Of a DNA stretch of 64,000 bases, positions 1-64,000 are shown one piece after another. The notes below the pieces were generated by a model. The model had not been told where the DNA came from. It saw only the letters and a program-made list of their open reading frames with translations, and ran no database searches. The stretch lies in assembly GCA_947460345.1 (NCBI GenBank), contig CANHGM010000013.1, forward strand, positions 18,610 through 82,609, in the 5' to 3' direction. The stretch comes from Bacteroidota bacterium. Its GTDB lineage: Bacteria > Bacteroidota > Bacteroidia > UKL13-3. Positions within the stretch are counted from its first letter, which is position 1; each line of letters opens with the position of its first letter. A program made the translations under genes and the position numbers.

Positions 1-58
1 ATTGAATCTTTCATATATGATATGCTTTTAAAAGCAATTTTAAATTATATATAGTGAC

Positions 59-1159
59 TTATAGTTTTACTTTTTCTCCTTCATTCAAATCTTGATACCC
101 AACAGTTATTAATTTATCTCCTGCTACTAAACCAGATTTAATTTCAATTTTCCCTCCATAGTTCATTCCTACTATTACTGCTTTTTTAACAGCTTTTCCA
201 TCTTTATATACGTATACAAATTGGCCACTTTCATCAGTTTGAATAGCATTAATAGGAATCACAATAGTAGATTTATTTTCATAATCTATTATCTTTAAAA
301 CGGCAACCATATTGGGTCTATAGTCATCTAAATTACCTGTTAATAATGCTTCAACATTAAAAGTTCTGGTAAGAGGGTTGATCACTTTACCTGAATAATT
401 TACTGTAGTTAACAACTCTATATTAATATCTGGCAAACTAACCAAAACTGGGTTTCCTGTTCTGATTTTACTTGCATAGGTTTCAGCTACATCAGCTTTA
501 ACTTTTAGTTTGTTGTTGTTTACAATTCTTATTGTTGTCATTCCCGGACTGGCCATTTGACCTACTTTTAATTGTACTTCATCTACTACACCATTTATTA
601 ACGATTTCACTTTATACATATCTAACTGCTCGTTCATAGTAGACATGCTTTTTTCTAATGCATCTTTGTTGTTTTTGGCTTGTAGAAATGCGATTTCAGA
701 ACCAATTTTTTGGTCCCATAAATTCTTTTGTCTTTCGAAAACTGTTTTAGCTAAATCATATCTATTTTTAAGTTCTTCCAAACCTTGTCTAGCGGCTTTG
801 TCATCAAGTGTTGCTAGTACCTGACCGGTTCTAACTACATCTCCTGCTTTTACCAACACCGAAGTAACAGTACCAGGCATTTTTGGTGAAACCAACACAT
901 TTTCATCCGCATCCACTTTACCTTGTATATCAATAAAGTGTTTAAAGGTTGACATTTGAATATCAGTTACAGCTACCATTTTAATTTTTGTTTCTTCATT
1001 GGTTGCCGTATCTAATTTTGCAATTTCTGCCTCTAAAGTAGAAACTTCTTTCTTAAGTTTATCTAACTGTTTTTTCTTATCAGCTAAACTACCTTTTTCT
1101 CCGCATGAAGTTATAACCAATGCAAGAGCAATTAATATTATATATATTGTATTTTTCAT
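59..1159 (-). CDS. Efflux transporter periplasmic adaptor subunit (membrane fusion protein, HlyD/RND-adaptor family), lipoprotein
   Basis: N-terminal signal with lipobox-like ITSCG. Long coiled-coil (KKKQLDKLKKEVSTLEAEIAKLD). Beta-barrel/lipoyl-like segments typical of MFP adaptors. Last gene of a TetR-TolC-MFP string; the cognate inner-membrane pump would lie beyond the window start. Confidence 0.75.
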   Translation of the reverse strand: MKNTIYIILIALALVITSCGEKGSLADKKKQLDKLKKEVSTLEAEIAKLDTATNEETKIKMVAVTDIQMSTFKHFIDIQGKVDADENVLVSPKMPGTVTSVLVKAGDVVRTGQVLATLDDKAARQGLEELKNRYDLAKTVFERQKNLWDQKIGSEIAFLQAKNNKDALEKSMSTMNEQLDMYKVKSLINGVVDEVQLKVGQMASPGMTTIRIVNNNKLKVKADVAETYASKIRTGNPVLVSLPDINIELLTTVNYSGKVINPLTRTFNVEALLTGNLDDYRPNMVAVLKIIDYENKSTIVIPINAIQTDESGQFVYVYKDGKAVKKAVIVGMNYGGKIEIKSGLVAGDKLITVGYQDLNEGEKVKL

Positions 1160-1176
1160 AAATTATTTTTTATACT

Positions 1177-2538
1177 TTATTGTTTTTTACCTATGGCTTT
1201 TTTCAAATCTGTTTTTGCAGTTAACAAATCGTATATGGCATTTAAATAACTAGTTTGTGATGATTTTAAATCTGTTTCAGCGGCTTGCAAATCAGTACTA
1301 TTAGACAACCCTTCTTTATATTTCTTTTGCGTTACATCCAATATTTTTTGTGCCAATTCCATATTTTTCTTTTGTTGAACTATCATTTGTGTAGCCATTT
1401 GGTATTTACTTCTAGCTGCTGAATACTCTAAAGAAAATGCATTGGTAACGTTAAAGATATCGTTTTTAAGCTTCATTTGACTGATATTTATTTGATCAAC
1501 CTTTGCTTTTTTCATAAATCCATCAAAAATGGGCACACTTGTTTTTAAACCAATAAGAGTAACAGGAACCCAAGGTAATTGAGGATAATGTTTAAACAAA
1601 TTATCATTATTTCTATTTAAAGAAAGATTATATCCGCCAAAAATCACAAGATTTGGAATCCATCCCATTTGGTATCTTTTTTTATCTAATACATTTAACG
1701 ATTCTTGTTGCTTTAATAGTTTATATTCATACCTATTTGAAACATTAAAATCAATACCCATCAAATCTTCAGCTTCCAGTTTATATAAGCTCTCTAAATT
1801 ATTAGTCAACTCAATTGGTGTTTTCACATCCATACCCATTTGAAGTTTTAAGGCTTGTAGTGATATATCATATAAATTTTCTAGATTTTTCTTTTGTATG
1901 TCTAAATTTGATAAGGCTAATTCAAGTTTATCTAAATCAATTGCTTCTACAAAACCTTGTGTATTCATAGCCTTCATTTCAATATATAGTTTTTGAATTC
2001 TCTCAGAATTTACTGATATTAAATTTATATTTTCATTTAAAGTTAATACTTGAAAATATGCTTTAGTCACATTTATTTCTGCGTCAAATTCAGACTTTAC
2101 ATATAGTTGGCTATATAAACTTGTGAGTTCTTTAGCGGCTTTTAATCCTATGATATACGAACCATCAAAAATTAATTGAGAAGCATTTATTCCCGCTTGT
2201 ATTTGCCACTGTGTTCCAAATTGCAATCTTTGATATTGGTCTTTAGGAGCTGCTGGATTAAATGCAGACAATGGAATGAAACTAGCAGGCAATTGTATAT
2301 AATCATTAACCGTAGCCGAACCACTGACTTGAGGCAAACCAATAGCTCTAACTTCATTCACTTGTGCTTTGGCTTTGTCTATATCAAGCTTTGCATTCTT
2401 GATACCTGGATTGTTTTTCTTAGCAAAATCTATTGCTTCAGCTAAAGAATATTTTTGCAATTGATTGGCATTATCTTGTGTCAAAGCTAACTTTGATAAA
2501 AACATAAAAACCAAGACTACATATATTTTATATTTCAT
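1177..2538 (-). CDS. TolC-family outer membrane efflux protein
   Basis: 453 aa with signal peptide and two-repeat alpha-helical/beta architecture rich in coiled-coil heptads. Sits between a TetR regulator and an MFP adaptor. Gap to the adaptor is 17 nt. Confidence 0.7.
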   Translation of the reverse strand: MKYKIYVVLVFMFLSKLALTQDNANQLQKYSLAEAIDFAKKNNPGIKNAKLDIDKAKAQVNEVRAIGLPQVSGSATVNDYIQLPASFIPLSAFNPAAPKDQYQRLQFGTQWQIQAGINASQLIFDGSYIIGLKAAKELTSLYSQLYVKSEFDAEINVTKAYFQVLTLNENINLISVNSERIQKLYIEMKAMNTQGFVEAIDLDKLELALSNLDIQKKNLENLYDISLQALKLQMGMDVKTPIELTNNLESLYKLEAEDLMGIDFNVSNRYEYKLLKQQESLNVLDKKRYQMGWIPNLVIFGGYNLSLNRNNDNLFKHYPQLPWVPVTLIGLKTSVPIFDGFMKKAKVDQINISQMKLKNDIFNVTNAFSLEYSAARSKYQMATQMIVQQKKNMELAQKILDVTQKKYKEGLSNSTDLQAAETDLKSSQTSYLNAIYDLLTAKTDLKKAIGKKQ

Positions 2539-2542
2539 AAAT

Positions 2543-3154
2543 TTATAATGATAATTCTTTTAATTTTATTTCTAAATATTCAAGTCCCTTATTGGTGCAA
2601 ATTCCTCTTAAATGATATTCTATAAACTGTGAATGAACCCTTGGAAATGCAAATTCATATGACGGAAAAATTTGTTCTGAGATTAACAATGATATAACTT
2701 CTACATAAATTTTTGCAATAACTTCTACATCTATCTTTTTTCTGTAAATTCCCTTTTTTATACCTTTCTCAAAATTGTTTTTTACTGAGTTAAAGATATA
2801 TTCGTTTTTAAAAGACTCAAATAAATTCCAACTTTCAGGATAATATTTTCTGATTTCATACATAGCAATTGGATTTATTTTTTTCATCGCAACTATCATA
2901 TGTTTCATTATTTCTAAAACTTCATCTATCGGGTTGTCAATTGAATTTAATTGCTGAATTTCTATGCAATTTTTATTTAATGATAAAGCAAAACATTGTT
3001 TGAGTAAATCGTTTTTGTCTTCAACAAATTGATATAGTGTTTTCTTACTAATACCTAACTCTCTACTTATATCATCCATAGTTACAGACTTAACACCTAT
3101 CTTCATAAATACCTGTACTGCTGAAATTAATATTTTATCTTTTGGCTCTTCCAA
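2543..3154 (-). CDS. TetR/AcrR family transcriptional regulator
   Basis: N-terminal HTH signature VKSVTMDDISRELGISKKTLYQFVEDKNDLL. 203 aa. 4-nt gap to the TolC gene, so probably the first gene of the efflux operon. Confidence 0.8.
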   Translation of the reverse strand: MEEPKDKILISAVQVFMKIGVKSVTMDDISRELGISKKTLYQFVEDKNDLLKQCFALSLNKNCIEIQQLNSIDNPIDEVLEIMKHMIVAMKKINPIAMYEIRKYYPESWNLFESFKNEYIFNSVKNNFEKGIKKGIYRKKIDVEVIAKIYVEVISLLISEQIFPSYEFAFPRVHSQFIEYHLRGICTNKGLEYLEIKLKELSL

Positions 3155-3244
3155 TGGTAATTAATATTTGTTTTTCTATATTATAAATAAAACAAAACAT
3201 TTAAGTTATAGTTTTTTTTAACGGCACAAAATTACACAATTAAT

Positions 3245-3282
3245 CCATTGGAAACAATTTTTTTTATAAATGTTTCCAATGG
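3245..3282. promoter_or_regulatory. Perfect 12-bp inverted repeat (ccattggaaaca N14 tgtttccaatgg): candidate operator or second terminator hairpin
   Basis: Read directly from the sequence. Arms are exact reverse complements separated by an AT-only 14-nt spacer. Lies ~90 nt upstream of the TetR start and ~60 nt downstream of the giant type-B gene stop. Confidence 0.3.
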
Positions 3283-3287
3283 GTTAT

Positions 3288-3323
3288 AAAAAAAAAACGG
3301 ACATCATTCCTGATGTCCGTTTC
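3288..3323 (-). terminator. Rho-independent terminator of the 2040-aa gene
   Basis: 10-bp stem acggacatca/tgatgtccgt with a 4-nt loop. Followed on the minus strand by a U10 run (A10 on plus at 3288-3297). Begins 18 nt after the stop at 3341. Confidence 0.6.
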
Positions 3324-3340
3324 TATAATACTTGTTTTAA

Positions 3341-6300
3341 TTATCTCATCAATTGTAAATTCCCATTCATATCGTATGGAAATCCATCTCTTCCTCTAGC
3401 TCTAACTGTAAATGCATAAACATCAGCTGGAGATGGTTTTCCTTTAAATGTTCCATCCCATCCTTTACTTGCATCATGAGTTTCAAATACCACCTCTCCC
3501 CATCTATTATATACTCTAAATACATAATCATTTATATCATCACCTTCAAATTTTGAATACAATGAAAGAGAAGTTGGTTTAAACACTTCGTTTTGGCCTG
3601 GACCTTTTCCGTCAGGCGAGAAGGCATTAGGAATAAAAATACGAGAAGGCACTACCGCACAATCAATATTTGAAATACTAGTATCAGGCAATACATCATT
3701 CTCAATGGCTACAACTCTGTAACAATAGTTTGTATATAAGTCTTCATAAACATTATTATCGGTATATGAAGTGTCTGTACTTGGAACAACAGCTACTTTT
3801 CTCCAATCATTACCGGGGTATAAAATCTGAATTAAATAATCTCTTACACCATAGTTCCAATATTGATAAGGTTTCCATTTTAGAACTACATAGTCATTAT
3901 CTATAGAAGCATCAAATAGTATAGATCTTCCTATCTCTGAACTTAATGGGCTCACATTCCCACAATAATCTTCTACATTTACTCTATATGTATAATCTCT
4001 GATATGCACATCTACATCATTTACATCTATGAAACTTGTCAAATTAGATTTGGTAAATGCATAATAATTCTGCCATCCTTTAGTATCATCATATTTGTCT
4101 ATTATATATCGTTTTATAGCTGGATGATTACTTGGAAGCCAGTTAGTAAGCACATATTTATCATCAATTACTGTAGTTCTAATCACCGTTACTATAGTAT
4201 CCGGGGAAATAAACGGAGCATGGTTCATAGCTGGATTGCTTAATGATTGCCAAGTCTGTGATTTATGGATTGCATATATTTGATAATGATAATCACTATC
4301 GCATAATAGCGAATCAATCATTGATGTATCATTTGGAGAAACTGTTCTATATAAATCAAATACAGGATTAGGTTGACCCGTGCCAAGTGCACCTTTCCAA
4401 ATTTGGTATTCTTTTAATTGGTTACCCCAACCCACATATGGTGTCCAAGTTACAATATTGGTCATTGGTGCAAGTGAGGCTGCAGTAAGAACCATATTTC
4501 TATGTTCGGTACCTGGTAATGAAACCCAACCACAAGAGTCAGCTGTAGTTAATGAATATGCATAAACAGTTGTTGTTGGATCTACTGCCGGTGGCGTTTC
4601 TTGGTAATATATATCAGTCGCAATATTTGATGAAAACACATTAATACCTGGAGGTGTAGTATTGTTTGGATCATCTCTATACAATTTATTTTGGAAGAAA
4701 GTAGTATCTAAATTTTGTTCCCAGAAAATATCAATATTGCCATTATTATATGAAACATATTGGATTTGTGTAGCAGCAGGTGGTATACTATCATCCATAT
4801 AAATATAATTTGATAATACTAATGTGTCTTTGCAACCATTACTATTATTTATTTTTAACGTAACAGTTTTACTTCCTGGTATTTGATAAATATGTGGTGC
4901 TGGTGCTGAAGAGATATCATTAGTAAAATCTCCAAAATCCCAGTCCCAGTCTGTAATAGCCACATCACTTAACGATAAATCTGTAAAATTAACAGGTTGC
5001 TTAAAACACAGCCATTGATTGTCAGCCATAAAATCTGCAGTTGGTTTTCTAAACACAGTTATATAGTTTGGCATGTTGATACTGTCTAAACAACCATATG
5101 AATTTGATGCTATAAGCTTCACTGTATATATACCTGGAGGATAACTTTCTTTAGGGTTTTTAACATTTTGAATATTTGTATTCCCAAGTATCCAATAGTA
5201 GCTATTTGCATAAAGAGTACTATCACCATATAGATCAGTCTCAAATGGTTCACAACCTTTAGTGTAAAAACTATATATTTTAGGTTTGGGTTTATTTACT
5301 ACCAACACTTTTGCATTTTTAGTAATACTATCAGCACAGTTGTTAATATTATTAGCCCATAACATGACGTTATATGATCCAACTCCATAGCCATGAGATG
5401 TATTGGTATTAATTGTATCAAATGTTGCATCTCCAAACTCCCATCTATATTTTGTGGCGAAGGAAGAAGTATTAGTAAAGGCTGAAAATATAGTATCACA
5501 ACCTAGAGTATCGTTCGAAGTAAATGAAGGTTTGGCTCTATTAAAAACCGTAATATAATTTGCTTTTAAAGAAGAATCTATACAGCCATTAATATTATTA
5601 GTGTAAAGTCTTACTGAATAAGTTCCAGGTGTCAAACTAAAGTTTGGATTCTTTTGATTGGACATAGATACGATAGTAGCGCCTTTAGTAACTACCCAAT
5701 AAAAAGAATCAGCATATAAAGATGAGTCTCCAAATACTTGGGTTGAAAATGGTTCACAACCTGAAGTTATATTACAATATATTTTAGGTACCGATTTTTC
5801 AAAGACCCTTATGAGGGTGTCTTTGGATATGCTGTCTTTACATCCATATGCATTGCTAGTAACTAATTTAATAGTATACTTACCTGGTGAGAAGGTATGG
5901 CTTGGATTTTTAGTTGTAGATGTAGTAGCATCGCCAAAATCCCAATTATATATACTTGCATTGGTTGACTTATCTGTAAAGTTAGAAGTGATTGAAGCAC
6001 ATTTAACTGAATCGTTTACTGCAAAAGCTGCTTTAGATCTGGCTCTGACTGTTATATAACTAGCTTTATACATAGAGTCTCCACAACCTGCTTGGTTGTT
6101 GACTTTTAGTTTTACATTATAAGTACCAGGAGCATAGCAATGTTGAGGATTTCGAACTGTATCTGTTGTTCCATCTCCAAAATCCCAATACCAAGTTTGT
6201 GCATATTTTGAAGTATCATGGAACTGAACACACCAAGGTTCACAAGCATCTAAAGTGTCAGAATAAAAATATGCTACTGATTTTTTAAATACTTTTATTG

Positions 6301-9300
6301 TATCAACCACATGACCAGCCGAGGGGTCTGGATATATTGCTGGATTTGGACATATATTAGAATATGCTGTGAGTTTTGTTACATATACATCATAGGTACT
6401 TCCTGGAGTACTTGAATAATAAGTGTGATTTGACAAATTGGTGTTGTTGGTACTACCATCTCCATAGTCAAACACTTTACTCACTATATTATAACTTTGA
6501 TCTGTAAAAGAAACAAGTAAAGGTTCACAACCAATAGTTTTATTTATTTTGTATTTAGGAACAGGGCCTACAAATTGTATATAACAGTTTTTAGTAAGCG
6601 TATCTTGGCAACCGTTTGCATTTATTGCTATTAGGCTTACATCAAAACAAGAGTCATTGGTTCTATATAAATTATCAGTAGAATCTGTAAAGACATTTTT
6701 GGTATTCCCGTCTCCAAAATTCCAAATATGATACGAGGCATTTTTTGAACTTGAAACAAATTTAACAAACTTTGGTGCACACTGATTTAATGTATCTGCT
6801 AATTTTACAACACTGAATTTAGGTATCACTCTTTCTATACATATATATTGGCTAATGGTATCCCAACATGCACCTTTCCAAGCTTTCATAGTAACCAAAT
6901 AACAACCTGAATCAGGGAAAGAAATGCCAGGAGATGAAGCTGAAAAGCCAGCTGATGTAGAATCAAAAATTACTTTTTTAGATGCAGTTGAAGGCACTGC
7001 AGACCAAGTATAATTGTTAGGGAAATTTTGTGAAGTATTAGTCACTTGCACTTTGGTTTTATAACATGCAGTAGTAGGAATGGAGAATCCGGCTGTTAGA
7101 CCAATAGATATCATGGAAGTTTTGGTAACTGTTTGCGAACAACCAGTTAACGTATCTGTAATTGTAAGTGATATATCATAAACCCCATTGACCCCAAATG
7201 TAATATTAGTACTAGCTGCTTTATAGTTTGCTATTGTAACACCTGTCGTAGGGCTTACTACCCATTCATATTTCATTGCTTTAACTGCAGTTGCTGGATG
7301 TATATTCTTCACAGACATACTATCAAACTTAATAGTTGACCCTTTACATCCTGAAGCTGAGGCAGATTTGAAACCAAAGTCCATGCTATTTACACATACA
7401 GAATCTACTTTCACCAAACTATCTTTACACAAAGCACTAGAGGAGCTTTTGGCTACATAAGCAATTGAATAACAACCTGGAACAGTAAAAGTGAACGACC
7501 CACTCGAACCTATAAAATAATTATTCGGATCCCATGTAGTACTATCATGATGCTTATAATAAAATTTATGCACTAGGGTTCCGATTTTAGGAGTGGTGGC
7601 TTCTGTGAATGTAACACTTGAGTTTACACATATACTTTTATTATCCATTAAAAAGTTTGCTTTAGGAGGTGCAATGGTAATAGTATCAAATGTGGTATCT
7701 AAACAACCTCCATCGGTCCACGAAATCATTCTACCTAAATACCTACCAGTATCACAATATCTGTATTGAGTAGTATCGAAAGAGAATTGTGCTTTAGTTG
7801 CATTTATGGTATCATGCTTTAATACCATTGTTGTATCTAATTTATTGTATAATGTTATCCAAATCCTTATTGAGTCACTTGAGTAATTGCCAGAATTATT
7901 TTTCCAAATTACTTTCTCACAAGTACAAAATCTTTTACTAGTATTGTTAGTATTTAATGAATCTCTAAAAACAAAAGCTAACTTAGGTCTTTTCAAATTA
8001 AAAAAAGAGGCATTTGTTACTGAATCTATACAACCAAATGTAGAACTAGAATCAATTAACCTTACAGTGTATTGACCAAACTTAGTAAGCATAATGCTCA
8101 AAGTATCCATATTCAGTTTTTGACTTGTTGCCGAAATTACCCCAGTGCTATCACTCACTATCCATCTAAAAAAGTTGTTAGTCCCTGGCGTTGTTTTTGT
8201 GTCATTATTAGCTTTAAACAGAGTAGGACTGCTACAGTTAGATTTAATTTTTGCAGAAAACTGTGTTACAGGGCCGACCATTCTAAATGGAATTTCTCTA
8301 GTACTACTGCATCCATTGTAACTAAACTTTGCAACCATTTTATAATTTGCTATAGTACTAAAATTAACTCTAAAAGAATCATTCCCATAAGAATATGCAT
8401 TTAAAGAACCAAGACATGCCCAACTCATAGTTCCTGAAGCTGGCAAACCTGATGTTACATTAGTAAATTTAGCATACTGTCTGTTGCAAAGAGTTGAATC
8501 ATCTATAGCTATATTTAATATAAATGTATCTCCAACATTTATATAATTTGTTTTAGTTAAATCATATGTACAACCAACAGAAGTTGTTATTTTAAGCGAA
8601 GCATCAAATGCTCCTGCATTAACATAAGATATTGTATCAGGTGCAGATGTTGTATCAGTTGATGGGCTGCCCCCATTAAATGTCCAATTATATTTTGTTA
8701 CTGTATTCCCATTTAAATTGATGCTAGGAGAAAATTTTGTCTTAAAAGCTTTACATCCTGAAGTAGGTGAAGCATTAAAATCAACAGTTGAAGCATTATA
8801 CACAAATACAGCAGTATCATATTTTTTATATAATTGACAACTATCTCCTTGACTAGTTAATAGTACTTCAACCTTTTTAGGGCCTGTAGAATTAAATTTA
8901 TGTCTAATAATAGGGCTATTATTGTTATAAGTTACTCCATCTATAATCCAAATTCTACTCACAATACCAGGGGTACTATCAATAATTGAAACTGAATCAG
9001 GTCCACTACATAAAATATTGGGAACAAAAGAAATTTTTGGTTGTTGCCCAACACCCGCTCTTACTATACTGTCTCTATTGATGGTACAAACAATTGCTCC
9101 TAAGTTATTGATTAACTCAACTTTCACATTGTAGTATCCTGAAGAAGTTAATACTGTTGAAAAGGTATCCGCCGAACTTGTAATACCCGTTGCATTTCCA
9201 ACGTAGTATTTAAAAACCATCCCTCCTGGATATCCGCCTACTTTGATTTTTAACTTGTAAGGCAAACATGAACTATCCTTATCTACAAAATAAGTATATT

Positions 9301-9463
9301 TTACATTTCCTGCTCCAATGCTATCTTTAGCTACTTGTAGCGTAACACTTCCGCATTGTGAATTTGCTCTATTAGAGGCAAACAAAGCCACTATTATTAT
9401 AACCAAAGCTTTAGTTAAAGTGTGTATATATCTCTTCATACTTTTATTGTAAATTTTTAACAT
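3341..9463 (-). CDS. Giant (2040 aa) secreted adhesin-like protein with a PKD-domain array and a T9SS type B C-terminal sorting domain (gliding-motility-associated CTD)
   Basis: The C-terminus carries the type-B CTD signature IFIPNAFSPDGKGPGQNEVFKP...FRVYNRWGEVVFET...WDGTFKGKPSPADVYAFTVRARGRDG. Many PKD-like repeats with W-D/N-FGDG cores (WDFGDGTTDTV, WDFGDATTST, WEFGDATFDT, WNFGDGNTKN). The N-terminal signal probably starts at the internal MKRYIH Met, about 9 codons into the ORF. Confidence 0.8.
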   Translation of the reverse strand: MLKIYNKSMKRYIHTLTKALVIIIVALFASNRANSQCGSVTLQVAKDSIGAGNVKYTYFVDKDSSCLPYKLKIKVGGYPGGMVFKYYVGNATGITSSADTFSTVLTSSGYYNVKVELINNLGAIVCTINRDSIVRAGVGQQPKISFVPNILCSGPDSVSIIDSTPGIVSRIWIIDGVTYNNNSPIIRHKFNSTGPKKVEVLLTSQGDSCQLYKKYDTAVFVYNASTVDFNASPTSGCKAFKTKFSPSINLNGNTVTKYNWTFNGGSPSTDTTSAPDTISYVNAGAFDASLKITTSVGCTYDLTKTNYINVGDTFILNIAIDDSTLCNRQYAKFTNVTSGLPASGTMSWACLGSLNAYSYGNDSFRVNFSTIANYKMVAKFSYNGCSSTREIPFRMVGPVTQFSAKIKSNCSSPTLFKANNDTKTTPGTNNFFRWIVSDSTGVISATSQKLNMDTLSIMLTKFGQYTVRLIDSSSTFGCIDSVTNASFFNLKRPKLAFVFRDSLNTNNTSKRFCTCEKVIWKNNSGNYSSDSIRIWITLYNKLDTTMVLKHDTINATKAQFSFDTTQYRYCDTGRYLGRMISWTDGGCLDTTFDTITIAPPKANFLMDNKSICVNSSVTFTEATTPKIGTLVHKFYYKHHDSTTWDPNNYFIGSSGSFTFTVPGCYSIAYVAKSSSSALCKDSLVKVDSVCVNSMDFGFKSASASGCKGSTIKFDSMSVKNIHPATAVKAMKYEWVVSPTTGVTIANYKAASTNITFGVNGVYDISLTITDTLTGCSQTVTKTSMISIGLTAGFSIPTTACYKTKVQVTNTSQNFPNNYTWSAVPSTASKKVIFDSTSAGFSASSPGISFPDSGCYLVTMKAWKGACWDTISQYICIERVIPKFSVVKLADTLNQCAPKFVKFVSSSKNASYHIWNFGDGNTKNVFTDSTDNLYRTNDSCFDVSLIAINANGCQDTLTKNCYIQFVGPVPKYKINKTIGCEPLLVSFTDQSYNIVSKVFDYGDGSTNNTNLSNHTYYSSTPGSTYDVYVTKLTAYSNICPNPAIYPDPSAGHVVDTIKVFKKSVAYFYSDTLDACEPWCVQFHDTSKYAQTWYWDFGDGTTDTVRNPQHCYAPGTYNVKLKVNNQAGCGDSMYKASYITVRARSKAAFAVNDSVKCASITSNFTDKSTNASIYNWDFGDATTSTTKNPSHTFSPGKYTIKLVTSNAYGCKDSISKDTLIRVFEKSVPKIYCNITSGCEPFSTQVFGDSSLYADSFYWVVTKGATIVSMSNQKNPNFSLTPGTYSVRLYTNNINGCIDSSLKANYITVFNRAKPSFTSNDTLGCDTIFSAFTNTSSFATKYRWEFGDATFDTINTNTSHGYGVGSYNVMLWANNINNCADSITKNAKVLVVNKPKPKIYSFYTKGCEPFETDLYGDSTLYANSYYWILGNTNIQNVKNPKESYPPGIYTVKLIASNSYGCLDSINMPNYITVFRKPTADFMADNQWLCFKQPVNFTDLSLSDVAITDWDWDFGDFTNDISSAPAPHIYQIPGSKTVTLKINNSNGCKDTLVLSNYIYMDDSIPPAATQIQYVSYNNGNIDIFWEQNLDTTFFQNKLYRDDPNNTTPPGINVFSSNIATDIYYQETPPAVDPTTTVYAYSLTTADSCGWVSLPGTEHRNMVLTAASLAPMTNIVTWTPYVGWGNQLKEYQIWKGALGTGQPNPVFDLYRTVSPNDTSMIDSLLCDSDYHYQIYAIHKSQTWQSLSNPAMNHAPFISPDTIVTVIRTTVIDDKYVLTNWLPSNHPAIKRYIIDKYDDTKGWQNYYAFTKSNLTSFIDVNDVDVHIRDYTYRVNVEDYCGNVSPLSSEIGRSILFDASIDNDYVVLKWKPYQYWNYGVRDYLIQILYPGNDWRKVAVVPSTDTSYTDNNVYEDLYTNYCYRVVAIENDVLPDTSISNIDCAVVPSRIFIPNAFSPDGKGPGQNEVFKPTSLSLYSKFEGDDINDYVFRVYNRWGEVVFETHDASKGWDGTFKGKPSPADVYAFTVRARGRDGFPYDMNGNLQLMR

Positions 9464-9475
9464 GCGAATATAATA

Positions 9476-10825
9476 TTAATTATTTAATTTAAAAACTTCT
9501 GTTTTTAGAGCCAAAACCGATTGCGTTTTGCTTGTAATTTTAACTTGATTGGATATAGTATATCCCAATATTCCAATGATTTTTTTGGTCGAATCTTCAA
9601 TTATTCCAATCTTAGATTTTTCAAATTGATTAATTTTCTTATCAACAAACCAATCACTCAACAATTTGGATCCTTTCAGTCCAATAGGGCTAAATCTATC
9701 TCCCTTTTTAAATGTCCGAATAGTTAATGGAAATTGTATTTGGGCAGTATCAAAAAATAATTGGCTTGTGTCTTTTAAATTCAATTTTTGAACGTCTTTG
9801 AAAGTGTCAATTTTATATAGTTGATTGTTCCAACTAAATGATTTTGATTTCTCTGCAATCACTTCCTCTTTGCTCTCTACATCACTTTCTTTAGGTTGAA
9901 TTAATAATTCTCCCCTGTTTATCAATAATTTATGTGTAGATGAAAAATACATATTCCCTGTTTTTTCAATACAAGACAAAAAGACTTCTTCAGCAGTTGC
10001 GTAATTAAAGTTAAATTCTTTTAAAACTTTATACAACAGAGATTTAGCGTATTTATGTTGAATGATCTCTTTAAGTTTAACAATTAAGTTTTCTCCTTCT
10101 TTTTCAATCTGTAAATTTTCTAATTGTTGAGTTAAATAATCACTTATAATCATTTCGTCTTGAAACAAATGTCTCGAAAAATCGTAAAATGTTTGTTCGA
10201 TTGATGGATTCAATTCCCTTAAAATAGGCAAAATTTCTTTTCTTATTTTGTTCCTCTTATATATCGTTTTCTCATTAGTAGCGTCTTCTCTGTATGCCAC
10301 ATTATTTTCTTTTGCATAAGATTCTATCATTGCCCTCGTAGCAAATAGCATCGGACGTGCAATATTATTCTTAAGTGGCAAAATCCCATGTAACCCTTTG
10401 ATACCAGTTCCTCTGATAAGATTTAACAAGATAGTCTCCACTTGGTCGGTTTGGTGGTGAGCCGTAAGCAATCTTTGATAATTATGATTAGTCATAATGT
10501 CTTCAAACCACTGATATCTTAACTCTCTTGCAGCTTGTTGAACAGACATTTTATGCTCTTTCTGAAATGTTTTTGTATCGAACAAAACAGTATGAAATGC
10601 TATTCCATGTGCTTTACAATTATCTCTCACAAATTCTTCATCAGCATTGCCATCCTCTCTCCTCAATCCAAAATTGCAATGTGCCACCCCAAAATTAAAA
10701 CCTGCTTCTACTGCTATTCTAAACATCACCATTGAATCAATTCCACCACTAACTGCTAATAGCAATTTGTCATTCTTTTCAAATAGATGATGCTTATTTA
10801 CAAATACTTCAAATGCTTTATTCAT
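9476..10825 (-). CDS. tilS: tRNA(Ile)-lysidine synthetase
   Basis: PP-loop motif LLLAVSGGIDSMVM near the N-terminus. Length (449 aa) and C-terminal extension fit TilS. Confidence 0.85.
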   Translation of the reverse strand: MNKAFEVFVNKHHLFEKNDKLLLAVSGGIDSMVMFRIAVEAGFNFGVAHCNFGLRREDGNADEEFVRDNCKAHGIAFHTVLFDTKTFQKEHKMSVQQAARELRYQWFEDIMTNHNYQRLLTAHHQTDQVETILLNLIRGTGIKGLHGILPLKNNIARPMLFATRAMIESYAKENNVAYREDATNEKTIYKRNKIRKEILPILRELNPSIEQTFYDFSRHLFQDEMIISDYLTQQLENLQIEKEGENLIVKLKEIIQHKYAKSLLYKVLKEFNFNYATAEEVFLSCIEKTGNMYFSSTHKLLINRGELLIQPKESDVESKEEVIAEKSKSFSWNNQLYKIDTFKDVQKLNLKDTSQLFFDTAQIQFPLTIRTFKKGDRFSPIGLKGSKLLSDWFVDKKINQFEKSKIGIIEDSTKKIIGILGYTISNQVKITSKTQSVLALKTEVFKLNN

Positions 10826-12457
10826 TATATTTCATTATTATTATTGATAATGATCTTTATAGATTTATTTTGTAGCGAAATTACTTTATTTCACGTATTA
10901 AAAATATTGAAAATTAAATCTATTTTTTACTTTTTAAAAAACTATATATACCCAACAAATAGCCGATTATTTGTTACCTTCTTATATATATTCTTTTATT
11001 TAAATTCTCATAGTCAAGTTAGACAAATTGAAATAATTAATAGCGACCAATTAGCAGTAGACCAAAACATGCCAGATGTGAAAAAACTTATTGGTAATGT
11101 TGCCTTAAAACATGAAAATGCAATTATGTATTGCGATAGTGCTTATTTATTTGATGCTGATAATAAGTTTGAAGCATTTAGTCATGTTAGAATAAATCAA
11201 GGTGACAGCATGAGCTTACAAAGCAAACATTTAATATATGAAGGTAATTCAAAAATTGCTCATACAGATGGAAATGTAGTGCTTAATCAAAAAAATATGA
11301 CATTGTATACTGATAGGCTTGATTATGATATGTCATCTAAAATAGCCAACTATTCTCAAAAAGCAAAAATTGTTACCAATGAAAATGTATTAACAAGTCA
11401 AAATGGAAACTATAATAGCAATACAAAAGAATTGTTCTTTAAACGAAATGTAGTCTTAGTGAATCCCAAATATACTATGACTACTGATACCATGAAGTTT
11501 AATACGATATCAGAAATTGCATACTTTTATGGCCCAACTTATATAGTTACTAAAACTCGCGATAGTATATATTGTGAAAATGGTTGGTATGATACAAAAA
11601 AAGATTTTGCTCAATTTAGCAAAAACGCCTCTATAGTTTCTGGCGCACAACATCTTAAATCTGATAGTATGACCTATAACCAAGTTTCAGGTATAGGCAA
11701 AGGTTTCAAAAATATATGGTTTAATGACACTACTGAAAAGCTCACCATCACCGGCATTTATGGAGAATATTACCAAAAAAGCAAATCCTCTTTTGTCACC
11801 GGAAAAGCAATAGCCATTCAAATTTCAGATAGCGATACTATATATACACATGCCGATACCTTAAGATATATAGGCGATACCAGTTATAATAATTCAAAAA
11901 TGATATTAGCATATAAGCATGTGAAAATTTTTAAAATTGATATTCAAAGTGCTGCCGATAGTATGTGCTATTCTTTTTCTGACTCCATTATAAGATTATA
12001 TCAAAACCCAATTCTTTGGAATAAACAAAACCAACTTACTGCTGACACTATATATATATATCAAAAAAACAACAAACCCAATTATATTGAACTCATCAAC
12101 AAAGCCTTTATTTGTTCGCAAGAAAAAGGAAGACACTACAATCAGATAAAAGGCAAGAAAATATATGGATATATTGAAGACAATGAACTGAATAGGGTGA
12201 AAGTAGAAATCAATGGTGAAAGTATATATTATGTAAAAGAAGATTCTTTACACTACACAGGTATCAATCAAATTTCTTGCAAACAAATGATGATATACTT
12301 TAAAGACAAACAAGTAAGTGGCATCAAATTTTATACTGAAAACAAGGGCACCATTTATCCTGTAAACGGTTCTAATCCTTCAAAATTAAGATTAAAAGGT
12401 TTTAATTGGCAAGACAACAGAAGACCAAAAAAACCTTCGGATATTTTAATTGATTAA
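10787..12457 (+). CDS. OstA-like (LptD/OstA N-terminal-like) repeat protein, putative periplasmic LPS-transport-related
   Basis: Repeated beta-jellyroll-like segments resembling OstA_N (…HTDGNVVLNQKNMTLYTDRLDYD…, …AKIVTNENVLTSQNGNYNSNTKELFFKRNVVL…). The ORF's 5' end overlaps the divergent tilS start by 39 nt. The first ~90 codons are low-complexity and lack a convincing signal peptide, so the true start is probably downstream or non-ATG. Confidence 0.45.
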   Translation: MMLIYKYFKCFIHYISLLLLIMIFIDLFCSEITLFHVLKILKIKSIFYFLKNYIYPTNSRLFVTFLYIFFYLNSHSQVRQIEIINSDQLAVDQNMPDVKKLIGNVALKHENAIMYCDSAYLFDADNKFEAFSHVRINQGDSMSLQSKHLIYEGNSKIAHTDGNVVLNQKNMTLYTDRLDYDMSSKIANYSQKAKIVTNENVLTSQNGNYNSNTKELFFKRNVVLVNPKYTMTTDTMKFNTISEIAYFYGPTYIVTKTRDSIYCENGWYDTKKDFAQFSKNASIVSGAQHLKSDSMTYNQVSGIGKGFKNIWFNDTTEKLTITGIYGEYYQKSKSSFVTGKAIAIQISDSDTIYTHADTLRYIGDTSYNNSKMILAYKHVKIFKIDIQSAADSMCYSFSDSIIRLYQNPILWNKQNQLTADTIYIYQKNNKPNYIELINKAFICSQEKGRHYNQIKGKKIYGYIEDNELNRVKVEINGESIYYVKEDSLHYTGINQISCKQMMIYFKDKQVSGIKFYTENKGTIYPVNGSNPSKLRLKGFNWQDNRRPKKPSDILID

Positions 12458-12461
12458 TTTA

Positions 12462-14363
12462 CTAATCTTCACCTCCGCCAGTTCTGTCATATAAGTCGTC
12501 TATCTCTTTTTTAAACTTTGACTCTACAACTTTTCTTTTCACACTTTGCTTTGGTGTCATCTCTCCATTCTCAATAGAAAATGAATTTCGTTTGATGATA
12601 TACCCTTTTATCCGTTCAAACTTAGCTAGTTCAAGACCTAGTTTTTGTATATCTGCTTTTAACCAATCCATCACTTCTGAGTCGTTTATCCAAATCTCAT
12701 CTTGGGTAAAATAACTCTCACTAAAATTAAAATATTCTTTCAATTCATCTTTTGAAGGAACAATGATGGCTGTTAGATATTCTCTTTTGTCACCTATAAT
12801 AAAAATCTGTTCTATTTTTCTGCTCTTTAAATATACGTTCTCTACTTGCGTTGGATATATATTTTTTCCAAACGAATTGACAATTATATTTTTTAACCTA
12901 TCCGTAATTTTTAGATTGCCCATATAAAACTTACCTATATCACCCGTGTGAAACCAGCCTTCGCTGTCAATTACTTTGGCTGTTTCATGTTCTTGTTTCC
13001 AATATCCCTTCATTAAATTAGGGCCTTTCATCAAAATTTCACCCTCGGCACTTTCAAAACTTGGTTTAAAGTTATCATACGTTTGTATTGTATATATTTC
13101 TAAAGTATCAGGGTTTTGTATAGCCACTTGCTGACCTGGCCCTACCCTGCCTACAGTTCCTACTAATTGTCTGTTAAACTCATTTACAGTTATAAATGGT
13201 GATGTTTCTGTAAGTCCGTATCCTTCTAAAACCTTAATCCCAATGGCTGCAAAAAAATTAGCCACATGTATAGGGCAAGCTGCTCCGCCACTTACTATAA
13301 AATGTATACGCCCGCCAAGTCTGTTTTTAATTTTTGTATATACTAATTTCTCTGCTAACGCTGATTGAATTTTCAACCATGGACTGATATAACCTCCATT
13401 CAAAAGCTTATGCTGTTTTATGGCTCCAACAGCTATGGCCCATTCAAATATCTTTAAACTTATTCCTCCTTTTATCTCCACATTCTTTCTCACTTTTTCT
13501 TCTATCTTCTCAAGCAATCTAGGAACAGTGGCTAATATTGTTGGTTTTATTTCACCCACATTGGTAGCTATTTTTTCTATGTTTTCAGCAAACGCAACTT
13601 GCGATCCTTTATATAACCCGATATAGTAAGATACGCATCTCTCATACACATGACTTAACGGCAAGAAAGATAAAAACATTTCTGTTTCAGTAAATTCATT
13701 CATCAACGTTAAACCTGATGCGGCATTATTCAAAAAATTGCCATGGGTAAGAATTGCTCCCTTAGGGTTACCTGTTGTACCTGAGGTATAGAGCAATGTA
13801 GCAGTATCATTAAAACCCACACCTTCATATATTCCCTCTATTTCTTCTTTCTTTTCAGGATATATATTCACCCCCTCCTGTATATAATGTTTCCAAGATT
13901 TAACTTTGGGATCATTCCATATTTTTTCAGGTTCGTCAAAAACCGTAATGATAAAATTAAGATTTGGTAAATTCTCTGATACTTTCTTTAATTTTTTTAA
14001 CAAAAACGGACTTCCTACCAATACCCCTTTTGCTTCTGAATCGTTGTATATAAATTCTATTTCTGACTCTGATAAAGTAGGATATATACTGGCATTCACA
14101 ATCCCAACTTGTTGCAATCCTTGGTCAAATAAAAAATACTCAGGACAATTCTCTGTTAAAAAAGCTACCTTTTCACCTTTTGAAACTCCCTGTGCTAACA
14201 TGTTTGCCGAAACGGCATTAATCATGGTCTCACCTTCTTTATAAGTGATTGGCTTATATACCCCATCAACTTTTCTAAACAACCAATCACGTTCAGGTTG
14301 GTGTATATGATATGCCGAATTTCTGAATAAGTGATGTAGGTTTTTAAATGGGATATTGCTCAT
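12462..14363 (-). CDS. Long-chain-fatty-acid--CoA ligase (AMP-dependent synthetase/ligase family)
   Basis: AMP-binding motif LYTSGTTGNPKGAILTHGN. 633 aa is typical of Bacteroidota ACSL-like enzymes. Confidence 0.8.
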   Translation of the reverse strand: MSNIPFKNLHHLFRNSAYHIHQPERDWLFRKVDGVYKPITYKEGETMINAVSANMLAQGVSKGEKVAFLTENCPEYFLFDQGLQQVGIVNASIYPTLSESEIEFIYNDSEAKGVLVGSPFLLKKLKKVSENLPNLNFIITVFDEPEKIWNDPKVKSWKHYIQEGVNIYPEKKEEIEGIYEGVGFNDTATLLYTSGTTGNPKGAILTHGNFLNNAASGLTLMNEFTETEMFLSFLPLSHVYERCVSYYIGLYKGSQVAFAENIEKIATNVGEIKPTILATVPRLLEKIEEKVRKNVEIKGGISLKIFEWAIAVGAIKQHKLLNGGYISPWLKIQSALAEKLVYTKIKNRLGGRIHFIVSGGAACPIHVANFFAAIGIKVLEGYGLTETSPFITVNEFNRQLVGTVGRVGPGQQVAIQNPDTLEIYTIQTYDNFKPSFESAEGEILMKGPNLMKGYWKQEHETAKVIDSEGWFHTGDIGKFYMGNLKITDRLKNIIVNSFGKNIYPTQVENVYLKSRKIEQIFIIGDKREYLTAIIVPSKDELKEYFNFSESYFTQDEIWINDSEVMDWLKADIQKLGLELAKFERIKGYIIKRNSFSIENGEMTPKQSVKRKVVESKFKKEIDDLYDRTGGGED

Positions 14364-14399
14364 GTGATTCGTATAAAAAGCAAAACATTATATATATAA

Positions 14400-15356
14400 T
14401 TACAGCAATGTATCAATGATTTTTTCTATCGAAATTCCTTCAGCTTCTGCTTTATAATTTCTGATGATACGATGACGCAATATTGGTTTGGCTATTGCTT
14501 GCACATCTTCAATATCTGGCGATAATTTGCCATTAAACAATGCATGGCATTTAGCTCCCAATATCAAAAACTGACCTGCTCTTGGGCCCGCACCATAACT
14601 CAAGTATTTTGTAGCATATTCATGTGCATACTCACTACTAGCTCTGGTTTTACTCACTAGTTTTACAGCATATTCAACTACATTGTCTGCCACAGGTACT
14701 TTTCTAATGAGTTGTTGATATTTCAAAATATCATTCCCAGTTAATATAGGTTTTAACTGTTGGGTGATAGAGCCTGTAGTTGCTTTCACTACCATCACTT
14801 CATCTGCAAATTTCGGGTAATCTATCACCACATTAAACATAAACCTGTCTAATTGTGCCTCAGGCAAAGCATATGTTCCTTCTTGCTCAATTGGATTTTG
14901 GGTTGCTAATACAAAAAATGGATTGGGTAACATATGTTTGTTTCCTCCTACTGTAACACTTTTTTCTTGCATAGCTTCAAGCAAAGCAGCCTGTGTTTTG
15001 GGTGGTGTTCTGTTTATCTCATCTGCTAATATGATGTTCGAAAAAATGGGTCCTCTGATAAACTTAAAATTTCTGTTTTCATCTAATATTTCAGAACCTG
15101 AAATATCGCTTGGCATTAAGTCTGGTGTAAATTGTATGCGATTAAAACTTAAATCTAATACCTGTGAAATGGTATTCACCAAAAGTGTTTTAGCAAGTCC
15201 GGGCACCCCAACTAACAATACATGTCCGTTGCAAAAAATACAAGTAAGTACATCATTTACCACTTGGTCTTGCCCTATTACTACTTTGCCAACCTCTGCC
15301 ATCATTTGCTTATAGCCATCTCTTAAGCTTTCTGCAGCTGCTACGTCTTCGTTCAT
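14400..15356 (-). CDS. MoxR-family AAA+ ATPase
   Basis: Walker A VLLVGVPGLAKT. MoxR-specific downstream helix LSFNRIQFTPDLMPSDI. 318 aa. Confidence 0.85.
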   Translation of the reverse strand: MNEDVAAAESLRDGYKQMMAEVGKVVIGQDQVVNDVLTCIFCNGHVLLVGVPGLAKTLLVNTISQVLDLSFNRIQFTPDLMPSDISGSEILDENRNFKFIRGPIFSNIILADEINRTPPKTQAALLEAMQEKSVTVGGNKHMLPNPFFVLATQNPIEQEGTYALPEAQLDRFMFNVVIDYPKFADEVMVVKATTGSITQQLKPILTGNDILKYQQLIRKVPVADNVVEYAVKLVSKTRASSEYAHEYATKYLSYGAGPRAGQFLILGAKCHALFNGKLSPDIEDVQAIAKPILRHRIIRNYKAEAEGISIEKIIDTLL

Positions 15357-15418
15357 ATATGTTTTTATGTTGTTTTTAGTTTGCGAATTTACAATTTTTA
15401 ACCTTTAGTTTTATATTT

Positions 15419-17017
15419 CTATCCTTTGGCTTTTTTAATTAAGGTTAAACTTAAAAAAACAAAAGCAATTAATACCCCCAATATTGATATATAATCACCA
15501 GCTATTGTATAAAAAGTAATTTTATTATTTATAGTGATGCTTCCTTTTAATATACAAGGTTTCCACCATTCGGTTTGGTCGTATATATCTCCTTTTTCAT
15601 CTATCAAGGCACTTATGCCTGTGTTGGCACATCTGGCTATACTCCTTCTGGTTTCAATAGCCCTTATGGTTCCATAATCTAAATGCTGCTTATACCCATC
15701 GGTGTTTCCCCACCAACCATCATTGGTTATTATCCCTATATAGTCTGCTCCTTTTTGTATATATTGTCTCACGTAGTCGCCATAAATACTCTCATAACAT
15801 ATAACAGGTGCGGCATTGGCAACTGTCCCTTTTAATATTGACGGCTCATCGTCTACACCCAAACTACCACTAATGCCTCCATTATCAATAGCATATTTTT
15901 CTAAAAACTTTAACAAAACCGGAAACGGCATTTTCTCTACACCCGGCACCAATTTGCTTTTATGATATATTTGTATGGGTTTATTATTGGTTATATATAT
16001 GGCCGTATTGTAATAATCTACATATACATTATTGGGCTGAAGTCTGGCTGTAGTTGATGGTTCTTCGTTGGGGTTATATATTTTATAGGTCGAAATACCT
16101 GTAAGCACTTCTAAATTCGGATACTTTTGCAAGAATTGTTGAAGCATTTTAACCTCCTCATTCATGTCTAGCAAAGCTTCATCAGCAAATGATGTAATAG
16201 CTGTTTCAGGAAACATCAACACCTTGGTATTTGAATCAATGCTTTTTTCAGCCAATGACAGCATTCTCGACAACTGCTCATCTGCTGGCAACCCGTTAAA
16301 CTTTTCAGTATATGGGTCAAGGTTGGGTTGAACTATAACTACTTCAATTTGTTTGTCTGATTGGTTATAGTTTTTATATATAATAAGTGAAACGATAATG
16401 GGTATCAGTATAACAATATCAATAGTAGCTGAGCGTTTAAAATAATTTTGTGTTTCTACTTTATCTGATTTTGTAACATCCAACACCAGTTTTGCTACCA
16501 ATATATTCACTACCCAAATCCAAACTGTTCCACCCATAACGCCAGTATACTCATACCATTGAATAACCGATGGCCATTTTGCAAACACATTCCCTAAGGT
16601 AAGCCAAGGCCAACTGATGTCCCAACGCAAATGTAAATGTTCGAATGCCAACCAATAACACACCAAAGATATATAGGCTATAGTTAAGCTAAATTTCTTT
16701 CTAGTTTTGTGGAACAACAGAACGGGAATGCACATAAACAAGCTATTGAGCGTTATGGCAAACACTGCTTCTTTAGCTGCATTAAACACCCACCAAGTAG
16801 TGAGTATATTCCAAATTAAAAAAAGTATATATAAATTGCCTAAGAGTTTTGCACTGCCATATTTTCGGGGTTGTTGGTAAAAACTATCTTCAATTAATAA
16901 CACCGGCACCAAGGCTATAAATATAAGAAACGGAAAAGACATAGGAGGCCAAGAAATATAGAGCAATAACGCCCCAATAAATGCCAATATATACTTATTC
17001 TGAATAATTTTTTGCAT
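15419..17017 (-). CDS. lnt: Apolipoprotein N-acyltransferase
   Basis: N-terminal polytopic membrane domain followed by a carbon-nitrogen hydrolase domain. 532 aa. Start abuts the rsmI stop with no gap. Confidence 0.8.
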   Translation of the reverse strand: MQKIIQNKYILAFIGALLLYISWPPMSFPFLIFIALVPVLLIEDSFYQQPRKYGSAKLLGNLYILFLIWNILTTWWVFNAAKEAVFAITLNSLFMCIPVLLFHKTRKKFSLTIAYISLVCYWLAFEHLHLRWDISWPWLTLGNVFAKWPSVIQWYEYTGVMGGTVWIWVVNILVAKLVLDVTKSDKVETQNYFKRSATIDIVILIPIIVSLIIYKNYNQSDKQIEVVIVQPNLDPYTEKFNGLPADEQLSRMLSLAEKSIDSNTKVLMFPETAITSFADEALLDMNEEVKMLQQFLQKYPNLEVLTGISTYKIYNPNEEPSTTARLQPNNVYVDYYNTAIYITNNKPIQIYHKSKLVPGVEKMPFPVLLKFLEKYAIDNGGISGSLGVDDEPSILKGTVANAAPVICYESIYGDYVRQYIQKGADYIGIITNDGWWGNTDGYKQHLDYGTIRAIETRRSIARCANTGISALIDEKGDIYDQTEWWKPCILKGSITINNKITFYTIAGDYISILGVLIAFVFLSLTLIKKAKG

Positions 17018-17698
17018 CTATTTTTCTTCTGATTTTATGACAACAACAAATTCTCCTTTAGGTGCATGTAACGTAAAATGGGTTAACAATTCTTCTGCCG
17101 TTCCATTCAACGTTTCTTCATATATTTTGGTTAACTCTCTAGATAATGATAACATTCTATTGGGTATATATTCTTTAAACTCTTCGAGCATTTTAAGTAT
17201 GCGATGCGGAGATTCATACAGTATATATGTTCGTGAGTCAGCTGCTATATTTTTGATAGCTGTTTGCCTGCCTTTTTTCTGAGGTAAGAATCCTATAAAA
17301 ACAAATTCATTCATCGGAAACCCTGACTTTACAAGTGCTGGTATCAACGCTACTGCACCCGGCAAACATTCTATTGCGATATTATTTTCGTTACAAGCTC
17401 TTGATAACATAAAACCTGGGTCTGAAATACCGGGCGTTCCTGCATCTGTTACTTGTGCTATATTTTTTCCTTTGATAAGTTCATCAATTACATATTGTGT
17501 TGAACTGTGCTCGTTGTTTTGATGGTAAGATTTCAAAGGCGTTGAAATCTGGTAGTGTTTCAACAAATGTGAAGTAACCCTGGTGTCTTCAGCCAATATA
17601 AAGTCAACACTTTTTAATACTTCAATAGCCCTAAATGTAATGTCTGACAAATTCCCAATAGGTGTGGGTACTATATATAATTTACCTGTTGGTTTCAT
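17018..17698 (-). CDS. rsmI: 16S rRNA (cytidine1402-2'-O)-methyltransferase
   Basis: Tetrapyrrole-methylase fold with the N-terminal motif KLYIVPTPIGNLSDITFRAIEVLKSVDFILAEDTR characteristic of RsmI. Confidence 0.85.
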   Translation of the reverse strand: MKPTGKLYIVPTPIGNLSDITFRAIEVLKSVDFILAEDTRVTSHLLKHYQISTPLKSYHQNNEHSSTQYVIDELIKGKNIAQVTDAGTPGISDPGFMLSRACNENNIAIECLPGAVALIPALVKSGFPMNEFVFIGFLPQKKGRQTAIKNIAADSRTYILYESPHRILKMLEEFKEYIPNRMLSLSRELTKIYEETLNGTAEELLTHFTLHAPKGEFVVVIKSEEK

Positions 17699-19313
17699 CT
17701 GTTTCTTTTGGTTTTGGTACTTTTATTTTTTGTCCTGTTTTTAATGAAGTGGTGTCTAAGTCGTTATTTAATTCTATCAAATCTTTGCGTTTAATTTTAT
17801 ATTTCTTTGCCACTTTATAAAATTTATCTTCTTTTTTCCAAACGTAATTTATCGTTTTTATATTGTTTTCTTTGGTATTGCTAGCAGATGCTTTTTTACT
17901 TGGAATCGTTAATTCTTGACCTATCTCTAATTCATTAGATTCTAGCTTGTTTAATGATTTTAATTCTTCAACATCCACTTCATATTGTTTCGAAATTTTA
18001 TATAAGGTTTCACCAGCAGCCACTATATGTTTTTTAAGCTTTGTTTTATCAGTAGTTTTAACTTCATCTGCACTCAACTTGGCTTTAACTTTTCTAAGCG
18101 AATCAGCTAGTTTTAATTTTTTATATTCTTCATATTGTTTCAAACTTATTGTTATCAAAGTATCTTTGTTTTCAATAGGTTTTATGGTGTTCACAGGCAC
18201 TTCAATCTTTTTGGGCGTTTGTTTTACAATAGTGGTTGTGTCAACTTTTTTGACAGGCAATTCCGCTTTAACTATTGGAGGCTGAACTTTAACTTCAGTG
18301 TTCTGTTTCATTGCTTCGTGGTTCACAAATCCAGTATCGTCTTTAAACAATTTATTATAGTCAAACGGTTCGTCAAACGAGCTTTTAAAATTGGTTTTAT
18401 ATACTTTGGGTTTTAATTCTCTGTTTTCGTTAAGGTTTATTACTTCGCCTGTTTCTGGCTCTTCACCGGGTTCTATCAAATTTCGGGTATATAATTTTCT
18501 AAGCTTAACCGCATACTTTTGAGAAATCATTTGCATGGTTTCTCCTTTTGCAACAGTATGTGTTTGGGTGATTGATTTGTTGCGTTTAGGTTTTAAAAAT
18601 ATAATATCACCTGCTTTACACTCTGCATCATCTGGCAAATCATTATATTTTTCTAATTGCCACATTCTCATGTCATATTCAACAGCAATTTTTTGATATG
18701 TATCACCTTGTTTGGCTATAATGCCGGGCGTTTCATTTATATTTACTTCTTTGCGTTGGTTTTCTTTAAACTCACTTACAATGTTCGATTTTATCTCTTC
18801 ATTAGGTAATATATAATCCAACTTATATAATTCATATTTTTCGATATAGGCTATCAATTGCTCGGCATATTGAGGGTTTGTGGCATATCCAGCTTTTTTC
18901 AACCCATAACTCCAACCTTTATAATCATTGGGTTCTAAGCTAAACAAAAAACCATACCTAGGCTGACTTAACAAAAAATCGCTATGGTCTTTATAACTGA
19001 GATGCACACTGTCATAAGCCCTGAAACACTCTTGCAGCGTATCATCGTCATGGTAAACCCTAGCACCATTCCACTTAGTTTTACATTTTATCCCAAAATG
19101 ATTGTTTGATTGTTTACACAATTCGCTATTACCACAACCACTTTCAAGTAAAGCCTGAGCCATGGTGATACTGGCAGGAATTTTAGCTCTATACATTTCT
19201 TGTACAGCCAGCATTTTATAGGTCTGCACATATTGCTCAATAGTTACTTTATTGGTTTGTGCAAAACAACTCAATTGAATAAAAACAAATAATATATATG
19301 GAATTTTTTTCAA
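17682..19313 (-). CDS. Peptidoglycan hydrolase: N-terminal glucosaminidase (FlgJ-like) domain plus three C-terminal LysM domains
   Basis: Glucosaminidase motif MAQALLESGCGNSELCKQSNNHFGIKC. LysM-like segments HTVAKGETMQMISQKYAV, HIVAAGETLYKISKQYEV, YVWKKEDKFYKVAKKYKI. Signal peptide present. Overlaps the rsmI start by 17 nt. Confidence 0.75.
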   Translation of the reverse strand: MKKIPYILFVFIQLSCFAQTNKVTIEQYVQTYKMLAVQEMYRAKIPASITMAQALLESGCGNSELCKQSNNHFGIKCKTKWNGARVYHDDDTLQECFRAYDSVHLSYKDHSDFLLSQPRYGFLFSLEPNDYKGWSYGLKKAGYATNPQYAEQLIAYIEKYELYKLDYILPNEEIKSNIVSEFKENQRKEVNINETPGIIAKQGDTYQKIAVEYDMRMWQLEKYNDLPDDAECKAGDIIFLKPKRNKSITQTHTVAKGETMQMISQKYAVKLRKLYTRNLIEPGEEPETGEVINLNENRELKPKVYKTNFKSSFDEPFDYNKLFKDDTGFVNHEAMKQNTEVKVQPPIVKAELPVKKVDTTTIVKQTPKKIEVPVNTIKPIENKDTLITISLKQYEEYKKLKLADSLRKVKAKLSADEVKTTDKTKLKKHIVAAGETLYKISKQYEVDVEELKSLNKLESNELEIGQELTIPSKKASASNTKENNIKTINYVWKKEDKFYKVAKKYKIKRKDLIELNNDLDTTSLKTGQKIKVPKPKETDETNR

Positions 19314-19351
19314 TATGGCAAAGTTAAATGATAATCAAAAACAAATACTCA

Positions 19352-19840
19352 CTAAATCAATCTTAACCCCAAAATACTCAACCCAATTTCAACCCCATCC
19401 ATTTCAGCTATACCGGGCAAGAATCCCCATTCACCAAAGCCCATCTTAGTAAAAAACGTAATACTAGGGGTATTATGTTTAAACACAAAAGCCAATATGG
19501 TTTTAATTTGGTTTTGAGAGGCATGAGATGCTGCTTGTTCAAACAGGTTTTTGGCTATATGTTGATGGTGAAAATTATAATCTATATATATGCTTATCTC
19601 AACCGTTTTTTCATACGCTTTTCTACCATAAAAATCTTGAAAGCTACACCACCCTATTACTTGCTGTTGTGTCTCATATACCCACAAAGGCCTATTGGGG
19701 TATATATGTTTCTGAAACCACTCCAGCCGATCTGCTACGGTTACAGGCTCCATATCTGCTGTAGCTAACCTACCCGGAACACTTTGGTTATAGATAGCTA
19801 CTATGGCTGGTAAATCATTAAGAGTGGCTAGTCTTATCAT
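19352..19840 (-). CDS. GNAT-family N-acetyltransferase (PAT/MnaT-like)
   Basis: 162 aa acetyltransferase fold. IRLATLNDLPAIVAIYNQSV N-terminus typical of the phosphinothricin-acetyltransferase-like subfamily. Confidence 0.7.
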   Translation of the reverse strand: MIRLATLNDLPAIVAIYNQSVPGRLATADMEPVTVADRLEWFQKHIYPNRPLWVYETQQQVIGWCSFQDFYGRKAYEKTVEISIYIDYNFHHQHIAKNLFEQAASHASQNQIKTILAFVFKHNTPSITFFTKMGFGEWGFLPGIAEMDGVEIGLSILGLRLI

Positions 19841-20096
19841 CTGAATCAGATTGGTTATTATTTGAAATATAGTTTTTACTGATATATACCGCTACCACAA
19901 CCGCCATTAACAATACCACCAACCTGAACCATGAAAATTGTATATATAATTGATACCCCAATACACCCAGCACCAACAGCAATATTGCCACCCTGGCATA
20001 AGGCAAAAAGGGCAAATCTTGCAACGTTTTTTTTCTAAGTATGATATATACAATGGCCACTACCATTGCTAAAATTAAATATATTTTTTCAGTCAT
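19818..20096 (-). CDS. Small hypothetical membrane protein (92 aa, two predicted TM helices)
   Basis: Hydrophobic ORF overlapping the GNAT gene start by 23 nt. No recognisable family. Its start codon overlaps the stop of the MFS-remnant frame. Confidence 0.3.
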   Translation of the reverse strand: MTEKIYLILAMVVAIVYIILRKKTLQDLPFLPYARVAILLLVLGVLGYQLYIQFSWFRLVVLLMAVVVAVYISKNYISNNNQSDSDDKTSHS

Positions 20097-20178
20097 TCGG
20101 GTTTTTTTGTTTGATAAGAATCATTGCAGACAACAGCAAAAATACAGCCATCACAGAAAAAGTTTATCTGATATTATT
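20097..20178 (-). pseudogene. Degenerate duplicated 3' end of the adjacent MFS transporter gene (27-codon remnant with an in-frame TAA)
   Basis: Minus-strand translation NNIR*TFSVMAVFLLLSAMILIKQKNPND* aligns with the MFS C-terminus NNIRWAYFVMAVFLILSAVVLVKKKNPKLL* (about 20/30 identical, ~70% nt identity). TAA replaces the Trp codon at 20164-20166. Confidence 0.5.
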
Positions 20179-20407
20179 TACTAGAAAGTTTATGAAAGAA
20201 AATAGCACTCGCGAGATTCCAGCCTCCCCTTTACTCAACGCTCTCTTTTTCAATTCTTATCTTCATTCAATTTGTTACATGTTGCTTACCTATGAAACAA
20301 ATATACGAATGCTTACTTATTTCGTAAAGTATATTTTGTAGTGATTGTGATTTAAAATGATAATATATACAAGATTGGAGACTGGTGTCTTACAAGGACA
20401 GTGAGAC

Positions 20408-21679
20408 CTACAAAAGCTTAGGATTCTTTTTTTTAACTAATACTACCGCAGAAAGTATTAAAAACACAGCCATCACAAAATAGGCCCATCTGATATTGTT
20501 TGCTTGATGAAAAACAGGTATCGAGAATAAAAATATAAACAGAAATCTAAACACCAAATTGGCCATATTAAATATACTGTTCACCCTACCCATTACTTCA
20601 TTAGGCACATGCTCAAATAACCACGTAAGCCTCAGTACTCTAATGCCTGCATTCGTAAACCCTAAAACCAATGACATAAGCATGGTTAGCATTACTGATA
20701 CCGTAAATGTATTGCATATAAAAAAGAATGCTGTGATGACCGTAAGCAATATCACCGCTGATTTAACGCCTGAGGCTCTAAACACTTTTCTGACCAATAA
20801 ACCTGCTGCCAACGCTCCCACGGCATATACCGCATCAGCCACAGCAAACACTGCCCCTCCCATGTGCAAGTGCCTTTCTATATAGCCGGGCAATACTGCA
20901 TGTATCTCCACTAACAACATAGCAAAAACACTATACGAAGCCAGACCAAATACCAATATATAGGGGTGCTCTTTTAAATAGTCGAACCCCAGTTTCAATC
21001 GTTCATGCAACGTTTCTTTTGCTTTGGGTTTTAATGAAAATGTATACTTTATTGGGTATATAAATAACACTGCCAGTATATGCGAAACAGCATTGATAAA
21101 TATTATAAAATCTATACTCCATGGCTTAATTTCAAATGGCAATATATAGGTGGCAAAATATACATCTATTTTTTGTCCATACGCCAATCCTTCTAACATG
21201 AATGCGGCTATCCCGCCAGACAATATAGAAACCGACTGGCCTACAATTTCTATTCTACTGTTAAACTTTCCATACGAACTCGCATCTGTTATCTCTTGCC
21301 CTAGTGCATACAAAGCAGGATAATGTATATTGTAGTTGAACATAGTAATGGCAAACACCGATACGATCAATAAATGATGAATGGCTTCACTTGTAATCCA
21401 TCCAGCCATTCCCACTATACTTATTATGCCAAACAACAATCCACAAATCAAATTCAAGTATAAAAACACTTTTTTTCGATTATACCTATCTACTAGTGTG
21501 CCTGCATATAAGCCCCAGAATATTATAACAATGGTGATGACACCATAACTCAAATTAAAGTAAGTAGACAGCTGCAAACTGTTGAAATACCATGGTATAG
21601 CAAGCATACTTATACCTTGTGCAAACCCCGAAATGGCATTGGCAGAAAATAAGTAATTCAACGATTTTTTATTGTCCAT
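20408..21679 (-). CDS. MFS transporter
   Basis: 423 aa with about 12 predicted TM helices. MFS-like motif GTLVDRYNRKKV after TM2. Confidence 0.8.
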   Translation of the reverse strand: MDNKKSLNYLFSANAISGFAQGISMLAIPWYFNSLQLSTYFNLSYGVITIVIIFWGLYAGTLVDRYNRKKVFLYLNLICGLLFGIISIVGMAGWITSEAIHHLLIVSVFAITMFNYNIHYPALYALGQEITDASSYGKFNSRIEIVGQSVSILSGGIAAFMLEGLAYGQKIDVYFATYILPFEIKPWSIDFIIFINAVSHILAVLFIYPIKYTFSLKPKAKETLHERLKLGFDYLKEHPYILVFGLASYSVFAMLLVEIHAVLPGYIERHLHMGGAVFAVADAVYAVGALAAGLLVRKVFRASGVKSAVILLTVITAFFFICNTFTVSVMLTMLMSLVLGFTNAGIRVLRLTWLFEHVPNEVMGRVNSIFNMANLVFRFLFIFLFSIPVFHQANNIRWAYFVMAVFLILSAVVLVKKKNPKLL

Positions 21680-21739
21680 ATATAGGTATAAAAAAGTCCG
21701 ACCAACATTGTTAGCCGGACTTTAAATATTTATAACAAA

Positions 21740-22900
21740 TTAGTTTAAACCAAGTTTTTTAAGAATGTCTTTTGGTACAGCATTTTTGTTCACCAATATG
21801 GCAGTTGTTTTATATAAATAATAATTTTTAGAACAATAGAACATACCGTCACAATCGTTATTGCTGGTGCCCCATGAGTTTTTAACTATATAATAGGTCT
21901 TGCCTGATTGGTCTTTCACAATTCCCACAAAGTGCATCCCATGGTCGTCTTGGGTGCTTAAATTATCAAATGCGTCTTGTCTCAATTGCGGAGTAATATT
22001 CATCTCTTCTATAGGATAATTGAATAAGCTGTCTTTCTCTTTGTCGTTCAACTCTGACCAAGGTTTATAAGGCACTAAAGCCAAACCATTTTTGAAAGAA
22101 AAACCTTTCTCGCTCACATCGCTAGCCCACTCTAATCCATATCCATTTTTCAATGAATTATCTGCAATGTTTCCTAGATCTTCCATTGATACATTATAGA
22201 TCAAATCTGTGCTCCAATTGTCAGCCACTTCCATCATAAACTGTTTGTAATAAGGGTGGTGATTAAACGACGTAATTTCTATATAATCTTCAGGGTTTAT
22301 GCCTAAATGTTTCAGAAAAGTTTGAGGAGTAAATGATTTGCCATCATAGTTAAACGATTCAGGTACTTTGCCTAAATATGCATCTAATATACCTTTATAT
22401 CCATCAAACCAATGTTTGCCTAATTTTCCGTTGCTATGTAGTTTGATCACTTCATCTAGATATGCTTTAAGCACGGCATCCAATTCGTTGTGGTTTATTT
22501 TTTCACCGTTTTCTGTGCCAGGGTAAGCCATCTCTGGCAGTATACCATAATCTCTGATAATATTGATTACATCATGCGGCTCACCACCGGGGCCAAACTG
22601 TGCTTTGCCTAGCATTCTCACATATCTCCAAGCTTTCAGTTCGTAAGCTTTTCGTACTATATACATCTCAGATAAATCAACAGGTTCCTTACCCATTCTG
22701 CTCAATTCAGATTCTAAAAAAGATTCAGTTGAAAACGACCAACACGTGCTGCTTTGACTTTGGTCTTTTACTGAGGTAGTTTTGATTTGATTGATGGTCG
22801 TAAATTCAATATGACTTCCTTTTTTATTGGTTTTGGTTTGTGCTTGAATGTTTGAACTTGCAGCTGCAACAAACAAACATATATAGGCTATTTTTTTCAT
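21740..22900 (-). CDS. C1-family cysteine peptidase (aminopeptidase C / bleomycin-hydrolase-like), secreted
   Basis: Catalytic Cys context KDQSQSSTCWSFSTESFLESE. Signal peptide present. Length 386 aa. Confidence 0.8.
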   Translation of the reverse strand: MKKIAYICLFVAAASSNIQAQTKTNKKGSHIEFTTINQIKTTSVKDQSQSSTCWSFSTESFLESELSRMGKEPVDLSEMYIVRKAYELKAWRYVRMLGKAQFGPGGEPHDVINIIRDYGILPEMAYPGTENGEKINHNELDAVLKAYLDEVIKLHSNGKLGKHWFDGYKGILDAYLGKVPESFNYDGKSFTPQTFLKHLGINPEDYIEITSFNHHPYYKQFMMEVADNWSTDLIYNVSMEDLGNIADNSLKNGYGLEWASDVSEKGFSFKNGLALVPYKPWSELNDKEKDSLFNYPIEEMNITPQLRQDAFDNLSTQDDHGMHFVGIVKDQSGKTYYIVKNSWGTSNNDCDGMFYCSKNYYLYKTTAILVNKNAVPKDILKKLGLN

Positions 22901-22924
22901 GATATATAAATATGTGGTAAAAGA

Positions 22925-22948
22925 AAAGCCCCGAATAAACGAGGCTTT
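22925..22948 (-). terminator. Terminator-like hairpin after the second skp/ompH gene
   Basis: 9-bp stem with one mismatch (aaagccccg / cgaggcttt) and loop aataaa. Followed on the minus strand by a U-rich tract. Sits between the skp stop (22966) and the peptidase gene start (22900). Confidence 0.4.
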
Positions 22949-22965
22949 AAATATTTTTAAATTAA

Positions 22966-23511
22966 TTATTTTTTAGGTGATATGGGTGTACCCATTGCTT
23001 TATCAGCAATTCCCATTTTCTTTTTTACAGGCCCCATCAAATCATCAGCTGAATTTGAAACTAAAAGTACATAACCTCCAGTAGAATTGATAACTGTAGA
23101 ATATCCTAATTCTTTAGCCACTTCATTTATCACTTTCTTAGCTTTTTCATAAACTGGCTCTTGTAAACTGGCTTGTTTTTCTTGTAAATCTTCTTGAGCT
23201 TTTTGGTTGGTTGCTTCTAACTTAGCTCTTGCATCTTCAAAATCCTTTTCTTTCATTTGTCTGATGTTAGCTGGCCAAGTTTTATTGGTTTGAATTTCGT
23301 TATATTTTCTTTCTAATTCAGATTGACCATCTTTTAATATAGTTTCCCATTGTCTTTCTATCATCGATAATGAATCTTGTACTTTTTTCAACTCAGGCAT
23401 TTCTTTTATTAAATCTTGCAAATTGATATGACCTATCTTTTGTGCATTTGAAATGTTTGATGAAATCATAATAATTGACATGATTATGATTGACTTAATA
23501 ATTTGTTTCAT
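22966..23511 (-). CDS. OmpH/Skp-family periplasmic chaperone (copy 2)
   Basis: Signal peptide plus a long coiled-coil rich in E/K/Q. 181 aa. Tandem with a second OmpH gene downstream of bamA, the canonical Bacteroidota layout. Confidence 0.75.
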   Translation of the reverse strand: MKQIIKSIIIMSIIMISSNISNAQKIGHINLQDLIKEMPELKKVQDSLSMIERQWETILKDGQSELERKYNEIQTNKTWPANIRQMKEKDFEDARAKLEATNQKAQEDLQEKQASLQEPVYEKAKKVINEVAKELGYSTVINSTGGYVLLVSNSADDLMGPVKKKMGIADKAMGTPISPKK

Positions 23512-23614
23512 ATTTATTTTATCTGTTTATTTTTTCGTTTGAATTAGAAAGCAAAAGTAAGACCGCAATTATATATTCTAATATTTTATTGCTAATTATT
23601 TGTATAGTTATCTT

Positions 23615-24208
23615 TTATTTTTTTGTTGGAGGAATTCCGCCTGGTTTCGTAGGTGTTTTATCATCTTTCTTTTCAGGTGCTTTATCTTTAACAGGCGTAA
23701 CACCCATTTCTTCTAATACTTCATCACTCTTATCAAACTTAGGGTTAGAAAACAACATAATCATATCTCCACCTTTATCAAATATAAAATCTAAACCACT
23801 TTTACGTGCTACTTTTTGTATCGATTCAAACACTTTATCTTGAATGGGTTTAATCAATTCTTGACGTTTTCTGTTTAAATCTCCTTCTGGATTAAACTTA
23901 AGCTTTTGATACTCACGCATCACTTTCTCTTTGTTTGCTATTTGGTCCTCTCTCTTCTTTTTTAATTCATCTGTCATCAACACTTTCTCATCTTGATACT
24001 CTCTATATAGCCTATCAATTTCATTTATTTTATCTTCCAATTCTTTTTGCCACAATGCAGCTAAATCATCTAATTGTTTTTGTGCAGATTTATATTCAGT
24101 TAACTGACCCAATATATATTCAGTATCAACAAATGCAAATTTTTGTGCTGAACTCATCTGGCAGTTGATACCAAAAACTAAAAGTATGAATACTACTATT
24201 TTTTTCAT
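23615..24208 (-). CDS. OmpH/Skp-family periplasmic chaperone (copy 1)
   Basis: 197 aa, signal peptide, coiled-coil (QKQLDDLAALWQKELEDKINEIDRLYREYQ). Starts 19 nt downstream of the bamA stop. Confidence 0.75.
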   Translation of the reverse strand: MKKIVVFILLVFGINCQMSSAQKFAFVDTEYILGQLTEYKSAQKQLDDLAALWQKELEDKINEIDRLYREYQDEKVLMTDELKKKREDQIANKEKVMREYQKLKFNPEGDLNRKRQELIKPIQDKVFESIQKVARKSGLDFIFDKGGDMIMLFSNPKFDKSDEVLEEMGVTPVKDKAPEKKDDKTPTKPGGIPPTKK

Positions 24209-24227
24209 TTAAATGTTACTTTTAATA

Positions 24228-26699
24228 TTAAAACTGTTGACCTAGGAAGAAATTATTGCCCCATTTAGGCGATTCATATAATGTTCCATCTGTTCTATAT
24301 ATATGGTCAAATCTATATCCTATATCAAAACCTAGCATACCAAACATTGGCATAAATACCCGCACACCTATTCCTGCCGATCTATATACTTTAAATGGAT
24401 TATAATTGCTAAAAGATGAAGAAGCATTTCCAGCCTCTATATATACCAATCCAAATATTGTAGCTGTAGGGTTTAATGTTACAGGATGTCTAAGTTCTAA
24501 GGTGTATCTATTATATATGGTTGCTAAGCTTGAATTATTAATAACTGTAGAGTAACCATCTGGCATAGCACGTTGAGATACAATCTCACGTCCATCTAAA
24601 CTATAACCTACCAATCCACTTCCTCCTACCACAAATCTGTTAAAGGCTGGAACATTTAAATTGTGATTATAGTTAGATATAAAACCAAAATTAAATCTTG
24701 TAGCAAGCACCAATTTTCCCACTATCGTATTAAACCATTGAGCATCAAACTTAATTTTATAATATTCCATCAATGAAGTAGGTAACGATGTATTTCTGTA
24801 TAAAGTATATGAATATGGCAAGGTAAACTGAGCAGACAATGAAATATTTGCTCCACTTCTTGGATAAATAGGATCGCTGATTGAGTTTCTTGAAATGATA
24901 AATTTAAAACTTAAATCATTAAAAACGCCATTGGGCAAACTTCCGCCAAAACTATAATTATCATTATTAAATCTTTGATAACTTATTTGTTTATTTACTA
25001 CAAAATAATCATCTGGTTTTTTAAGCCTTTTACCTAATCCTAAAACAATGCCGCTGGTTTTTAATTTACCAGATGAGGTGCTTAAAATATTTCCTTGAAT
25101 AGAATGATACATACTAAAAGTAAGAGATTTAGGTTTTTTGCCACCTAACCAAGGTTCAGTAAATGAAAAGTTATATGATTGCCAAGTTTGTCCGTTTGAC
25201 TGAGCTCTGATAGAGAGTCTTTGTCCATCGCCACCTGGAAGCGGTGTCCATTCTCTTTTCTTTAACATTTTTTGAGCAGAGAAATTATTAAGCGTTAATC
25301 CTAAAACACCAATAATACCACCATATCCTCCATATCCACCGCTAAGTTCAATTTGGTCAGATGGTTTTTCAACTACTTTAAACTCTATATCAACTGTACC
25401 GTTAACAGGGTTTGGTTGCGGATTTACACCAATTTGCTCTGGGTCAAAATATCCTAGTTGTGATAACTCTCTAATACTTCTGGTAATGTCGCTACGGCTA
25501 AACTTGTCGCCTGGTCTTACTCTAAGTTCTCTTAAAATAACTTTATCACTTGTTTTGGTATTGCCTTTTACTGTTACTTTATTAACTATTGCTTGAGGGC
25601 CTTCGTTCATTCTTATTTCTATATCTATTGAATCATTCAACACTGATACTTCAACTGGTTGAATATTAAAAAATAAATACCCATCATCCATATATAAAGA
25701 CGAAACGTCCACTCCTGTTTGATTCATATTCAATTTACTTTCGAGGAGCTGTTGGTTATATATATCACCTTTTTTGATAGCCAAAATACTATCAAGATAT
25801 GAATCTCTATATTTAGTGTTGCCAACCCATTTAATGTTTCTAAAATAATACCTATGGCCTTCGTCAACTGTGATTTCTATTTTCAATCTGTTAGGAGCAA
25901 TAAGATATATAGTATCTTTAACTAATTTAGCATCTCTATACCCTTCACTTAAATATTTACTTTCTATACTGGGTTTATCAGCTTCATAATCGCTCTCAAT
26001 AAACTTACTTGACTTGAATATGTTCCAACTAATCTGATGCGTTTCATGCATAGTTTTTCTGAGCTTTTTCTCAGTTATATTTTGATTACCATAAAACACA
26101 ATTTCTTGTACCCTAACCTTAGGACCCTTTTGAACTTCAACATTTAGAATAGCTAGATTTTTGGTTGAATCTAATTTTTGTGTTGTCACATCAACCTTGG
26201 TTGAATAAAAACCTTTTTTTCTAAAATAAGCTAAAGTAGTATTTTTAACTTTGAGAATTAGGTTATCATTTATAATATTATTAGGCTTTAAAAAACCTAG
26301 TTCATCTTCTCTTAATGATTTGGCTTGTCCTTTTCTTAATCCTTTTATTTTAATTAAGTAAAATTTAGGTTTTTCAAGCAATCTTATTTCAATCCAAACT
26401 TTATTGTTTTCAAATTTTGTAGCGTAAATATTTACATCATCAAATAAATTTTGTTTCCATAACGACTCAATTGCTTTTCTTACTTCATCACCTGGCAGTC
26501 TAATTTTTTGTCCTAAGTGCAATCCTGATAACAATATCAAAACAGAGCTATCTAAATATTTAACTCCTGTGATAGTTATATCTTCTATAACATATTCTTT
26601 AGGAGCATTAAAATCTATTAGCTCATCCATAGTTTGCGAATAAGAAGTATTGAAAAATATAACTAAAATAAAGCTATATATATATTTGTTGAATGTCAT
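24228..26699 (-). CDS. bamA: Outer membrane protein assembly factor BamA
   Basis: 823 aa with N-terminal POTRA repeats and a C-terminal Omp85 beta-barrel ending in an aromatic-rich terminus. Sits in the conserved uppS-bamA-skp-skp context. Confidence 0.9.
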   Translation of the reverse strand: MTFNKYIYSFILVIFFNTSYSQTMDELIDFNAPKEYVIEDITITGVKYLDSSVLILLSGLHLGQKIRLPGDEVRKAIESLWKQNLFDDVNIYATKFENNKVWIEIRLLEKPKFYLIKIKGLRKGQAKSLREDELGFLKPNNIINDNLILKVKNTTLAYFRKKGFYSTKVDVTTQKLDSTKNLAILNVEVQKGPKVRVQEIVFYGNQNITEKKLRKTMHETHQISWNIFKSSKFIESDYEADKPSIESKYLSEGYRDAKLVKDTIYLIAPNRLKIEITVDEGHRYYFRNIKWVGNTKYRDSYLDSILAIKKGDIYNQQLLESKLNMNQTGVDVSSLYMDDGYLFFNIQPVEVSVLNDSIDIEIRMNEGPQAIVNKVTVKGNTKTSDKVILRELRVRPGDKFSRSDITRSIRELSQLGYFDPEQIGVNPQPNPVNGTVDIEFKVVEKPSDQIELSGGYGGYGGIIGVLGLTLNNFSAQKMLKKREWTPLPGGDGQRLSIRAQSNGQTWQSYNFSFTEPWLGGKKPKSLTFSMYHSIQGNILSTSSGKLKTSGIVLGLGKRLKKPDDYFVVNKQISYQRFNNDNYSFGGSLPNGVFNDLSFKFIISRNSISDPIYPRSGANISLSAQFTLPYSYTLYRNTSLPTSLMEYYKIKFDAQWFNTIVGKLVLATRFNFGFISNYNHNLNVPAFNRFVVGGSGLVGYSLDGREIVSQRAMPDGYSTVINNSSLATIYNRYTLELRHPVTLNPTATIFGLVYIEAGNASSSFSNYNPFKVYRSAGIGVRVFMPMFGMLGFDIGYRFDHIYRTDGTLYESPKWGNNFFLGQQF

Positions 26700-26702
26700 A
26701 AA

Positions 26703-27458
26703 TTACTCTTCTGTTTTTTCTAAGATCTGTTCACTTATTTTCCCGAATCTTCTTTCTCTCTTTTGAAAACTTAAAATAGCTTCATATAAATCTTCTTTGG
26801 TATAATCGGGCCATAATGTATCTGTAAAATAAAATTCACAATAGGCTATTTCCCATAATAAAAAGTTGCTAACTCTATGTTCTCCACTTGTTCTTATTAA
26901 TAACTCAGGATGTGGCCATTCATAAGTACTAAGTGCATTATTGATTGTTGATTCGTTAATCTCTGACGCTTTCAGCTCACCTAAGGTTACTTTTTCTGCA
27001 ATTTTTTTTATGGCATTTACCATATCCCACTTGCTGCTATAGCTTAAGGCTAAAATTAACTCTAATCTGGTATTGTTCTTAGTTTGGTTTAAAGCATCTT
27101 GCAAACTTTCTCTACATGCTGTAGGCAAACTTTCTAGATTACCAATGGCTCTTAATCTGATATTATTTTTTTGTAGTGTTGGCAATTCACCTCTAATGGT
27201 TTTTACCAACAACTCCATTAAAGCATCAACTTCTTTCTGAGGTCTGCTCCAATTTTCAGTTGAAAAAGCATATAAAGTAACGCATTGTACACCTAGTTCA
27301 GCAGCAGCTTCTGAAACTTCTTTAACAGCATTAACTCCGCTCTTATGTCCAAATATCCTGAATTTTCCTTTAGTCTTAGCCCATCTACCATTGCCATCCA
27401 TTATTATAGCGATGTGCTTAGGTAATTTTTCTAAATTAATATTGCTTTTAAAACTCAC
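26703..27458 (-). CDS. uppS: Isoprenyl transferase / undecaprenyl-diphosphate synthase
   Basis: Motif HIAIIMDGNGRWAKTKG near the N-terminus, diagnostic of cis-prenyltransferases. 251 aa. 3-nt gap to bamA. Confidence 0.9.
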   Translation of the reverse strand: MSFKSNINLEKLPKHIAIIMDGNGRWAKTKGKFRIFGHKSGVNAVKEVSEAAAELGVQCVTLYAFSTENWSRPQKEVDALMELLVKTIRGELPTLQKNNIRLRAIGNLESLPTACRESLQDALNQTKNNTRLELILALSYSSKWDMVNAIKKIAEKVTLGELKASEINESTINNALSTYEWPHPELLIRTSGEHRVSNFLLWEIAYCEFYFTDTLWPDYTKEDLYEAILSFQKRERRFGKISEQILEKTEE

Positions 27459-27474
27459 TTTTCTTTAGCTAAAA

Positions 27475-28347
27475 TTAGAACCCGCCTTTGTTACATGTGT
27501 ATGTTATGATTTTATATGAAAGGGTTGCTCCAATTGTAAAATACCAATCTTTGTTATATGGATTTCCCCTTTGTTTACCTTTAAAACTCATATTACCTTC
27601 AGGTCTTACTTCCCCACTTCTATCTGATAAAGCAATTGATGTAGCTCTCATATCTTTATTTATATCATTAAACTTTGTCATATCCCAAGAATCAGGATAG
27701 CCAGTATATATATATTTACCATTAGCATCTTGCATATAATTCCCGTTACCAAGATCATCAAGATGATCAGTTGCTGTTTTTCTCCAAATAGTTTCTATGG
27801 CAAAAATGATGTTTTTACTCATATGTAACTTAAACCCTCCACCAAAAGGAACTGCATAATCAAATTTTGTATATGTACTGCTGTGTCTTAAAAATTGTCC
27901 TTCGGTACCATAATTTCTCAACTCATATGTTTGATTTTTATAAACTGTATATGGATTAAAATAAAAACCTGAAAGTCCTATAGCCACAAAAGGTGTAAAC
28001 TCATTCGAAAATCTATCAAAACCATGAGGTTGAAAATTAAACTCAGTCATATAACTCATTTCATATATGTTAGATGCAAAACTTAAATTTCTAATTTTAT
28101 TATAGCTTGTATATACATCTTTAGCTGCCACACTACCATAATTAAATGAAAATCTACTTAAAAAAAACTTGCTATGATTGTATTTATAAAAAGCTCCAAA
28201 AGTTGGATTAAACTCTTGAGTATTCACATATTGAGCAATGTCTCCAACATAATTCATCACACCACCATGAATTCCAAACTCGTGTGTTTGTGCACCAAGT
28301 AAAAAACTCAAAACAGAGAAATGAATGCATAATATATACTTTTTCAT
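27475..28347 (-). CDS. Outer-membrane beta-barrel protein of the family usually found upstream of uppS-bamA in Bacteroidota (DUF6089-like), paralogue 1
   Basis: Signal peptide. Conserved N-terminal EFGIHGGVMNYVGDIAQY motif and ...RNLSFASNIYE... motif shared with the two neighbouring paralogues. Aromatic C-terminus. Confidence 0.55.
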   Translation of the reverse strand: MKKYILCIHFSVLSFLLGAQTHEFGIHGGVMNYVGDIAQYVNTQEFNPTFGAFYKYNHSKFFLSRFSFNYGSVAAKDVYTSYNKIRNLSFASNIYEMSYMTEFNFQPHGFDRFSNEFTPFVAIGLSGFYFNPYTVYKNQTYELRNYGTEGQFLRHSSTYTKFDYAVPFGGGFKLHMSKNIIFAIETIWRKTATDHLDDLGNGNYMQDANGKYIYTGYPDSWDMTKFNDINKDMRATSIALSDRSGEVRPEGNMSFKGKQRGNPYNKDWYFTIGATLSYKIITYTCNKGGF

Positions 28348-28348
28348 T

Positions 28349-29209
28349 TTAATAACTTGTACAATTTACACCCGGCACAGGAAACCTATAACAAATAGAC
28401 ATGGTCATAAACATAAACCAATCAATTGGCGTATTTTTATTACCTCTCATTATACCTTTGCCTGAAGCGTCAGTCCCAATTTGAATCCCTCTGTTTACTT
28501 CATAAGACCTATCAGAAAGCTCCCAAGTTGGGTTATCATTAGCTGTTGCTCTTTTTAAGATTTCAGGATCTACATATGTATTGTTGCTAACGTCATCTAA
28601 ATGATCAGTAAATGTATTTCTAATACCATATTCTAGAACCATATTCCAATTGTCAGTAAATCTAAATTTAAGACCTGCTGCTAAAGCAATAGCAAATTGA
28701 GTTAAATTATATGTTTTCCTGTCTTGGAATTCAGTTGTCCCTTGGCCTTCAGTAGCTAATGGTTGTAATTCATACCATTTACCTCTATAATAAGCCTTTG
28801 GATTGAATTTAAACACATTTAATCCCGTTGATAGATATGGAGAAAACCCATATCTTTTGTTATAATCACCAAAACAAAAACCTCTCAAATTCCACTCAAT
28901 TTGTGTTGTAAAGTCATATATATTGGATTCAAAACTTAAGTTTCTAAGTTTATGATTAATATTATTACTCATCGAATCGTGACCTGAAATAGTACCAAAT
29001 ATAAAACTTCCTCTTAAAGAAATATATCGGTCTGGATTGTATCTAACCGAAATCCCTACAGCTGGATGCGATTGATTCACTCTAATCTTTAAATCACTTA
29101 AGTCACCCATATAATTACTTACTCCACCCATTAAACCAAACTCTAAACTTTGGCTATTTGCATTAATTGAAATGCTGACAAATAGTATATATATGAATAA
29201 TCTATTCAA
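28349..29209 (-). CDS. DUF6089-like outer-membrane beta-barrel protein, paralogue 2
   Basis: Shares LEFGLMGGVSNYMGDLSD and ...RNLSFESNIYD... with paralogue 1. 1-nt gap to paralogue 1. Confidence 0.55.
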   Translation of the reverse strand: MNRLFIYILFVSISINANSQSLEFGLMGGVSNYMGDLSDLKIRVNQSHPAVGISVRYNPDRYISLRGSFIFGTISGHDSMSNNINHKLRNLSFESNIYDFTTQIEWNLRGFCFGDYNKRYGFSPYLSTGLNVFKFNPKAYYRGKWYELQPLATEGQGTTEFQDRKTYNLTQFAIALAAGLKFRFTDNWNMVLEYGIRNTFTDHLDDVSNNTYVDPEILKRATANDNPTWELSDRSYEVNRGIQIGTDASGKGIMRGNKNTPIDWFMFMTMSICYRFPVPGVNCTSY

Positions 29210-29263
29210 TGCTTTATTAACTTATAATTACCAATTTTATTATGCGAAGGTAAACAAATTTAA

Positions 29264-29301
29264 ACAAAAAAAAGAGGGTTAATAAAATTAACCCTCTTTT
29301 G
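29264..29301 (-). terminator. Rho-independent (bidirectional) terminator after paralogue 3
   Basis: Perfect 12-bp stem aagagggttaat/attaaccctctt with loop aaaa. U8 follows on the minus strand. Confidence 0.6.
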
Positions 29302-29325
29302 TAAAAAATATTTTGTTATAAAATA

Positions 29326-30309
29326 CTAGAAGTTTGCACAACCATACTTACGCAAAGTTTTGCTGATAGTAAAACCTGTAAAAATATAAGTATCTTTATC
29401 TCTTGAATCTCCTCTATTTACTTCGCTTTCACCATTTGCTTTGCTTAATATTTTTTGAGAAGCATTAATACTTACAAATTTTTTACCTGTAATTGGATTA
29501 TCAGCCTCGCCTGATCTATCACTTAATGCTTGAGCTCTAGCTAAGTCACCATTTACTTTGTATTCAGCAGGTGTAGCAGCATTTTGTGGGCCAATCCAAT
29601 TGTAGTGAATATCATCAATCCAATCAGTGAAAGTTTTTCTACCACAAATCTCAAAAGAAACACTCCACAAACTTCCTAAATTGTATTTAACTCCAATTCC
29701 TACCGGAACGCATACGCTCCATAAAGAGTATCCTTTTTTGCCATCGTTAATTCTTTGAATTTTATCTGCTTCAGTATATTCTTTAGCTAAAGAAACTTTT
29801 TCACCATTAAAATCTGTTTTTGGATTAAAATGAAACATTCCAATACCTGTAGTTAAATATGGAGTCCATTTAAATTTTTGACTCCCTGGGATGAATTTTA
29901 AAATATTATACTCAACCGCAGCACTTACTTCAAAAATATTTGAAGTAAAATTCAAATTACGTTTAAGTCTGTAGTAATAATTAGATTGGTTTTCAATTTT
30001 ACCACCATTAACAACATCTCCAGATCCTGGTTTGAAAGTACTACCACCTGTAAATTTAGAACCCCAAGCTGCATCATTACCTGCAACACGTCCAAAAAAC
30101 AACTGTCCTTTGAATGAAATATTTGGGGTAAAATTATATCTTGCAATAACTCCTCCTTGAGGTCTTGTATATTTCCAAGTAACTTGTGATTTTGACAAAT
30201 CTCCTTGATATTGAGCTGGACCTAAGAACAATCCGAACTCCCAATCTTGAGCTTTAACCATAGTTACTACTAACAAGGCAATGATTAGTGTTGTGATTTT
30301 TAATTTCAT
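29326..30309 (-). CDS. DUF6089-like outer-membrane beta-barrel protein, paralogue 3 (more diverged)
   Basis: Signal peptide, WEFGLFLGPAQYQGDLS N-terminal motif and ...RNLNFTSNIFE..., terminal aromatic residue. Separated from paralogue 2 by a strong terminator. Confidence 0.5.
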   Translation of the reverse strand: MKLKITTLIIALLVVTMVKAQDWEFGLFLGPAQYQGDLSKSQVTWKYTRPQGGVIARYNFTPNISFKGQLFFGRVAGNDAAWGSKFTGGSTFKPGSGDVVNGGKIENQSNYYYRLKRNLNFTSNIFEVSAAVEYNILKFIPGSQKFKWTPYLTTGIGMFHFNPKTDFNGEKVSLAKEYTEADKIQRINDGKKGYSLWSVCVPVGIGVKYNLGSLWSVSFEICGRKTFTDWIDDIHYNWIGPQNAATPAEYKVNGDLARAQALSDRSGEADNPITGKKFVSINASQKILSKANGESEVNRGDSRDKDTYIFTGFTISKTLRKYGCANF

Positions 30310-30360
30310 ATGAGTAAAATTTAAATTCTATAATTTAAGCCACAAATTTAGTCAAAGAAT

Positions 30361-31233
30361 CTATTTAAACAAATTTTTTTTCTTATTTCTTAAATCTGAT
30401 CCCCAATTCATCTTTTTTTGCAACGTTTCAATATAGCTTTTATCGTTTATATTTAATAACTTAAAAGGATAGTCACATTTTCTAACTGCCATTTGAATAC
30501 TTGAATCTACTGTCATAGATCTTGAATCTAAAGATGCTAAAAAGTTAGAGCCTCTACTATCAACTTCAAATGATATGACAGAATTGTCAGGTACAATTAC
30601 AGGCCTAACATTTAAATGGTGAGGTGAAACAGGAGTGATTGAAAAACTATTAGATGATGGGAAAATAATGGGTCCACCACAACTTAAAGAATAACCCGTT
30701 GAACCTGTAGGGGTACTAATGATTATTCCATCTGCCCAATAACTATTCAGATAATCTCCATTTAAATAAGTATGAATTGTTATCATTGATGAAGTATCTT
30801 TTTTATGAACTACAAAATCATTTAACCCAATATTATATTGACCAAAAAGTTCGTTGTTAGTTTCTAAATACAACATGGATCTTTTTTCTATTTTGTAGCT
30901 TCCTTTGCTTATGTTTTTGATGATTAAATCCACTTCATTTTCATTCATAGTTGCTAGAAATCCCATTCGTCCTGTATTAATGCCTAATACAGGAATGTTT
31001 TTATCTTTTATATATAAAATCGTATCTAACAAAGTCCCGTCTCCTCCTATTGAAATTAAATAATCTGACTCTAGTTTTTCAATTGTATAAGCTGTAGATT
31101 TCAAATTAGAGTTTTGAGAGAGGCTTTCATTAATCTCAATCTCAATTGAATACTTTTCACAGGTATCAATAATTTGTTTAACAATCTTTAAAACTTCTTC
31201 ACTAAATTGTTTTGTATAAATAGCTATTTTCAT
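30361..31233 (-). CDS. nadK: NAD(+) kinase
   Basis: GGDGTLLDT motif and ATP-NAD kinase fold. 290 aa. Confidence 0.85.
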   Translation of the reverse strand: MKIAIYTKQFSEEVLKIVKQIIDTCEKYSIEIEINESLSQNSNLKSTAYTIEKLESDYLISIGGDGTLLDTILYIKDKNIPVLGINTGRMGFLATMNENEVDLIIKNISKGSYKIEKRSMLYLETNNELFGQYNIGLNDFVVHKKDTSSMITIHTYLNGDYLNSYWADGIIISTPTGSTGYSLSCGGPIIFPSSNSFSITPVSPHHLNVRPVIVPDNSVISFEVDSRGSNFLASLDSRSMTVDSSIQMAVRKCDYPFKLLNINDKSYIETLQKKMNWGSDLRNKKKNLFK

Positions 31234-31246
31234 CTTTTTAATTATT

Positions 31247-31966
31247 TTAATTCATTATAGAATGCAGAACTTCTATTGAGTTTATGCTTTTATTGTGTAA
31301 TGCGTGTGTTTTTAAATACAATATCAAATGATCTAACAATGCGGTTCGTTCTATATAACTCATATTGTTTTTTTCGACGAACCCATCTTGAAAATAAATA
31401 TTGTTTAAGCATTCACTCAGTCTTTTATCCATCACATGTTTTAATGTACTGCTTTGTGATTGAAAATGCCCATCATGAATATTGAAATAACAATACTCTT
31501 CGCTGTAATTTAATTTAGGCTTCACCCCTAATAAATTTAACAAATCTGTTAAGAATTTTATAGGGAAATTAGATATTTGTGATACCTCATCTAATTCTTT
31601 AATAACTTTGTCTAAATATACATAAAGTTTTTCATCTATATGGTGCTCGTGTACTGACTTAATGATTACTTCTGACATAAACATAACTATCCCCATTTTT
31701 TGAGGTAAAATGTATTTATCATTAGGCTGGTAATAAACTGCTACCTCTTTAATTTTTTGTAATTGTTCTGATTCCTTTTTATAGAATACAATTTCAACCA
31801 ATTGTAAGGGCATAAATAAAGAATGAGCGTTTTTAGAATTGCTTTTTTTTACTCCCATAGCTAAAAAAGACATTAGTCCTAATTGTTCTGTAAACATCTT
31901 TACTATTAACCCGCTATCACCGTAAGGATATGTTTTAAGAATAATTGCTTTGGACTTAATTAGCAT
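31247..31966 (-). CDS. recO: DNA repair protein RecO
   Basis: N-terminal OB-fold pattern KAIILKTYPYGDSGLIVKMFTEQLGLMSFLAMGVKKS, which aligns with the E. coli RecO N-terminus. 239 aa. Confidence 0.7.
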   Translation of the reverse strand: MLIKSKAIILKTYPYGDSGLIVKMFTEQLGLMSFLAMGVKKSNSKNAHSLFMPLQLVEIVFYKKESEQLQKIKEVAVYYQPNDKYILPQKMGIVMFMSEVIIKSVHEHHIDEKLYVYLDKVIKELDEVSQISNFPIKFLTDLLNLLGVKPKLNYSEEYCYFNIHDGHFQSQSSTLKHVMDKRLSECLNNIYFQDGFVEKNNMSYIERTALLDHLILYLKTHALHNKSINSIEVLHSIMN

Positions 31967-31990
31967 GATACAAAAGTAAATGTAATAATC

Positions 31991-32028
31991 AAAAAAAAAC
32001 CACCTACTTTAAGTAGATGGTTTTTTTT
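31991..32028 (-). terminator. Rho-independent (bidirectional) terminator after the 1561-aa gene
   Basis: About 11-bp stem (accacctactt/aagtagatggt, one G-U/mismatch) flanked by A9 and T8 runs. 20 nt after the stop at 32048. Confidence 0.55.
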
Positions 32029-32047
32029 ATAAAAATGTTATATCAAA

Positions 32048-35000
32048 TTATTTAATATCAACTATTCTTAATGAAAGTGTTTCTCCATTTGCTGTTAAGC
32101 GAATAGTATATACACCGCCAGATAACTGATTTCCAGTATTAATTGGTAACTGATAATTTCCTGCAGATTGTTTTGCGTTAAGCAAAGTAGCGATTTTTCT
32201 GCCTGTGATATCAAAGATTTCAATATTAATTAATGAAGATTCTGTTATCGTGTAATTCAATGTAGTATTTCCATTGTATGGATTTGGATATACTTCAATT
32301 CCATTTACTGAAGTTGAAATGCTTTGAATATTGCTATTGATTACAGTTGAAGTTGAACTGCTATCTTTACAAGAATTAGTATTTGTTACAATTAATTTTA
32401 CATTATATGTACCATTAGTTGCATAAATATGAATTGGGTTTTGTTGTGAGCTATTTGAAGCGTCTCCAAAGTCCCAATTATATGAATTCCCAGCAGCAAC
32501 ATCTGTTGCAGTAAATTGAACATTAGTACTTAAGCTTTGCAAACGTGATGAAGTGAATGCACCACTCGGAGCTGTTAATAATGATATTTTAATACTATCT
32601 CTTGAAACACAACCATTAGCATCTGTTACATCTACAAAATAAGTTCCAGCTGTATTTACTGAAATAGATTGAGTTGAAGCTCCAGTATTCCAAGCAAATT
32701 GTGAACCTTGACCTGCATCAATTGAAGCAGATGTACCAGGACAGTAACCTTTATCTGCACCTAAATTAACAGGCGTAACATTAAATATACTTACGTTAGC
32801 TGTATCAGAATTAACACAACCATTTGCATCTGTAACTTTTACCCAAACTGAACCAGCAGTTGAAGTAGAGAATGTAGAACTTGACGTTCCATCACTCCAT
32901 AAATATGAACTATAAGAACCGCCATTGAAATTTGCACTTGAATTTGGACAAATAGTTTGGTCACTTATAGAAGGTTTAGGTAAAGCGTTTACTTTAATAA
33001 AACGAGAAACAACTGTGTCACATCCTACTGCACTATCTTTTACTGATATCATTATAATATATATAGAGTCCGCTTCAGCATTTGTAGGAGAGAATGTTAA
33101 GGTTGCATTGGAAGCACCAGGTGCAGATACCGAATATGTTCCTAATGATGGTGTTGTTCCATTGATAGTTGCAATTGATAATGATTTAATAATCCATGTT
33201 GTACCAAAACCACCATTACCAAATTGCGTTGGTGGAGTTAATTCATATTTAACAGAACTACCAATACATACACCATCAGGATTTCCTGAGGTTCCATTAT
33301 TAAAATTACCATTATATGGATTGCCTTTAATAATACTTACACCCATTGGAGCAGGTGTGAATGCTACCGATATACTACCATTTCCTGAACAACCACCTGG
33401 AGTGATAACGTCAACTGAATAGTTACCTGCGTTCGTTACATTTATTTTTTGAGTTGTATCTCCAGTATTCCATAAATATTTATATCCAGCACCAAAGTTA
33501 CCTGCATCTAATGATACACTAGTTCCACCGCAAGCTGTAATATTTGAACCCAAATTAACTGTAGGGGCAGTATAAATATTTACTTGAATTGAATCTGTTG
33601 AGGTTAATCCAGTTATAAAATCAGTGATAGTTGCATAGTATAAACCAGTTGCATATGTATTTAATGTATCATATGTTGAACCTGTATTCCATTCTACTGA
33701 ATAATTAGCATTTGAAGTAGGATTTGCATTTAATAATACATCTGAACAACTAGAAGTATCAGGACCAAGATCAATAGTAGGTTTCTCAGCTATTAATACA
33801 TTGTCAATATCAACAAAATATGCAGTTGCTGAATTATCTATACTCAAGAATACTGCAGAAACATTACTACCTGCGTTATTTCCTAAATCATATACAAAAT
33901 CTTGGTATGAATTAAAATTAGTGTTATTAGAATTGATATTGAAAACTTGATTAAATGTTTTACCACAATCGAACGTCAAATAAACTGCTATCGAATCGTC
34001 TTGACCTAACTGAGAAGAAGCTCTGTAGCTAAATTTGAATACAGATTTCGAAGTTAATGGACCTACAATTGGAGTATTACCAAATGCAACTGGTCTTGCA
34101 GCTGTCATATTTGCTCTTAAGCATCTTGTTCCACCTACTCCTGTAATAGCAGAAGTTATCAAGTTGTTTGAAGTATAAGAAGCAGGAATATTAGCTGCTG
34201 TATTGAAATCTTCAATATAATCTTGTGTAATTGGTTGAACGGTATTGATGGTGAATTTAGAAGTATCGTTAAATGCATCGCTATCACCAGCAGTAACTGC
34301 ATAAATTAAGAAATCATATGAACTAGCTAAGCTGCTCAAATCTAATGTACCAGCAAAGTTTACTGTCATTGTATCATTAGGTGCCATAATTCCACTTGTG
34401 ATAATTGTATCTAAAGTTGCTGTAGTTCCTCCAGAAACATTTACTGTTACTTGTAAATTATGAACTGAGAAATCTAAAGTATCTGTACCAACATTTTCTA
34501 ATAAAACAGAAACTGGTTCTGCATTACTATAACAAGCATAGTCACCAGGTGCCGTAACACTTCTAATTCCAGCATCAATTGCGAAAGGATTAATCAATAT
34601 AATATCATAATCTTCAGTTTCACCAAAAGTAGCAGAAGCACAAGGATCAATATTAGTATTGTTAAATACTTCTCTTACTCTTAATATATTATATCCAGAA
34701 GTAACTCCTGTTGGAATTGTAAATGTGATACTTCCAGCGGTATTAGCTGCCATGTTATTTAGTTGTCCAAGTTTTTCACTAGCTTCAAATGTACCATTTA
34801 AGTTATAATCTATCCATGCAGCTATATTGTTTCCTGCACCATTATATGAACCAGGAGCCACATCTAATGAATATGTTTGACCAATTAACAAAGGAGAACC
34901 AGCACCTGAATAATAGTTATAATAAGGAGCCGCAGAAGCACCAGTTTGATTATTAATAGCATTAGCTAAAACTACACTAGAAATAAAATCGCCAGATCCA

Positions 35001-36733
35001 GAACCAGTAGTGTAAGTTGGCTTACAATAGCAATCAGCAATTTTCTTAGTGATAACTGTTACAGTACTTGAAGTATCAGTGTTTCCAGAACAAGTAATAT
35101 AACAACGGTATGATAAGTTTGAAGATTGAGTTGTAGCAAATGATGCTTTGGTTGCACCAGTTATATTAGTCCATGAAGTACCATTGCTAGAAGATTGCCA
35201 TTGATACGTTTGACCATTACCATAAGTATTTGAATTTAATGACAAATTGAAAACAGTAGCTGGACATACGCTATCTAATGAAGAAACTGCTGTACCTGCT
35301 GTAGGTGTTGCATTACATTGTGGTAGTCTGATGTAAACTAAATAATCTTCAGTTTCACCATATCCATAGTTTCCACAAGAATTTACTAAAGCTGGATTAG
35401 TTGTTTCCATTAACACTACACGTAATCTTGTAACACCATTTTCAGCACTTGATGGAATAAGAACAGAATCTCCAACTACATTACCGTAGGCAACAGTTGC
35501 TCGGCTATATGTTCTTTGTAACATTACTCTTTCAGAGCTTTCGTCAAATTGGCCATCTTGGTTATAATCTATATAAACTTTAGCATGGCAAGTATAGAAA
35601 GTAGCAGATGAATTGATTTGTGTAACTTGCATAAAATACTTTGAATTTGCATCAAAAGTATCAGGCGTCAAATTAGTGAAATCACTATATGTATTTACTG
35701 AAGTACTATTTGATAATGCAGGTAGAGAATCTAATCCATTTGAGAAATTTCCAAATATAAATCTTCCGATATCATCATCTAATGTACTGTTAGATGCTGA
35801 TTTGCAATAACAATTATAAAATGGATTTAAATATATTAGTTTAGATGATGCTGTATCAGCACTTCCGCTACATTCTGTATAAAATCTGTAGTAAGTATCT
35901 GCAGTTATTGAAACAGTTAACGTTTTTTTAGTTGCACCATTGATATTTGTCCAAGTAGTTCCATCGCTAGATGATTGCCATTGAAATGTTTGACCACTTC
36001 CAAAAGTACCACCTGAAACAGATAAATTTAAATTAATACCTGGGCAGATAGAATCTTTTTGACTAAAAACCGAACCAGCTGTAGGTGTACCTGAACACGG
36101 AGCCAATGTATCAATGGTAACTGTATAGTCATGTGCCATACCTGAACCCATAGCTAAACAAGCATCTCCTGAACCATTTTGATTTCCAGATAAACGAGTT
36201 CTAACTCTCATTCCTGTTTGACCTAACAAAGCATTAGCAGGAACTGTTATAGTATTTGTAGCTGCTTGATTTGCAGTACTAGAGGTAGTTATTTGAACCC
36301 ACTCAGAAGCATCAAAAGTACCACTTTGATCATAGTCAATCCAAACTGACATGATAGCTGAAGAACTTGAGGTTACACTAATTGTGTATGTGTTGAAATT
36401 AGTTGTTCTGTATAAGGTTGCGGTAGTATTACCGTTAGCACTATATGAATTTGTTCTACTCACACCATTACAGGTAGATACAGAATTATCCAAAGTTGTA
36501 CCTTGAATATTCACATTGGTAATCATGTCAGCTGTTGAACAGTTACCTCCATTGGTATGTGAGGCTGTACAATACTGAGCATTTGAAAAATTTGCAGTTA
36601 TTAAAACAAACATACATGCCATGAGCATTTTGTTGAGTGTTGTCCTAATTAACTTGCTTCTAAAAATAGAGTAATTAATTTTCATTTGTATTTTTATTAA
36701 ATTATAGGGTCTACAAAGGTAACTATAACTCAA
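32048..36733 (-). CDS. Large (1561 aa) secreted surface protein with GEVED motifs, a PKD domain and a T9SS type A C-terminal sorting domain
   Basis: C-terminal type-A CTD (EVYPNPYNGNTTLNYTI...GGVYTIRLTANGETLSLRIVDIK). GETEDY motifs at two sites (GYGETEDYLVYI, TFGETEDYDIIL). PKD core YNWDFGDASNSSQQNPIHIY. Duplicated module ...QWQSSSDGTTWTNINGATK... / ...QWQSSSNGTSWTNITGATK.... Probable true start at the internal MKINYS Met (about 36688), which gives a signal peptide. Confidence 0.8.
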   Translation of the reverse strand: MSYSYLCRPYNLIKIQMKINYSIFRSKLIRTTLNKMLMACMFVLITANFSNAQYCTASHTNGGNCSTADMITNVNIQGTTLDNSVSTCNGVSRTNSYSANGNTTATLYRTTNFNTYTISVTSSSSAIMSVWIDYDQSGTFDASEWVQITTSSTANQAATNTITVPANALLGQTGMRVRTRLSGNQNGSGDACLAMGSGMAHDYTVTIDTLAPCSGTPTAGSVFSQKDSICPGINLNLSVSGGTFGSGQTFQWQSSSDGTTWTNINGATKKTLTVSITADTYYRFYTECSGSADTASSKLIYLNPFYNCYCKSASNSTLDDDIGRFIFGNFSNGLDSLPALSNSTSVNTYSDFTNLTPDTFDANSKYFMQVTQINSSATFYTCHAKVYIDYNQDGQFDESSERVMLQRTYSRATVAYGNVVGDSVLIPSSAENGVTRLRVVLMETTNPALVNSCGNYGYGETEDYLVYIRLPQCNATPTAGTAVSSLDSVCPATVFNLSLNSNTYGNGQTYQWQSSSNGTSWTNITGATKASFATTQSSNLSYRCYITCSGNTDTSSTVTVITKKIADCYCKPTYTTGSGSGDFISSVVLANAINNQTGASAAPYYNYYSGAGSPLLIGQTYSLDVAPGSYNGAGNNIAAWIDYNLNGTFEASEKLGQLNNMAANTAGSITFTIPTGVTSGYNILRVREVFNNTNIDPCASATFGETEDYDIILINPFAIDAGIRSVTAPGDYACYSNAEPVSVLLENVGTDTLDFSVHNLQVTVNVSGGTTATLDTIITSGIMAPNDTMTVNFAGTLDLSSLASSYDFLIYAVTAGDSDAFNDTSKFTINTVQPITQDYIEDFNTAANIPASYTSNNLITSAITGVGGTRCLRANMTAARPVAFGNTPIVGPLTSKSVFKFSYRASSQLGQDDSIAVYLTFDCGKTFNQVFNINSNNTNFNSYQDFVYDLGNNAGSNVSAVFLSIDNSATAYFVDIDNVLIAEKPTIDLGPDTSSCSDVLLNANPTSNANYSVEWNTGSTYDTLNTYATGLYYATITDFITGLTSTDSIQVNIYTAPTVNLGSNITACGGTSVSLDAGNFGAGYKYLWNTGDTTQKINVTNAGNYSVDVITPGGCSGNGSISVAFTPAPMGVSIIKGNPYNGNFNNGTSGNPDGVCIGSSVKYELTPPTQFGNGGFGTTWIIKSLSIATINGTTPSLGTYSVSAPGASNATLTFSPTNAEADSIYIIMISVKDSAVGCDTVVSRFIKVNALPKPSISDQTICPNSSANFNGGSYSSYLWSDGTSSSTFSTSTAGSVWVKVTDANGCVNSDTANVSIFNVTPVNLGADKGYCPGTSASIDAGQGSQFAWNTGASTQSISVNTAGTYFVDVTDANGCVSRDSIKISLLTAPSGAFTSSRLQSLSTNVQFTATDVAAGNSYNWDFGDASNSSQQNPIHIYATNGTYNVKLIVTNTNSCKDSSSTSTVINSNIQSISTSVNGIEVYPNPYNGNTTLNYTITESSLINIEIFDITGRKIATLLNAKQSAGNYQLPINTGNQLSGGVYTIRLTANGETLSLRIVDIK

Positions 36734-36768
36734 TTAAACACAATAAAAATATTTTTTTAGTCCTAATA

Positions 36769-37212
36769 CTATTCGTCTGAATTTCGATTAATGTTTCTTT
36801 TAACTTCTCTCTCTTTAATCGCCTCTCGCTTGTCATAAGTCTTTTTACCTTTTGCTAAGCCTATGGTCATTTTTACAAATCCTGTTTCTGAAAAAAAAAT
36901 TTCTAAGGGTATAATGGTAATTCCTTTATCTTTTACTTTATTTAAAAGCTTTTTAATTTCGGTTTTTGTAAGTAATAATACTTTATCTCGCAATGGTGTA
37001 TGGTTGTTATAACTTCCTTGTTTCCATACTGAAATATGTAAATTTTTAACTATTAATTTGTTTTGAGAAAAGGTACAATAAGCATCTCCCATATTCACAT
37101 TTCCTAAACGTACTGATTTAACTTCAGTACCTGTCAACATGATTCCTGCATTATACTTATCCAATATTTCATATTCAAAATAAGCTCTTTTATTAACTAT
37201 TCTCTCATTCAT
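36769..37212 (-). CDS. smpB: SsrA-binding protein
   Basis: GIMLTGTEVKSVRLG motif and basic C-terminal tail. 147 aa. Confidence 0.85.
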   Translation of the reverse strand: MNERIVNKRAYFEYEILDKYNAGIMLTGTEVKSVRLGNVNMGDAYCTFSQNKLIVKNLHISVWKQGSYNNHTPLRDKVLLLTKTEIKKLLNKVKDKGITIIPLEIFFSETGFVKMTIGLAKGKKTYDKREAIKEREVKRNINRNSDE

Positions 37213-37217
37213 ATCTA

Positions 37218-38000
37218 TTAGTCAACTTGAATACTTTTTAGTCCAAAAACTTCAATTGCATTGGCTGAAGTTTGCATACAAATTTGCTTGACACTACAAC
37301 CATATATTTGTGACAGTGTCATCACTACTTCTTTTAAATAACTTGGCTCATTTCTTTTGCCTCTATACGGCACTGGCGATAAATATGGGGCATCGGTCTC
37401 TAGTACTATTCGTTCTAGTGGAATATTTTTAAGTGTTTCTCTGAGGTTGGTATTTTTATATGTAACAACTCCACCAATACCTATAGAAAATCCAAGCTTT
37501 ATAATTTCATTAGCTTCTTCAACTGATCCTGTAAAACAATGAAAAACCCCTCTTAATCCATCAAGTTTTTCTTTTTTAAGTAACTCTATTGCCCAAAAAG
37601 TAGCATCTCTTGTGTGCATAGATGTAGCAAGATTTAAAGTCTTAGCCCACTTGCATTGAGTAATAAAAGCATCTGCTTGTTGCTCTTTAAAACTCTTATC
37701 CCAAAATAAATCTAACCCTATCTCTCCTACAGCTATATATTTCCCTGAAAACAATTCTGCTTCAATTACCTTTAGGTCGTTCAAGTAATTATCATTTATC
37801 GAACAAGGGTGAATTCCCATCATTGGTAAGCAATTTTCAGGAAAAAGTAATTGATTTTGCTTTAACCTTTCAATACTTTCAACATCCACATTAGGCATCA
37901 ACATATACTTTACCTCATTGTTGATGGCTCTTGTTATCACTTCGACCCTATCTGTATCAAATTCTGGGTTGAAAGTATGTGTATGTGTATCTATAATCAA
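37218..38000 (-). CDS. TatD-family metal-dependent hydrolase (DNase)
   Basis: N-terminal IIDTHTHT motif. 260 aa TIM-barrel hydrolase pattern. Confidence 0.85.
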   Translation of the reverse strand: MIIDTHTHTFNPEFDTDRVEVITRAINNEVKYMLMPNVDVESIERLKQNQLLFPENCLPMMGIHPCSINDNYLNDLKVIEAELFSGKYIAVGEIGLDLFWDKSFKEQQADAFITQCKWAKTLNLATSMHTRDATFWAIELLKKEKLDGLRGVFHCFTGSVEEANEIIKLGFSIGIGGVVTYKNTNLRETLKNIPLERIVLETDAPYLSPVPYRGKRNEPSYLKEVVMTLSQIYGCSVKQICMQTSANAIEVFGLKSIQVD

Positions 38001-38014
38001 TGTATATATTTTCT

Positions 38015-39052
38015 TTAAACAGCCTTCCAGCCTTGTGCTTCTAATGGATACTCATTGTTATTTTTAGAAATCATTTTAACAGACCCATACTGATCAGTAC
38101 AATAACCAATGATATGAATATCTGAATTGAGTTTTAATTTCTCATAATCTACTTGTTTTATTGTAAACAATAATTCATAGTCTTCTCCTCCATTAGTTGC
38201 ACACATGGTTGCCTCAAGTCCAATATCTATACAAGGATTATACATCATAGGGTCAATTGGCAATTTATCTTCGTGTATCAACATACCACAACCAGATTGT
38301 TTGGCTAAATGATGTAATTCGCTTGACAGTCCATCGCTAATATCAATCATTGAAGTAGGAATAATATTACTTGAATTAAAAAACTCAATAATATCTTTTC
38401 TTGCTTCAGGTTTTAATTGTCTTTCTAATACATAATCTTTTCCTTCTAATTCAGGTTGAACTCCTGGGTTTTCCATATATATCTTTTTCTCTCTTATCAA
38501 ATATTGCAATCCAACAAATGCAGCCCCTAAATCACCTGAAACTGCAATCAAATCTCCTGCTTCCGCTCCTTTTCTATAGGTTATATCACTTTTTTTGGCT
38601 TTACCTATAGCAGTAATACTTATAGTTAATCCAGCCTGTGCACTTGAGGTATCACCTCCTACTAAATCTACATGATATATTTCACAAGCCAACCTAATAC
38701 CGCTATATAATTCTTCTAGTGCTTCTAAAGAAAAACGATTCGAAAACCCAATAGAAACTGTGACTTGTTGTGGTGTGCCGTTCATAGCATATATATCACT
38801 CAAATTTATAACAATGGCTTTATATCCCAAATGTTTAAGTGGCATATAGGCTAAATCAAAATGGATACCCTCTAACAACATATCTGTTGAAACCAACATC
38901 GCTTCTTCGGTGCCGGTATCTATAACAGCCGCGTCGTCACCTATCCCTGTAAGGGTATTTATTTGTGTATTGGTAAAATGTTGAGTTAAATGGTCTATTA
39001 ATCCAAACTCACCTAAGCTATTTATTTCTGTTCGTCCTGCATTTTCAAACAT
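38015..39052 (-). CDS. thiL: Thiamine-monophosphate kinase (AIR-synthase-related family)
   Basis: GEFGLIDHL...GIGDDAAVID...STDMLLEGIHF...GYKAIVINLSDIYAMNG, which matches the ThiL/PurM-like N-domain. 345 aa. Confidence 0.75.
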   Translation of the reverse strand: MFENAGRTEINSLGEFGLIDHLTQHFTNTQINTLTGIGDDAAVIDTGTEEAMLVSTDMLLEGIHFDLAYMPLKHLGYKAIVINLSDIYAMNGTPQQVTVSIGFSNRFSLEALEELYSGIRLACEIYHVDLVGGDTSSAQAGLTISITAIGKAKKSDITYRKGAEAGDLIAVSGDLGAAFVGLQYLIREKKIYMENPGVQPELEGKDYVLERQLKPEARKDIIEFFNSSNIIPTSMIDISDGLSSELHHLAKQSGCGMLIHEDKLPIDPMMYNPCIDIGLEATMCATNGGEDYELLFTIKQVDYEKLKLNSDIHIIGYCTDQYGSVKMISKNNNEYPLEAQGWKAV

Positions 39053-39102
39053 GATGCAAAGATAGTCAGAAAATAGAGTGTGGTCATTCTTAGGTTTAGT
39101 TT

Positions 39103-39137
39103 TAAAAAAAACGCCTTTTGTAATGTTAAAGGCGTTT
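39103..39137 (-). terminator. Rho-independent terminator closing the three-gene cluster 40943->39169
   Basis: 10-bp stem aaacgccttt/aaaggcgttt with a 9-nt loop. U8 follows on the minus strand. About 30 nt after the lipoprotein gene stop. Confidence 0.55.
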
Positions 39138-39168
39138 TAATTTAAAAGATTTGTAAAGTAATTCTTAC

Positions 39169-39558
39169 TTATGGCTTCACCCAAAAAGAGACTGATTGTG
39201 ATTGAATATTATCACTATGGTCTGATACTGTTACTGTTAATGTATATTTTTTTAAATAATCTATCGAAGCTATTTTAAAGTTCTTTTGAAATTTAAAGTT
39301 GTTTTGTTCATGTACATATGGGTTGTCAGTAAAGATATTATTACCCATACTATCAGTAACCACTACAGTACTTTCATGTAAATCTGTATTATCAGACATG
39401 TCAATATCTAATTTAATATCATTATATACAGAAAAGGTATCCGTTGAAATTGGTTTATTTATAGTGATAGATGGCTTTTCAGTATCTTTTTTAGAACAAG
39501 ATACAACATATATACTCAAGGTAATTATTGTTGTAAATATAATTTTTGAATTTTTCAT
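39169..39558 (-). CDS. Small lipoprotein of unknown function (129 aa, Ig-like/DUF4625-like by composition)
   Basis: Signal plus lipobox (LSIYVVSCSKK). Beta-rich, no catalytic motifs. Last gene of the terminator-bounded cluster. Confidence 0.45.
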   Translation of the reverse strand: MKNSKIIFTTIITLSIYVVSCSKKDTEKPSITINKPISTDTFSVYNDIKLDIDMSDNTDLHESTVVVTDSMGNNIFTDNPYVHEQNNFKFQKNFKIASIDYLKKYTLTVTVSDHSDNIQSQSVSFWVKP

Positions 39559-39576
39559 TTGTGTTTTTTTAATTTG

Positions 39577-40482
39577 TTAAAATAAATAATTTACTCCGAG
39601 CAATACTCGAGCATTACTATGGGTGTTTCCATTAGACAAATATTCATATATTGGTTTTTGAATATTTAAAGTTGCAGAAATGTTTTTATAATAAATATCA
39701 CACCCCAAAACAGCTTGAATTGAAGTTCCACCAGTATAATTTACAACACCTGTATTTCTTCTTTTATCGTCACTAGTGGCATTTAAAATAATAGAAGTGC
39801 TAGGTATTATTAATAGTTTATTTAATGAAAACCAGTATCCCAATTTTGCTAAACAACTCCAACGGTTGCCAAACTTATATCCATTTACATTATACGTATT
39901 TAATTTATAATTAGCCTCTGATTGAAAACTAATATTATTTTTTCTAATTGAATACAATGTACTTATAGGTAAATCAAAAGACCCGCTTCCAAGTTGTATA
40001 TTGGGGTTAAGAAGCAATTCGTTTTTTAGTACTTGAAATTTACCAGTAGGTATTTTTATTCCAGCGTTCAACATCCATAAATGTTTTAACCGCTTATTTT
40101 GAGTTGAGTTTACTAGTATATAATTAAACAACGCTGTAGCGTCTCCTATTCCCGAAACAGATGAAACAACTCCATTGTCCCAAACTTTATTTTGAATAAA
40201 AGGAATATTAATCAATACTTGAATTTTAATGTTTTTAGCATATCTACACCATATATCAGAAGATGTACTGGTGTTTATTGTTTTTGTAGAATGAATCACA
40301 GGCACAATTGATAGTTGTTCAGTTGTAAACTTTATGTGGCTATACCTTAAACCTATAAAACTTTTTTGTATTTGAGGCAAAGAACCCATAAAATTTGCAG
40401 CAGTTGAATAACCACACATATCGCATGCTTGTGCCATTCCACTTAAGCATAACAATGCCCATGTGAAATAATTTTTAAACAT
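39577..40482 (-). CDS. Putative outer-membrane beta-barrel transporter-like protein with an N-terminal CxxC motif
   Basis: Signal peptide cleaved at AQA-CDMCG. Alternating beta-strand pattern and aromatic C-terminal residue (…GVNYLF). Resembles the 'transporter'/MetA-pathway-like OM barrels of Bacteroidota. Family unverified. Confidence 0.4.
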   Translation of the reverse strand: MFKNYFTWALLCLSGMAQACDMCGYSTAANFMGSLPQIQKSFIGLRYSHIKFTTEQLSIVPVIHSTKTINTSTSSDIWCRYAKNIKIQVLINIPFIQNKVWDNGVVSSVSGIGDATALFNYILVNSTQNKRLKHLWMLNAGIKIPTGKFQVLKNELLLNPNIQLGSGSFDLPISTLYSIRKNNISFQSEANYKLNTYNVNGYKFGNRWSCLAKLGYWFSLNKLLIIPSTSIILNATSDDKRRNTGVVNYTGGTSIQAVLGCDIYYKNISATLNIQKPIYEYLSNGNTHSNARVLLGVNYLF

Positions 40483-40553
40483 AAATTTAATTAAATGATA
40501 TTGTGAAACTTATCTATAGTAATTTATAGATACTTTTTGTTTTCGTTTAATAT

Positions 40554-40943
40554 TTAAACTATCTCGGGTGGATGAAAAAACCCGCGGCTAGGCATATAAT
40601 CATATAAATTATCCTTAATTGACATAAAGGATAACAAGGGTATAAACATATAATTATCTAAGCCTTTTTTGGTACTCAAAATAAAACTTTCTAGTTCTGG
40701 TATTTTGGGCTTAGCCTGCTCTATAGGCTTTGTCACATCTTGCGATTCAACCTCTTCTGTTTTGTCGAGTTGTTTTTTTAAATGACAACAACCACCACAT
40801 TTAAGTTCTGGTTTGCTTTTGTTTACACAAAATTCAGCTATTATCTTATCTTGATTTACTTTCCAATAAATCATTAAACAAGTTTTAGTTATCAGTTGAA
40901 AACTAAATACCAATAGCAACAATATTGCAAAACCTTTTTTCAA
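40554..40943 (-). CDS. Small Cys-rich membrane-anchored protein (possibly the HYC_CC_PP-type family of Bacteroidota)
   Basis: N-terminal TM/signal, Cys cluster ...FCVNKSKPELKCGGCCHLKKQ... and a PP near the C-terminus (FFHPPEIV). 129 aa. Family name recalled from memory, not verified. Confidence 0.45.
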   Translation of the reverse strand: MKKGFAILLLLVFSFQLITKTCLMIYWKVNQDKIIAEFCVNKSKPELKCGGCCHLKKQLDKTEEVESQDVTKPIEQAKPKIPELESFILSTKKGLDNYMFIPLLSFMSIKDNLYDYMPSRGFFHPPEIV

Positions 40944-41013
40944 AGTTACAAACTTACAACATATTAAATGTTCTTTTATAATTACAATCTTATTTTGTAA
41001 TGATTAGTTATAA

Positions 41014-42348
41014 CTAATTTATATATTTCTGAATAATGCTTTTTACATGATCATTCCCTTTAATATTATCTATCAAATCTTTAGCTATTATTTCATCAAT
41101 TATTTTATCATTAACAGCTCCTCTGGCTTTAGCTTCAGCATATGGTACTGTGCTAAAAGTCACTAGTTCATATTGGCTTTTAAAAATATCAGAAAAATGC
41201 TCGCATAAATCGTGTTCTATATGTTTTCGAAGTAAGAAATCAACATCTCCTACTTTCTCAGCCATTTCAGTAAAATTTTGTATAGCTAAGTCGGCAATTG
41301 CATCAGCATTAGGTTTTCTTAGTTCTTGGTAATGGCTAAAAACTTCAGTCCAATTTGGATAATATTTTTCTATACATTCATCTAAAACTACGCAATCTTC
41401 AAAAGAGCAATTCATTCCTTGGCCAAAGAATGGCACCACGGCGTGAGCTGCATCTCCCATTAAAGCTAACTTATCTGCTTTTACCCATGGATAACATTTA
41501 ACTGTTACCAAAGCTCCAATTGGATTTTTAAAAAAGTCTTCTTGTAGAGTTGGCATTAATGGCAAAGCATCAGCAAATTCTGATTTAAAAAAATCTAAAA
41601 CAGCTTCTTTACTGTTTAATTGGTCAAACCCAGGTTTACCTTGATGAGCTAAAAACAATGTTAATGTAAAGTCACCTGCTGGATTTGGAAGTGCAATCAT
41701 CATATATGCACCACGTGGCCATATATGTAAGCAGTTTTTATCCATCATAAAATTACCCAAAGCATCAGGCGGAATTATTAATTCTTTATATCCTACATAT
41801 AAATAACTTTGAGAATAATCAAACCTATCTGTAATTTGAAGACGGCCTCTTGTCGCTGCAAACGCACCATCTGTTCCAATAATTCTGTCAGCTTTATGTG
41901 TGATACTTTCACCTTTTTCATTTTCGAAAACAGCAATTGCTTTATCAATATCTACATCTTTACATTTATGGTTAAAATGTAAATTAATATTGTCATATGC
42001 GTCCGCCAATTCCAATAATCTTAAATTTAACCTTCCTCTTGAAACAGAGTTTATGGCTTGATTGTTTGTTCCATATGGTTGGTAGTTAAGTTCACCCGTT
42101 CTGCTATGCATCATTCGCCCATACATAGGAATAGCATCACTTAAGACTTCATCGTCTAGACCTACTTTTTTTAGGGCTTCTATACCTCTAATAGACAGTG
42201 CTAAGTTTATACTTTTACCAGCAGAAATTCTATTGGTTCGCATATCTGGTCTTCTTTCGAAAACATCAACTGTAAATCCTCTTTTAGCTAAATATATGGC
42301 CATTAAAGAGCCTGAGAGTCCACCGCCAACAATAGTTATCTTTTCCAT
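41014..42348 (-). CDS. kmo: Kynurenine 3-monooxygenase (FAD-dependent)
   Basis: N-terminal FAD-binding motif KITIVGGGLSGSLMAIYLAKRGFTVDVFERRPDMR. 444 aa, class A flavoprotein monooxygenase length, C-terminal hydrophobic tail. Typical of flavobacterial KMO. Confidence 0.75.
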   Translation of the reverse strand: MEKITIVGGGLSGSLMAIYLAKRGFTVDVFERRPDMRTNRISAGKSINLALSIRGIEALKKVGLDDEVLSDAIPMYGRMMHSRTGELNYQPYGTNNQAINSVSRGRLNLRLLELADAYDNINLHFNHKCKDVDIDKAIAVFENEKGESITHKADRIIGTDGAFAATRGRLQITDRFDYSQSYLYVGYKELIIPPDALGNFMMDKNCLHIWPRGAYMMIALPNPAGDFTLTLFLAHQGKPGFDQLNSKEAVLDFFKSEFADALPLMPTLQEDFFKNPIGALVTVKCYPWVKADKLALMGDAAHAVVPFFGQGMNCSFEDCVVLDECIEKYYPNWTEVFSHYQELRKPNADAIADLAIQNFTEMAEKVGDVDFLLRKHIEHDLCEHFSDIFKSQYELVTFSTVPYAEAKARGAVNDKIIDEIIAKDLIDNIKGNDHVKSIIQKYIN

Positions 42349-42450
42349 AGGGCAAATATATGTGATGTAAAAAATCGAAAAGTAAAAAAACTTATATTTA
42401 GATTGAAGATAGATAGAGATAAAGAAAATCCTTATAATATAAACACAAAA

Positions 42451-42485
42451 AAATCCGCCCTAATTAGAGCGGATTTAATTTTTTT
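42451..42485 (-). terminator. Rho-independent (bidirectional) terminator after the 952-aa repeat protein gene
   Basis: Stem aaatccgc/gcggattt with a ~10-nt loop. T7/A7 runs on both sides. 16 nt after the stop at 42501. Confidence 0.5.
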
Positions 42486-42500
42486 ATTAAATTACTTTAT

Positions 42501-45359
42501 TTATTCAACAATGAATTTACTAGAAATAGTTCCTTCGTTGGTATTTAATTGTAATATATATATTCCTTTAGCAAAATTACTCACATCAATAGTTTCAACA
42601 TTATTCCCTAGAGATGCATTGTTGTTATTTTGATTGAACAACAATTTACCTTGCATATCATATATATGAATTTGCATAGGAGAGTATTTATTTAAGCTAT
42701 ATAATACTTGTAATTTTTCTCTAGTAGGGTTAGGATACAATTCAAATACTTTCACGATAGAAGATACTGAACCTATACCAACATAACTTGTACCATCTAC
42801 AGCAACTGTTTGTGTATTAGCTCCTTGGCTCGACACAATTACAGATCCGTTATGAGTACCAGCACTCGATGGGTTGTATCTCACATATATAATTTTAGTT
42901 GAAACTGAACCACCAGATGGTGATAATAACAACGAATTGTTAAACCCACTAGATGGACTTAATGACACTTCAAAATTAGTAGGTGATGAAACTGTAATAT
43001 CTCCTAACAAATTAGAACCATTCACTGCCATTGCTTGTGCTGCTGATGGAGTACCTAAAGTTGTAACAAAACTATTTGAAATATTAGTAGCTGTAACAAC
43101 AGGACCAGCTGGTAAAGTTGCAGTACCGCTTAAACTTACTGAAACAGTTGTAGCACCAGAAGAAACGTTGTCTATATCTCCAATATGATTACCTGCAGTA
43201 GTTGGGTTGTATCTAACATAGACAGTTCCATTGTTTACTTTTCCACCAACAGGATTAAAGTATACTGAACCACCAAAACCTGTAGTTGAACTTAATGACA
43301 CCTGAAAATCAGCTGGTGCTGAAACCAATAACAAACCAGTAAGGTCAGAACCAATAACTGTATATAATTGAGCAGTTGATGGTGTACCCACTTGAGTAGT
43401 GAATGGATTTAATAAAGAAACTGAAGTAGTAATTACAGGTGTTATAGTTCCTGAAGTTGTTCCATTTACCAATACGTTTTGAGTAGTTGCTCCCAAAGAA
43501 ACACAAGTGATATTTCCTGAATGAGGCCCTGAAACAAATGGATTATAACGAACATATACAGTAGTCGAATTTACTGTACCTTGATTCTCATTTAATACTA
43601 CAAAGCTAGAGAAACCAGAACCTGAACTTAATGAAACCTCAAATTCATTTGGTGCAGTTACTACAATATCAAAATTTAAATTCACACCTGAAACTTTAAA
43701 GCTTTGTTCTGAACTGGTTGTTCCAACACTTGTTGAAAAGGCAGTTAGTGATGAAACACTTGCAGTAATTGTTGGATTGGTATTAACTGTAGCAGAACCG
43801 CTGATATTTATACCTTTAGAATTAGCACCTGATGAAGAACAAATAAGATCTCCATTATGGTTACCAGCAACAGAAGGGTTATATCTAACATATATATTAG
43901 TACTTCCAACTGTACCTGATGATGGTGATAATGATACACTAGAACCGAAGCCACTAGTTGTATTTAATGACACTTCAAAATGTGTTGGTGCAGACACTAT
44001 TAAATTAGCGGTCAAATTTGTTCCAGACACACTAAAGTTTTGTGTAGAACTAGGTATACCTACATAAGTTGAAAAAGCATTTAAAGAATTTACACTTATA
44101 GTAATATTGGGTGTATTGTTAACCGATGCATTTCCAGTAACAGCTACATTTTTAGTAGTAGCTCCAGTTGAAGTACAAGCAATATTTCCATTATGAGAAC
44201 CTGAAGCTGAAGGATTGTATCTAACATATACTGTTCCATTAGATACCACGCCTGAATTAGGTGAAAAAGATACGCTACTTCCAAATCCAGAATTTGAATT
44301 TAATGAAACTTCAAACTGAGAAGGTGCTGTTACCACAAGATTAGAAGATAAATCACTGCCTGAAACTGTAAAGTTTTGAACAGAGCTAGCTGTTCCTACG
44401 GTGGTAGAAAATGCACTTAATGAAGACACACTTGTTACTATAGTAGGTATTGGGCTACCTGTTGAATTTCCACTCACTGCAACATTTTGGGTAGTTGCAC
44501 TAGTTGAAGTACAAGTAACATTGCCATTATGAGAACCGGCTGCTGAAGGATTGTATCTAACATATACTGTTTGATTGTTTACTTTCCCGTTTGATGGAGA
44601 AAATGATACAGAACTTCCAAAGCCAGAACCGCTGCTTAATGATACTTCAAATTGAGAAGGTGCTGATACAATTAAATTAGATACTAAATCATTACCCGAC
44701 ACAGTGAAACCAACCGAACTGCTTGGAGTTCCAACAGTTGTAGTAAATGCATTTAAAGCACTCACTGATGTAATAATCACGGGTGACGGATTTCCAGTTG
44801 TACCGCTTACTGCCACACTTTGTGAAGATGCCCCAGAAGATGTACAGCTAATATTTCCACTATGCTGACCAGAAGCTGATGGATTATATCTAACATAAAT
44901 AACAGTTGTGGCAACACTTCCTGAAATAGGAGTAAGATTTAAAGATGAACCATAACCACTTCCAGATGCTAAAGATATTTCAAAACTACTTGGAGCACTT
45001 AAAGATATATTTCCAGTTAAGTTAGTTCCTGAAATAGAAAAACTTTGATTAGAAGAGGGTGTTCCTACAGTTGTAGTAAAGGTTGACAAATTAGCGGTAA
45101 CATATATAGTTGGTTTGTTTCCTGAACCTCCAGTAGAGCCAACAGGATCAACTTGTTGAAAACCTTGAGTAAGAATAATCCCACCTGAGGTTGCAGTGGT
45201 TACACCACCTGCTTCTCCTACAGTAAAGGATACTTGCATTCCTCCAGCTTGAACATGCTCACCAGCTGAGCCAAGCACTGAAGGTGATAGACTTTGAGCC
45301 TGGCTACTAAAAGCAAGACTAAAGCCTAGTATGAATAATAAAAGAAATCTTTTCATCAC
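42501..45359 (-). CDS. Secreted surface protein built from seven tandem ~111-aa repeats, with a T9SS type A C-terminal sorting domain
   Basis: Signal peptide. Seven repeats of the pattern PxIxTSVSSLxAFSTxVGTxSSxQxFxVSGxxLxxNLxVSAPxxFEVSLxxxSGFGSSVSxSP..G.V....VYVRYNPSxxGxHNGNxxCxSxGATTxNVAVSG. C-terminal CTD ...FELYPNPTREKLQVL...GIYILQLNTNEGTISSKFIVE. Confidence 0.8.
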   Translation of the reverse strand: MMKRFLLLFILGFSLAFSSQAQSLSPSVLGSAGEHVQAGGMQVSFTVGEAGGVTTATSGGIILTQGFQQVDPVGSTGGSGNKPTIYVTANLSTFTTTVGTPSSNQSFSISGTNLTGNISLSAPSSFEISLASGSGYGSSLNLTPISGSVATTVIYVRYNPSASGQHSGNISCTSSGASSQSVAVSGTTGNPSPVIITSVSALNAFTTTVGTPSSSVGFTVSGNDLVSNLIVSAPSQFEVSLSSGSGFGSSVSFSPSNGKVNNQTVYVRYNPSAAGSHNGNVTCTSTSATTQNVAVSGNSTGSPIPTIVTSVSSLSAFSTTVGTASSVQNFTVSGSDLSSNLVVTAPSQFEVSLNSNSGFGSSVSFSPNSGVVSNGTVYVRYNPSASGSHNGNIACTSTGATTKNVAVTGNASVNNTPNITISVNSLNAFSTYVGIPSSTQNFSVSGTNLTANLIVSAPTHFEVSLNTTSGFGSSVSLSPSSGTVGSTNIYVRYNPSVAGNHNGDLICSSSGANSKGINISGSATVNTNPTITASVSSLTAFSTSVGTTSSEQSFKVSGVNLNFDIVVTAPNEFEVSLSSGSGFSSFVVLNENQGTVNSTTVYVRYNPFVSGPHSGNITCVSLGATTQNVLVNGTTSGTITPVITTSVSLLNPFTTQVGTPSTAQLYTVIGSDLTGLLLVSAPADFQVSLSSTTGFGGSVYFNPVGGKVNNGTVYVRYNPTTAGNHIGDIDNVSSGATTVSVSLSGTATLPAGPVVTATNISNSFVTTLGTPSAAQAMAVNGSNLLGDITVSSPTNFEVSLSPSSGFNNSLLLSPSGGSVSTKIIYVRYNPSSAGTHNGSVIVSSQGANTQTVAVDGTSYVGIGSVSSIVKVFELYPNPTREKLQVLYSLNKYSPMQIHIYDMQGKLLFNQNNNNASLGNNVETIDVSNFAKGIYILQLNTNEGTISSKFIVE
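42800..45100. repeat. Seven tandem ~333-bp DNA repeats inside the 952-aa gene
   Basis: The anchor ggRttRtatctaacatatac recurs at 42879, 43203, 43540, 43878, 44219, 44550 and 44881 with a period of 324-341 nt. The protein-level VYVRYNP repeats match. Confidence 0.7.
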
Positions 45360-45385
45360 ATTATATAATTTTAATGACGATTAAA

Positions 45386-47218
45386 CTATTTCAATATTGA
45401 TTTAGAAGCATCAAGTTTTGATAAATCTATAATATCATTTTTAGTATCTGGTTTAGTATTTTCAGATACTGGTACTCTTGTTAATTTAGAAATGCTAAGA
45501 GATTTAGGTTTACCAAATAATTCAGGGTGTATATATTTACCTTTTTCAATTCCTTTTTTCTCAACTTCTGCAACAATTCTATTTGAATTAGCCCAAGCAT
45601 CTTGTCTAATACCAGTAACTTGCCAACTAACTTTTACATTGGGTTGGTTTGTTTTAATTACAAATTGATTGTCTTTAACTTCTTCACCAACCATTGCTTG
45701 AGCAAAAGAACCTATTACGGTTAATTGGTATCTAAAATCTTTGTTTTCTGCCATAAAATAATCAGGTAGTTTTACAGTTACTGTTCCATTTGCATCAGTA
45801 GTAGTATTACCATTATATATGTTCATCATATCTGGGCTTTCAACAAAACTATGAATTAAATATTTATTTTCTGGATCTGTTGGGTGATCAATTTTAAAAG
45901 AACCACCTGCTTTTGCTAAGTTACCAGTAACTTCAACATTACCATCAAAATACCCAGCATAAGTTCCAACACTTCCAGTTCCATTAACATTTGCATTCAC
46001 ACCTATTACATAGCTTGGATTGTTAGAACCTTTTTCAGCATATACTTCTATACCAGTTGCTACTACACTTCCAGCTAAGCTATAAAATGTTCCACCAATA
46101 TTAAATGCACCATTAGGATCATTAGAAAAACTAGTAATACCAGTACATGCTTTAGTATTTCCAATATTATAAGAACCAACCGAAACTGCATATACACCTT
46201 GACCATCTGTTGATGAAAAGTATCCTCCAGCATTACTTCTATAATATACATTAGATAAACTTCTATGAGTTGTTGGAGTTGCAAAACCAACAACACCAAT
46301 GGCATTGGTATCGCCTGAACTGGCAAAATAACCACCATAATTTAATCCATAAGCACCAGTTACACCACCTCTAACACCAATGTTTATCCCTTTTGCACCT
46401 GAAACTGCAGTTACTCTGCCGTAAGTACCATAATAAGAAGAATCTTGTGCGTTCAATACTTGATTAAAAGAACCAATCCATCCGCCTTCAAAATTACCAC
46501 CAATACCATAAGAATCTTGTGGTTTTGATTTTCCATATACTCCAGAAGCATCATATTGTCCAGTTCCTGTATACAAACCTTGAACACCTATAGCATTGTT
46601 GCCATTATAATTAGTTTCGAATGAACCTGAAACAGGCAATGAACCTGTAGTTTGTAATCTATAATTGCTATTTGGATTTACAGTACCTAAACCAACATTT
46701 GTCCCATTATCATAAAGTAGAGAAACTGTGATAGCATTAGCACCTGTAAATTTAGCAACATAATTTGCAGTTCCACTAGAAGCAGTGACACCTCCACTTC
46801 CTCCACTACCTGACTTTTCTGCATATAATGCATAAGGCACGCTCATCATTTGAGTACTGCTCATAGTGGTAAAATTGTTGCCATTATTAGAATCCAATTC
46901 TAATTTTAGATATTTATTTCCAGCACTCCAATTTATTGAAGAAAAAGTTCCAGATTGTGCAGAACCACCTCCAATAATTAAGTTAAATAGACCATAAGCG
47001 TTTGTAGAAACAGAATGTTTCTCCACATAATCAGCAGTTCCAGATGCAGAGCCCGCTAGTATGCTTATTCTTACACCCAATGTTTTGTTTGCCATTAAAG
47101 TTCCAGAAGAACTTCTAGCAACTGCTTGATAATTAATTCCAGTAGGTGCTTGTGCAGCAAGATTAAAAGTTCCTGCTACTAGTGTTAATAAAAGCAATAG
47201 TAAATTGATTTTTTTCAT
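45386..47218 (-). CDS. Secreted glycine-rich, beta-helix/tail-fibre-like protein with a conserved C-terminal domain of unknown function (no T9SS CTD)
   Basis: Signal peptide (MKKINLLLLLLTLVAGTFNLAAQ). Conserved N-terminal block PTGINYQAVARSSSGTLMANKTLGVRISI...SVPYALYAEKSG. Long Gly/Ser/Asn/Tyr-rich middle region. C-terminal block KIDHPTDPENKYLIHSFVESPDMMNIYNG...FRYQLTVIG. 26-nt gap to the repeat-protein gene downstream. Confidence 0.6.
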   Translation of the reverse strand: MKKINLLLLLLTLVAGTFNLAAQAPTGINYQAVARSSSGTLMANKTLGVRISILAGSASGTADYVEKHSVSTNAYGLFNLIIGGGSAQSGTFSSINWSAGNKYLKLELDSNNGNNFTTMSSTQMMSVPYALYAEKSGSGGSGGVTASSGTANYVAKFTGANAITVSLLYDNGTNVGLGTVNPNSNYRLQTTGSLPVSGSFETNYNGNNAIGVQGLYTGTGQYDASGVYGKSKPQDSYGIGGNFEGGWIGSFNQVLNAQDSSYYGTYGRVTAVSGAKGINIGVRGGVTGAYGLNYGGYFASSGDTNAIGVVGFATPTTHRSLSNVYYRSNAGGYFSSTDGQGVYAVSVGSYNIGNTKACTGITSFSNDPNGAFNIGGTFYSLAGSVVATGIEVYAEKGSNNPSYVIGVNANVNGTGSVGTYAGYFDGNVEVTGNLAKAGGSFKIDHPTDPENKYLIHSFVESPDMMNIYNGNTTTDANGTVTVKLPDYFMAENKDFRYQLTVIGSFAQAMVGEEVKDNQFVIKTNQPNVKVSWQVTGIRQDAWANSNRIVAEVEKKGIEKGKYIHPELFGKPKSLSISKLTRVPVSENTKPDTKNDIIDLSKLDASKSILK

Positions 47219-47244
47219 GTTATTTAAATATTTTTTTTGACACG

Positions 47245-47252
47245 CAAATATA
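47245..47252 (-). promoter_or_regulatory. Bacteroidota-type -7 promoter box (TATATTTG) for the 45386..47218 / 42501..45359 transcription unit
   Basis: The reverse complement of caaatata matches the TAnnTTTG consensus, 26 nt upstream of the ATG at 47218. A TTG lies about 20 nt further upstream. Confidence 0.3.
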
Positions 47253-47429
47253 AATCAAAATTTAAGTTAACACTATTATCATTTCTTTAAAATTCACACA
47301 ATTTAATAATAGAATTTATAAAGAACTTGCAACTGTTGGCTTCATTATAAAAGTTAAAAACAATATTTCTTTTGACTTTTGATACTAAAGTAGTGATATT
47401 CGCGTTTAATGATTCTTTAAAATGACTAT

Positions 47430-50210
47430 ATGATATTAAACCTTAACAAAACTATTCTTTTCATATGTGTACTAATGTTTGAGTTATATAATATCCAAGC
47501 ACAAAAAATATCAGGTTATTTGTTAGATAGCTCTATTTCTAAACAGCTTGACCATGCATCTGTATCTATTTTAAACTCAAAAGATTCAACTTTTATATAT
47601 TCTACAAGAACAAATATTAACGGATTATTTGTTATACCCAAAGTGGATTCTGGAAGATATATATTATTTATTAGTCATCCTCAATATGCCGATTTCATTG
47701 ATTATATTACCACTTCAGGGAAAGATAATCAAGCATTGGGCACTATTCAAATGTTTAGAAAAGAATTGATGTTACAAAATGTAGTAGTGGTTGGTAAACG
47801 AAAAGCCATTGTAATAAAGGGAGATACAGTTGAGTTTGCAGCAGATAGTTTTATTAACAGAGAAGGAGCCACAGTTGAAGATCTCTTAAAAAAACTTCCT
47901 GGAATGACCGTAGACAAAAATGGGAAAGTTACCGCATTTGGAAAAGAAGTTGAGAAGGTATTGGTTGATGGGGAAGAATTTTTTGGCGATGACCCAACAA
48001 TGGCCACAAAAAACTTGCAAGCCCAATCTGTAGATAAAGTGCAGGTGTTTGACCAACAAAGTGAACAAGCACAACAAACTGGAATTGATGATGGTCAAAA
48101 GACTAAAACTATTAACATTCAGTTGAAAGAAGAAGCTAAAACAGGATATTTGGGGAAAGTTTCAGCCTCGGGTGGTTCCACTGATAATCTAAATATATAT
48201 GACACCCAAGGCATGCTCAATTATTTTAAGAAAAAACGGAAAATTTCAGTTTTTGCACTAAGTGATAATTACAACTATGGAGGACTTTCATGGGATGATG
48301 AGCAAAAATATGGTGGAATGGAATATGAATATAGTGATGATGGCAATTATAGTGTTTACAAGATAATGGATGAAGATGACAACATTGGAACCAAAGGGTT
48401 TCCAGTTAACAAATCAGCTGGTCTTCATTATTCTGATAATTTAAAAAACGGTAAACATAAAATCACTGTAAATTACAGATACGCTGAAATGCAAGTAAAT
48501 TACACAGAAAACAACTTTGCTAAATATATTTATGCCGATTCGTTATATAACGAAAACAAGAGTACCAACCACAGAATAGATAGGAACAAAAACACTTTTA
48601 ATTTAAAATATGAGTATAAAATAGATTCGTTGTCTTATATAAGACTTAACATTGCAAGTACACTTATCAATAAAAAATCACACAAGGATATATTGAGTCA
48701 AAGTTTTGCAAACCTTATTGACACTGTTAATGATAGCAAAAGAAATACGACAAGTGATGGGCAAAATCAAAGTTTCAACATCGGAGTTTTATATAATAAA
48801 AAATTTAAGCTGAAAGGTCGATCAATGAATATCAAAATGAATCAGTCAGCTAATCAAAATGAAAACGATGGCTTGTTATTTTCTGAAAACAACTACTATA
48901 ACTCTGCGTCAACCCCTTACCAATTGATTAATCAAAACAAGCTAAACAAAGCTAAATCCACCAGCTATTCTTTACAAATAAACTATACTGAACCTTTGGG
49001 TAAAAAACAGTGGTATACTGAAGCAACTTATTCTATAAACAATTCTATTCAAAATAATTCTTTACTATCATACAATCTTCCAACAAACACTTTAGATAGT
49101 GTATTTAGCAATAATATTTCATATAACATAATTAACCAAAAAGGTGGTTTATATATTAAGGCTAATAAAAAGAAATTTGACATAAGATTTGGAACAAGTT
49201 ATAACCTTACTAACCTCAATCAATTTAATGCATTCACAAAAAAAACTATTAACTATCCTTTTGTCAATATTATTCCTGAAATGTCATTTACATGGAAATT
49301 GAACAAACAAAAAGACTTAACATTTAGATATAATGGAAGAACGAACCAGCCAACCATAAACCAAATACAACCGCTAAAAGATAACTCAGACCCATTTAAT
49401 ATCATTCAAGGGAATCCCAATCTGAAACAAGAATTTAAGCAAAACTTTTCACTAAGATATAATTTTTACAAAGTACTAAATGGAACAAGTCTATGGAGTG
49501 GCTTAGATTATAGCACCACTGCAAACGAAATTATATATACCAACAATATAAATGAACAAGGAATTAGAAGTAGCCAATACACTAATTTAGATGGCAACTA
49601 CAATATCAGATTATATGGCTATTTTGGAAAGAAATTGAAAAAACTAAATAGCTATTTGGGTTATAATATCAATGGTAGTTACTATCACAACAATAACTTT
49701 GTAAATACTTTAGCTAATTTAAGCGAGACCTATTCTTTTTCTAATACTTTTAGTTTTTCGTTCGATAAAGAAAAATGGCCAGAGATATCTCTAAATTATA
49801 GACCTTCTTATAATTACAATGTATCCTCCATAAATAAAGATATTCAAACAAAATACTGGCAACAATTTGTTGATTTTTCATTTTATTGGAAGCTAAAAAA
49901 AGACTATGAAATTGGAACAGACATAGAAGTTACCTCACGTCAAAAACTAAACTTAAGTGACAAAAACAATAATTTTATTATATGGAATGCCTATATCGGT
50001 AAAAAAGTATTTAAAGACAAATCAGGCACTCTACAAATAAGCTGTGACGATATTCTTAAACAAAGGATTGGTTTTAATAGATATATAAACTTGACTACTA
50101 TTAATGAAAACTATTATACTCTTATCACAAGATACTGGATGGTAAAATTTATATGGACATTTGCTGATAAATCAACCAAAGCTAAACAAAAAAAAGAAGA
50201 TGAGGAATAA
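47430..50210 (+). CDS. Outer-membrane beta-barrel family protein (OMP_b-brl_3-like) with an N-terminal carboxypeptidase-regulatory-like domain and plug-like region
   Basis: Signal peptide. CarbopepD_reg-like start (KISGYLLDSSISKQLDHASVSILNSKDSTFIYSTRTNINGLFVIP). Plug-like DTVEFAADSF...VEDLLKKLPGMTV. About 600-aa Asn/Tyr-rich barrel with a terminal aromatic stretch. 926 aa. Confidence 0.75.
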   Translation: MILNLNKTILFICVLMFELYNIQAQKISGYLLDSSISKQLDHASVSILNSKDSTFIYSTRTNINGLFVIPKVDSGRYILFISHPQYADFIDYITTSGKDNQALGTIQMFRKELMLQNVVVVGKRKAIVIKGDTVEFAADSFINREGATVEDLLKKLPGMTVDKNGKVTAFGKEVEKVLVDGEEFFGDDPTMATKNLQAQSVDKVQVFDQQSEQAQQTGIDDGQKTKTINIQLKEEAKTGYLGKVSASGGSTDNLNIYDTQGMLNYFKKKRKISVFALSDNYNYGGLSWDDEQKYGGMEYEYSDDGNYSVYKIMDEDDNIGTKGFPVNKSAGLHYSDNLKNGKHKITVNYRYAEMQVNYTENNFAKYIYADSLYNENKSTNHRIDRNKNTFNLKYEYKIDSLSYIRLNIASTLINKKSHKDILSQSFANLIDTVNDSKRNTTSDGQNQSFNIGVLYNKKFKLKGRSMNIKMNQSANQNENDGLLFSENNYYNSASTPYQLINQNKLNKAKSTSYSLQINYTEPLGKKQWYTEATYSINNSIQNNSLLSYNLPTNTLDSVFSNNISYNIINQKGGLYIKANKKKFDIRFGTSYNLTNLNQFNAFTKKTINYPFVNIIPEMSFTWKLNKQKDLTFRYNGRTNQPTINQIQPLKDNSDPFNIIQGNPNLKQEFKQNFSLRYNFYKVLNGTSLWSGLDYSTTANEIIYTNNINEQGIRSSQYTNLDGNYNIRLYGYFGKKLKKLNSYLGYNINGSYYHNNNFVNTLANLSETYSFSNTFSFSFDKEKWPEISLNYRPSYNYNVSSINKDIQTKYWQQFVDFSFYWKLKKDYEIGTDIEVTSRQKLNLSDKNNNFIIWNAYIGKKVFKDKSGTLQISCDDILKQRIGFNRYINLTTINENYYTLITRYWMVKFIWTFADKSTKAKQKKEDEE

Positions 50211-50928
50211 TATATATATATTCATTTTAAGTATGATGAGCTATTTAACTTCTGCTCAAACATTTATTTATAATGGTTTGATAGAATATGAATGCCGGAC
50301 AAACAATCATAAACTTATGAAAGAAGAAAGCCCTGAATGGTTTGAATCTAGTAAAGATAGAATTCCAAAATATTCGATTGTATTCAATAATTTAATCTTT
50401 GATACATGCCGAACTTTGTATTATCCCGGCAAAGAGCCAGAACAAAAACCACCTTTTTGGGGAGATGAGGGTATTCCAGATGATTATATATTCTCTGATT
50501 TAAGTAAACATATATACGTTGGACAAAAAGAAGTTTTTGATCAAACATTCCTTATACAAGATTCTACCAAAAACATAAAATGGAAACTGACTCAAGAGAC
50601 TCGTGACATAGCAGGTTTTGAATGCAAAAAGGCCACAACCATCATTATGGATTCAGTATTCATCATTGCATATTATACCGATAAGATAATTTGTAACGGG
50701 GGGCCTTTGAGTGTAAACGGATTACCAGGGATGATTTTAGGCATGGTTGTTCCCAGAATTCATTCCACATGGTTTGCTATTAAGGTAACTCCTCAAATAA
50801 TAGCCGAAGACAAAAAATTAATCGCACCTAAAAAAGGAAAGAAAGCTACCAATCTTGAACTTTCAGTTAAGCTCAGAGAAACCTTTAAAGAATGGGGAAA
50901 AAGTTACATTATTAGTTTTATGCTTTAG
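50200..50928 (+). CDS. GLPGLI-family protein
   Basis: Contains the family-defining motif (here NGLPGMILG). About 243 aa with a signal peptide when started at the internal ATG 50200 (MRNNIYIFILSMMSYLTSAQ). The listed ORF start at 50161 is a TTG extension. Overlaps the upstream OMP gene by 11 nt. Confidence 0.75.
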   Translation: MRNNIYIFILSMMSYLTSAQTFIYNGLIEYECRTNNHKLMKEESPEWFESSKDRIPKYSIVFNNLIFDTCRTLYYPGKEPEQKPPFWGDEGIPDDYIFSDLSKHIYVGQKEVFDQTFLIQDSTKNIKWKLTQETRDIAGFECKKATTIIMDSVFIIAYYTDKIICNGGPLSVNGLPGMILGMVVPRIHSTWFAIKVTPQIIAEDKKLIAPKKGKKATNLELSVKLRETFKEWGKSYIISFML

Positions 50929-51799
50929 AAGTAGCTGCTTCAGGTGCAATTTTTTTGCACAAACCTTGCAAAACATTTCCTGGACCACATTCTATAAATT
51001 CAGTAGCACCATCAGCATACATTTTGGCTATACTCTGAGTCCATCTGACAGGAGCCGTAAGTTGGGCTACTAAATTTGATTTAATTTCTATAGGATTTGT
51101 TACCGGATTTGCAGTAAAATTTTGATAAATTGGACAAATAGGAGTATTAAAATTAGTTGCTTCAATAGCTTTAGCTAAATCAATTTTAGCTGGCTCCATT
51201 AATGGTGAATGAAAAGCACCGCCAACTTGAAGTAACAAAGCTCTTTTTGCACCAGCGGCTTTCAATTTTTCACAAGCTTGCGTTACACCTGCTAAACTTC
51301 CTGAAATTACTAATTGGCCAGGACAATTATAATTAGCTGGTACAACTATTTCATTAGTTATATTTAAACAAATTTCTTCCACTTTCGAATCTTCCAAACC
51401 TAAAACAGCAGCCATAGTTGATGGCTCAATTTCACATGCTCTTTGCATGGCCATCGCTCTTTGATAAACAAGCCTTAAACCATCTTCAAAACTTAAGCTA
51501 CCACTTGCTACTAATGCAGAAAACTCTCCTAAACTATGCCCGGCTACCATTTCAGGCTTGAAACCTTCGCCTAAAACCAATGCTGAAATAACTGAATGCA
51601 AAAACACAGCAGGCTGGGTAACCTTGGTCTGGCGTAAATCTTCTTCAGTTCCGTTAAACATGATATCTGTAATAGAATATCCTAAAATCTCATTTGCTTT
51701 TAAAAATAGTTCTTTTGCGAAGGAATTTGATTCATATAAATCTTTTCCCATCCCAACAAATTGAGCACCTTGCCCAGGAAATACATATGCTTTTTTCAT
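50918..51799 (-). CDS. fabD: Malonyl CoA-acyl carrier protein transacylase
   Basis: FPGQGAQFVGMGKDLY N-terminus and active-site GHSLGEFSALVASG. 293 aa. 3' end overlaps the 3' end of the convergent GLPGLI gene by 11 nt. Confidence 0.9.
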   Translation of the reverse strand: MKKAYVFPGQGAQFVGMGKDLYESNSFAKELFLKANEILGYSITDIMFNGTEEDLRQTKVTQPAVFLHSVISALVLGEGFKPEMVAGHSLGEFSALVASGSLSFEDGLRLVYQRAMAMQRACEIEPSTMAAVLGLEDSKVEEICLNITNEIVVPANYNCPGQLVISGSLAGVTQACEKLKAAGAKRALLLQVGGAFHSPLMEPAKIDLAKAIEATNFNTPICPIYQNFTANPVTNPIEIKSNLVAQLTAPVRWTQSIAKMYADGATEFIECGPGNVLQGLCKKIAPEAATSKA

Positions 51800-51868
51800 G
51801 TTTTCTGAATGTTAAACTTTGTGCGAAATAGCATCAGAAAAACATGATAATATAATTATTTTATAAAT

Positions 51869-53098
51869 TTATTCTAACTTCTTGCAATGGAAGCACTTCA
51901 AATTTTTGTAATGGTCTTCTACAAAAAACAAATAATCATCCCCTCCTTCTTTTAGTTTAAGTTTATTATATAATTCAATCGGATTTAATTTAAAATTTCT
52001 TCTGGAAATATTAGCTTTACTAATTCCATTAGTTTTAAAATAGTTCATCAATTCTTTCGGTTTAAAATCTAATATATTTTCAATCTTAAATTTTCTTCCG
52101 AAGAATCCATATAATGGTTCTTCAAAAACCATATAAGGTATTTGTTCATGAACAAAATTCCCTTTTAACTCGTGAAAGTAATTTTTCCATAAACCACAAT
52201 GGATAAGGGAATGATTTGCCTCATAGAAATATTTTTCATTTTGACTATACACTTGAATGGAAGACCCTTCAACGTTTTCAGAAGTATATATATGCTCATA
52301 ATTCGAACTCAAATCTACAGCTAATATTTGCTTAGTTAATGATTTTGAATCAATAATTGCTAAGACTTCCTTCATTTCGTTTTTAACTGCTAAGCACCAA
52401 ACTTTAGTTACTGATGGAATCTGTCTAAAAACTTCCTTCACATCAAACAACGGACTTAATTTAATTATCATTGTATCAAATTTTCCCTCTAAAGTTGAAA
52501 TGATTTTAAAAATATCAGGTTGCATATGAAACAATGAATGAACTCTACTTTCAGAAATGGGTCTTCGGTCAGGATCTATATATATTACATCACAATAGTC
52601 AATAATATCTATTGCCTCTTCAGCACTTTTGTCAAATCTAGTAATATTTTTAATATTCAGTTTTATGTAATTTTCACGAACTAATTTATTTAACTCAAAG
52701 TCGATATCAAAAGAATATATATGTTCAAAATGTTTTGAAAAAGCCCAATCATCAATTCCAAGACCACCTGTTAAATCAAAAAGTGTTTTACCAGAAAAAT
52801 GATTACATTTCCAGACTGCTAACAATTCGGAAGTTGCTTGTTGATATGATTTTTCAGTAAAAAAACACCTGTGGTTAAAAAATGTTGGAAATTTATTTTC
52901 ACTTTTTTTAAGTAGCCCTAATTGAGTAATAAAAAACTGAAAATCAATGTCATTATGCTTATTTTTCAGTAAAGCTACTTTCCTTAAATCATCATTTAAA
53001 TATAAATTTGTAAGATAATTATATTTTTCTTTATTAATGATTTGCATATTTGGCCTAATTTTGTAGTCATATATTTGAAAGTTCACTATGAGGCTCAT
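51869..53098 (-). CDS. Hypothetical protein with a probable class I SAM-dependent methyltransferase core
   Basis: Motif-I-like LFDLTGGLGIDDWAFSKHF followed by an acidic-strand pattern (IYSFDID...). 409 aa. The true start may be the internal Met at MQIINKEKY (about 53047), which would remove the overlap with the divergent small ORF. Confidence 0.45.
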   Translation of the reverse strand: MSLIVNFQIYDYKIRPNMQIINKEKYNYLTNLYLNDDLRKVALLKNKHNDIDFQFFITQLGLLKKSENKFPTFFNHRCFFTEKSYQQATSELLAVWKCNHFSGKTLFDLTGGLGIDDWAFSKHFEHIYSFDIDFELNKLVRENYIKLNIKNITRFDKSAEEAIDIIDYCDVIYIDPDRRPISESRVHSLFHMQPDIFKIISTLEGKFDTMIIKLSPLFDVKEVFRQIPSVTKVWCLAVKNEMKEVLAIIDSKSLTKQILAVDLSSNYEHIYTSENVEGSSIQVYSQNEKYFYEANHSLIHCGLWKNYFHELKGNFVHEQIPYMVFEEPLYGFFGRKFKIENILDFKPKELMNYFKTNGISKANISRRNFKLNPIELYNKLKLKEGGDDYLFFVEDHYKNLKCFHCKKLE

Positions 53099-53267
53099 AT
53101 TTATATTTTTATGTTATATAGTTTTGATAGGTTTTGAAACTTCATGTGCACCACGCAAAGCTTCAAAATGTCCTGACTATAGTAACAGTCCTTCTAGGGT
53201 AAGATATAATAGAGATGGAACTGTAAAAAGCAAATATAAACCTCGTTTAATTAGAAAATCTTTATAA
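53088..53267 (+). CDS. Small ORF (59 aa): hydrophobic N-terminus then a Cys pair (…ETSCAPRKASKCPDY…) and a basic tail
   Basis: Not in the ORF track (below its size cutoff). ATG at 53088, TAA at 53265. Only 1 nt separates its stop from the next small ORF's ATG. Start overlaps the annotated start of the divergent 51869..53098 gene by 11 nt, so the reality of this ORF is uncertain. Confidence 0.3.
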   Translation: MRLIFIFLCYIVLIGFETSCAPRKASKCPDYSNSPSRVRYNRDGTVKSKYKPRLIRKSL

Positions 53268-53268
53268 A

Positions 53269-53388
53269 ATGAAAAAAAATAAACTTATAATCGCTATCGC
53301 TTTAGTAGCAGTTGTTTTAGGTACATCTTCTTGCCAAAAGAAAATTTGTCCTCATTTCAAATTGCAATCTATTGTCTCTGTTAAATAA
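53269..53388 (+). CDS. Small lipopeptide ORF (39 aa): textbook signal peptide plus Cys-pair MKKNKLIIAIALVAVVLGTSSC|QKKICPHFKLQSIVSVK
   Basis: Not in the ORF track. The lipoprotein-type signal ends in LGTSSC. The mature part is 18 aa with C-x5-CP. Its TAA stop is immediately followed by the ATG of the YtxJ-like gene (TAAATG at 53386-53391), which indicates translational coupling. Confidence 0.4.
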   Translation: MKKNKLIIAIALVAVVLGTSSCQKKICPHFKLQSIVSVK

Positions 53389-53754
53389 ATGAAATTTCAG
53401 CTACTTGAAAATCAAGACCAGCTGAACAATGCCATTAAACTGTCATTCGAAACACCTGTGCTTTTAATTAAGCATAGCGAGAGATGTAGCATTAGTAGAA
53501 TGGCCATATCTAGGCTTGAAAGAGATTGGGACTCCCAGTCTTTAATTTCGCCTTATTTGATAGAAGTTAGAGAACAAAGAGGCATTTCAGATGCAATTAC
53601 TCAAAACTTTTCTATCATACATCAATCACCTCAAATTTTATTAATAGAGAAAGGTAAGTGCGTTTATACTGAATCGCATAATGGAATTAATTTTCAAGAT
53701 ATTAAGTGTTCATCTTTAGCACAATATTCACAACTTCATGCTTTAAAAATTTAG
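53389..53754 (+). CDS. YtxJ-family thioredoxin-like protein (monothiol bacilliredoxin BrxC-like, DUF2847)
   Basis: 121 aa thioredoxin fold with the single-Cys motif ...LLIKHSERCSISRMA... (compare the TCPIS motif of YtxJ). No CxxC. Confidence 0.65.
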   Translation: MKFQLLENQDQLNNAIKLSFETPVLLIKHSERCSISRMAISRLERDWDSQSLISPYLIEVREQRGISDAITQNFSIIHQSPQILLIEKGKCVYTESHNGINFQDIKCSSLAQYSQLHALKI

Positions 53755-53801
53755 TTCTATTTGTATAAAAAATATCTCAAGATTTATACAATAAAAACCC
53801 A

Positions 53802-54212
53802 CTAATTAATAAAATTGAATCTAATATCTTGTTCAATTTCAGGGTGAAGACTTTTTGCAACAGGGCAAGTTTTTGCAGCATTTTCAAGAATAGCTTTTTC
53901 TTTATCAGTAAATTTAGATACAAAAGTAATTTCAGCTATAATTTTTATAATTCTTCTAGGGTCAGGAGCCATGATTTTTGTAATTTCAACAATTGTTCCA
54001 TCAAAACCAGAAATTTTATGCGTATTGCAAGCTATACCCATAATAGTAAACATGCAACTTCCAAGAGCTGCAGCAACTAAATCAGTAGGTGAAAACATTT
54101 CCCCTTTACCCTGATTGTCTTTCGGAGCATCAGTATAAATTACATTATCCGACTGAATATGAGTCGCTTCGGTTCTTAGCTCACCTAAATACTTAATTTT
54201 TGATGTTATCAT
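53802..54212 (-). CDS. OsmC/Ohr-family peroxiredoxin-like protein
   Basis: 136 aa with two conserved Cys (…AALGSCMFTIMG… and …AKTCPVAKS…) typical of OsmC. Confidence 0.8.
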   Translation of the reverse strand: MITSKIKYLGELRTEATHIQSDNVIYTDAPKDNQGKGEMFSPTDLVAAALGSCMFTIMGIACNTHKISGFDGTIVEITKIMAPDPRRIIKIIAEITFVSKFTDKEKAILENAAKTCPVAKSLHPEIEQDIRFNFIN

Positions 54213-54306
54213 TTATTTTTTTGGTGCAAATAAAACGTTTATTAATCACAAACAAAAAACTTTAAAATTGATTCATTTGTTATTTGGTTTGAAAGAGACT
54301 ATAAAA

Positions 54307-54314
54307 TATATTTG
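54307..54314 (+). promoter_or_regulatory. Bacteroidota-type -7 promoter box (TATATTTG) upstream of lipA
   Basis: Exact TAnnTTTG match 13 nt upstream of the lipA ATG (54328). Implies a very short leader or a start slightly downstream. Confidence 0.25.
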
Positions 54315-54327
54315 CCTTTAAATACTG

Positions 54328-55215
54328 ATGATAGAGTTAACTGTTAATAATGAAACTGCTGGTAGGCCTAAAAAACCTGATTGGTTAAAAGTAAAATTGC
54401 CAACAGGTGAGAATTACAGGCATGTAAGAAAACTTGTTGACGAATATAAACTACATACCATTTGTGAAAGTGGAAATTGTCCGAATATGGGCGAATGCTG
54501 GGGAGCTGGTACGGCAACCTTTATGATTTTGGGGAATGTTTGTACTCGTTCATGTTCTTTTTGTGCAGTAGCCACAGGAAGACCAACTGAATATGATATA
54601 GATGAGCCAAGAAGAGTAGCAGAGGCAATAAAGTTAATGGAAGTAAAACATGCAGTTATCACGTCAGTTAACAGAGATGAATTGAAAGATAAAGGTGCAA
54701 CAGTTTGGGCTGATACTATTAGAATGGTAAAAGAAACAAGTCCTTCTACTACAATTGAAACATTAATACCTGATTTTAAATCAGAATGGGATTTACTTTA
54801 CAAAGTAATAGACGAGCAACCTGAAGTTGTATCTCACAATATGGAAACGGTGAAAAGACTTTATAAAAAAGTTCGTCCGCAAGCAAAATACGAAAGAAGC
54901 TTAGAACAAATTAGACTTACTAAAGAAAGAGGGTTAAGAACCAAATCTGGAATTATGTTAGGTCTTGGTGAAACTGACGAAGAAGTATTTGAAATCATGG
55001 ACGATTTAGCAGCAAATGGTTGTGATGTTTTAACAATAGGTCAGTATTTACAACCTACAAAAATGCATATAGCAGTTGAAGAGTTTATCCATCCTGATAA
55101 ATTTTTATATTACAAGCAAGTAGGATTATCAAAAGGTATAGAATATGTTGAATCAGGAGCATTAGTAAGGTCAAGCTATCATTCAGAAAAACATTTAAAA
55201 AAAGCAACTATTTAA
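54328..55215 (+). CDS. lipA: Lipoyl synthase
   Basis: Both cysteine clusters present: [13 protein letters not shown] (auxiliary 4Fe-4S) and [10 protein letters not shown] (radical-SAM CxxxCxxC). 295 aa. Confidence 0.9.
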
Positions 55216-55254
55216 TCACTTAAGTCATTATATAATTATTACAACTAATAACAC

Positions 55255-58050
55255 ATGAAAAAGATAAGTATCATTTTAGCATCGGCAATGTTTGTTGTTG
55301 CTGGACTGGGTTTTGGTTATTTTCAAAAAAAGGAAATAAAAAACTATCAACCTAGAATCAGCAAATTAGCTATTGTAGAAGAAGAAGCGGAAGAAGAAGA
55401 AGCAAAAGGAATGTTCGAATTCTTCAAAATGTTTAGAAACAACCCAACAACAGGCACTGTTTCTTTAGAAGACATTAAACTTGCACAACAAGGGTTGAGA
55501 AATATGTCAAACCTTCGTGGAAGTTTACCACTTAATTGGAGTGAGTTAGGCCCAGACAACGTTGGAGGTAGAACTAGATGCATTCTAATTGACAATCAAG
55601 ATGCTACTGGAAATACAGTATATGCTGGTGGCGTTAGTGGTGGTTTATGGAAATCAACCAATGGAGGAGCTTATTGGAATAAGATAAGTGATATACAAGA
55701 AAATTTAATAGTATCAAGCATATGCCAAACTCCTGATGGGACTTTATTTTATGGTACAGGAGAAGATGGTTTTTATTTTTCGAGTGGACAAGGCCAAGGA
55801 GGAGGTTTTTTTGGAGGGGGAGCATTTAAGTCATCAGATGGTGGTAAAACATTTAAATTATTATCAAACACTAATCCATCTGCATCAGGTGGAACTAAGT
55901 GGTTATCAGTTCAATCTATGGCTGCTCATCCAACAAAAAACAGAGCATATGCATGTTTAGCTAATGGTTTTTATTTAACAGATGATGGTGGGACAACTTG
56001 GACAAAACCAAGCACTTCAGGTGCACCAGGAAACGCTACTATACAAGAGGTTAAGGTAGATAAAAATGGCGTAGTTTATGTAACCAATTCGACCAATGTT
56101 TGGAGATCTGATGATGGTGGCGATAACTATGTAAATATTACTCCTAAAAACACAAACACTACTGGTGGTGCATTTAGCAATTCTAGAAGAATTTCAATAG
56201 CTGTTGGATATTCAAATACTAATTATGTTTATATAATGGTTGCTGACAATGCTAGTAAATTAGCTGGAATTTTTCAAAGTACAGATAAGGGTAGCAATTG
56301 GAGTAGAATAGCTAGTAGGTCTCAGAACGGAGTAGACTTTGACCCATTAGCCAGTACTGCTAGTGCTCAAGGAGTATATGACAACGTAATTGGTGTAGAC
56401 CCAACTAATGAAAACAGAGTATTTGCTGCGGGTGTAGATTGGTGGGAATGGTTAAATCCAGCAGTTTACCCTAACAACCCAAAAAGTGGGTGGACAAATC
56501 CTACATCACAATTTGGAAGCAAATTCAATAATTTGTATATTCACTCTGATGTTCATTTTATTGCATTTGATTCGAAACATGGTTCGCCATTTATTACTTA
56601 TATAGGTACTGATGGAGGTATAACTAAATCAGTAGATGGTTGTAACACTTTTGCAACTCTGAATAGAGGATACAATGTAACTCAATTTTATGGAATGGCA
56701 GTTAATCCATTGTCGAGCAGTAGAGGATGGGAAAAGAAATATTTTGGTGGAACACAAGATAATAGTTGTGTATTAATAACCGGAAAAGGAAATACAGCAC
56801 AAACAAGTGTTACAATTTCTGGAGGTGATGGTTTTCAGTGTGAAGGTTCTCAAATATATCCTGAAATTATGTTCTATGGTTCTCAAAATGGTGGTTATAT
56901 GCGTTCAGGCAATGGAGGTGTTGATGCACAAAGAATGTATGATTGTAGAACAATTTGGCAAATGGATAATGCTTATGGATATGGTTCTGCAAATAAGTGT
57001 GAAGACAAAACAAGTGGATTTATAGATTATTTCAATGTTCCAATGAGACTTAAAGAAAAATGGAGCGATACTACTTCATTAATGGCTATTTGTGCTAATC
57101 GTCAAAATAAAACAGGAGGTGCTATATATATAACAAGAGATGCGATAGATTTGAAAAAACAAACAGGAGCTTTATGGTTTAATTTGTATGAAAATAACGG
57201 GTATTTTCATAAAATTGAAATATCAAATGATTTAAAATCAATATATGCAGCTACTGGTTCTTCATTAATTCGTATTCAAGGATTTGATACTATTACCTTC
57301 CCTACAGATACTAAAGATTCATCATGGAAAGTAGATCAAAACAGTATTCAAGTTAAGACTTTAAACAATTTTGGTGGTAGATTTATTACAGGTATAGCTG
57401 AAGATAAAAATGATCCAGCCCATCTTGTTGTTTCTTTAGGTAACTATGGTTCAACTGACCATGTGTATGAATCAAAAGACAGTGGAACTACTTGGGTAAA
57501 TATATCTGGAAATAATATGTTAAACTTCCCTGTTTATGATGTAATTATCTCTAATGAAAACTCAAAAGTAATTGTTGTTGCTACTGAATTTGGAATATTT
57601 GCAACTAAAGATGGAGGATTAACTTGGACTGAACAAAACAATGGCATGGCAAGAGTACCAGTATTACAAATTCGTCAATACCAAGATAAACCTTGGGAAG
57701 GTCCTACATTATACATAGCTACTCATGGTAGAGGCTTATTTAAATCAAATTCGCTCACTACAGGAATAGAAGTAAATAATACATCAAGTATCAAAACAAG
57801 ACTTTCTGTTTTTCCTAATCCGACAAGTGATGTAGTAAATATTGAATACTCAGCAAAACAAACAGGTACTGCTTATATTACCGTTGTTGATATAAAAGGG
57901 AATTTAATATACAATGCTGATTATAGAATTGCATTGCCAGGAAATCAAAGAATTAGTTTAAATACAGCAAATTGGTCTAGTGGTAATTATGTGATTTATT
58001 TAAAAACTAATGATGGAGAGCAATATCAAAAGTTGAGCGTTATTAAATAA
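55255..58050 (+). CDS. BNR/Asp-box repeat (sortilin/VPS10-like beta-propeller) protein with a T9SS type A C-terminal sorting domain
   Basis: At least 8 Asp-box repeats S/T-x-D/N-G-G-x-T/N-W/F (STNGGAYW, SSDGGKTF, TDDGGTTW, SDDGGDNY, STDKGSNW, SKDSGTTW, TKDGGLTW …). C-terminal CTD LSVFPNPTSDVVNIEY...GNYVIYLKTNDGEQYQKLSVIK. N-terminal TM/signal. Confidence 0.8.
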   Translation: MKKISIILASAMFVVAGLGFGYFQKKEIKNYQPRISKLAIVEEEAEEEEAKGMFEFFKMFRNNPTTGTVSLEDIKLAQQGLRNMSNLRGSLPLNWSELGPDNVGGRTRCILIDNQDATGNTVYAGGVSGGLWKSTNGGAYWNKISDIQENLIVSSICQTPDGTLFYGTGEDGFYFSSGQGQGGGFFGGGAFKSSDGGKTFKLLSNTNPSASGGTKWLSVQSMAAHPTKNRAYACLANGFYLTDDGGTTWTKPSTSGAPGNATIQEVKVDKNGVVYVTNSTNVWRSDDGGDNYVNITPKNTNTTGGAFSNSRRISIAVGYSNTNYVYIMVADNASKLAGIFQSTDKGSNWSRIASRSQNGVDFDPLASTASAQGVYDNVIGVDPTNENRVFAAGVDWWEWLNPAVYPNNPKSGWTNPTSQFGSKFNNLYIHSDVHFIAFDSKHGSPFITYIGTDGGITKSVDGCNTFATLNRGYNVTQFYGMAVNPLSSSRGWEKKYFGGTQDNSCVLITGKGNTAQTSVTISGGDGFQCEGSQIYPEIMFYGSQNGGYMRSGNGGVDAQRMYDCRTIWQMDNAYGYGSANKCEDKTSGFIDYFNVPMRLKEKWSDTTSLMAICANRQNKTGGAIYITRDAIDLKKQTGALWFNLYENNGYFHKIEISNDLKSIYAATGSSLIRIQGFDTITFPTDTKDSSWKVDQNSIQVKTLNNFGGRFITGIAEDKNDPAHLVVSLGNYGSTDHVYESKDSGTTWVNISGNNMLNFPVYDVIISNENSKVIVVATEFGIFATKDGGLTWTEQNNGMARVPVLQIRQYQDKPWEGPTLYIATHGRGLFKSNSLTTGIEVNNTSSIKTRLSVFPNPTSDVVNIEYSAKQTGTAYITVVDIKGNLIYNADYRIALPGNQRISLNTANWSSGNYVIYLKTNDGEQYQKLSVIK

Positions 58051-58063
58051 GAAATTTAAAAGA

Positions 58064-58106
58064 AAAAGCCCATTAAGTAAAAATCTTAATGGGCTTTTTC
58101 TTTTTT
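58064..58106 (+). terminator. Rho-independent terminator after the BNR-repeat gene
   Basis: 12-bp stem aagcccattaag/cttaatgggctt with a 7-nt loop, followed by TTTTTCTTTTTT. Starts 14 nt after the stop. Confidence 0.65.
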
Positions 58107-58614
58107 GGAACGTATATTGTTTATATTTGTAAAAAAAATCACTTTAATGAAAAAAATACTTTTTGCATTTGCCATGTCAGGACTGTTAATTTTTAGCGGT
58201 TCATTTACAAAACCTTTAGAAGAATTAAAATGGTATGACTTTAATGAAGGATACCAAAAAGCTAAGAAAAACAAAAAAATTGCTTTAATAGATACATATA
58301 CTGATTGGTGTGGATGGTGCAAGAAAATGGATAGAGACACATACACCAAAAGTCAAATCATTGAAAAAATCAATAAAAATTTTGTACCTATTAAATTCAA
58401 TCCAGAAATAAAAGATATCAGATATACACTTGATGGAAAAGAATACAGTGGGATGGAACTTTTATCTGTTATTTCAAACAAACAACAATCAGGCTATCCT
58501 ACAACATTTTTTATAATAACTAAAAAGAATAGAGTAATGATAGAAGTTGGTTACCAAGATGCAACTCAGTTTTCAGCTACTTTAGATAAAATTTTGGCTG
58601 AATCTCAAAATTAA
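58105..58614 (+). CDS. Thioredoxin-fold protein with a WCGWC active site (DUF255/thioredoxin-7-like), secreted
   Basis: CxxC motif in YTDWCGWCKKMD. Probable true start at the ATG at 58147 (MKKILFAFAMSGLLIFSGSF signal peptide). The first 14 codons of the listed ORF overlap the upstream terminator. Confidence 0.75.
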   Translation: MERILFIFVKKITLMKKILFAFAMSGLLIFSGSFTKPLEELKWYDFNEGYQKAKKNKKIALIDTYTDWCGWCKKMDRDTYTKSQIIEKINKNFVPIKFNPEIKDIRYTLDGKEYSGMELLSVISNKQQSGYPTTFFIITKKNRVMIEVGYQDATQFSATLDKILAESQN

Positions 58615-58630
58615 AAAAATACAAAAATTT

Positions 58631-58667
58631 AAAAAGCCATATAATGAAAATTTATATGGTTTTTTTT
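58631..58667 (+). terminator. Rho-independent (bidirectional) terminator between the convergent thioredoxin and porP/sprF genes
   Basis: Stem gccatataa/ttatatgg(u) with loop tgaaaat, followed by T8. An A5 run precedes the stem, so it can also serve the minus strand. Confidence 0.6.
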
Positions 58668-58673
58668 ATGTGC

Positions 58674-59756
58674 CTAAAACATTCTGAAAACACCCCGTTG
58701 AGGGAAATCAAAACAATTTAATGGTTTTCTAGAACCTCTATTTCTACCAAATTTAAACTCATCATAAGTAAAAATTAGGGAAATTTCGTGGCTCCCCCAA
58801 GTCTGCGTTCTAATTCCACCTAGATTTACATCTAAACTATAAGTAATCTGATAACTTCCAGCATTTCCTATTCCACTATGTATACCCATATTAATAATTA
58901 ATGCATCAGTATTTCTGAAAGTGGTATATGGACTATTTCTGTAATCTATTCCAACAAAGTACCAATCTTTATATAAAAAACAACCCGCTTGAAAAGCCTG
59001 AAATACAACTTCATCAAAAGCTTTTTGACCTTGTTGAGAATAATAAATATGTGGAAAAAACTGTGTAGGTGTTTTACTTCTAAAATTCTTAATTGGAATC
59101 ATAGCACCTATATATATGCTTGATTTTAAAGGCAATCTTCTATGAACACCAATAAATGATTCATCAGGTCTAGTTAAGTGATGGAATGCACCACCCCAGC
59201 CAATATATGATTCTCTTATAAACCTTCTGATTCTGTGGTTAAAACTAAAACCAAAATCGAAATCAGAATAAAAAATAGAAGTATTAGCTGGCTGTTGAGC
59301 AGATGATTTATAGACTTTACCTAAAACTGGATCAAACTCGTCACTAAATTCTAGTTTAGTCCAATCAATACTTTTATTAACCATATTAATACCAGTAGCT
59401 AAACTAAACTCAGTGTTCCCACTTCTGCCCATTAAATTTCTATATGCGTATATAATTCCAAGTTGAGTTGTATTCAAAAAACCCTCTCCCCTATTATCGC
59501 TCATAGCTGTTAAACCTAAACCTCCAGAAATAGCAGGCGCTGAAATATCAACGCCAATACCTGTAGTATTTAAAGGACCTGGTACATTTGGCCATAATTG
59601 TCTATGAATGGTGGCTAACCTCATGCCTTTGTTCGCTCCTACTAATGCAGGATTTAGGTAAATCCTATTAGAGAATAATTGAGAATAAAACGGATCTTGA
59701 GCATGTAGTATTTCAACACAACTATATATAAGAAGATATAAAATTAATTTTTTCAA
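58674..59756 (-). CDS. Type IX secretion system membrane protein, PorP/SprF family
   Basis: Family-typical N-terminus after the signal: AQDPFYSQLFSNRIYLNPALVGANKGMRLATIHRQLWP. About 360 aa beta-rich OM protein. Confidence 0.75.
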   Translation of the reverse strand: MKKLILYLLIYSCVEILHAQDPFYSQLFSNRIYLNPALVGANKGMRLATIHRQLWPNVPGPLNTTGIGVDISAPAISGGLGLTAMSDNRGEGFLNTTQLGIIYAYRNLMGRSGNTEFSLATGINMVNKSIDWTKLEFSDEFDPVLGKVYKSSAQQPANTSIFYSDFDFGFSFNHRIRRFIRESYIGWGGAFHHLTRPDESFIGVHRRLPLKSSIYIGAMIPIKNFRSKTPTQFFPHIYYSQQGQKAFDEVVFQAFQAGCFLYKDWYFVGIDYRNSPYTTFRNTDALIINMGIHSGIGNAGSYQITYSLDVNLGGIRTQTWGSHEISLIFTYDEFKFGRNRGSRKPLNCFDFPQRGVFRMF

Positions 59757-59823
59757 AAAAGTTTGTGTGCAAAATTGAGCATAAAACTTGAATTAAAAAT
59801 ATCTTTTTTTTATTTTAAAAAGT

Positions 59824-59852
59824 TGACAATTATAGTGTTATTTTGTATAATC
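59824..59852 (+). promoter_or_regulatory. Strong promoter-like element (TTGACA-N17-TATAAT) upstream of the unlisted PKD-repeat gene
   Basis: ttgacaattatagtgttattttgtataat is an exact sigma70-type -35/-10 pair with 17-nt spacing. It also contains TAttTTG. Lies 88 nt upstream of the ATG at 59940. Could be chance in AT-rich DNA. Confidence 0.35.
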
Positions 59853-59939
59853 AAAAAAAAGATTAAAAATACATTTTATCAGAAATACATTAATACATAT
59901 AAGTTCTTATTTAAAAGCTTCAATAACTTACCTAAAAAT

Positions 59940-62900
59940 ATGCATTTTTTGGGGAGTATTTTGCTTTTCAGAGTTAATGTTTATAAGCAAAGCTAATGCT
60001 TGTAATGGCACGCCACAGTTAAGCTTTAGTACTAGTCCTTATTGTGTTGGCAGTAAAATATCTTTTCATTTTTCAACAACAGGTGTAGCCACAGTCAACA
60101 GTTATACAATAGACTTTGGAGATGGAAATGATAGTACTGCAAATTCAGCTGGCACTATAGACCATATATATAATTCATCTGGTATATTTTATATAAAGTT
60201 AATACGATCACTTACTGCTTGTAAAGATACATTGATAGATAGTATTACCATTAGTCCAAAACCATCAGCTGCATTTAGTTTAAAATTAGATTCAATATGT
60301 AGTGGACAAATAGATTCATTTTTCGCCAACAACAATTCTTTAACCTATCTGTGGAGTTACAGTTCAGGTGGAAGTGCTTCCACACAAAACACAGGTAAAA
60401 TATTTACAAACAGTGGTAGTTCGCCCATTTCTGTTACAACTAAACTAATGGTTACAAATGGAAATGGATGTAAGGATTCACTTTCTAAGAACTTTGTAGT
60501 GATGCCTTTGCCTAATCCTTCGTTTAGCTTTAATAATGACAGCAGTTGTTCTGGTTCGACAATAACATTTACTAATGCATCTTCTGGAGCAACAAAATAT
60601 ATATGGTTATTAGGCAATGGAGGAACTAGTAACTCTGTTTCACCAAGTCAAGTTTATCCAATCTCTATTGGAAGTGGTTTTTCAACCTATCTGCCAAAAC
60701 TATATGCCCAAAGTGCTTTTGGATGTATTGATTCAATACAAAAAACTATCAGACTAAAGCAAAAACCTGATGGAAGTATTCAAGATCCTTTTAGTTCGAT
60801 ACCTTATGCGATATGTGATACAAATTTAAGTTTAATTAGTTTCCTAGACTCATCTGTTACATCATCTTCAGATTCTATAAGGATATTTAATTGGGGTGAC
60901 GGAGTTCTTGATACCATTACTAATTTCTCCGCAGGTTTTAGCCACACATATAATTCAAATGGTTATTTTAGTTTAAAAATTACAACCACAGGAAAAAACA
61001 ATTGCTCAACCATAAGAAATTATAAAATCTTCAGAGGAAGTAACCCTTATGTTGGTATTGTAAGCATGGGCAGTACTACAGGTTTATGCGGACCTACTTC
61101 GATGAAGTATTTAATCAAGTATGACTCCACTCTTGTAGGCACAACATATTCGATATTCAGCAATAGTTCAAATGACACAATTGTTTATAATCACCCTCCT
61201 CCTGATACTGCTTCTTGGTTTTTTCAGAAATCAAGCTGTGGGTTTACAGATATATTTGGTGGTACTAATTCTTTTCATATTAGGGCTCTTGCTCAAAATG
61301 CATGTGGATTCACCCCAGCAAGTTTTGGCAATATTACTGTTAATCTTAGACCTTTTGTTGGGTTTAAATTTTCACCAGATACTATTTGCAAAAACGATGT
61401 AATCTCATTCACAGATACTTCAACCGCAGGGAAAGTTGTTCCTTCATGTACAGGATTAAAGTATTTGAAATGGTTAATTAGTCCTACTAGTTTTGATACA
61501 ATCGGTGGGACAAAACTTGGTTCACCAACTACATGGTTCAATGCTAACTCTGGATCTTCAACTCTACAAATAAGAGTTAAAGATACGGGTTATTATGCCA
61601 TTAAACTAATAGTTGCAAACTTAAATAGAGTCTGTAATAACGGAAATAGTAGCGACACTGCTATAAAATATTTAAGGGTGTTAGAACCTCCTATCCCTAA
61701 ATTCAAGTTCTCTGCTGATTCAGGGTGCATCAATTTAATTGATACTTTTATTAATCAAACAAGAGGTGTTGTATCAAAATACAAATGGACTATAATTTCT
61801 CCTGCATCCGGATATACTTATAATTCTGGAAGTGGAGATACATCTATCAATCCAAGGTTAACATTTAATACTCCTGGAATATATATAGTAAAACTAGAGG
61901 CAACAAATGCTTGTACAACCGCTGTATATATAGATACAGTTATAGTTAAGAAAAAGCCACAAATTAATTTAACATCTATTAATAATAACTGTGTGCCATA
62001 CATAGTTAAACCTTCAGTTTCATATAATTCCAATTACTCAACTATTTCATCATATAGTTGGTCTTTTGTTGGAGGTAGCCCTTCTGCATCTGTATTAGCA
62101 TATCCAGATAGCATTATTTATAATACATCTGGCAATTACACAGTTGTTCTAAAGGCTATAAATGAATGTGGGCAGGATTCTGTCACAAAGAGCTTTATTG
62201 TATTCCCAAAACCAACACTGAATTTGGGAAAATCAATTGATAGTATTTGTATAAATGGAGGTAACTTTAATTTATCAGGATATAATCCTACAGGTGGAAA
62301 TTGGACAGGAACTGCTGTCTCATCAAGTGGCATTTTTAATCCAATTACTTCAGGGTTAGGGACGTTTACTTTAACCTATACATATACTGACACAAATGGT
62401 TGTACAAATACTGCAACAAAAAAAATTACTGTCTTCAATAAACCAACTGTTGCCTTTGTATGTATTCAACATTGCGTAGATAGTGCAATTAGTTTTACTG
62501 ATAGTTCTGCAACAGCCGGTTCAAATATACAATCTAGATTATGGTATTTTGGAGATGGATCAACCTCTACAGCCACAAACCCAAGTCATACTTACGCAAG
62601 CGCTAATAATTATAATGTTAAACTGGTGATAACTAATTCAATTGGATGTAAAGATAGTTTAACCAAAAGTATAACAGTTTATCCGAAACCTTCTCCATCA
62701 TTCTCTGCCAGTGATACCATCCTATGTTTCAAAGGTAACAATTTCACATTTACTAATTCATCAACTATTGCCACCGGAAGTATTAATAGTTATTCATGGA
62801 AATTTGGAGATACTGCCACATCAAGCGCTACCAGTCCTTCTCATTCTTATGCAGATTCAGGTTCATTTAAGGTAAGAATGTTAGCTATAAGTGACCACGG

Positions 62901-64000
62901 TTGTCAAGATAGTATAATCAAAACCATCACGGTATTAAATAGTCCCAAGGTTAACTTTACTATTAATGATACTGACCAATGCCTAACCGGAAATTCATTT
63001 GCGTATAATAGTACTTCAACTGCCAATGGAGGCACTATTACCAATTATAATTGGAATTTCGGTAATGGGAATATCTCCACTTCAAATTCTCCAACCGCAC
63101 AAACATATATAAGTTCAGGAACTTTTCCTGTTAAATTGATTATCACAAATAGCAAAGGCTGTAAAGATAGTCTGACTAAAAACATCAAAGTATATCCACA
63201 ACCCATTCCCGGTTTTAATTTTGGAGGTACATCCTTTTGTTCGCCTTATTCTTCAAGTTTAACAAACACCACTTCAGGAATTGCCACTTGGAAATGGAGT
63301 ATCAGCAATGCAAGCGGAGGAACAATATCTAACGATACTGCCAAGCAACCCACATTCAATTTTCCCGATAATCAAACCGGTACCGATTCAAACTATATAG
63401 TTAAACTGATTGCAACAAACTCAGATGGATGCAAAGATTCGTTCTCTGTATCATTAACTATTAAGAGTAGACCAAAATCATTATATACATTAGCAAATGA
63501 TAGCTGTGGGCCAATAGTTTTTAATATTAACAATTCAAGTTTATATGCAACGGGATATAATTGGAGCATCAATCCAACTGCAACCTTTAGCAATGCGACT
63601 GTGGCATCTCCAACGCTCACACTGCCTGTAAATCAAAGTGGCTCCACCATCAATTATGCAGTTAAATTAATTACTTCACTGAATAGTTGCTATGATACTT
63701 TGATAAAAAATATACAAGTATTTAGTAATCCGTTTGCTACATTCAATATGAGTAATACGGATAGTTGCGGACCTATACATATCTATTTTACCAATAATTC
63801 TACACCGGCTGCAGGTAATTCATATTTATGGGATTTTGGTAACGGAATTTCAAGTACAGCCAAAGACAGTAATTTGATTTTTACAAATCCAGGGGTAAAA
63901 GATTCATTATATAATATTAAACTTATAGCTATAACAAATAAAGGATGTATTGATGATTCTATAAGAACGTTAAAGGTTAAAACGAATGCAAAGGCATCTT
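59940..64000 (+). CDS. Large PKD-repeat surface protein, 3'-partial (over 1340 codons open to the window edge), with a frame break at its 5' end
   Basis: The frame with codon starts at positions ≡1 (mod 3) is open from 59851 to 64000. It encodes repeated PKD-like units (IDFGDGNDSTANS..., WYFGDGSTSTATNPSHTY..., WKFGDTATSSATSPSHSY..., WNFGNGNISTSNSPTAQTY...). The only signal-peptide-bearing start (ATG 59940, MHF...) is in the ≡0 (mod 3) frame and reaches a stop at 59994. Removing one nt from the T6G4 tract at 59945-59954 would fuse the two into MHFWGVFCFSELMFISKANA|CNGT.... The first in-frame ATG in the long frame is 59977. Absent from the ORF track because it has no stop in the window. Confidence 0.6.

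What the first reader, a model, noticed from the sequence alone, without database searches (positions are those of the whole stretch)
59940..64000. Unlisted PKD-repeat gene of more than 1340 codons whose signal-peptide start is out of frame across a T6G4 homopolymer tract
The last 4 kb of the window is one continuous open frame full of PKD-type repeats. The ORF track shows only short antisense ORFs there, because this frame has no stop before the window edge. The only start giving a signal peptide (ATG 59940) is in a different frame. A 1-nt contraction of ttttttgggg (59945-59954) would restore a 20-aa signal peptide fused to the body. The cause could be an assembly error in a homopolymer, a recent pseudogenisation, or slipped-strand phase variation of a large surface protein. 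A strong TTGACA-N17-TATAAT element sits 88 nt upstream, so the locus looks transcriptionally active.
Basis: seen in the sequence. Interest (0 to 1): 0.6.

Follow-up and report, generated by a model that had tools for sequence, protein, structure and literature searches.

The report
Giant adhesin gene with unclear start
The end of the window holds the first 1,340 codons of a real, roughly 4,100-4,700-codon cell-surface adhesin gene of an uncultured freshwater Bacteroidota bacterium. The supposed frameshift in its signal peptide is most likely not a frameshift, because the signal-peptide coding lies in the gene's own frame; what that frame lacks is a normal start codon.

Summary
The interpretation mostly fails.

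- **The gene.** It is a genuine giant PKD-repeat gene that faces away from a PorP/SprF gene. It continues past 64000 across a 100-N scaffold gap. A sister strain's copy ends in a type-B-like T9SS sorting domain.
- **The tract.** T6G4 is identical in 10 assemblies of this strain, so it is not an assembly error. No length variation was seen.
- **Sister strains.** Two sister strain types carry T7G3, the same length, through a G-to-T substitution. They have no ATG at 59940.
- **The leader.** The long frame is open back to 59851 and encodes an extended signal-peptide-like leader.
- **Relatives.** Four relatives start this gene with TTG or ATG, 21-37 nt after a conserved TATTTTGY promoter box.
- **This species.** The box lies at 59839-59846, which puts the likely transcript start near 59851. 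The homologous codon (59863) is TTA.
- **The real oddity.** The signal peptide has no canonical in-frame start, although the ORF is intact and under purifying selection (dN/dS 0.17).
- **Best guess.** Weak initiation at a near-cognate codon (AUA 59869) in an A-rich, unstructured 5' end.
- **Rivals.** A recent start-region knock-down, or a +1 insertion, specific to this strain.

The parts
59977..64000 (+). Body of the giant PKD-repeat adhesin gene, from the first canonical in-frame ATG to the window edge (1341 codons). The gene continues beyond the window to roughly 4.1-4.7 thousand codons.
   Evidence: Translation has no stop. Pfam PKD_4 1e-70. The source scaffold L001 continues the ORF after a 100-N gap, with a 3237-aa product called there. 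The sister allele is one ORF of 4114/4162 aa.
59863..60000 (+). Signal-peptide-like leader in the same frame as the body: (TTA)KIHFIRNTLIHISSYLKASITYLK-ICIFWGVFCF-SELMFISKANA. The predicted signal-peptidase site is A|C, between 60000 and 60001. There is no ATG/GTG/TTG in this frame before 59977.
   Evidence: The frame is open from 59851 (P=0.014 by shuffles). Relatives show the same architecture and the same A/S|C junction. The homologous start in relatives is TTG (L011, L020, L021) or ATG (L012).
59863..59871 (+). Presumed translation-initiation site: TTA AAA ATA. It occupies the position of the relatives' TTG/ATG start. AUA 59869 is the nearest near-cognate codon.
   Evidence: Alignment to L011. 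The box-to-start distance is 17 nt here versus 21-37 nt in relatives. This is the most unpaired part of the predicted mRNA (P unpaired about 0.7, against 0.3-0.4 at 59940, 59950 and 59977). The upstream sequence is A-rich, as favoured in F. johnsoniae (PMC6847099).
59853..59860 (+). Poly-A tract. It is A8 in this strain and in type G, and A10 in type N. It probably lies in the 5' UTR just after the transcript start.
   Evidence: With A10, gene callers extend the ORF to GTG 59835, but that GTG lies inside the conserved promoter box.
59839..59846 (+). Promoter box TATTTTGT (TAnnTTGY, the 'SM5' type). It is conserved as TATTTTGC in sister strains and in L011, L020 and L021. It implies a transcript start near 59851.
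   Evidence: PMC9723704 places the SM5 box at -12 to -5 and shows that it drives remFG-sprCDBF in F. psychrophilum. The motif alone is common in the window (130 matches), so the support comes from conservation.
59823..59851 (+). Perfect E. coli-type TTGACA-N17-TATAAT match. It overlaps the box above and is probably not the functional element.
   Evidence: The hexamers diverge in sister strains (CATAAT) and in L011.
59945..59954 (+). It lies inside the hydrophobic core of the leader (codons F-W-G).
   Evidence: Identical in 10 assemblies of this strain. It is T7G3 in the sister types, with the same length.
59940..59996 (+). Strain-specific out-of-frame ATG with an 18-codon ORF (MHFLGSILLFRVNVYKQS*).
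   Evidence: The ATG is absent (TTT) in types G and N.
59939..59969 (+). Cluster of five substitutions (59939, 59940, 59942, 59951, 59969) that separates this strain from both sister types.
   Evidence: 5 of the 17 differences in 58700-60600 fall within 31 nt. In the long frame all five change the amino acid (N>I, F>C, L>W, L>S).
58674..59756 (-). Divergently transcribed PorP/SprF-family T9SS outer-membrane protein, the presumed cognate partner of the adhesin.
   Evidence: Pfam PF11751 3e-33. TIGR03519 scores 151.6 bits against a cutoff of 90.55. The same adjacency occurs in L008-L012.

Best explanation
This is the 5' end of a functional giant cell-surface adhesin gene of the SprB kind, roughly 4,100-4,700 aa. 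It consists of PKD/Ig-like repeats and is secreted by the type IX secretion system. It probably carries a type-B C-terminal sorting domain and is paired with the PorP/SprF gene that faces away from it.

Transcription most likely starts near 59851, from a conserved TAnnTTGY box at 59839-59846.

The signal peptide is encoded in the same frame as the body:
- a long basic n-region at about 59863-59937;
- a hydrophobic core, ICIFWGVFCF;
- a c-region, SELMFISKANA, cleaved before Cys at 60001.

No frameshift at T6G4 is therefore needed. ATG 59940 is a strain-specific, out-of-frame triplet that lies inside the leader.

The real anomaly is the start codon. Relatives have TTG or ATG at the homologous position, and this species has TTA (59863). 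I infer that translation starts weakly at a near-cognate codon in this A-rich, unstructured 5' end. AUA 59869 is the best candidate, and it would give a leader of about 44 aa.

Shown here: gene identity, continuity and neighbourhood; tract invariance; the sister alleles; the in-frame leader; conservation of the promoter box; and the start positions in relatives.

Inferred: the transcript start, translation of the leader in this species, and the identity of the initiation codon.
For: **A real and intact gene**
- The ORF is open for 1383 codons in the window.
- It continues right after the N gap.
- A 3237-aa product is called downstream on the source scaffold.
- The sister allele is one ORF of 4114 aa. 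It is identical to the L008 translation over 3259 aa.
- dN/dS between this strain and type G is 0.17, from 23 synonymous and 14 non-synonymous changes.

**T9SS context**
- The neighbour is PorP/SprF.
- The C-terminus of the type-N allele matches TIGR04131 at E=8e-5.
- That C-terminus aligns to PF13585-bearing sorting domains at E=4e-23.

**No frameshift**
- T6G4 is identical in L001-L006, L017-L019 and the window.
- Types G and N have T7G3 with the same length and no ATG 59940.

**Leader in frame**
- The long frame is stop-free through AT-rich 59851-59976 (P=0.014).
- Its codon-usage likelihood favours in-frame reading by about 6-7 log-likelihood units (nats) over the off-frame models.
- L011 has a comparable extended basic leader, (M)KIYSRIKQHIVVHTHSVR-LWSVMCLLTLILFPF-NEAYS|C.
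- L020, L021 and L012 have 26-31-aa signal peptides that end just before the same Cys.

**Start site**
- The conserved box is followed after 21-37 nt by TTG or ATG in four relatives.
- Here it is followed after 17 nt by TTA AAA ATA.
- The 5' end has the highest predicted accessibility.
- It also has the A-rich context that promotes initiation in Bacteroidia (PMC6847099).
- Near-cognate AUA/AUU/AUC initiate at about 0.1-3% of AUG in E. coli (10.1101/063800).
Against: - No canonical start supports the leader, and near-cognate initiation has not been shown in Bacteroidota. Their ribosomes are thought to depend heavily on AUG.
- The open leader frame could be a relic of a recently lost start. Too little time may have passed for stops to appear.
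- The five clustered substitutions exceed the neutral rate. They create an ATG and destroy the in-frame TTG 59950 of the sister strains, which looks like more than drift in a signal peptide.
- The ATG-59940 frame is also stop-free across the leader (P of two open frames = 1.5e-4). The -1 frame is open in only 0.5% of comparable windows in real genes. This explanation leaves that to chance.
- No signal-peptide predictor, transcript data or proteomic data were available.
- The C-terminus of this strain's own allele was not retrievable.
Confidence: 0.45

Rival explanations
1. Start-codon turnover, with a strain-specific knock-down. After the ancestral TTG became TTA, the species shifted to the in-frame TTG at 59950, which gives (M)GVFCFLELMFISKA(N/S)A. 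That TTG is present in types G and N. In this strain the cluster of substitutions turned TTG into TGG and created an out-of-frame ATG that captures ribosomes. The adhesin would then be poorly made or not exported. That would be a recent, possibly selected, silencing of a hypervariable surface protein.
For: - TTG 59950 exists in types G and N but is TGG here.
- It sits at -17 from the Cys, next to where L011 has GTG-ATG at -17/-16.
- Five substitutions fall within 31 nt, well above the background rate.
- The body of the gene is only about 60% identical to type N, although the flanks are about 96% identical, as expected for a surface antigen under diversifying pressure.
- All ten assemblies of this strain are clonal, so an intact ORF does not exclude a very recent loss.
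Against: - A TTG-59950 product has no basic n-region and only a 6-residue hydrophobic run before a Glu, which is poor for Sec targeting.
- Its context is U-rich and predicted to be paired (P unpaired 0.31).
- dN/dS of 0.17 between this strain and type G argues against long neutral evolution on this branch.
Confidence: 0.2
2. ATG 59940 became the start in this lineage, and a later 1-nt gain in the T/G run put it out of frame. That would be either a fresh pseudogene or OFF phase, or a site decoded at low level by +1 ribosomal slippage on UUU-U or by polymerase slippage.
For: - ATG 59940 has A at -3 and -6, a good Bacteroidia context (PMC6847099).
- Three substitutions within 4 nt created it, which hints at selection.
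- Its frame is stop-free up to 59996, and two frames are open across the leader.
- Deleting one base gives a 20-aa peptide with a 7-8-residue hydrophobic core.
Against: - Ten of ten assemblies read T6G4.
- No allele with an in-frame ATG was found.
- T6 and G4 are short for slipped-strand switching, and such runs are common here.
- The ATG is absent in the sister strains and has no counterpart in relatives.
- The ATG sits in a region predicted to be paired.
- MHF lacks a basic n-region.
Confidence: 0.15
3. Phase variation at the poly-A tract. GTG 59835 would be the start. A10 (or A7) would join it to the body (ON, type N), and A8 would be OFF (this strain and type G).
For: - The tract length differs between strains, A8 versus A10.
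- With A10, one caller annotates a single 4162-aa ORF from GTG.
- A8-A10 is long enough for slippage.
Against: - GTG 59835 lies inside the conserved promoter box.
- In L011 the same box is separated from the ORF by stops in all three frames, and the GTG is GCG there.
- In L021 the same over-extension through the box is visibly an annotation artefact.
- Type G (A8) would also be OFF.
- Another intergenic A-run (58131) also varies, A8 versus A9, so this looks like ordinary homopolymer drift.
Confidence: 0.06
4. Translation starts at ATG 59977 (MFISKANA...), as most gene callers annotate it. The protein would have no cleavable signal peptide.
For: It is the only canonical in-frame start in this strain. 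It is conserved in all three strain types, and most callers choose it.
Against: - T9SS cargo need a Sec signal peptide (PMC9143113, PMC12618676).
- Eight residues before the conserved Cys cannot span the membrane.
- All colinear relatives carry 23-43-aa leaders before that Cys.
- The context is poor, with no A at -3 or -6.
Confidence: 0.05
5. A homopolymer sequencing or assembly error.
For: None beyond the general error-proneness of homopolymers.
Against: The sequence is identical in ten assemblies from at least nine runs in three accession series. Those assemblies are 99.9-100% identical overall.
Confidence: 0.01

Closest known systems
SprB adhesin with SprF (PorP-like) of Flavobacterium johnsoniae / F. 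psychrophilum (sprCDBF)
   Same: - A giant repetitive cell-surface protein encoded next to a PorP/SprF-family gene.
- A type-B-like C-terminal sorting domain.
- A promoter box of the TAnnTTGY (SM5) type, as shown experimentally for remFG-sprCDBF (PMC9723704).
- PorP-like proteins anchor their neighbouring type-B cargo (PMC9143113).
   Different: - The partner gene is divergent and upstream, rather than downstream in an operon.
- No sprC or sprD is seen nearby.
- The repeats are PKD-type.
- The sorting domain is below the TIGR04131 cutoff.
- There is no canonical start codon in front of the signal peptide.
- A role in gliding is untested.
Colinear giant PKD proteins of uncultured Bacteroidota (P0237/P0085, 4754/4140 aa; P0239, 4178 aa; P0238, 4114 aa)
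   Same: - The same N-terminal Cys-x-G-T domain directly after the signal peptide.
- The same overall size and repeat order (44-51% identity over 97-100% of the query).
- The same divergent C-terminal domain ending in TLIR.
- The same TATTTTGC box upstream.
   Different: - The relatives have an unambiguous TTG start 21-27 nt after the box and a 26-27-aa signal peptide.
- P0237 and P0239 are not next to a PorP/SprF gene.
Genes with near-cognate start codons (E. coli infC and pcnB, AUU)
   Same: A functional gene without ATG/GTG/TTG at its initiation site. Weak initiation would act as a way of keeping expression low.
   Different: Those cases are experimentally proven and conserved. Here the start codon is only inferred, and no such case is documented for Bacteroidota as far as I found.
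Homopolymer contingency loci (slipped-strand phase variation, e.g. Neisseria and Haemophilus surface proteins)
   Same: A surface protein with mononucleotide runs near its 5' end. The gene body is hypervariable between strains.
   Different: No tract-length polymorphism occurs at T6G4, and the tracts are short. The one polymorphic run (A8/A10) lies upstream of the conserved start site.

Membership tests
T9SS type-B-CTD cargo (SprB-like adhesin) | C-terminal type B sorting domain (TIGR04131 / PF13585) | tested here: inconclusive
   This strain's C-terminus lies outside the DNA held. The sister allele P0238 scores 22.7 bits on TIGR04131, below the cutoff of 35 (E=8e-5). It aligns to the PF13585-bearing sorting domains of P0089 and P0240 at E=4e-23 and 1e-15, with the PNAFTP, WGE, GWDG and terminal LIR motifs.
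T9SS type-B-CTD cargo (SprB-like adhesin) | Adjacent cognate PorP/SprF-family gene | tested here: met
   58674-59756(-) matches PF11751 at 3e-33 and TIGR03519 at 151.6 bits, above the cutoff. The adjacency is conserved in L008-L012.
T9SS type-B-CTD cargo (SprB-like adhesin) | N-terminal Sec signal peptide | tested here: inconclusive
   A signal-peptide-like segment is encoded in frame (59863-60000) and ends at the conserved A|C junction. It has no ATG/GTG/TTG in front of it, and ATG 59977 gives none. No predictor was available.
T9SS type-B-CTD cargo (SprB-like adhesin) | Very large repetitive Ig-like extracellular region | tested here: met
   PKD_4 and PKD repeats run throughout. The total is about 4.1-4.7 thousand aa.
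T9SS type-B-CTD cargo (SprB-like adhesin) | Secretion depends on the T9SS; surface localisation or gliding | not testable with these tools
   Needs genetics or microscopy in an uncultured organism.
Slipped-strand phase-variable (contingency) gene | Tract length differs among close relatives or within a population | tested here: not met
   T6G4 is identical in 10 assemblies. Types G and N have T7G3 of equal length through a substitution. Read-level minorities could not be examined.
Slipped-strand phase-variable (contingency) gene | Tract lies between the true start codon and the body, so that length sets the frame | tested here: not met
   ATG 59940 is absent in the sister strains and in relatives. 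The leader is in frame with the body on both sides of the tract.
Slipped-strand phase-variable (contingency) gene | Long homopolymer (usually 7-8 nt or more) | tested here: not met
   T6 plus G4. There are 79 T6 and 24 G4 runs in the window. The A8/A10 run qualifies by length but lies upstream of the conserved start site.
Pseudogene | Disrupted ORF and relaxed selection | tested here: not met
   No stop in more than 3,200 held codons. dN/dS is 0.17 against type G. A very recent loss of the start cannot be excluded.
Programmed +1 ribosomal frameshift (prfB-like) | Slippery site and upstream start conserved across orthologues | tested here: not met
   Neither the ATG nor the T6G4 sequence is conserved, even within the species.
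Bacteroidota SM5-type promoter (TAnnTTGY) | TAnnTTGY box at -12 to -5, conserved upstream of the gene | tested here: met
   TATTTTGT lies at 59839-59846, and TATTTTGC lies in types G and N and in L011, L020 and L021, at 17-37 nt from the start position. The motif definition comes from PMC9723704. The transcript start itself is not testable here.

The most novel reading that the evidence does not exclude
The leader may be decoded by recoding rather than by simple initiation. Both the gene frame and the ATG-59940 frame are kept free of stops across 59851-59976; all six stop triplets fall in the third frame (P=1.5e-4). The strain-specific substitutions create an AUG in the loop of a CCUAAAAA/UUUUUGGG hairpin, directly before a U6G4 run. 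Ribosomes could start in the other frame (AUG 59940, or AUU 59862) and shift +1 on UUU-U into the adhesin frame. This would be a programmed frameshift that throttles synthesis of a 4,700-aa surface protein. A milder version is obligate near-cognate (AUA) initiation of a giant adhesin in a phylum thought to rely strictly on AUG.
Probability: 0.07. Interest if true: 0.7.

Novelty: new member of a known kind. Interest (0 to 1): 0.33.

Why it matters
**For annotation.** Giant T9SS adhesin genes are easily lost or mis-started. Here one caller started inside the signal peptide and another ran through the promoter, and the source scaffold's gene calls broke the gene at an N gap. Comparing relatives, using the conserved promoter box and the start position, fixes this.

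**For biology.** The locus shows a hypervariable surface adhesin. Its body is about 60% identical between strains whose flanks are about 96% identical, and its initiation region is a hot spot of change. The canonical start codon is missing, yet the 14-kb ORF is under purifying selection.

If near-cognate initiation or recoding were confirmed, it would bear on how SD-less Bacteroidota ribosomes choose start sites. It would also show how cells limit expression of very costly surface proteins.

Tried and rejected
**Rejected explanations**
- Assembly error: ten concordant assemblies.
- Frame-breaking lesions in type G as evidence of decay. The break in L015 is an N-gap artefact. The 22-nt deletion in L007 is absent from L015, which comes from the same site.
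- GTG 59835 as the start (the call in L008). It lies in the conserved promoter box, and L011 has stops in all three frames between the box and its ORF.
- A paralogous donor for the strain-specific start segment: no other copy exists in the window.
- General use of non-canonical starts in this genome. Among 35 long ORFs, this gene has the longest start-free open upstream stretch (42 codons), but another has 37, so there is no genome-wide signal.
- Two-frame openness as a conserved feature: it is not seen in L011.
- The second TATTTTGC box at 59957-59964 as the real promoter. The motif is common, and it would leave no signal peptide.

**Searches that led nowhere**
- Closer relatives in the GTDB genomes and JGI metagenomes. 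Searches found nothing closer than 32% PorP identity.
- The LipA scan gave at most 78% identity to assorted Bacteroidota, so the lineage could not be named.
- This strain's own C-terminus. The 3237-aa product was not returned by the homologue search.


Full report
**Observation**

The sequence facts hold.
- The frame that starts after TAA 59848-59850 is open to the window edge, 1383 codons.
- Its first ATG/GTG/TTG is ATG 59977.
- The product is full of PKD/PKD_4 repeats (1e-70).
- The ORF list omits it because it runs off the window.
- ATG 59940 lies in the frame one base earlier, and its own ORF ends at 59996.
- T6G4 occupies 59945-59954.
- TTGACA-N17-TATAAT at 59823-59851 matches 12 of 12 positions.

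**Source and continuity**

A look-up of the neighbouring PorP/SprF protein found the source scaffold, ENA MEHR18-2 scaffold_511 (L001). It is 100% identical to the window. The look-up also found Logan contigs from other runs.

The scaffold has 100 Ns at window-equivalent 64082-64181. The gap is flanked by a long internal repeat of the gene. The ORF resumes in frame immediately after the gap, and a 3237-aa product is called there.

In a sister strain (L008, GCA_044350015.1) the gene is one uninterrupted ORF. One caller makes it 4162 aa. JGI makes it 4114 aa, starting at MFISKASA. That protein (P0238) is identical to the L008 translation over 3259 aa. It is a bona fide giant gene.

**Family context**
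- The divergent neighbour, 58674-59756(-), is a PorP/SprF-family protein. TIGR03519 scores 151.6 bits against a cutoff of 90.55.
- The C-terminus of P0238 (…FVPNAFTP…WGELIWES…GWDGTWKG…TLIR) matches TIGR04131, the T9SS type B sorting domain. The match is below the curated cutoff (22.7 versus 35 bits).
- That C-terminus aligns to PF13585-bearing domains at E=4e-23.
- PorP-like proteins anchor the type-B cargo encoded next to them, as SprF does for SprB (PMC9143113).
- Colinear giants of 4,100-5,000 aa exist in other uncultured Bacteroidota.
- LipA is at most 78% identical to any GTDB representative, so the lineage is deep and unnamed.

**Is T6G4 an error or a switch?**

Sixteen loci, from 15 distinct contigs, fall into three allele types.

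| Type | Loci | Poly-A tract | 59940 | T/G tract |
|---|---|---|---|---|
| W | the window, L001-L006, L017-L019 (ten assemblies) | A8 | ATG | T6G4 |
| G | L007 (=L016), L015 | A8 | TTT | T7G3 |
| N | L008-L010 | A10 | TTT | T7G3 |

The T/G run is 10 nt long in every locus. The difference between types is a G-to-T substitution, not an indel. So there is no assembly error, and no tract-length variation at the consensus level. T6 and G4 runs are also common in the window (79 and 24).

The apparent frame breaks in type G are scaffold artefacts. L015 has an N gap. The 22-nt deletion in L007 is absent from L015.

**The leader is in the gene's frame**

Upstream of ATG 59977 the long frame reads SKKRLKIHFIRNTLIHISSYLKASITYLK-ICIFWGVFCF-SELMFISKANA|CNGT. 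That is a long basic n-region, a 10-residue hydrophobic core and a c-region ending A-N-A.

It is stop-free over 42 AT-rich codons (P=0.014). Its codon usage favours in-frame reading.

Leaders in the relatives:

| Locus | PorP identity | Leader |
|---|---|---|
| L011 | 77% | (TTG)KIYSRIKQHIVVHTHSVR-LWSVMCLLTLILFPF-NEAYS\|CGGT |
| L012 | 71% | MLSKISATPPSRLLHILFSIIFLSLIRFSYA\|CSGT |
| L020 (P0237) | not adjacent to PorP | (TTG)LIKRHIQLLCLIVVFALNNHAATAA\|CGGT |
| L021 (P0239) | not adjacent to PorP | (TTG)SINRLIQILSLVGVLAPNSNAVSAQA\|CSGT |

In all four relatives a conserved box lies 21-37 nt before the start. The box is TATTTTGC in three of them and TATTTTTG in L012. In L011, stops in all three frames separate the box from the ORF. 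In L021, and in L008, callers over-extended the ORF through the box.

The box matches the TAnnTTGY 'SM5' promoter motif of F. psychrophilum. That motif sits at -12 to -5, and mutagenesis showed that it drives remFG-sprCDBF (PMC9723704).

In the window the box is TATTTTGT at 59839-59846, which puts the transcript start near 59851. Seventeen nucleotides after the box lies TTA AAA ATA CAT TTT ATC AGA. This aligns with L011's TTG AAA ATT TAC TCG AGA.

The family's start position is therefore occupied by TTA in all three strain types. They read CATAAT in types G and N, and TTGGTC…CACTTA in L011.

**What then starts translation?**

Purifying selection argues that the protein is made. dN/dS between types W and G is 0.17 over 3.85 kb.

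The 5' end, 59851-59880, is the most accessible part of the predicted mRNA. P unpaired is about 0.7 there, against 0.3-0.4 around 59940, 59950 and 59977. It is also A-rich, which promotes initiation in SD-less Bacteroidia (PMC6847099).

The nearest near-cognate codon is AUA 59869. Such codons initiate at about 0.1-3% of AUG in E. coli (10.1101/063800). I take weak near-cognate initiation as the best single explanation, at about 0.45. It is inferred, not shown.

**Rivals**
1. Types G and N have an in-frame TTG at 59950. It lies at -17 from the Cys, next to L011's GTG-ATG. Type W has TGG there. Type W may be a recent knock-down allele. However, a TTG-59950 product has a very poor signal peptide.
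2. No in-frame allele was found, and the ATG is not ancestral.
3. A-tract switching with GTG 59835 conflicts with the promoter box.
4. ATG 59977 leaves no signal peptide, and T9SS cargo need one (PMC9143113).

**Unexplained**
- Five of the 17 differences between types W and G in 58700-60600 fall within 59939-59969. In the long frame all five change the amino acid.
- These five changes create ATG 59940 and remove TTG 59950. They preserve a CCTAAAAA/TTTTTGGG hairpin by a register shift.
- The ATG-59940 frame is also stop-free across the leader. All six stop triplets are in the third frame (P=1.5e-4). The -1 frame is open in 0.5% of comparable windows in real genes. This is not seen in L011.
- These points keep a recoding scenario alive at low probability.

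**Verdict**

The frameshift and phase-variation reading is largely not supported. The locus is a new member of the SprB-like class of type-B-CTD giant adhesins with a PorP/SprF partner. Its unresolved feature is the missing canonical start codon, and it is of moderate interest.

Noticed in passing
window 60601-64000 versus L008: The adhesin body is hypervariable. Flanking genes and the first ~200 codons are about 95-96% identical in DNA between this strain and type N. Nucleotide similarity then collapses at about 60601, and the proteins are only 60% identical, though colinear, over 1340 aa. This suggests allelic replacement or diversifying selection with a recombination breakpoint.
   Followed up: partly
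window 55255-58050 (+): The neighbouring type-A-CTD cargo gene (Sortilin/BNR-like, Por_Secre_tail) has dS 0.25 between types W and G. Adjacent genes have dS 0.005-0.03. This is a second locally divergent, mosaic surface-protein gene.
   Followed up: no
L001, window-equivalent 64082-64181 and downstream: The 100-N scaffold gap is flanked by a long internal repeat of the gene (…CAPFNIDTNVIKPVHYPNA … ISLVAISTNGCKNDTLKV recurs about 600 aa later). All Logan contigs stop at about 64056. Large tandem duplications inside the gene break short-read assemblies and split the gene calls.
   Followed up: partly
window 58131-58138: The A8 run just upstream of the thioredoxin-like gene is A9 in L007 and L015. 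Intergenic poly-A runs drift in length between strains, as at 59853-59860.
   Followed up: no
window 59931-59954: A predicted AU-rich hairpin, CCUAAAAA / UUUUUGGG, has AUG 59940 in its loop. In types G and N it is CCUAAAAAA / UUUUUUGGG. Two of the five clustered substitutions (59939, 59951) keep it paired by shifting the register. It is not present in L011.
   Followed up: partly
window 59957-59964: A second exact TAnnTTGY match (TATTTTGCTT, identical over 10 nt to the box of L020 and L021) lies inside the leader, 12 nt before ATG 59977. It is probably chance, because the motif occurs 130 times in the window.
   Followed up: partly
window 58674-59756 (-): The PorP/SprF start is itself ambiguous. 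Different callers choose TTG 59756 (360 aa) or a downstream ATG (316 aa). The family model aligns from residue 1 of the longer form.
   Followed up: no
L011, L020, L021 (relatives): Three of the four relatives appear to start this giant gene with TTG rather than ATG. A weak start codon may be a conserved feature of this adhesin family.
   Followed up: partly
window 58058-58104: A 20-bp G+C-containing hairpin with T-runs on both sides lies between the convergent ends of 55255-58050 and the next gene. It looks like a bidirectional terminator.
   Followed up: no
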